Source: Candidatus Saccharimonadota bacterium (GTDB lineage: Bacteria; Patescibacteriota; Gracilibacteria; BD1-5; UBA6164). Taken from it: DNA of 32,000 bases. Shown here one piece after another: positions 1 through 32,000 of the stretch (the stretch's first letter is position 1; each line of letters opens with the position of its first letter). The DNA is taken from NCBI GenBank assembly GCA_965227835.1, contig OZ245768.1, positions 30,001 through 62,000 on the forward strand, in the 5' to 3' direction. Both the position numbers and the translations under genes were made by a program. The notes under the pieces are model-generated. The model saw only the letters and a program-made list of their open reading frames with translations, was not told the origin of the DNA and did not search any database.

Positions 1-524
1 GGATGTTGTGTTAAAAGTACATCTTTGGGTATATCTAAGTGTACTGGTCAGGGCCTTCAGCTTACAAGTATATTTAAGGCTTTCACTACTTCATAAACTA
101 CTTTGTTTGGGTCATCGATTAATTTAAAATATTTTGATATGTGTTTTGATATTCAAACGGCATTTATTTCTTGAAATGCATTCTTTCATATCATATGACG
201 AGGTACTTGTCCTGAAACTACAAGCATAGGTATTGAATCCATATAAGCATCTCCTAGTGGTGTTACTACATTTGTGAATCAAGGTCATGATGTAACTAGA
301 GTTAGTGCTTTTTTTCATGTTGATCTAGTATACCCTTGTGCCATAAACCCTGCTCATTGCTCACTTGCGGGGAGTATATGTTTTACTTTATCTTTAAATT
401 TGTTTAAAGAGTTATACAGTGGTATAGCTGCTCATCAAGGATATCAGAAAATAGTATCTATGTTTCAATATTCTATTATCGTTTTCAATATTGCATCTGC
501 GCATGTAAAATTTTTTTTGTTCAT
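1..524 (-). CDS. Thiamine-diphosphate-dependent enzyme, acetolactate synthase large subunit / pyruvate oxidase-like (N-terminal part; 3' end outside window)
   Basis: Minus frame from ATG 524..522 reads MNKKNFTCADAILKTIIEYGNIDTIFGYPGGAAIP and later VSGRPGPVHLDIPKDV with TGA=Gly. Both are classic N-domain motifs of ThDP enzymes. Confidence 0.8.
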
Positions 525-540
525 TTTTTGTAAAATTTAA

Positions 541-583
541 TAAATAAAAAACACTTCTCTTTTGTCAGCAAAAGAGAAGTGTT
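541..583 (-). terminator. Intrinsic-terminator-like hairpin inside the 5' leader of the ThDP-enzyme gene (candidate attenuator)
   Basis: Perfect 15-bp stem 550..564/569..583 with a 4-nt loop. On the minus strand a T-rich tract (549..541) follows it, about 16 nt before ATG 524. No upstream minus-strand gene exists for it to terminate. Confidence 0.55.
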
Positions 584-1079
584 TGAAAAAAATACCCTCT
601 TAACTGACTCGCAAGAAGACTAATACCACCACATTAGAAAGGATTATAAACGATATTTTTGGCATTTTTTAATTTTTTAAATTTCTTTTATGTTTTGGAT
701 AATAATTGTAAAGTATTTATAGTCAAAGTTTTTTGCTTAAATCTACCCAGTTTTTTGTATTTTATAGTTTATTTTTTACCTTTATATAAGTAAAAACAGA
801 GATTTTATATTGATTGAATTTTATAAAGATAAAGTTAGCTTAAATAAGTCATTTATAAAATACTAAAGATAAAACACTAAAAATAGCTTAATTTCCCTTT
901 ATTTAAAGTAAAATATAGGTATACTTTTTATAAAAAGTGGGTAGTTTTGAGTTTTTGGTCCTTTTTAGATGTGTTTTCTTTAAATTTAAAACATATCTAA
1001 ACTATTCATATTTTTTACATTTATTTTAATTTATGCTAAAATTGTAAAATAAAGTTAATTTATGCTATAAATTCAATAA

Positions 1080-4000
1080 ATGGTTGAAAAAATAGAAATA
1101 GGTGGAGGTTCTATTGAGTCAAATTCAAGCAATAGAGTTGACACTTCAGTTAAAAGCGATGTAGAAGGTATTTTATGAAATAAAAACGAAATAAATACTT
1201 GTCTTACAAGTTATAGATTAAATCAAAATTTAAATAAAAAAAATTTTGATTTAATTTTTGAATCATTTTTAGAAAAAGCAAAAAGTGATGATAATTTTGC
1301 AGAAAATATAGTCCCAGCATTAATAAATACCTGAAATATATCAGAAGAAAAACTGAACTCTAGCTTTGATTTAATTTTAAGAGAATCAAAAAATAGAGAT
1401 AGTTGGTCAAGATATATATTTCCAGTATTAATAAAAACCTGAAAGATATCAGAGGATAAATTAAACTCTAATTTTGAGTCAGTTCTACAAGAAGCAAAGC
1501 ATAATACATATTTAGCAATATATGTAGTACCAGAATTAATAAATACATGAAGAATATCGGAAGAAAAATTAAGATTTTTAGATAATTTTTTTGATTTTGC
1601 TTTAAAAGAAGCAAGAACTAATCAGGACTTTGCAATATATATAATTCCAGCACTAATAAATACCTGAAAGATACCAGAAGAAAAGTTAAACTCTATTTTT
1701 GAATCATCTTTAAAAGAAGCAAGAATTAATAAGGACTTTGCAATATATATAATTCCAGCATTACTAAAAACCTGAAAAATATCAGAAGAAAAATTAAAAC
1801 TTCTAGATGATTTTTTTGATTTTGTTTTAGAAGAAACAAAAACAGATTATTATTGGACAATCTATATAGTTCCAGTATTAATAAATACCTGAAAGATATC
1901 AGAAAAGAAATTAAATTCCATTTTTGAATCATCTTTGAAAGAAGCAAGAATTAATGAAGATTGGGCAAAATATATAATTCCAGTATTAATAAAAACCTGA
2001 AAGATATCAGAGGATAAATTAAACTCTATTTTTGAATCATCTTTGAAAGAAGCAAGAATTAATGAAGATTGGGCAAAATATATAATTCCAGTATTAATAA
2101 AAACCTGAAAGATATCAGAGGATAAATTAAACTCTATTTTTGAATCATCTTTGAAAGAAGCAAGAATTAATGAAGATTGGGCAAAATATATAATTCCAGT
2201 ATTAATAAAAACCTGAAAGATATCAGAGGATAAATTAAACTCTATTTTTGAATCATCTTTGAAAGAAGCAAGAATTAATGAAGATTGGGCAACATATATA
2301 ATTCCAGCATTAATAAATACATGAAAGATATCAGAAAAGAAATTAAACTCTATTTTTGAATCATCTTTGAAAGAAGCAAGAATTAATGAAGATTGGGCAA
2401 CATATATAATTCCAGCATTGATAAATACCTGAAAAATACCCGAAGAAAAAATAAACTTTAGTTTTGAGTTAGCTTTAGAAGAAGCAAAAACAAATAGTTA
2501 CTGGGCAGTATATATAGTTCCAGCATTACTAAATACCTGAAAGATACAAGAAGAAAAATTAAACTTTAGTTTTGAGTTGGCTTTAGAACAAGCAAAAACA
2601 AATATTTTCTGGGCAGTATATATAGTTCCAGCATTACTAAATACTTGAAAAATATCAGAAGAAAAACTGAACTCTAGCTTTGATTTAATTTTAAGAGAAT
2701 CAAAAAATAGAGATAGTTGGTCAAGATATATATTTCCAGCATTACTAAATACTTGAAAAATATCAGAGGAAAAATTAAAGTTACTAGATGATTTTTTTTA
2801 TATAGCTTTAGAAAAGGCAAAAACAAATAATTACTGGGCAGTATATATAGTTCCAACATTACTAAAAACCTGAAAAGTATTAAATTTTACAATACTAGAA
2901 CACGATGAAGAATTTTTATTAAACTATAAAAGAAATAACGAACTATTTGACTCAATATTTAATAAATTAAATCAAAACTTCAAAATACTAACATTTCTAA
3001 ACAAGAATTTTCTAAATTTAGAAATCCTTGAAAAAGTAAATAAATTCTTAGAAAAATATCAAGTTAATACAGATATATTTTGAGAAAACATAGAAAAAAT
3101 TCTACAAAACGAAAATGGAATGGAAATATGATATTTTTTAGAATGTATAAAAAAAGAAGAAAATCTTCCTGAAAACTATCCAATAAATACAACCAATTTC
3201 ACAAACTACATAAAAGAAGAAAATGAAGTAATATTTAGCTTTGAAAAAGATGAATGATTAACCTGAGAAACTAAACCCTGGACAAAGAAATGGTTTTTAG
3301 AAAATACAGAAAGAAAAAATTACTTAAAAAAAGAAAATTACAAAACCATAAAGAAATTTGGAACAATAATCTGAATATGGTTACTATGATGATGTAAAGA
3401 TAAAAAAAGTCTAGAAAAATTCTATAAATACATATTCTCATCAATAAACATAAAAAAATCAAGAACAAGCCTACTACAGCTATGAGAAATATTTAATCTA
3501 ATCCTAAGAAAAGAAAATTACAGTTTACTAGATGAACTAGTATGAAACAAAGTAGAAATATGAAAATACTTTAAAAACTTTGTAGAACAATACAAAATCT
3601 CAGATAAATGAAAAACCATACTAACACTATTAATAACAAGAGAAATAAGAGATAGTTACCAAATATTTAATAACAAAAATTGAGACCAACAAGTAGACTA
3701 CACAAGTATAGAACGTTTATTATTATCAGTCTATAAAAAGCTAGAAAAATATAAAAAAGTAATAGAAATATACAAAAACATACCAGTAAAAACATCTATA
3801 TGAATAGAAATAGAAGTAACACAAAGTATATCAGAAGCATACAAAGAATTAAATCAAAGTGACTATAAAAATGATATAGAAATAATATCAGACTATAGCT
3901 GAATATCATCATGAAATGATGCAGTACATGAAATATGTACAAAACCAACAGATAACCCATATTTACTAATACTAGAAATACAACTACTCCAAGATTTAGA

Positions 4001-5192
4001 CTTCCTAGACCTAAACTTCAAAAAAGAGTGATATGACAAATGATCTAGATGATTACACATAACAATATGATGAAAAAAAATAGAAATGGATGAAGAAAGT
4101 AATTTCATACAAAACATACTATCACTATCAAACATATGAAGTGTAAACTCATGAGAAGAAATAAATAAAGTTAATTGTTATTGTAGTATAAGATGAAAAG
4201 GAGATTTAGAAGATATATATTGAAATGGAAGTTGAGTAGAATTTAGGAGTTTGAGTATAGATAAATTTGAACAATTTGAGAGGATGATAATATCCACATT
4301 TAATTTGTTTATGTTGAAACAGTTATCTATCAAAGAAATAACCAAAGAATTAAAAAATAAAAATGAAGAAGAAAATCTAAAAAAACTACAAACTCACTTT
4401 AAAGAATTAAAAACAAAAATAAAAAGAACTATAAAAAATCATAATGAAAATTTTTTAAGAAACGAAAGCTTAAATGAATGACTAGATAAAAATATAGAAA
4501 ACCTATTAAAATTATTTATAAGTACCTGACCTGTAATAGAACTAATAAATAAGCTAGATTTAAGTATTTGATATCTAAGAAGTATATGAGACACAGAAAT
4601 AAAAACCCAAGAAGAATTTGAACAAAGATTAAATAAGGACTGAAAAGATATATATAGTTTATGAAAAAAACAAAGAAAGATATTATATATGAACTACAAA
4701 ATAAGAATAAAACCAAACTTAGAAAAGATAAGGAAAAAAGATGAAGAACTATATAACAATATATGAAAATATTTAAATTGAAATTTAGATGAGACACTAA
4801 GGAAACTAACAAATAGATCTAGATTTTTAGAAGTATGTTTATGAGATGAAAAGAAACTACTAGATTATATAGAAAGTATAAAAATAGAACCAGAATATAT
4901 GTATGAAAAAATGGATGAGGATTTATCAAATAAATTTATTAGGATAAATAATCTTTTCATAAAAAAAGATTCAGTTAATGCTATATGAATGTTAACAACA
5001 ACTAAAGAAGAGGATTGAGTACTTGTTGATTTATTACAAACAGAGCTTAGTATATATGACAAGCTAGATAGATGAATTGAGCCTAGAAAATGATATAATG
5101 TTATCCAGTGAGCTAGTGAAGATATGCTTGTACATAGTGTTGCAAAGGAAATACTTGAATGTAATAGATTGGTTTTAGAGTATTTGAATTAG
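1080..5192 (+). CDS. Giant (1370 aa) repeat protein, function unknown; N-terminal 15 x 36-39-aa helical-looking repeats plus a K/E/N/I-rich C-terminal ~770 aa
   Basis: The frame (start mod 3 = 0) runs from ATG 1080 to TAG 5190..5192 with no TAA/TAG. It has many in-frame TGA. Track ORF 4251..4481 lies in the same frame. Confidence 0.8.
1240..2880 (+). repeat. In-frame tandem coding repeats, period 108 or 117 bp, 15 units; units at 1914..2237 are nearly identical at nucleotide level
   Basis: Consensus unit is NSIFESSLKEARINEDWAKYIIPVLIKTGKISEDKL. The block tttttgaatcatc recurs at 1921 and 2029 (108 bp apart). Segment 1346..1425 recurs at 2656..2735. Confidence 0.9.
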
Positions 5193-5304
5193 AGGGGATA
5201 GAGAAATATATTTTAGTTTACTAAAATTAAACCTTCAAATATTTGTTATATAAAAAATTATATGTTACAATTTTCATGTATTTTAATTTTTAATTTTTTA
5301 ACAT

Positions 5305-5910
5305 ATGAGTTGAATTAATTGATTAGATTGAAGGCAATCGGGAGAGGAATTTATTCAAGACTTACTAAATCAAGCAATTTCAGAAAATAGTTTGAATGCT
5401 TTAGAAATAGATTCTCTAAAAAGAGATTTGAATGACCCAATGAGTGATATATCTGTTGTTAGAGATAATTTAGATCACTATTTTATTAAAGAGTTGATTT
5501 CTCAAGGTTATTTAAAAAAACCATTGGATGAAGTTATAGTAGATTCCTTAGTTGGTTTATGAAAACGAGATATATTTTGGAAATGTGTTACACAACATGA
5601 AACAATAGAATATATGTCTGAAAGAACTTCATATCACTTACCTGCAGTACAAAAATTAATCTTTGAAAGTCCTGATATTAGAGTTGAATGAGGTTTGAGA
5701 ACCACAAATCCTTCAAAGGATCCTAGAATAATGGAGTTGAAATATAATATTGATGCAATCAAAAGTTTTATTTCAAAAAGTACTATAACAATATGAAATA
5801 TTTTAGCAATTTTAGATGCTTTTGATAATGATTCATGATGAGGAGGATGAAAACCAAGTGTAGAGAGTGAAGTATCAGATGTGAAAGATAGAGCTGGGAA
5901 AATAGCTTAA
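5305..5910 (+). CDS. Hypothetical protein (201 aa)
   Basis: ATG 5305 to TAA 5908..5910 is in frame with TGA=Gly (MSGINGLDGRQSGEEF...GGGGGKPSVESE...). No family recognised. Confidence 0.55.
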
Positions 5911-5956
5911 AAATACTAAAATCCCAAATACTCCAACAAAAAATTTGACAAAAGAA

Positions 5957-5990
5957 TTAGCACCTATATAATCTCGGTGTTAATTTTTTT
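5957..5990 (+). terminator. Rho-independent terminator candidate
   Basis: Stem ttagcacc (5957..5964) pairs with ggtgttaa (5976..5983, one G-T pair) and is followed by a T7 run. Confidence 0.5.
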
Positions 5991-6009
5991 ATTATTTAAT
6001 ATAAATTAT

Positions 6010-6285
6010 ATGAGTTTGAAACCATTGAGTGATAGGCTTGTATTGAAGTCTGTATGAAAAGAAAATATTACACAAAGCTGAATATATATTCCTGAAACTG
6101 AAAATAAAGAAAAGTCTTTTTTATACGAAGTAGTTGCTGTATGACCATGAAAAAAAGACAGTGATATGAATGTATCTGTTTGAGACAAGGTATTATGCTG
6201 ACAATATAGTTGAGATGAAGTAAAATATGAATGACAAGAATATAAAATAGTTTGAATTGATTATATATTAGCAGTTGTAAATTAA
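6010..6285 (+). CDS. groES: Co-chaperonin GroES (91 aa)
   Basis: MSLKPLSDRLVLKSVGKENITQSGIYIPETE...VVAVGPGKKD...GDKVLCGQYSGDEVKYEGQEYKIV with TGA=Gly. Sits directly upstream of groEL. Confidence 0.95.
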
Positions 6286-6346
6286 AAAAAACCGAAAAAT
6301 TCATTTAAATGAAAAATAAACTTTATTTTTTAATATTTTTATAAAT

Positions 6347-7990
6347 ATGGCAAAACAAATACAATTTTGAGACAGTGCAAGAGAAAAAATACTTTCTTGA
6401 ATGAAAATAGTAGCTGATACAGTTTCTGTTACAATGTGACCAAAATGAAGAAATGTAATTTTTGATAAATCTTATTGAACACCACAAATAACAAATGATG
6501 GTGTAACTATAGCAAAAGAAATAGAACTAGAAGATAAATTTGAAAATATGTGAGCTGAACTTGTGAAAGATGCAGCAGATAGAACAAATAGTGAAGCTTG
6601 AGATTGAACTACTACTTCTACCATTTTGACCTATGCTTTAGCAAAAGAATGACTTCGCTATATAAAATCATGAGTTAATTCCGTTGAACTTAGAAATGGT
6701 ATGAAAAAAGCATCCGAAGAAGTGATAAATGAACTTAGTAAAAATTCCAAAATTATTAATGCAAAAGAAGAAATAGCACAAGTAGCTACTATTTCTGCTC
6801 AAGATGAGGAAGTATGAAAAATCATAGCAGAAGCTATGGAAAAGGTATGAAACAATTGAGTTATAAGTATAAAAGAATGACAAACTTTTTGACTAGAAGT
6901 TGAGACTACTATGGGTATGGAAGTGGATACTGGTTATATAAGTCCTTATATGGTATCAAATCCAGAAAAAATGATAGCTGAGATGAAAGATGTACCTATC
7001 TTGATTACAGACTGAAAAATATCAAGTATGAAAGATTTACTTCCACTTCTTGAAAAACTAATGCAAGAATGAAGAAAGGACCTCGTAGTTCTAGCAGAAG
7101 ATGTAGAATGAGAAGCTCTTACAACAATAATATTAAACAAACTAAAGTGAATTTTAAATGTACTTGCTATAAAAAACCCTTGATTTTGAGATAATAAAAA
7201 AGAAGTTTTAAAAGATATTTCTATACTTACATGAGCTAATATAATAACCAGTGAATTAGCCATGAAACTTGAAGATGTAGAAATTGATGATTTAGGTAGG
7301 GTTGATAATATAGTTTCTACAAAAGATAAAACAACAATTATTTGATGAACTTGATCCAAAGATAATATTAGTGCCAGAGTAGAGGAGATAAAAAATAATA
7401 TAAAAAAGTCTGATTCTAAATTTGATATAGAAAAACTTCAAGAAAGATTAGCAAAACTTGATTGAGGAGTTGCTGTGATAAAAGTTTGAGCAGCAAGTGA
7501 AGTGGAAGCTAAAGAAAAGAAACTTAGAATAGAAGATGCACTAAATGCCACTAGAGCTGCAGTTTCAGAAGGTGTTGTAGCTTGAGGTTGAGTTGCGCTT
7601 TTAAGAGCTTCAAAAATTTTGGATAGTCTAGATTTATGACATGAAGATAAAAATTTGTGAGTTTCTATAGTAAAACAAGCTTTGAAATACCCAATTGTCC
7701 AAATTGTTACTAATGCTTGAAAAGAAGGAAGTGTTATAGTAAACGAAATTCTAAAAAGTGAGGATATAAATTATTGATATGATGCCTTTAGTGATGAGTA
7801 TATAGATATGCTTGAAGCTTGAATTATAGATCCAAAAAAAGTAGAAAGAGTAGCTTTACAAGAAGCAGTTAGTCTAGCTTGAATGTTTTTGACAACAGAG
7901 GTTTCAATAACAGATATTCCTAAAAAAGAAGAAGAACATAATCATGGAGATTGAGGTTTTAATCCAGGAGCTTGAATGTGAATGTATTAG
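6347..7990 (+). CDS. groEL: Chaperonin GroEL (547 aa)
   Basis: [75 protein letters not shown]. The AGDGTTT motif is written gct tga gat tga act act act at 6596..6616. The tail is Gly/Met-rich. Confidence 0.97.
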
Positions 7991-8000
7991 TTTGTTTTAA

Positions 8001-8031
8001 AAAATTAGAGAATTTTAATTCTCTAATTTTT
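8001..8031 (+). terminator. Rho-independent terminator after groEL
   Basis: The palindrome attagagaatt/aattctctaat (8004..8027) is followed by a T run. Confidence 0.65.
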
Positions 8032-8067
8032 GTATAAGCAAAATATTACTATAATAATTTTACTAAA

Positions 8068-8655
8068 ATGAAACAAAATATAAAAAGCTTAAAGTGTTAT
8101 TCAAAAAAAATACAAATTATAATTTTAACTATATTATTACTAGCTATGTGAATTTTTTCGTTTTTATCAAAAAATAGCTTTAAAAATGATGCTAGTGCAG
8201 AAGAATTATCTAAAGAGCAAGCTGAGAAAATAATTTTGAGTACTCCCATTTATGATAGAAAAAATATATCAAAGGACTTGTGGCTTAAAAGTGAGATTTT
8301 AGATAATTTGTCATATAAGGTTTTGTGGAAACATGGAACTGAAAGACCATTTACAAGTGAGCTGAATGAAGAAAAAAGAGAGTGAGTTTTTGTTACAAAA
8401 GGGTGTAATATACCAGTATTTTCAAGTGAGGATAAATTTGATAGTGGTACTGGTTGGCCTTCTTTCACACATACTATTAATGAAGATAATATAATTTTGA
8501 AAAATGATTATTTGTTTGGAATTAAAAGAATTGAGGTATTATCAAAGTGTGGTGAACATTTAGGGCATGTATTTAATGACTGACCAAAAGATAAATGATG
8601 AAAGAGATGGTGTATTAATGGTGCCGCACTTAATTTTGTTCCAAAAGAGGGTTAG
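8068..8655 (+). CDS. msrB: Peptide-methionine (R)-S-oxide reductase MsrB with N-terminal hydrophobic anchor or signal
   Basis: [55 protein letters not shown]...[13 protein letters not shown]...[13 protein letters not shown]. The N-terminus [19 protein letters not shown] is hydrophobic. Confidence 0.9.
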
Positions 8656-8707
8656 ACTCAATTTTTTTTAATTTAAAAAGGCTTTTGGTAATACTTTCTG
8701 AGCAATA

Positions 8708-8815
8708 TCTCACCCTAACCCGAATAGCTCTCACCCTACCCCTATCCTTCCAAAAGGAGATGGGATATAACAGAAAGATAACAGGGGATATGAAGAATTA
8801 TAACATAACTTAATA
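8708..8815 (+). repeat. Family-B intergenic repeat (CACCCTA...CCCTnTCCTT hairpin ...GGGAnATAnAACAGA), copy 1
   Basis: Aligns by eye with 15880..16015, sharing ctcaccctaNccctNtcctt, aggaga, ggga.ata.aacaga.aga and aatt.ataac. Has an imperfect GC-rich hairpin around 8742..8766. Confidence 0.6.
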
Positions 8816-8845
8816 TCTAGTTTTTATTTTTAGTTTAATTTTTTT

Positions 8846-8990
8846 GGGCAGATGGCTTTAGCCATTTTCCCATTAAAAATATTTGCATTAAGCCTTTTGA
8901 ATAGTAATATTTCTGCAAAATAAAACTTAATTGCAAATTATCCCAAAATTATTATATTCCTTTCAACAGAAGGCTTCAGCCTTTTGTTCC
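8846..8990 (+). repeat. Family-A composite hairpin repeat (GGCAGATGGCTTTAGCCATTT ... CAACAGAAGGCTTCAGCCTTTTG), + orientation
   Basis: The 21-mer ggcagatggctttagccattt is the exact reverse complement of 12265..12285. The second hairpin matches the reverse complement of 12099..12121 and 22854..22876. The spacer shares caaaata..ttaattg. Confidence 0.65.
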
Positions 8991-9014
8991 ATTAATCTTT
9001 AATACATCAAACAA

Positions 9015-10301
9015 ATGAAACCCCAACTAAAAAAAGCATTCACCCTAGTAGAACTAATAGTAGTAGTAACAATACTATCAATATTATCAACTATATGATT
9101 TGTAAGCTATAGCTCATATCTTACAGGAGTAAGAGATACAAACAGAATAAGCCAACTAAAAGCAATATGAGATGCTTTATATATGTATTCTACAACTAAA
9201 AGTTTACCAATCCCAGATGATAAAATAGATATTAAATCATGAGATGATATAATATCATACCAATGATATGTATGAGAAGAAGTAATAGAAACCATAACCT
9301 ATACATCAGACTGAAAAGATCCTAAAGATGATACATACTTTTCATACTATCTAACAAAAGATAGAAAATACTTTCAATTAATGGCATTTTTGGAGGAAGA
9401 AAATGCTGAAAGTGTAGCATATAATAAAGTTATAAATTATACAAGTGCAGAAATAGATTATGAGAATAGATACCCACATACCCAATGAAGGAAACTATGA
9501 ATAATAACAACAGAAACTAATAAGCCTATTCAAGAAACATGAATAACAGAAATAGATGTGGAAGATGTATGAACAGAAAATATTTACAAATCATATTTGA
9601 AAGCAAATGAAGTGATTGAATGAAATGGTGATATTTTATCGAGTTTGGTATCTATAGCTAAAGTATGATGAAGATGATATAGTGTAGATGATAGTGGGGA
9701 GTTAGTATATAAAGATTTAGACTGAGATAATAGTACGAGTAGTAGTAATGAAAGTTCTAATGAGAGCAGTGATGAAATCAACAATGATTCAAACACAGAG
9801 TCAAATAATGACAATAATGAAGATAACAATTCAAATGATAGCTCTGATTCATCTTCTGATAATTGAGATGAAAGTACAAATAATGAAAGTGATTCAGATA
9901 CAAATTTAGATTGATCTTCTAACAATGAAGATAATAGTACAGATAATAAAAAAACATATTTTTGGAAAGAAGAAAAAGCCGAAATTTGATCATCGGCATC
10001 AAGTTGATTCTTATGAAAAACAGTTTGAACTCACTGACATACTCATCACAATTGATACTATTCACAAACATGGTCTGAGTGAAATGCAACACCTGATGAT
10101 TGTACTGAGTCTAATCTATGATATCAATATTGAGTTTGATCGGGTATATGTAGCAGTTTTAATGGTACAAATTGTTCACATGATATCTGAAATATGGATG
10201 ATAGTAAGAGAGTGGTAAAGTCAGATTCTAGTTGAGAATACTTAAAATGAACAAATAATAATAAACCTATATTCTTTCTATATACTTGTGTTTACGAGTA
10301 A
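9015..10301 (+). CDS. Type IV pilin / pseudopilin-like protein (428 aa) with acidic low-complexity linker and Gly/Cys-rich C-terminal region
   Basis: The N-terminus MKPQLKKAFTLVELIVVVTILSILSTIGFVSY is a class III prepilin signal plus hydrophobic helix. The frame stays open (TGA=Gly) to TAA 10299..10301. Confidence 0.75.
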
Positions 10302-10339
10302 TATATTCAATAATTATATTAAAACTAAGATATATATTT

Positions 10340-11482
10340 TTGAAAGTAGCTATATTACATGAAATGCTTGTAAAACTTGGAGGAGCTGAAAAAGTAGTCT
10401 CGGCTTTTTTAGAAATTTTCCCCAAAGCAGATTTATTCACACTCATATATGACGAAAAAAAAGTCTGAAAAGTATTCCCAAAATCTTCTATAAACAAACA
10501 AGTCTTTAAATTAACAAGCAACAAAGTATATAAAATATTTAAAAACCAAAGACTTTGTTTTCCATTTATGGCAAAAAGTGTTGAATCTCTGGATTTTAGT
10601 AGCTATGATCTTTTACTCTGTTCTAGTTCATGATTTGCTCACGGAGCTATTACAAAACCAGAAACAAAATTTGTGGTTTATTATCATTCCCCATCTAGAT
10701 ATTTATGGGACTATACAAATGAATATAAAAACTCTCTTGGGCTTTCAAAATGAATAAAAAAATACTTTAGATATTTCTTTGATAACCTTTTATCAAAAGC
10801 AAGAATCTGGGATTATATAGCAAGTAGAAGAGTTGATTTGCCAATAGTTGCTTCTAGGCATGTATCTAAAAGAATACTAAAATATTATAAAAGAGATGAT
10901 TTTGAAATAGTTTACCCACCAGTTGAAACTAAGAAATTTAGTTCACTAAAAATTTCTTCAAAAGATCCTAAAGCTAAAAAGGATTATTTTATAACTATAT
11001 GTGCTCTTACTGAATGGAAAAGACTTGATGTAGCTATAAAAGCTTTCAATAAAATGCCATCTAAGAAATTAAAAATAATTTGAATTTGAAACTATGAACA
11101 GGAGTATAAAAAAATGGTTAAAAGCAAAAATATAGAGTTTTTATGATACAAAGACTGATATGATTTAGTGAGTATTTTAAAACTAGCAAAAGGTTTTGTA
11201 TTTGTAAGTAGCGAAGATTTTGGTATTTCTCCTATTGAAGCCTTATCTTGTGGAACACCAGTTTTTTGACTGGCTTCATGATGATTACTTGAAACAAATA
11301 TTGCATGAAAAACATGAGGGTTTTTTTATGATAAAGATTGAAAAGATTTTTTAGAAGGTTTTAAAATTTTTGAAAAAAATATTGATTTAGGTTTATATAA
11401 AAAACAAAACTTGTTGAAACAAGCAAACAAATTTTCAAAAGAGATTTTTATAAAAAATATAAAAGAGCTTTTATCTTTCTAG
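10340..11482 (+). CDS. Glycosyltransferase, GT4 (group 1) family
   Basis: (TTG)KVAILHEMLVKLGGAEKVVSAFLEIFPKADLFTLIYD...FVFVSSEDFGISPIEALSCGTPVFG. Track ORFs 10286..10468 and 10838..11083 share the frame. The TTG start was chosen by N-terminal similarity and is uncertain. Confidence 0.8.
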
Positions 11483-11863
11483 GTTTTCTTCTATCCTTCT
11501 TATAATTTCTTTGTTTATTTTATTGGAGTCATTGTTTATAAGATTTATCAAATTATCAAGTGATAACACTATCGTTTTTGTATCTTCCACTGCTTCAACA
11601 CTTGCTGTTCTTTCTTCTTCATTTAATAAAGCTATTTCTCAAAACATATTACCAGAAAAAAGTTCTGCTACTTCTTCTCACTTAATTGTCACTTTTACTT
11701 TTCAGCTTTTTATTACATATCACTCCCCATTTGAATTTTCTCACTCTGACAAAATGACTTCTCAAGATTTAAATTCTTTTTCTGGAGAAGAAAGAATTAT
11801 TTCTTCCACAACACTTTTATCAATTCCTTTAAATATTTCTAAGTCGTATATAGATTCAAGCAT
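11471..11863 (-). CDS. Stand-alone cyclic-nucleotide-binding (cNMP/CAP-effector) domain protein (130 aa)
   Basis: MLESIYDLEIFKGIDKSVVEEII...GEVILSEGENSNGEGYVIKSGKVKV...FSGNMFGEIALLNEEERTASVEAVEDTKTIVL. Its 3' end overlaps the convergent GT4 gene by 12 nt. Confidence 0.8.
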
Positions 11864-12000
11864 TTTTATTTAATTATATTATAAAAATTTATATTTGGTT
11901 ATCATTTAATTTTAACATTTATAATCTTTTATTGCAAAAATTTATATAAAGTAGGAAATTAAAAGTCTATATCCTTCAGAAAAAATCTTTATTTTTATAC

Positions 12001-12286
12001 TATAGTAAAATAATCTGCAAGTTATCTTACTATATATATTATGAATAAACTGGGTATTTTTTTCAAAAAGACAAAGTTCTTACAATATCAAAGGGCTAAA
12101 GCCCTCTGTTGATAAACAACAAGAAATTGTTTTTCCAATTAAATTCGTATTTTGAAATAGTCTAATTTACGAGTTAGTTTACTATATAACATAATAAACC
12201 AATTTAAAAAGTTGTTTTGTTATATAAACGGTAAATAAAAGCAAATAAAAACTTCCCAAAATATCAAATGGCTAAAGCCATCTGCC
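12001..12286 (-). repeat. Family-A composite repeat, long copy R1 (reverse orientation)
   Basis: 12001..12200 aligns with 22763..22964 at roughly 85-90% identity by eye. Contains hairpins caaagggctaaagccctctgttg (12099..12121) and caaatggctaaagccatctgcc (12265..12286). Confidence 0.75.
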
Positions 12287-12322
12287 TACTGAAAATAATA
12301 AAAATAATATTCTCCCATTTTT

Positions 12323-12532
12323 TTATTTATAGATTTTATATTTTCCAAAACTAAAAAATTCTTTTTTCCCAGAAGCCATATTTCATTTTTTCATAAAATT
12401 AAAAGCAGTATTTATAAGTATTATATTCAATCATACAAGTAAGAAAAATCCTCATATTAGATATGCTAAAAATTCTGGATATGCTATTATTACTATACCA
12501 AATATTGCCAAGAGAAATCATACTAATTTCAT
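12323..12532 (-). CDS. Small membrane protein (69 aa), hypothetical
   Basis: MKLVGFLLAIFGIVIIAYPEFLAYLIGGFFLLVGLNIILINTAF... has two hydrophobic helices and starts 18 nt downstream of the murA stop. It is in frame with TGA=Gly. Confidence 0.45.
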
Positions 12533-12549
12533 AATGATTTTTTAAAAAA

Positions 12550-13830
12550 TTAAAGTTTATTTTTTTGAACAAGTTTCACTTCCTTTATATCAGCTCAAAG
12601 CTTAGTTAAATTTTCTACTATATTCTCATAACCTCTGTATACATATTCTATATTTTCTACATTTGTCGTTCATTCTGTTATTAATCATGCTATTATCATA
12701 GAAGCTCCTGCCCTTAAATCCCAGCTTTTTAGTGTTTTTCAAGAAGCCAAATTTGTTTTTCATTTTATTAATACTTCATGAGGATTAAGTATAGAAATAT
12801 CTGCTCATATACTTTCTAATTCTACCAACCATCCAAGTCTACCTTCAAAAAGAATTTCATGTATCTTACTCATACCTTTGCTTTGTGTTTGTAAGACGGC
12901 AAAAGGAGATTGTAAATCTGTAGGGAAGCCAGGAAAAATATTTGTTTGAATATTTGTAGCTTTTAACTCTTTTGATCTGTAAACTCTCAAGGTATCATTT
13001 CATAAATCTTCAAATTTTACTCAAGCTTCTTCAATTTTTTCCAAGAAGCTATATAGATCGGTTATTCTAGAGTTTTCTATATCTATGTATTCTTCAGAAG
13101 CTAAAGCTCATATTACAGCATAAGTACCTGATTGTATATAATCTGAAATTATATCAAAGGAAAAATCACTTTTTAAACTGTCTACTCAATTTATTATTAT
13201 GCTGTGATCATATCTTATACCTATATCTGCTCATGCTTTTCTTAAAAAATCTATCAAGTTCAATACATGTGGTTCCAAAGCAGAAAGTCTTATAGTAGTC
13301 CTACCTTTTCTTAGAACATTAGCAACTATCATATTTTCTGTAGGTGTAACTCAAAATCAAGCTTCTAAAATAATTTCTCAAGATTTAGGTTTTCAGCTGA
13401 AATAAACTAATTCATTTTTATATTCATATTTGTATCAAATTTTTTCAAGTCATTTCAAATGTTTGTAAATGGATCTAACTCACAAATTACATCATCCAGG
13501 TAAAGGTATAGAAATATTTCATAATCTTTCCAAGATAGGTGCTACCAAAAGTATACTGGCTCTTATTTTTTTTATCTTATTTAAATCAAATTTATTTTTT
13601 TCAATTTTGGAACTATCTATAATCAAGGTATTTTTCTCAAAGCTATACTTGACTCAAATTCAAGATAATATATCTAAATAAGTAAATATATCTCATATTT
13701 CTGGTACGTTTCTAAGTGTAGTTTTTCATTTTATTAGCAAACAAGCTGCTATTATAGGGAGAGAGGCATTTTTACTTCATCATATTTTAACTTTTCACTT
13801 TAGTTTTTTTCATCAATTTATTTGTAGCAT
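12550..13830 (-). CDS. murA: UDP-N-acetylglucosamine 1-carboxyvinyltransferase MurA (426 aa)
   Basis: MLQINGGKKLKGKVKIGGSKNASLPIIAACLL...LPGGCNLGVRSI...NIFPGFPTDLQSPFAVLQTQ...WDLRAGASMIIAGL. Track ORF 12805..12990 is in the same frame. Confidence 0.95.
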
Positions 13831-14095
13831 TTTTTTAATATTTGTTTAGTTTTATATCTTTTTTTCCATTATATTGTTATATAAAAAATTTAAAATTTAA
13901 ATTCTTATAAAAATCTAAATTTATTATATTCTTCATATAAATTTTAGTAGAATATAAAGGAAAATCTGAAGAATTAATACCTATTAAAAAGTAGTTTTCC
14001 AGAGACATATTAATTAATTTTGTAAAAATTTAATTTTTTATTAACATATTTATAGTTTAAGGAGAACATGAAAAATTAATATATAGTAAAAAAAT

Positions 14096-14647
14096 ATGAT
14101 TAAAAAATTTATATTAATAATAACAATTATATTTCTTCAATTTTCAAATTTAGAAATAAATGCAAATGATGCACAAAAACAGCAACAAGTATGGGATAGT
14201 GCATCACCAGAAGCAAAGCAAAGAGTTATGGATGAATTTGGATTGAGTGAACAAGAATTACAGAATAATCTTAGTGATTGACAGATTTGACCTATAACAC
14301 AAGCTTTAGCAGATGCTAACAGAGATCTTGATCCAAATAATCTATCATCACCAAACTATATGATAGATACTAATAATTTAGGTTTAGGAACAAGTTTAAA
14401 GAGAAATACAGCTGAAGATACAACGGAAAATGTATTAGCACAAATTGTAAACAAAATGTTAATAGCACTTTGATCTTTAGCTCTTTTTATGATGACTCTT
14501 GGTTGATGATATATGATATTTTCTCACTGAAATGATGAAATACTTGGTAGATGAAAAGCTTTGATAATAGCTTGAATAGTATCTATAGTAGTTGCTCTTT
14601 CAGCTTGAATAATAATGAGAGTTACTATTTATTTGCTTTATTCTTAA
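14096..14647 (+). CDS. TrbC/VirB2-like (type IV secretion pilin-like) small membrane protein, paralog A
   Basis: Signal peptide, then two C-terminal hydrophobic helices separated by a charged loop: ...LIALGSLALFMMTLGGGYMIFSHGNDEILGRGKALIIAGIVSIVVALSAGII. Confidence 0.65.
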
Positions 14648-14659
14648 AAAAATTTTTAA

Positions 14660-15022
14660 ATGAAAAAAATATTTTATATAGTTTTTTTTATAATCACTGC
14701 TTTTTCGCAAAAAGTTTTTGCTAATCCACCAGAGGATCTTCTACCCGATTTGCCATTACCTTGAGGTTGAGGTTGAGATTACAGTGAAAGTATTTCAAAA
14801 ATATGATGAGACCTTATTTCAACTTTTATAAGCTATGTGGCTATAATAGCTGTTATTGCATTGATGATAAGCTGAATAATGTATTTAGTAGCGAATTGAG
14901 ATGAAGAAAAAACTAAAAAAGCAAAAAATGCTATAACCTGGTCTCTTGTTTGAGTATTACTATCTATATCAGCTTGGGGTATAATAGCTGTAATAAACAA
15001 TTTAACTATAAATTTAAGTTAA
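14660..15022 (+). CDS. TrbC/VirB2-like pilin paralog B
   Basis: MKKIFYIVFFIITAFSQKVFA signal, then ...FISYVAIIAVIALMISGIMYLVANGDEEKTKKAKNAITWSLVGVLLSISAWGIIAVI. Confidence 0.65.
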
Positions 15023-15027
15023 AAAAC

Positions 15028-15396
15028 ATGAAAAAACTAATTTTTACATTATCCTCTGTATTATTTCTTTTTCTATTTAGTCTAAATTCTATTTTTTGAA
15101 ATGATTATGTGAAGAATGCTATGTTACCCAGTGATAGTTTACTTGTAGCAGAGGTATGAGAAGGTAAAGAAGGTTTAGTGTCTCTATTTTGATTTGCAAG
15201 GGATAGTATATTTGGGCTTTTAGCATTTATATCTATAAGTGTTTTTATATTTATGTGAGCTAGACTTGTAATGGCTAGATGAAATTCTGAGGAGCTGAAA
15301 AAAGTCCTTATTCAGTTTGTTTATTCTATAGTGGGATTAACTATAGTAGCATTATCATGGGCAGCTGTTCAATTGGTTTCAAGTTTAAATCTTTAA
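15028..15396 (+). CDS. TrbC/VirB2-like pilin paralog C
   Basis: Signal peptide, then ...IFGLLAFISISVFIFMGARLVMARGNSEELKKVLIQFVYSIVGLTIVALSWAAVQLV. Confidence 0.6.
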
Positions 15397-15405
15397 AAGC
15401 AAAAA

Positions 15406-15816
15406 ATGATAAAAAAAATATTTTTTTTAATGATTATTTCACTTTCAATTCTAATACCAAGCAATTTTGTTTTTTCTGAGTGTACATATTCATGAGATGC
15501 GAGCTCAGATTTAAAAGGTTGTTTAGAATGAAAATCTAAATTGGTCTCGACGGATAATTCTAATTTAAGTGTTGAAAGCTGATTTAAAGATAAAATCAAT
15601 ACCTGGGTTTTAAATATAGCTTGATTTTTAGGTTTGGTATCTGTTTTTGCTTTGGTTTATGCGGGATTTGTTATGGCAACAAGTATTTGAGATGAAGAAA
15701 AAATAAAAAAAGCAAAAGACTTAGTAAAATGGGTTTTGCTGTGATTTTTAGCTGTAGTAACATCGGGTACAATTATAACTATCACTATTAATTTTATGTA
15801 TTCACTTTGAGGTTAG
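15406..15816 (+). CDS. TrbC/VirB2-like pilin paralog D
   Basis: Signal peptide, then ...WVLNIAGFLGLVSVFALVYAGFVMATSIGDEEKIKKAKDLVKWVLLGFLAVVTSGTIITI. Confidence 0.65.
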
Positions 15817-15879
15817 TTTTTTAATATATATTTATTTAGTATTAAATTCATTAATAACTAATCTAGTCTGAACAAGACT

Positions 15880-16015
15880 TCACAACCAGCCATCTCCAGC
15901 TCAACTTCAACCTACCCCTAAACTTCTTCACCTCACCCTAGCCCTCTCCTTTGGAGGAGAGTAGGGAATAGAACAGAGAGAGGCTATATGGGTAGTGAAA
16001 AATTTATATAACTTT
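15880..16015 (+). repeat. Family-B intergenic repeat, copy 2
   Basis: cacctcaccctagccctctcctttggaggagagtagggaatagaacagagaga... aligns with 8708..8815 and has the hairpin ccctctcct/aggagag(ta)ggg. Confidence 0.6.
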
Positions 16016-16096
16016 CTTGTACAAAAGTCTGAAACTCTCTGGCTTAAAGTGAAGCTAAGAAAATCATAAAAAGTTTGTCTTAAATTAAGATAAAAA

Positions 16097-17020
16097 ATGA
16101 AAAATATATTAGCGATAATAATTTTAACTAGCTTTTTTACAGCTGTAATATTTTTTATAAATTACAGCTTTTTTTGGGAAAAACAAAAAAGTATAAAAAA
16201 TAGTATAATAGAAGAAAACTATATAGAAAAGGAAAACTTAGATAAGAATAATATAGAAGATCTACAAACTCATAGTTTAAAAGAATGACATAGTCATGAT
16301 AAGCCTGAACCAAAAAAAGTTAAAAACCAAGATCTTTTACTACATTTAAAAAAGCAAATAGATAAAAAATACAAATTTTATTATTCTCCTTCTGATTTTA
16401 AAAAAGAAATAATCATTTTAAAAAATAATTTAGAAGAAATAATCTCAAAAGGTATTTTTTACGATAAAATAAATTTCTTAAATGTATTTCTTTCAAAAGA
16501 AAAGGTTGATAGAAGATGAAAAATGAAAAACAAGGAGATAAAATTATTTTGAGCTAGGCAAGATAATATCTCTGAATATATATCAGTTTTTATACATGAA
16601 TTTGCTCATTATATAGATTTATATTTTTTGGAAGAAAAAGTATTTTTGGATATAAGCTATAAATTTTATGATATTTCCTGGGAACAAACACAGATAAAAA
16701 AATTATGAGCAAAAAGTCAGGATTTTGTAAGTGGATATGCTATGACCAATAAATATGAAGATTTTGCTGAAAGTTTTACTTACTATATATTACATAACAG
16801 AGACTTTTTACAAAAAACCAAATGAAATGAAATACTAAAAAAGAAATATGATTTTTTTTCTATATACATATTCAAAGACAGACAATTTTTTGCCACAAAA
16901 TTTTCAAAAAATGAAGAAATAAAGGACTATTACTGGGATATAACAAAAATAGATTTTGATAAAAATAAATTTATGGATTATTTAGAAAATATTACTAAAA
17001 TGGATTTGGGTAAATTATAA
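16097..17020 (+). CDS. Membrane-anchored putative zinc metallopeptidase (HExxH), 307 aa
   Basis: N-terminal TM helix ILAIIILTSFFTAVIFFI. HEFAH at 16604..16618 sits in ISVFIHEFAHYIDLYF. Downstream is GYAMTNKYEDFAESFTYYI. No exact family recognised. Confidence 0.6.
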
Positions 17021-17163
17021 GGGTCTTTGGCAAAACTCATATTTTGTAGAAAAAAATAATCTTTTTTGACAACTTTTACTTAAAAACTAGAATAAAGCAG
17101 GTTAGGAAATTTATATATTTTTTATGTAGAGAATTAATAATTATTTTATAACTTAAATTTTTT

Positions 17164-19287
17164 ATGGAAAACTTTAAAATAAAAATAAGAATAGGTTTAA
17201 CTATTTTTTTATTTTTTGGTCTATTAATACCCAACAATACAATGGGTGAATCATCTTATAGCTCTAATTTAGAGTGGATGAAAAAAAGGGTAGAATGGCA
17301 ACAAAAGTCATTGGCTGAAGCTAAAAAAGAACTTGAAAATATTGAATCAGGAGAAACATATATAGAAAAGATAGATGATGTTATGTTAAAATTAAAAGAG
17401 GAGGAAAAAATGATGAAAAAAGTATTAGAAAGGGCTTCTAGTAGTAGAAATAAATTAACTCAAAATAAAAGTTCACAAAAAGTGAGAATTATACTTGACT
17501 ATTTAATACAAAGTATTCTTGTGGAACAAAAAAACCTAAATTTACAAAACTTTATAGAAAAAGAAGAATTATCTAATAAAAAGTTAGAAGAAATCAATAA
17601 TTCCTATATATCACAAAAAGATAAAAAACAAGCTGAAGATAGATTAGCTGAAATACAGCTAAACTTATTTGAAGAAATTAAATTGTATTTAGAAAAATAT
17701 CTTTGAGAAATACAAAATGGCTCAAGCTATCAAGCAAAATGAGATATGAATTTAGTTTTTAATATCAATCATGAATCTATTTGAGAAATAAAAACAGATA
17801 CTTCTATAAATAACTATATATCAAATATATCCTGACTTAACTCAAGTTTTTCATGAGATTTCAAAACTTCTCTTGAATCAAAAAGTAATTACTTTGAAGA
17901 TATAGATTTGAGTATTGAAACTTTTATGGAAACCATAAGTTTAGATAATTATGTATATTTACTTTTAGATGATTTAAAAATTGAAGATAACTCTTCATGG
18001 AAAATATTTCAAAAAAGTATTGAAGATCTGAAAAAGATTGCTGAAGAGAAACAATATATCAAATATAATTTAGAAAATCAGGATTTATTACAACAAACAG
18101 AAGCTTTAAATTTAGAATGGATTGATTTTTGAAAACTACTTTCAGATATGCAAGAATCTTTAAAAGAACCCTTATTTGAAGCCTATGAAAAAAAAGATAA
18201 TAGATACTTACTAATACCTTCAAAATATGCCTGTGATAAATTAAAAGAACTAAAAAAACTTTCTAGTTCTTGGGCAGCATTTTTATATAAATTTTCTAGT
18301 TCATGTAGTGAGTCTGATTATAAAAATTTGGTAAAGAAAGTATCTGATAGTTGAGTCTTATATATGGAAATTAAATGAAATGAAACCATACTTGGTTTTG
18401 ACTTTTACCCTCAAAACTGAATGAAAAGTTGGGATTCTTATATCTTATTTGATAAATGAAGTATAGAAAAAATATATTCTGAAGCTATATTAGAAAACAA
18501 GGAAGAAAATCTAAAATTGGATTATGTAGCTAATGAAAAGCTAGATTTTAAAATGAAAAGTGGTTTGAAAATCCAAATTATTCTTGAATCTAAACTAGAT
18601 AAAAACAATAGATTTTCTTATCTTGATTTTTATTTCAATATGAAATGAATTGGTAATATTTCTTTGAATATCAGCAATAAAAATTTGGTATGAGATTTTG
18701 ATTATGATTATGGTGATTTAAATATTTCTGGAGAAATGACAGGTAAACAAAATTCAAGCAATGAAATACAAGACTTTAATTTAGTATTATCCTGAATAGA
18801 TATAAAATCAGATAGTGAAGCTCTAAATATGGAGTTTGATAAACAAAAAGATGATTATTATTTAGTTTTAGACATACTAGATGATTGAGAAGAGCATATT
18901 TATATGGATTTGAGTTTGGAAAATAAAAATATATCTGGAGAAACTAAAGTTTTTGATAAAACTTGAGAAGCATATATTCAAATAGAACACAGCTGAAGTT
19001 ATGATGATACTTATCTGGAATTTAAAAATAAAGCTTTCTTGGAAAAAGATTTGCTCTCTTTATATCTTGGTTCAGAAAAAGATGACAATAAAGATATAGT
19101 ATCCATATTTGATATTGTTATAAGTTTTGATTCTGGAGAAAGTATATTTGATATGAAATTTGAGTATGATAAATGAGATAGAAAAGTATTTGAGATGATT
19201 TTGGAAAATGATGCTAATATAGAATACAAAGATATAGAAATAAAAGCTCCTAAAAATAGTATAAATCTACAAGATGTTTTAGAGTAA
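17164..19287 (+). CDS. Secreted or anchored coiled-coil-rich protein (707 aa), function unknown
   Basis: Signal-like N-terminus MENFKIKIRIGLTIFLFFGLLIPNNTMG. Track ORFs 17164, 17908 and 18148 share one frame, which stays free of TAA/TAG to 19285..19287 with TGA=Gly. Confidence 0.7.
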
Positions 19288-19375
19288 TAATGTTATTCTT
19301 TCTTAAAAGATTTGCTAAATCACTGCACTTGGCTATATTAAATGGGGTAAAAATTTTAACTTTTAAAAAAAAATT

Positions 19376-20452
19376 ATGGCAAATAAAAACAACAATGTTA
19401 CTATACTTTATTGAGTTATATGAGCTTTATCACTTTTAGTGGTATGAATGTTTTGATACTTAGTATGACAAGGTTGAAATTGATGAAATTATTCATCAAA
19501 AATGTGATCTATAGATTCTGAAATATCTATGATAGCAGAAGCTTGAAGACTTGGTTTGGATGTGGAAGAATTAAGGCAATGTGCTAAAAGTAATAAATAC
19601 ACAGATAAAATTAACTCTCAAATGAGAAAATGAGGTGAACTTTTTGGTATAACTGGAACTCCTGGTAATATTTTGATAAACAATGAAACTTGAGAATATG
19701 AAGTGATAGCTTGAGCCTATCCTAAAGAAACTTTTATGTCTATAATAGATAGACTACTTTCAGAAGCTTCCGAAATTCCTCAAAATGAAAATGTAGAAAA
19801 AAAAGATTTTGTTTTAAGTAGTGATAAAAATACTCTTACAGTAATAAGCGATAGGAGGGACGGTACAACACCTTTAGAAGAAATAACTTGAAATTTAAGG
19901 CAGATAGAAAATATATGAAAAATGGAGATACAAAATTATGATTTTTCTGATAATGGTGTGGAAGAATATTTGAGAGAAAACAAAATAGAAAATTTACCTG
20001 CTTTTATATTTTCAACAAACAAAATAGATGACAACATAGATAGCTATTTAACAAAATTAGAAGGAGATAATTATTCTTTGAATGTATGAGCTAGTTTTAG
20101 TCCTTTTGGAGAGCTAAGTTCTAAGTGATTTAAAATACTTGATAAGAGCATTATAGAGTGAATAAAAAAAGATTCTTATATAGAATGAAATGAAAATGCT
20201 AAAATAACTTGGCTTGAATATTCTGATTTGGAATGTCCTTTTTGTGCAAGACTTCATAATTCTGATGTAGAATCTAGTTTAAAAGAAAAATACTCTTCAG
20301 ATTTAAACATAATTTTTAATCATTTCCCTTTATGATTTCATAAAAAAGCTTTACCTGGTGCTAAAATTTTAGAATGTGTTTGAGAACAAGGATGAGTTGA
20401 AGCTTTTTATAAAGTAATGAGATATTCTTTCAAACACGAAGTTCAAGAATAG
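19376..20452 (+). CDS. Membrane-anchored DsbA-like thiol:disulfide oxidoreductase with apparently permuted domain order
   Basis: TM helix VTILYGVIGALSLLVVGMFGYLV. The cis-Pro segment FGITGTPGNILINNETGEYEVIAGAYP (about 19640..19720) comes BEFORE the CxxC segment ITWLEYSDLECPFCARLH (tgt cct ttt tgt at 20234..20245). Confidence 0.7.
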
Positions 20453-20484
20453 TTGACTTTAAAACTTTTAAATATAATATGTTA

Positions 20485-20508
20485 AAACTCCTATAGTGGG
20501 AGTTTTTT
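20485..20508 (+). terminator. Rho-independent terminator after the DsbA-like gene
   Basis: Stem aaactcc (20485..20491) pairs with ggagttt (20499..20505), then a T run. The track's GTG start at 20496 lies inside this hairpin. Confidence 0.55.
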
Positions 20509-20537
20509 CTTTAACATTTTTAAAAAGGAGTATTAAA

Positions 20538-21638
20538 ATGTCAAAAAAATCTTTGGCTCATAATCCTATTATGAGAAGAGTTTTGGATCGTTCTTGTGAT
20601 TCTTTAAGTATTGTAAAAGAGATATTAGAATTCTATGATTTTGATATAACAAATCGTAGACCTAAGATATCTAGGGAACTTGTGACAGATTTAGATTTGT
20701 TTAGTTTCTTGTTTAATTTGGCTTCTAGGCAAGCCGTAATTAACATTCCAAAATATTTAATTAAAGATGATAAAAGAGTTTATTCGAATCAAAGGACTGT
20801 TTCTGATGAAAATCGTCATGGTAAATTACTTAGACTTGGTGCTAATAGAAAGCATTTTGGATTTTTTATAAGAGTTCATGATGCAAATGTTATCACTTGG
20901 GATTCTCAAGATAGAGAAGGTGTAGGTGCTTACAGAAACTTCTATGTTGTTTCACCTGACGGGAAGCTATATGATGGTTGGGATAATATTGAGTTTAGAC
21001 CAACTAGAAGAGAAAGTACTTTTTTTGAAGAAAATTTACATTTTATTCAAGACCAAAGTAAAATTTATTTCAGTAAATTTGTTCATAATTTTCATAATCA
21101 GATTCGCTTCAATAAATTTGTTCACGAAACCAGGAGAAATTCTATATTTTCTAAAATGTATTTGATAAATAAAGCTTTGCAAATTCGTCTTGAAGATGAA
21201 GCAAAATATTGTAGAGCTTTAGCTAAACAAATGCGAGAAAAAGGAATTTTCTATACAAAAGATGAACCATCTGATAGAATAAGTGAAATAGAGCTTGAAA
21301 GTCCTAAAAAACAATATTCTATAACTGAAATAAGTGTAGAAATTCCTGATTTTTCTGGTTTATATAGTTTTTCTAGTGAAACACCTAATGATTTGAAGGC
21401 ACTTGATGAAAGAGCTAAGTTAATATCTTATAAGCTACTTCCTAGGTTAAGGCTATGGACAAAGATGTGTGAACTTGGGTATGTTTTGTATTCTCCATAC
21501 AAAGATTATATAGCCTTCTGGGTTGAAAATATGTGGGAAGAAGGATATAAAAAACCTAAGGGAAGAAGTGTTTATTCATGTCTTAAAATAGACGAGGACT
21601 TTAACCTACTAAGAAGGGAGGTCACAATTACTGACTGA
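20538..21638 (+). CDS. Standard-code-style ORF (366 aa), no family recognised; likely foreign origin
   Basis: ATG 20538 lies 7 nt after AAGGAG (20525..20530). There is no in-frame TGA in 366 codons, and all 12 Gly codons counted by hand are GGN. It ends with TGA 21636..21638, 15 nt before a strong terminator. Confidence 0.75.
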   Translation: MSKKSLAHNPIMRRVLDRSCDSLSIVKEILEFYDFDITNRRPKISRELVTDLDLFSFLFNLASRQAVINIPKYLIKDDKRVYSNQRTVSDENRHGKLLRLGANRKHFGFFIRVHDANVITWDSQDREGVGAYRNFYVVSPDGKLYDGWDNIEFRPTRRESTFFEENLHFIQDQSKIYFSKFVHNFHNQIRFNKFVHETRRNSIFSKMYLINKALQIRLEDEAKYCRALAKQMREKGIFYTKDEPSDRISEIELESPKKQYSITEISVEIPDFSGLYSFSSETPNDLKALDERAKLISYKLLPRLRLWTKMCELGYVLYSPYKDYIAFWVENMWEEGYKKPKGRSVYSCLKIDEDFNLLRREVTITD

Positions 21639-21648
21639 AAAATATTAG

Positions 21649-21688
21649 AAAAAGGGCTGTATCGGTTAACCGATACAGCCCTTTTTTA
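21649..21688. terminator. Bidirectional intrinsic terminator (12-bp perfect GC-rich stem)
   Basis: gggctgtatcgg (21654..21665), loop ttaa, ccgatacagccc (21670..21681). An A5 run precedes it and a T6 run follows. Confidence 0.8.
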
Positions 21689-21877
21689 GGTAGTTTGCTT
21701 AACTTTTTCAAAACCATAGTGATTTAATGCAAACACTATTATTCCAAATGTTTGAAAAAATGTTGCAATAAAAATTTCTTTATTTGTATATCCAAAAAGC
21801 TTCCCTGAAGCTAAAGTAATAACAAATAAAACAATAGCTATATATGTAGCAGAAATAAAAATTTTATTTCAACACAT
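21686..21877 (-). pseudogene. C-terminal portion of a small two-helix membrane protein gene, apparently separated from its start by the IS
   Basis: ...KIFISATYIAIVLFVITLASGKLFGYTNKEIFIATFFQTFGIIVFALNHYGFEKVKQTT, with the stop at 21688..21686. The upstream boundary is uncertain. Confidence 0.4.
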
Positions 21878-22536
21878 CGGGATAAAAACCCCTATCTTTA
21901 GATAGTTAAGACACCGAAGGTGTAAGTGATAGAAATTGAATAAATGAGATGTGTTGTGACATAGGGTTTTAAACCCCGTTGCCTTCAGGCCGATTCTAAA
22001 GAAAAAAGTGTAAAAAATCAATAGAATAAATAAAATAGTGTTAAAAACTAACACTAGAGAGAATGAAATACCAAAAAAGTAGTCATGCGACATATGATGT
22101 CAGATACCATATAGTATGGATAACAAAATACAGAAATCCATTCATGAAAAAGAGATACAAGATAGATTGGAAAAGATCATAAGATGAATAAGTAAAAAGC
22201 TATGAGTAATAATAATAAAGATATGAATGGAAGAAGATCATGTACATATGTATTGTAGGATACCGTTAACTAAACCAATATCTACAATAGTATGACATAT
22301 AAAGTGAGAAAGTTCTAAGGCAATAAAGAGGTATTTTTACAAAGAAATTAAGAGATGGTATTGGAAGACATGAAATATATGGTGAGTATGATATTTTGTA
22401 TCTAGTGTATGAGAGATAAATTGAGAAATAATATCTAATTATGTGGAACAACAGTGAGAAGAAGAGAATAAGATTGAAGAGATAGAGCTTTAAATTTCAG
22501 TACAAATAAAAGCCCCGTGCCTTCAGGCCGGGGTAG
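21878..22536 (+). mobile_element. IS200/IS605-family insertion sequence (tnpA only); boundaries approximate
   Basis: tnpA is flanked by similar subterminal hairpins: ccccgttgccttcaggccg (around 21973..21991) and ccccgtgccttcaggccgggg (22513..22533). The size is in the usual IS200 range. Confidence 0.6.
22063..22493 (+). pseudogene. tnpA: IS200-type HUH/Y1 transposase TnpA, interrupted by a -1 frameshift in an A5 run (22147..22151)
   Basis: Frame 1 reads MKYQKSSHATYDVRYHIVWITKYRNPFMKK. Frame 0 reads EIQDRLEKIIRGISKKLGV...EEDHVHMYCRIP...HIKGESSK...WGVGYFVSSVGEINGEIISNYVEQQ. Several conserved Gly are TGA, so the element uses table 25. Confidence 0.85.
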
Positions 22537-22563
22537 AAGAAAAGCTAAAACTTTTTTACTCAT
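22537..22563 (-). pseudogene. Orphan gene start (MSKKVLAFL...) with strong Shine-Dalgarno, reading into the IS right end
   Basis: The minus strand reads GGAGGTGtaaaATGagtaaaaaagttttagcttttctt. The SD is the complement of 22568..22574 and the ATG is at 22563..22561. Confidence 0.4.
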
Positions 22564-22674
22564 TTTACACCTCCAAAGTGTTTTAGCAAACCCTACAAAA
22601 TATAGGTCTGCCATTAAAGTTAAAATTTAACAGAAAGACAGACTCTTTCTATTTTGTGTTATATATTATATTTA

Positions 22675-22703
22675 TTTAATATATATTTGTCAAGTTTTTG
22701 TGA
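22675..22703 (-). promoter_or_regulatory. Consensus sigma70-type promoter TTGACA-17-TATAAT
   Basis: The minus strand reads cTTGACAaatatatattaaataaaTATAATat. The -35 is the complement of 22698..22703 and the -10 is 22675..22680, about 110 nt upstream of ATG 22563. Confidence 0.45.
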
Positions 22704-22762
22704 TTCTATTTTCTTAGCTGAAAGAATTGATGATAATTTTTTCTGTATATGAAGATTAAAAG

Positions 22763-22964
22763 TATAGTAAACTAAATTACTAGTTATCTTGATATATAAT
22801 ATGATGAATAAACTGGGTAATATTTTCTCAAAAAGATAAACTTCTTACAAGACCAAAGGGCTAAAGCCCTCTGTTGACAAACAATAAGAAATTGTTTTTT
22901 CAATTAAATTCGTATTTTAAAATAGTCTAATTTACAAGTTAGTTTACTATAAACATAAAAAAAG
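22763..22964 (-). repeat. Family-A composite repeat, long copy R2
   Basis: Aligns with 12001..12200 in the same orientation and contains caaagggctaaagccctctgttg at 22854..22876. Confidence 0.75.
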
Positions 22965-23003
22965 ACCAAGAGTTTTGTATAAAAAACTTTTGATCTTTTT
23001 TTT
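22953..23003 (-). terminator. Terminator after nrdB
   Basis: Stem 22963..22976 pairs with 22983..22996 (two G-T pairs) and has T-rich tracts on both strands. Confidence 0.55.
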
Positions 23004-23009
23004 CCCTAA

Positions 23010-24062
23010 TTAAAACTCCCAGCTTCAATTCATAGCACTTGATTGAGCATAGTTTACAACAGTGGACTCAAAAAAGTTACCTTTCTCTGAATTGTTATCT
23101 TGAAGTCTATCCAAATGCTTGTAAGGGTTTTTAGTGACATTTTCAAATAGTGGAGCTATACCCAACATATTAAGTCTTTTATTTGCTAACCATTTTGTAT
23201 AGTTTTCTACATTTTCATTACCCATTCAAATTATAGATTTTCAAAGTATATGCTTAGACCATTTTATTTCTTGATTTACAGCTGTCTCCATCATATCAAC
23301 TATCATTTTCTCATCATATATATCAGGAAATTCTTTTTTTATTTCTTTCATCATATTGGCAAATATAGTTACATGTGTAAGCTCATCTCTTCTTATATAG
23401 CTAATCATTCTATCACTAGCAACCATTTTTCATTGATCTGCAAGTGTATCAAAAAAAGCAAATCAGTTGTAAAAATATATACTTTCTAATAAGAAATTTC
23501 ATATTATTCATCTAAAAAAATTCTTATCACTTGGGTTATCTATAAAATCTTGATATATTCATCATATAAATTCATTTCTTTCAAGTAAGTGTTTGTCATC
23601 TCTCCAAAAGTAATATATATCATCTCTTTCTTTTGCATCTACTATTGTTTCAAGCATAGTAGCATAACTTTGAGAATGAATTGCTTCTTGGTAAGCTTGA
23701 ATAGATAAAAGAAGATTTACTTCAGGAGCTGTTATATACTCATTAAAATTTGGTAGATTTACTGTTTGTATTGAATCAAGAAAAATTAAAAAAGATAATA
23801 TTCATTTATATGCTCTTTTTTCCTCATCACTTAGTGCAGTTTTCATTTGTATTGCATCTTCTCATAAACCTGAAACTTTTTCTGGTACCCAAAAATTACC
23901 TACCATTACTTGATACATAGATTTTGCCCAAGAATATTTGGTGGCATTAAGCTGAAACAATCCCGTAGATTTCCCCTTTATAATTGTCCTTTTTGATACA
24001 TCATCATCTCATTTTGGATTAAAAATGAGATTAGCTTTCATTTTCTCTTCTTTTTTTGTCAT
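23010..24062 (-). CDS. nrdB: Class I ribonucleotide reductase beta subunit (350 aa)
   Basis: ...FLDSIQTVNL...QAYQEAIHSQSYATMLE...SYIRRDELTHVTIFANMM...NYAQSSAMNGSWEF. Track ORFs 23025..23225 and 23241..23426 share the frame. Confidence 0.9.
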
Positions 24063-24091
24063 TTTTATTTTTTAATTAAATAAATTATTTT

Positions 24092-26704
24092 TTATCAACT
24101 GCAACTTTCACATTCTTTTATTTCTAAGCTCATAGATCTAACATAGTAAACGGTTTTGATTCATTTTTCATGAGCTCTCATATAATACTCATATAATTCT
24201 CTAGGAGAAACATTTTGAGGATTTACTATCCACTCAAATGAAACAGATTGATCAATCCATTTATATATTGTAGCTACCATATCTATTACATCTTTCATAT
24301 TTAGACTTACATATTCTTTGTAATACCAAAAATTTTCCTCACTCAAATTTGGTGCCACATTAACAGATGGAGCAATAGCATTTGTTTCTACAAAGTATTT
24401 TTTATAAATAGGCAGTATTGAAGCCGTGGTTCATACTACTAAAGCTGTTGATGTATTAGGTGCTGGTGCTAGGTGATAAGCAAATCTAATTCATCATGAT
24501 TTAATATTCTTAATCAATTCTAACCATTTTTCAGATATTTTAGAATTGTTTTTAAACCAGTTTTTATCTTTTCATATCAAAATTCATTTTGACCATTCAC
24601 TTCACTCATACAGCTCATAACTTCCTCTTTCAAACGATAATTCATTACTTGATTTCAAAGAACTATATGCATATTTTTCAAATAAGCTATCTACTACTTC
24701 TCTAGCTTCTTCGCTATCATATGCCAGTTTATTTGTTGCTAAATATTCTGCTAGTCATAAAAATCAAATTCATACAGATCTATACCTTTTTGCTGTTCTT
24801 TCTGTTTCTTTTACAGGATAGAAATTTAAAGTTATTACATTATCAAGTAAACGAGTAACTATTGGAAATATCTCCTCTATATCTTTGTCTTTATTTACTT
24901 TTGCCACATTTACAGAAGCTAAATTACAAACAACACTATCTCAAGGTTCGTATCTAATATTTATAACTCAATCTTCTATTGTTTCTTCTATAAATTTTGA
25001 TGCACTTGTATTTTGACATATTTCTACACATAGCTGTGTAGAGTATATATTTCATGCATGCTTATTTGGATTTAGGTTGTTTACAGTATCTCTAAAAAAA
25101 GCATAAGGCATACCTGTTTCAACAGTTGCTTTCATATATGATTTGAATAATTCTTTGGAACTAACTGTTTCTTTTAATTCAAGTTTAGGATTTTGTTCGC
25201 ATTCGTGATAAAATTCATCAAATTCATCCCCAAAGTAATCTTGCAGTTTTTTTCAAGTTTTATCATATACTTCTTTTGGATCAAAAAGTGTCCAGTTTTC
25301 TCAATTTTTTACTCTTTTCATAAATAAATCAGGAAAACTCACAGAAGGGAATACATCGAAAGCCTTGCTTCTAATATCTCATGTTTCTGTTTGAAGTTCC
25401 AAGAAATCATATATATCTTTGTGGAATACATCTAGTGTTACAGAAATAGCTCAAGCTCTAGCTCAAAGTTGATTAACAGCTACAGCAGTATCATTTATAA
25501 CTTTTATCCAAGGATTTACTCATCATGCTGTTCATTTTATATTTCTTATATATGATCATTTACTTCTTATGTTTCATAAATAAACACCTATTCATCATCC
25601 AAATTTTGATACTTGTGCCATATTTTCAATAGAATGATATATAGCTCTTAAATCATCATCTACATTAAATTTAAAACAGCTTGATAGTTGATGAAAATTT
25701 GTTCTAGAATTTAGTAATGTAGGTGTAGGAAGACTTATTTTTCATGTTGCACATGCATCATATATTTTTTTAGCAAAAGATAGTCTATTTTCTTCTTTCT
25801 CAGGTATTGCCAAAAATAAAGCTATACTCATATACATTTCTTGTGGTAGCTCCCATACTACCTTGTTTGGATTCAGTAAATATCTTCTTTTATACATCAT
25901 AATTGTTGTATAATTGTAGTCAAAGTCATATTCTTTCTTCAAATATTCTCAAGCTTTTTTAATATCTTCTTTAGAATAGTAATCATAAAATTTTTTATAA
26001 TATATTCATTTTTTTACATAATTGTCAAATAGATCAACATAATGTTTGGCTTCATATATTTTTCTTATATCCATTTTTCTATTTTTCGAAGCTTCTTTAT
26101 ATAAATCAATTAATGCCAGCCTTCAGGCTATGAATTGCCAGTTTGTGTTTTCTACATTTATCAAATCTATAGCTGATTTAATCATCATTTTCGTTATATC
26201 ACTTGTTTTCATTCATTCAACTATGTATTTCTTTAAAGATTCTTCCAATTTTTCAAACTTACATTTTCTAGCTAATTTGTAATTAACTTTTTTATAAGTT
26301 TCTTTAACTTTTTCTATATCAAAATCTTCTGATTTTCAATTACTTTTTTGTATTTTCAATGTATTTTTTTCAAGCTTTTTCTCTACTTTCTCTTTAGATT
26401 TTTCTCTTTTTCTAGCTCTATTAGCCCTATATATTATAAAATCTTTACCTACATCAAAATATCATTCTTGCATCAAAACTTTTTCTATCTCATCTTGAGT
26501 TTCTTCTATTGTTAAAAATCATATTTCTCCTTTCTTTATCAAAATTTCCTTTAAATTTTGTACTACTATATCTGTTACATTCTCTATAAAAGACATATCA
26601 ATTTTACCTCTTGATATAGCTGCTTTTTCTATAGCATTTTCTATTCTACTTCTATCAAAAGCTACTAGGTCTCAACTCCTTGTTTTTATAAATTTAATTT
26701 TCAT
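24092..26704 (-). CDS. nrdA: Class I ribonucleotide reductase alpha subunit with N-terminal ATP-cone (870 aa)
   Basis: MKIKFIKTRSGDLVAFDRSRIENAIEKAA (ATP-cone); LSSCFKFNVDDDL; TQLCVEICQNTS; C-terminal ECESCSG. Track ORFs 24161..24358 and 25742..25942 share the frame. Confidence 0.95.
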
Positions 26705-27343
26705 CTTGTAAGAAAAATAAGATTCTAAAATAACGTCTAAATAATTTAATTAATTTTTATTTTTTTGCTACAATTTTTTATACAAGAATGTTAAAAAAAT
26801 ATCTGCAAAATGTTAAAAAGTAAGAATAAGCTTTTATTTTAAGAAAGTTTTTGATTTTAAATATCTTTTATAAAATATATTTGATTAGAGTAAATATTCC
26901 TTTAGTTTTTGACAAATTTTTAAGAATTATTTTTGTGTTAGTCTTTTATTCTACTTTATTTTCAAGAATAAATTGGAATTAGAAAATTTTTCTTATAATG
27001 AAAGTATTAGCAATGGATCAAGATAAAATGCAAGGGGTCAAGACCCCTTGTCCTGAGGAAATTCTGAAAAATTACCTTTCTGAATTAATAGCAGATTTGT
27101 GATAATAATTATTATCAAGATGGCAAGCCCCCTTTGCCATTAGGAAAACCTGAAAAATTCATATTTTGCTCTAATTGAGAACCTGAAAAATTCATTTAAA
27201 AGAAAAATAATCTTTTTTATTAATTTTCATTCAAAAATTCTTAGCTTAGAATATCTAAAAAAAAATTTATTAAAAATTACCTAAAAATGTTTATTTTTAT
27301 TTAAATGAAACAATTTTTTATAGTTTCCTAAATTTAAAATTAA

Positions 27344-27973
27344 ATGAAAAAAATGAACATATTTGTATTTGATACAGAGACTACTTGATTTGTGGATAAA
27401 AAAGAAACTGATTTAAATAAGCAACCCTATATAATTCAGTTTGCTTGAATACTTTGAGATGTAGATTTAAATTGAATATTTCATGAAAAAAAGAGAATAG
27501 ATGTGATGATAAAACCTCCTATTTCTATTCCTTATAATTCTTCTAAAGTTAATAACATATATGATATAGATGTTAAAGATAAACAAGCAATAGAGGTGAT
27601 AATTGATGATATTTTGTATTATATCAATACTCCTGATTTAATAGTATGACATAATATAGATTATGATACAGAATTGGTAAAGATAGAATTGTCTAGGCTT
27701 GGTAGATCTTATGATTATAAGCCTAAGCAAGTTTTTTGTACTATGAATGAAACAATAGATTATTGTAAACTTCCTAAAAAAAATGAAAATTCTTCTTGAT
27801 ATAAGAGGCCGAAACTTTGAGAGTTGCACAAGAAGTTATTTGGAGAATATTTTGTAGGGGCTCATGATGCTATGGTAGATGTAGAAGCTACTTTGAAATG
27901 TTTTGTAGAACTTTATAAGAATTGAATTGTGAAAATAGAAAAAAAACAAAATAATGTCATGACTTTGTTTTAG
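27344..27973 (+). CDS. DEDDh 3'-5' exonuclease, DnaQ / Pol III epsilon-like (209 aa)
   Basis: Exo I IFVFDTETTGF, Exo II LIVGHNIDYDTELV, Exo III GAHDAMVDVEATLKCF. Confidence 0.85.
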
Positions 27974-28022
27974 TTTAAATCTTTTTTAATAGTAAAATTT
28001 ATATTCTAACTTTATTGAAAAT

Positions 28023-28253
28023 ATGTCTAATTTTTGAGATCTAGTTAATATTGAAGAGTTTTGAGATAGGAGGCAGGAATTTAATATGGATAGAGGAGAT
28101 GTTACATTTTATTGTAAGGATTGTGAGAAAAAAACACAGGTTGATAGACCTAATCCTAAAGGTTATATTTTTGTGTGTAGAGTTTGTAGTTGAAAAAATG
28201 TAGCAATAGGTACTCTTGAATGAATAAATGAGAGGTTTAAAATAAAATCATAA
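28023..28253 (+). CDS. Small zinc-ribbon protein (76 aa), hypothetical
   Basis: The pairs CKDC...CRVC sit in MSNFGDLVNIEEFGDRRQEFNMDRGDVTFYCKDCEKKTQVDRPNPKGYIFVCRVCSGKNVAIG. Confidence 0.5.
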
Positions 28254-28259
28254 TTTAGC

Positions 28260-28868
28260 TTATATTTCTTTTCTTTCTTTCAGAGCATTTACTAGTGTTA
28301 AATTATCTGCATACTCTATATATCAAGAAGATAATCACCTAGAAAGCCTTGTTATAAAGACTTTGTGTTTTATTTTTCTTTTTTCTATTTCTTCTATTAT
28401 GTAGTTAGTGGTTGCTTCTCCTTCTATATTTGGATTTGTAGACATAATGATTTCTACTTTCTCTTCTGATTTTTCTATTCTTTCAAATAGGTTTTTGAAA
28501 TTTAAATCTCATACAAAGACTCAATTTATAGGGGATATAGCTCATCCTAGTATATGGTATACTCATCTAAATCATCAAGATTCTTCTATTGTTAGCATAT
28601 CTAGGTATTCTTCTACTACAGCTATTTGATTTTGATTTCTACTGCTATTGTCGCATATAGTGCATTTTTCTTTATTAATATCAGTGAGAGAGTTGCATAT
28701 AGTGCATTTTCAAATTTTTTCCTTTATGTTTGTCAGGTTTTGGCTTAGGTTTTCTATGTAGTTTTTGTTTGAGTTAAGCAAAAAAAAAGCTAGTTTTGTA
28801 GCTGATTTTTCTCATATTCATGGTAGAAACGAGATGGAGTTTATAAGTCTTTTTATAGCTTCAGGCAA
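28260..28868 (-). CDS. recR: Recombination protein RecR (202 aa)
   Basis: (TTG)PEAIKRLINSISFLPGIGEKSATKLAFFLL...CTICNSLTD..CTICDNSSRN...IAVVEEYLDMLTIEESGGFRGVYHILGGAISP...TNPNIEGEATTNYI. The start codon is uncertain (TTG 28868). Confidence 0.9.
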
Positions 28869-29164
28869 ATTTATTTTTTAATTGTATTTTTCTTTTATAT
28901 TATTTAAAACTATAGGCTTTGCAAGATGTTCCTGTATTTTACTAATTTATAATTGTAAAATTGAATAATACATACATTAGAACTTGCTAAAAATTGAATA
29001 ATACATAAATTAAGTAGCATTAAAAACTAAATAATATATACAATGAACTTATCAAATTATAATAAACATTGGAAAAAAGGTTTCTTTTATGCTTTTAAAA
29101 TTAAGGTTAATTTTTAGTAAAAACAAATATAAAAAATTAACTGAAAATATATTTCTCAAAAAAT

Positions 29165-30043
29165 TTAATATTTAAATATCTTTCTATATAAATTAGCAAA
29201 AAATAAATCTAAACATAGTTTTTGAGCTATCATATATAAAAATCATAGTATCCTATATTTTTCCAATTTTATTTTAGTTATTATGTAAAAAAGAAAATTT
29301 GGCAATTTACTTCAAGAGCTTTTTTTTAGCTCATTTATAGAATATGTTTTAAATATAAAATTTTCCAACTTTTTTCTTTCTTTCATACTTTGGTATACTT
29401 TACTTTTGCTGTCTTGTTTTGAATGTTGCCTATTTTTTACTAAATATTTTCAGGTATTTATAAATTTATACTTTTTCAACATTCTAAACCATAAATGATA
29501 ATCTTGAGAAGTCTTTAACTCATTTTCAAATACTCAAATTTCATTAAAAGCTTTTTTAGGAATTAACATAGTACATCCATTTAAAAATGAGTTTATAACT
29601 AATTTATATAAGAACTCTTTTTGATTATAATTAATTTTAATTTTATTAATTTCTTTTAAATTCTCATTCACGAAAATATAATTTGAAAAAGGAATGAGAT
29701 TATTTCTTTTTTTTATCTTTGATAAAAAATTTACTTGTACTTTAACTTTATCTTCTAAGTATAAATCATCATGGCTTAACCATGAAAAATACTCTCAAGT
29801 CATCTCTTTTATTCATAAATTTAAAGCACTTGCTACTCATCAATTTTCTTTGTATATGTATTTTATTTTGTCTCAATATGACTTTGCTATTTTTTCAGTT
29901 TCTCAATTATCATTAGATCAATCGTTTATAACTAATATTTCTATATTTTTATATGTTTGAGCTAATGCACTATTTATCGCTTCGGCTAAGTAGTTTCATC
30001 AGTTGTAAACAGGTATTATTATTGATACTTTAGGATTAAACAT
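29165..30043 (-). CDS. Glycosyltransferase family 2 (292 aa)
   Basis: [57 protein letters not shown]...WLSHDDLY... Confidence 0.85.
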
Positions 30044-30049
30044 AACATA

Positions 30050-31181
30050 TTATTTTAAAATTAATTCCCGGTCTTTAATTAGTTTTTTTATATCGTATTT
30101 TTTTATATTATTTTTAATTTTGTTTTTATCAAAATTAGTTTTTGTAATTATTTTCATTGCTTGAAGAAAACTTCTTTTATCCATATATGGTGTAATAATT
30201 CAATTTTCATGTATTTCAATCTTTTTACATTTTCAAAAGTTATTATTATTTCTTATAAGTTCTTTTGCTCAATATTTAAAATCATGAGTTATCACGGGGA
30301 TATTGCAAGATAGTGCTTCTAATATTACTCTTCAAAATCATTCATTTAAACTTGAAAATAGGAAATAATTAGACTTGTTTAAAAATTTATATACATTATC
30401 TTGTCTTCAAAGTAAATATATATTTTTGTTTCAAATCTTTTTTATTAACTCTTCTAAATCTTTTTTCTTTCTTCAGTATCATATAATTAAAAATTGATAA
30501 TTTTTATATTTTTTGTTAAATTCATTAAAACTATTTATTAAAAATTCTAAATTCTTAACTTTCTCTAATCTAGATACTGTTATAAAGTTTTCTTTTTTAT
30601 TATCAAATAGATTCATATATTTTTTAATAGGTTCTTTTTTTCTTTTTTCAATTTCATTTATATTTAGGGGATTATATAATATTTCTATGTTTTTATATCA
30701 CTTATTTTTTAGTTCTAAAGCCATTTCTTTAGAAATAGTTATTATTTTGTCGGCTTTTTTATAAAAATAATTAAAAAGATATTTATAAAAAAAAGATCAT
30801 TTATTCGTGTAAAAAGACAAAGAGTTATGTATAAAAATATAAATTTTACTCTTGTTTCAAAAAATTATCTTACTTATAATATTTGACAAATTTAAACTAT
30901 CTCAATGTGATATTGATATACATATATTTTCTTTTTTACAAATATTTTTATATTTTAATGCCCTTGAAAATAATTGATATAATAACACTAAAGGATTATA
31001 CGAGTGAATTTTTTCATTTAGGTTTATAATTTTATTTTTTATTCAAGTATTATTTTTTTTATCATATACTTGTACTATAATATCATTATTTTTTGAGGTA
31101 TCTAATAAAATCTGAAGGAAACTTTCAACTCATCAGATTAAATTTGTTTGATAAATTATGTGAAGAATATTTTTCTTCATT
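30050..31181 (-). CDS. Glycosyltransferase GT4 family, with one extra base in an A4/T4 run near codon 14 (frameshift or sequence error)
   Basis: ATG 31181 gives MKKNILHIIYQTN, then the frame changes at 31139..31142 to LIGGVESFLQILLD...FLFSSLNEGFGRVILEALSCNIPVITHD, ending at TAA 30052..30050. The length is 1132 nt, which is 1 mod 3. Confidence 0.7.
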
Positions 31182-32000
31182 AATATTTTTTATATCATAA
31201 TAATTTTAGAAATTGAATTGTATTAGATAATATAAGATTTTTTATATATCTATATTTTATAGTTTTGTTTAATTTCTTTAAATAGTTTAAATTCTCAACT
31301 GTGAGTTCATTTCAAAACTCTTTAATTAAAAATGGTATAAGTTTTTTTTGTTCCTTAAATATTCTTTTTATGTTATTACTAGCATTATTCTTATGTTTTC
31401 TAATTTTCATTAATGAATCTTTAATATAATAAACATTAAAATTTTTAGCAATAATATATGAAATATATGTATCAGTTATTGTTCAAAAATCCTTAAATCA
31501 TCCATGATCTTTCAATTTATTAGTTTTTATTACGGATATAAAAAATGTATATGAAAAATTAAGTGAATTTTTAACTCTGTAGTTAAGAAATTGATTTCAA
31601 TGTTTGTGAAATCATGGTTTCATATCTGTAGTTAATTCAGAAATTATATTTCAAAAACTATTTATATTTTCAATATCAAAATATATGCAATCTATTTTTG
31701 GTTTCTTGTTAATTTTTTCATAACATTTATCGATAAAATCTTTTTTTACTATATCATCGTCTCACATGGGGATGAACCATTTTGTTTTACACTTATTTAA
31801 CAAAAAATTCCATCAATTAAACATTCATAAATTTTTTTCTTGCTTAAATATTTTTATATTACTATACTTTTCATATTTTTTATAATTTATACTGATTGTG
31901 GATCAATCATCAGAGATTAATATTTCCCAGTTATTATTGGATTGATTTATTATTGATTCTAAACATTTATGAAAAAAAGATTCTCTTAGTTTTGAATCAA
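31138..32000 (-). CDS. Glycosyltransferase family 2-like (5' end outside window)
   Basis: ...FHKCLESIINQSNNNWEILISDDGSTISINYKKYEKYSNIKIFKQEKNLGMFNGWNFLL...PMGDDDIV... The frame was checked line by line to TAA 31140..31138. It overlaps the GT4 ATG region by 44 nt. Confidence 0.75.

Follow-up and report, generated by a model that had tools for sequence, protein, structure and literature searches.

Alternative genetic codes are often called firewalls against gene exchange. TGA-free foreign genes with atypical codons are known in other TGA-recoded bacteria, e.g. the code-4 Mollicutes. Among putative phages of Gracilibacteria, 34 of 38 were found to be code-11-compatible, with no in-frame TGA and with TGA stops backed by nearby stops (Liu et al., mBio 2023, PMC10746230).

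The gene described here resembles the code-11-compatible phage genes of Gracilibacteria and Absconditabacteria (PMC10746230) in that both are TGA-free ORFs in, or exposed to, code-25 cells and both have a later stop after a TGA. The backup stop of our gene is a TAG 17 codons past the TGA, inside a terminator hairpin. Such phages could plausibly have been the source and the vehicle of the gene. They were recovered as whole genomes through CRISPR spacer matches (PMC10746230), whereas the present locus is one chromosomal gene under purifying selection. It follows the same logic as codon-atypical xenologs of the code-4 Mollicutes and other bacteria, in which donor codons and signals persist until amelioration and the distribution is patchy. 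It differs from other xenologs in that its signal is categorical and hence unusually clean, as the codon used for 74% of host Gly is never used, and in that a relic Shine-Dalgarno (SD) sequence and a relic stop accompany it. We consider that the gene is a xenolog that was acquired singly from a donor, probably viral, with the standard code and became fixed in one Gracilibacteria lineage, with a probability of roughly 0.78.

Codon usage in the recoded chromosome

The window, i.e. the whole 32 kb stretch of DNA that was analysed, is part of a code-25 (TGA = Gly) chromosome of Candidatus Gracilibacteria. ORFs of at least 120 codons cover 13% of it when TGA is read as stop and 87% when TGA is read as sense, and GroEL, MurA, NrdA/B and RecR have many in-frame TGA codons at Gly positions. 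Read with table 11, the window has just 7 ORFs that reach 90 aa. The longest is the target gene, a coding sequence of 366 codons on the plus strand (20538..21635) that holds no in-frame TGA and encodes a member of an unannotated family of DPANN archaea and uncultured viruses. As the initial annotation had claimed, no other TGA-free frame in the window is of comparable length: the table 11 reading gives 366 aa from the ATG at 20538, or 380 aa from an upstream GTG, and the second-longest ORF is 180 aa.

The neighbours of the target are genes for a DsbA-like protein, a small membrane protein, NrdB/NrdA, GroEL and MurA. Phage genes (terminase, portal and integrase hallmarks) were not found among the window neighbours, the window has no CRISPR array, and tRNA and Rfam scans of it gave no match. 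We looked for direct or inverted repeats at the borders of the insert and found none that was convincing. Location in a phage genome or prophage was rejected, given the native neighbours and the lack of hallmark genes and flanking repeats.

All 12 Gly codons of the target are GGN (GGT 6, GGA 4, GGG 2, TGA 0). The remaining 24 genes of the window, pooled, write 380 of 516 Gly codons (73.6%) as TGA, and the share is at least 36% in each other gene of 100 codons or more. An IS200-like tnpA about 430 bp downstream of the target has TGA at 11 of 11 Gly codons and thus serves as an internal control, showing that mobile DNA resident in the genome is also fully recoded. Arginine codons of the CGN type are enriched as well (6/31 in the target versus 6/215 in the other genes, Fisher p = 0.0013), and four of the six are held by the family-conserved arginines R18, R40, R93 and R217. 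Both contrasts had been pointed out from the sequence and were reproduced by our counts. In the comparison of codon usage with the contig, Gly and Arg lay outside the normal spread, whereas the other synonymous usage of the target and its GC3 (0.19) were host-like. The anomaly is therefore confined to Gly and Arg codons and translation signals and does not extend to global composition. Host-like usage outside Gly and Arg fits an AT-rich donor and long residence alike. GGT, which makes up 6 of the 12 target Gly codons, is two mutational steps from TGA, and GGA (4/12) alone is one step away, so that the figure of 0 of 12 overstates recency.

Start, stop and terminator signals

The upstream native DsbA-like gene is followed by a terminator-like hairpin on the plus strand (20484..20506), with a 10-pair stem and then a T-run. 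The hairpin is identical in the sister strain (L001). In three more distant Gracilibacteria (L078, L079 and L080) a hairpin likewise lies directly 3' of the DsbA gene, with a different sequence. The hairpin probably marks where native DNA ends on the left, and the foreign segment would extend from about 20507.

An AAGGAG Shine-Dalgarno sequence on the plus strand (20525..20530) is located 7 nt before the ATG at 20538 and is the sole SD in the window. Among 24 starts the target alone has an SD core of at least 4 nt (0/23 for the other starts examined), in agreement with the initial annotation, and of the 38 further AGGAG pentamers in the window not one lies at SD distance from a start. We read AAGGAG as a relic of donor translation signals.

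The coding sequence is followed on the same strand by TGA (21636..21638), which means Gly in the code-25 host. The TGA is within 4-8 residues of where the C-termini of the family end, and it is kept in the sister strain. It appears to have been the working stop of the donor era. Its stop-like placement 15 nt before the strongest terminator, which had been noticed at the outset, was borne out for the G+C core of that terminator, and the palindrome itself starts 10 nt after the TGA. The palindrome is perfect over 19 bp (AAAAAGGGCTGTATCGGTT / AACCGATACAGCCCTTTTT, 21649..21686), is flanked by an A-run and a T-run, and would form a bidirectional intrinsic-terminator-like hairpin common to two convergent genes. 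No other terminator-like hairpin in the 32 kb is as long or as rich in G+C.

The public gene call reads through the TGA to give a protein of 383 aa. The read-through tail on the plus strand (21639..21689) consists of 16 codons, KILEKGLYRLTDTALF, and TAG 21687-21689, and is encoded by the terminator hairpin. The predicted peptide at the read-through junction is EVTITDGKILEK. This TAG shares 2 nt with the stop codon of the convergent gene for the small membrane protein. The protein sequence of the tail is identical in the sister strain, with one synonymous change beside the hairpin centre. Read-through of the TGA is expected to occur in the host, because code-25 lineages reportedly have tRNA-Gly(UCA) and no RF2.

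Protein family and structure

The product had been described as matching no family. This holds for curated families and for PDB, but a large unannotated family exists, with at least 226 clusters at 50% identity. When the target, its relatives and conserved neighbours were compared with Pfam-A, PHROGs, NCBIfam and PADLOC, no match was obtained for the target, and none of 102 family members had a consistent Pfam match. No match was found among PDB sequences by phmmer and profile searches, and a tblastn search of 50,697 phage records was negative.

The AlphaFold model of the target has a pLDDT of 92.3 and a pTM of 0.91. Its sole low-confidence loop (pLDDT <50 at residues 173-182) is the region of a lineage-specific in-frame tandem duplication on the plus strand (direct repeat D1, 21054..21124), with a 39-nt period (SKFVHNFHNQIRF / NKFVHETRRN...). 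The duplication adds about 13-15 residues and corresponds to a gap in all homologs aligned. Foldseek searches against PDB with two models (one of pLDDT 92) returned nothing at E <=0.1. The only significant structural match was the BFVD model of A0A127AX08 from Bacillus phage SP-15 (Foldseek E = 4e-11, TM 0.60, 378 columns). A0A127AX08 is 361 aa in length compared with 366 aa for the target, sequence identity is 14%, and its function is likewise uncharacterized. As judged from these models, the two proteins probably have the same fold and belong to the same superfamily.

Our best guess at function, a tentative one, is that the target is a basic accessory protein that binds nucleic acid and is of viral origin. 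The guess is based on a family median pI of 9.0, several near-invariant arginines, weak sub-threshold Foldseek resemblances to Sm/SH3-like barrels (Pelota N-domain, Sm proteins, CAP-Gly), and the viral and archaeal gene neighbours. A capsid or encapsulin-like structural protein was rejected as there was no HK97-type fold match, and a PD-(D/E)xK nuclease as the motif does not fit. Membership in DUF932 was also rejected: a DUF932 gene is present on one viral contig, yet no family member matches the model.

To survey homologs, genome contigs were scanned with a 7-sequence alignment. In about 75 homologous loci for which the DNA was read, in-frame TGA was found in none; the count leaves aside a frame-broken match with all three stop kinds (L031) and the terminal TGA of the sister strain. 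One of the scan patterns, [NQ]AVINIPxY, has no Gly, so that recoded copies were within reach of the scan. High coding density under the standard code is seen at each of the 46 loci of 5 kb or more, the sister strain excluded; these are chromosomes of DPANN archaea or viral contigs that are AT-rich and use SD sequences. The named genome matches are all archaeal (two Woesearchaeota and one Bathyarchaeota), and the loci read also include IMG/VR viral contigs such as UViG_3300037104_000592 and UViG_3300032103_000125. The finding of homologs solely in standard-code genomes agrees with the proposal in the initial annotation that the gene was transferred from a table-11 organism or from a phage or element using the standard code.

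The IMG/VR contigs with homologs have AGGAG-type SD sequences at similar spacing, a GC content of 23-29% and 0-30% CGN. On standard-code viral-type relatives 28% of ORFs (82/288) end in TGA. Genes with an SD number 6-10 of 11 on viral-type contigs versus 1-3 of 11 at archaeal chromosomal loci; four of five archaeal homologs have no SD, and the exception (L009) has a 4-nt GGTG core. Outside the sister strain the best identity to the target is about 35-40%. The target scores 256 bits with the HMM of the viral group and 240 bits with that of the archaeal group, and the majority of cross-group scores are higher than either. In the NJ tree and with group-specific HMMs it is an unplaced long branch, an outlier to every subgroup, and phylogeny therefore cannot name the donor.

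The viral homologs sit among genes for RNA polymerase, RNA ligase and the 7-deazaguanine pathway, and they are often fused to a vWA domain. The fused proteins are 588-602 aa in length. Their N-terminal 370 residues belong to the family of the target, at 32-34% identity, and the vWA part, which the target lacks, matches phrog_7371 and PF00092. At three other loci unfused homologs are paired with PP2C phosphatase and protein-kinase-like genes. The vWA/PP2C/kinase context of some viral relatives recalls the vWA-phosphatase-kinase association said to form a 'TerY-P triad'; a search of the window found no PP2C or kinase genes adjoining the target and no vWA domain in its protein. Homologs in Woesearchaeota adjoin a TrmB-type regulator gene.

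Probable acquisition of the gene and its age

The sister strain, an independent ENA assembly from another sample, has both junctions in the same form at 96.5% nt identity, and the 3.5% divergence is spread over the gene and its flanks. The exact 383-aa product is also recorded on a 1.49-Mb contig. The check for misassembly that had been called for is thus answered by an independent assembly that spans both junctions, which indicates that the target is not a chimera. Between the two strains the target has a dN/dS of 0.13 and a dS of 0.12, and the native DsbA-like neighbour has values of 0.10 and 0.13, respectively. The dN/dS of 0.13 indicates purifying selection on a functional gene.

The three more distant Gracilibacteria conserve the upstream block (TM1-4/peptidase-like/hyp712/DsbA), and their DsbA proteins are 59-64% identical to that of the window. 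No target homolog was found after DsbA on these three contigs by tblastn with code 25, and over about 31 kb all real genes in these genomes have many TGA codons. In the sister strain the target is present, and 842 bp that include the IS200-like tnpA (21712-22553) are missing. The target was therefore rejected as a passenger of the adjacent IS200/IS605-family element, which the sister strain lacks and whose tnpA is fully recoded, and the element was rejected as the agent of transfer given the same absence. The acquisition is bounded in time: it predates the split of the two strains (dS about 0.12), and the time since then has been too short for codon equilibration. For the 'recent' of the initial proposal, these bounds are what the data give.

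The donor was most likely an AT-rich, Shine-Dalgarno-using virus like the carriers of the closest homologs, with a DPANN archaeon less likely; the direction and the vehicle of transfer are what we infer from these features. The gene would have come as a self-contained cassette and would have retained AAGGAG, Gly codons of the GGN type only, CGT at conserved Arg and a TGA stop just before an intrinsic terminator. As the 61 ordinary sense codons have the same meaning in both codes, the ORF would be translated correctly in the new host. The stop alone would fail: TGA would be read as Gly, and the ribosome would continue for 16 codons through the hairpin to the TAG at 21687-21689. The product in the host would then be 383 aa instead of 366, with a 17-aa tail encoded by the terminator.

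A donor among DPANN archaea, e.g. a Woesearchaeota cell of the same habitat, is unlikely in our view, even though every named genome match is archaeal, homologs on chromosomes that are clearly archaeal adjoin a gene for a TrmB-family regulator (L004, L005 and L009), and the archaeal-group HMM score nearly equals the viral-group score. SD sequences are rare at the archaeal loci, the AAGGAG of the target resembles those of the viral-type homologs, the AT-richness of the target is better matched by viral-type contigs, and viruses are the commoner vehicle between domains. Misjoining of a standard-code fragment into a Gracilibacteria contig would account for the compositional oddity and for that only. 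It is scarcely credible, since the junctions recur with divergence spread over gene and flanks, the identical product is on record from the 1.49-Mb contig, GC and general codon usage agree with the flanks, and the stop of the read-through frame overlaps that of the native convergent gene. The chance that a native gene with few glycines simply came to be TGA-free is practically nil. The Gly content of the target is indeed low (3.3%), but the probability of 0/12 TGA-Gly is 1.1e-7 at the host TGA fraction and 0.005 even at the lowest per-gene fraction (0.36, genes of at least 100 codons), and hyp309, which is also Gly-poor (2.6%), has TGA at 5 of 8 Gly codons. Chance would also leave unexplained why the gene has an SD and CGN codons, why syntenic relatives lack it and why its family has a foreign distribution.

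A different kind of explanation is that TGA is kept out of the gene by selection, either in a code-agnostic pool that cycles between code-25 cells and viruses or cells with the standard code, or through limitation of tRNA-Gly(UCA), with TGA-Gly copies being lost. The code-11 compatibility of most Gracilibacteria phages has been ascribed to host-range selection (PMC10746230). The general codon usage of the target is already host-like, and the gene is far diverged from its sampled relatives and still TGA-free; if this large divergence arose inside Gracilibacteria, time alone accounts less readily for the total lack of TGA. The DsbA-like neighbour has a GGA/TGA difference between the strains, which shows that such changes arise on the strain timescale. 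Against this, the strain comparison of GGA-to-TGA change has low power, since for four one-step GGA codons at a dS of about 0.12 fewer than one change is expected, and time alone suffices. The target is moreover a single chromosomal gene between native genes in two strains, without phage or mobile-element hallmarks, and the CGT relics at conserved Arg indicate general incomplete amelioration rather than a TGA-specific constraint. We therefore regard selection against TGA as quite improbable. A stronger version, in which a code-neutral pool is actively held TGA-free by cycling and read-through into the terminator hairpin is functional, seems more doubtful. If it were true, translation of the tail might couple to terminator suppression, and the C-terminal extension might distinguish the code-25 product (383 aa) from the standard-code product (366 aa).

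On the preferred reading, in which one gene was acquired from a donor with the standard code, the locus is a clean example of an already known kind of event, and no point overturns current understanding. The TGA-to-Gly firewall leaks one way: a TGA-free standard-code gene works at once in a recoded cell, and the stop alone fails. The donor 'fossils' (SD, GGN Gly, CGT Arg and TGA stop), together with two diverged strains, give a handle on the rate at which foreign genes are recoded, and the same locus informs the fate of transferred TGA stops. It also draws attention to a sizeable family, present in DPANN archaea, in uncultured large viruses and now in a CPR bacterium, whose fold is predicted with confidence and has no relative among solved structures.

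Codon usage and expression signals of the TGA-free gene

ORFs of at least 120 codons covered 13% of the AT-rich window (17-30% GC) when TGA was taken as a stop and 87% when it was taken as sense. Translation with table 25 gave GroES/GroEL, MurA, NrdA/NrdB, RecR, MsrB, glycosyltransferases, a pilin-like protein and others, with TGA occupying conserved glycine positions. NCBI assigns homologs of the DsbA-like gene adjoining the target to Candidatus Gracilibacteria. This makes the host a code-25 CPR bacterium, in line with the assumption of the initial annotation. A gene at 1080-5192 (+) encodes a 1370-aa protein with 55 in-frame TGA codons; its N-terminal ~600 residues consist of ~42-aa tandem repeats (...YIIPALINTGKISEEKLNSIFESSLKEARINEDWA...), several copies of which are identical. 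Four small genes in a row at 14090-15816 (+) code for proteins that have a signal peptide or TM segment and carry a hydrophobic hairpin at the C-terminus; the first of them weakly matches T4SS_pilin (PF18895, E = 0.003). Next in order come a gene resembling zinc metallopeptidases (Peptidase_Mx1) and one for a hypothetical protein of 707 aa, and the block is syntenic in other Gracilibacteria (contigs L079 and L080).

Seven ORFs of at least 90 aa were found in the window with table 11. The target was the longest (380 aa from an upstream GTG, 366 aa from the ATG at 20538), and the second-longest had 180 aa. The 12 glycine codons of the target were GGT (6), GGA (4) and GGG (2), with no TGA, whereas TGA made up 380 of 516 glycine codons in the other 24 genes of the window and at least 36% in every other gene of at least 100 codons. 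The probability of finding 0/12 by chance was 1.1e-7. CGN triplets accounted for 6/31 arginine codons in the target versus 6/215 elsewhere in the window (p = 0.0013), and four of the six were located at family-conserved arginines, as expected for frozen ancestral codons. AAGGAG was located 7 nt upstream of the ATG; no Shine-Dalgarno (SD) core of at least 4 nt was present at any of 23 other starts examined in the window, and no other AGGAG in the window lay at SD distance from a start. The 366-codon ORF (20538-21635, +) ended with TGA at 21636-21638 (+), followed by a perfect 19-bp palindrome with A- and T-runs (21649-21686); no other terminator-like hairpin in the 32 kb is as strong. Our recount thus reproduced every feature first described for this gene: the TGA-free frame, GGN glycines, SD, CGN arginines, TGA stop and terminator. 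The comparison of codon usage set only glycine and arginine apart, as the remaining synonymous usage and GC3 were ordinary for the host genome.

Distribution and structure of the protein family

A phmmer search of 1.8 billion cluster representatives retrieved 226 clusters at E <= 1e-3, none of which exceeded about 40% identity to the target apart from the sister-strain copy. The protein, for which the initial annotation recognised no family, is not an orphan; no Pfam model matched any family member. About 75 homologous loci were read as DNA. Homologs with TGA as in-frame glycine had been named as a check on the standard-code reading, and that reading was supported: no in-frame TGA was found in the homologs at these loci, leaving aside the terminal TGA of L001 (the sister-strain contig) and L031, where the match to the family is broken in frame and contains all three kinds of stop. 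Glycine was absent from one scan pattern, which made TGA-recoded copies detectable. No family member had Trp at the invariant glycine columns, so code-4 gene calls gave no sign of TGA either. Standard-code coding density was high in 46/46 loci of at least 5 kb (L001 excluded). ORF coverage of one locus, L051, was 0.93 with TAG as sense versus 0.60 with the standard code, and this contig may be TAG-recoded; in another, L077, coverage was low under all stop sets but TAA as sense.

The homologous loci were of two kinds, archaeal chromosomes and IMG/VR viral contigs. The archaeal loci included two named Woesearchaeota, one Bathyarchaeota and further contigs with archaeal ribosomal and replication genes, and a TrmB-type regulator adjoined the homolog in three. 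The viral contigs were 18-470 kb in size, had nearly all genes on one strand and very few Pfam or PHROG matches, and encoded multisubunit RNA polymerase, RNA ligase/RlaP and DNA ligase. FolE2 (7 loci) and Gat-QueC (3 loci) were located near the homolog, and the family domain was fused to a C-terminal vWA domain in 7 viral contigs. In L021, L034 and L045, tandem paralogs (about 255 aa and about 375 aa) stood beside a PP2C phosphatase and a protein-kinase-like gene, an arrangement that resembles vWA-phosphatase-kinase triads. The uncultured AT-rich IMG/VR contigs L060-L070 (e.g. L064, 610-11831) carried two large multisubunit-RNAP-like proteins and FolE2, with almost no PHROGs matches, and a conserved series of five small genes lacking annotation adjoined the homolog.

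An AlphaFold model of the target, built from a 102-sequence alignment (pLDDT 92.3, pTM 0.91), comprised an N-terminal helical segment, a beta-rich core, two long helices (206-234 and 283-318) and a C-terminal sheet. The core carried the residues D53, Y73, R93, G95, D115, G130, R133 and G142, which are invariant or nearly so in the family. A 39-nt in-frame tandem duplication unique to the target's lineage added a disordered loop. Both profile and structure searches, as proposed at the outset, were run on the 366-aa protein; Foldseek found no PDB structure at E <= 0.1, and the sole BFVD match was an uncharacterized protein of Bacillus phage SP-15 (TM 0.60). The family is basic (median pI 9.0). 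As a tentative guess, the protein might be a nucleic-acid-binding accessory protein.

Conservation between strains and the downstream segment

L001, a contig of 10 kb from another ENA sample, had the gene order of the window (DsbA-like gene, target, small convergent membrane-protein gene, NrdB, NrdA) and 96.5% nucleotide identity over the target and both junctions. It shared the upstream hairpin, SD, TGA and tail with the window, and the exact 383-aa read-through product of the window was found as a public record on a 1.49-Mb contig. The locus is no assembly artefact. Between the two strains, the target (dS 0.123, dN/dS 0.13) was indistinguishable from the native DsbA-like neighbour (dS 0.130, dN/dS 0.10), and is therefore under purifying selection in Gracilibacteria. 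Since both strains have it, it is older than their split. Divergence from L001 over 19376-28868 was mosaic: dS was 0.12-0.20 for the DsbA-like gene, the target and an RNase T-like gene, 0.08 for NrdB and 0.006-0.008 for NrdA and RecR, a pattern that suggests recent inter-strain recombination.

Three more distant Gracilibacteria contigs (L078-L080) encoded DsbA proteins with 59-64% identity to that of the window. Upstream of DsbA, the window had a block in common with L079 and L080 (four small membrane proteins, a peptidase-like gene and a large hypothetical gene); this comparison covers these two contigs, as L078 starts at DsbA. Directly after DsbA, all three had a convergent giant gene; tblastn with code 25 found no target homolog in the three contigs, and all their real genes were TGA-rich. 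Among the Gracilibacteria compared, the target is restricted to the lineage of the window, which includes L001.

An IS200-family transposase gene was located at 22063-22493, ~430 bp 3' of the target. Its tnpA-like ORFs (IS200/IS605-family Y1 transposase; 22063-22140 and 22083-22493, +) are broken by a frameshift near 22137 and matched PF01797 (Y1_Tnp) at E = 1.7e-32 with the two frames joined. GC-rich hairpins flank the gene (~21963-21995 and 22512-22533; ...CCCCGTTGCCTTCAGGCCG... / ...GCCCCGTGCCTTCAGGCCGGGG...). The gene served as an internal control: all 11 of its glycine codons were TGA, so full recoding extends even to mobile DNA carried by this genome. The 842-bp IS200-like segment (21712-22553) was absent from L001, where 162 unrelated bases stand; the element was rejected as the bringer of the target, which L001 has. 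The small convergent membrane-protein gene (64 aa at 21686-21880 (-) in the window, 82 aa at 2349-2597 (-) in L001) was alike only in its last ~8 codons, and a remnant start like that of L001 (ATGAGTAAAAAAG..., minus strand, ~22556) was cut off in the window by the segment. This makes the region 3' of the target a spot that varies between strains.

Origin of the gene and its reading in the host

The main interpretation of the initial annotation, transfer from a standard-code source, was supported by codons, signals and family distribution. Selection keeping TGA out of the gene is an unlikely explanation; in its favour, the target is strongly divergent from all known relatives. Of the target's glycine codons, half are GGT, from which TGA is two steps away, and just four are GGA. 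Given these four and the single GGA/TGA difference between strains in the DsbA-like gene, the number of such changes expected in the target is below one. Judged from the sequences, the putative transfer took place before the two strains split (dS about 0.12) but too recently for the codons to have equilibrated.

In the protein tree the target formed a long unplaced branch, and group HMMs scored it at 256 bits (viral) and 240 bits (archaeal). Homologs on viral contigs usually had an AGGAG-type SD at a spacing similar to the target's, and genes with SD numbered 6-10/11 on viral-type contigs versus 1-3/11 on archaeal chromosomes. With 23-29% GC, CGN use of 0-30% and 28% of ORFs ending in TGA on viral-type contigs, the SD, CGN codons and TGA stop of the target would be ordinary there. 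We lean toward a donor of viral type, to which the non-coding and codon relics point. Most putative Gracilibacteria phages are reported to be code-11-compatible and TGA-free, with TGA stops backed up by nearby stops (PMC10746230); such phages would be a plausible vehicle.

Because its sense codons are common to both codes, the 366-codon body would be translated correctly in the host. A code-25 cell reads TGA as Gly. The TGA at 21636-21638 would be decoded in this way and the frame would run for 16 codons (KILEKGLYRLTDTALF) to TAG at 21687-21689; public gene calls give the same 383-aa product. It is the palindromic terminator that encodes the tail, and proteins of the family usually end no further than 4-8 residues from the TGA position. 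We argue from this arrangement that TGA was probably a working stop when the cassette was assembled.

The evidence makes the target a well-documented case of a known kind of event, in which donor-type codons and signals reveal horizontal acquisition. It stands out by its categorical TGA contrast, by a relic SD and by a relic stop in need of read-through; the gene family itself had not been described before.
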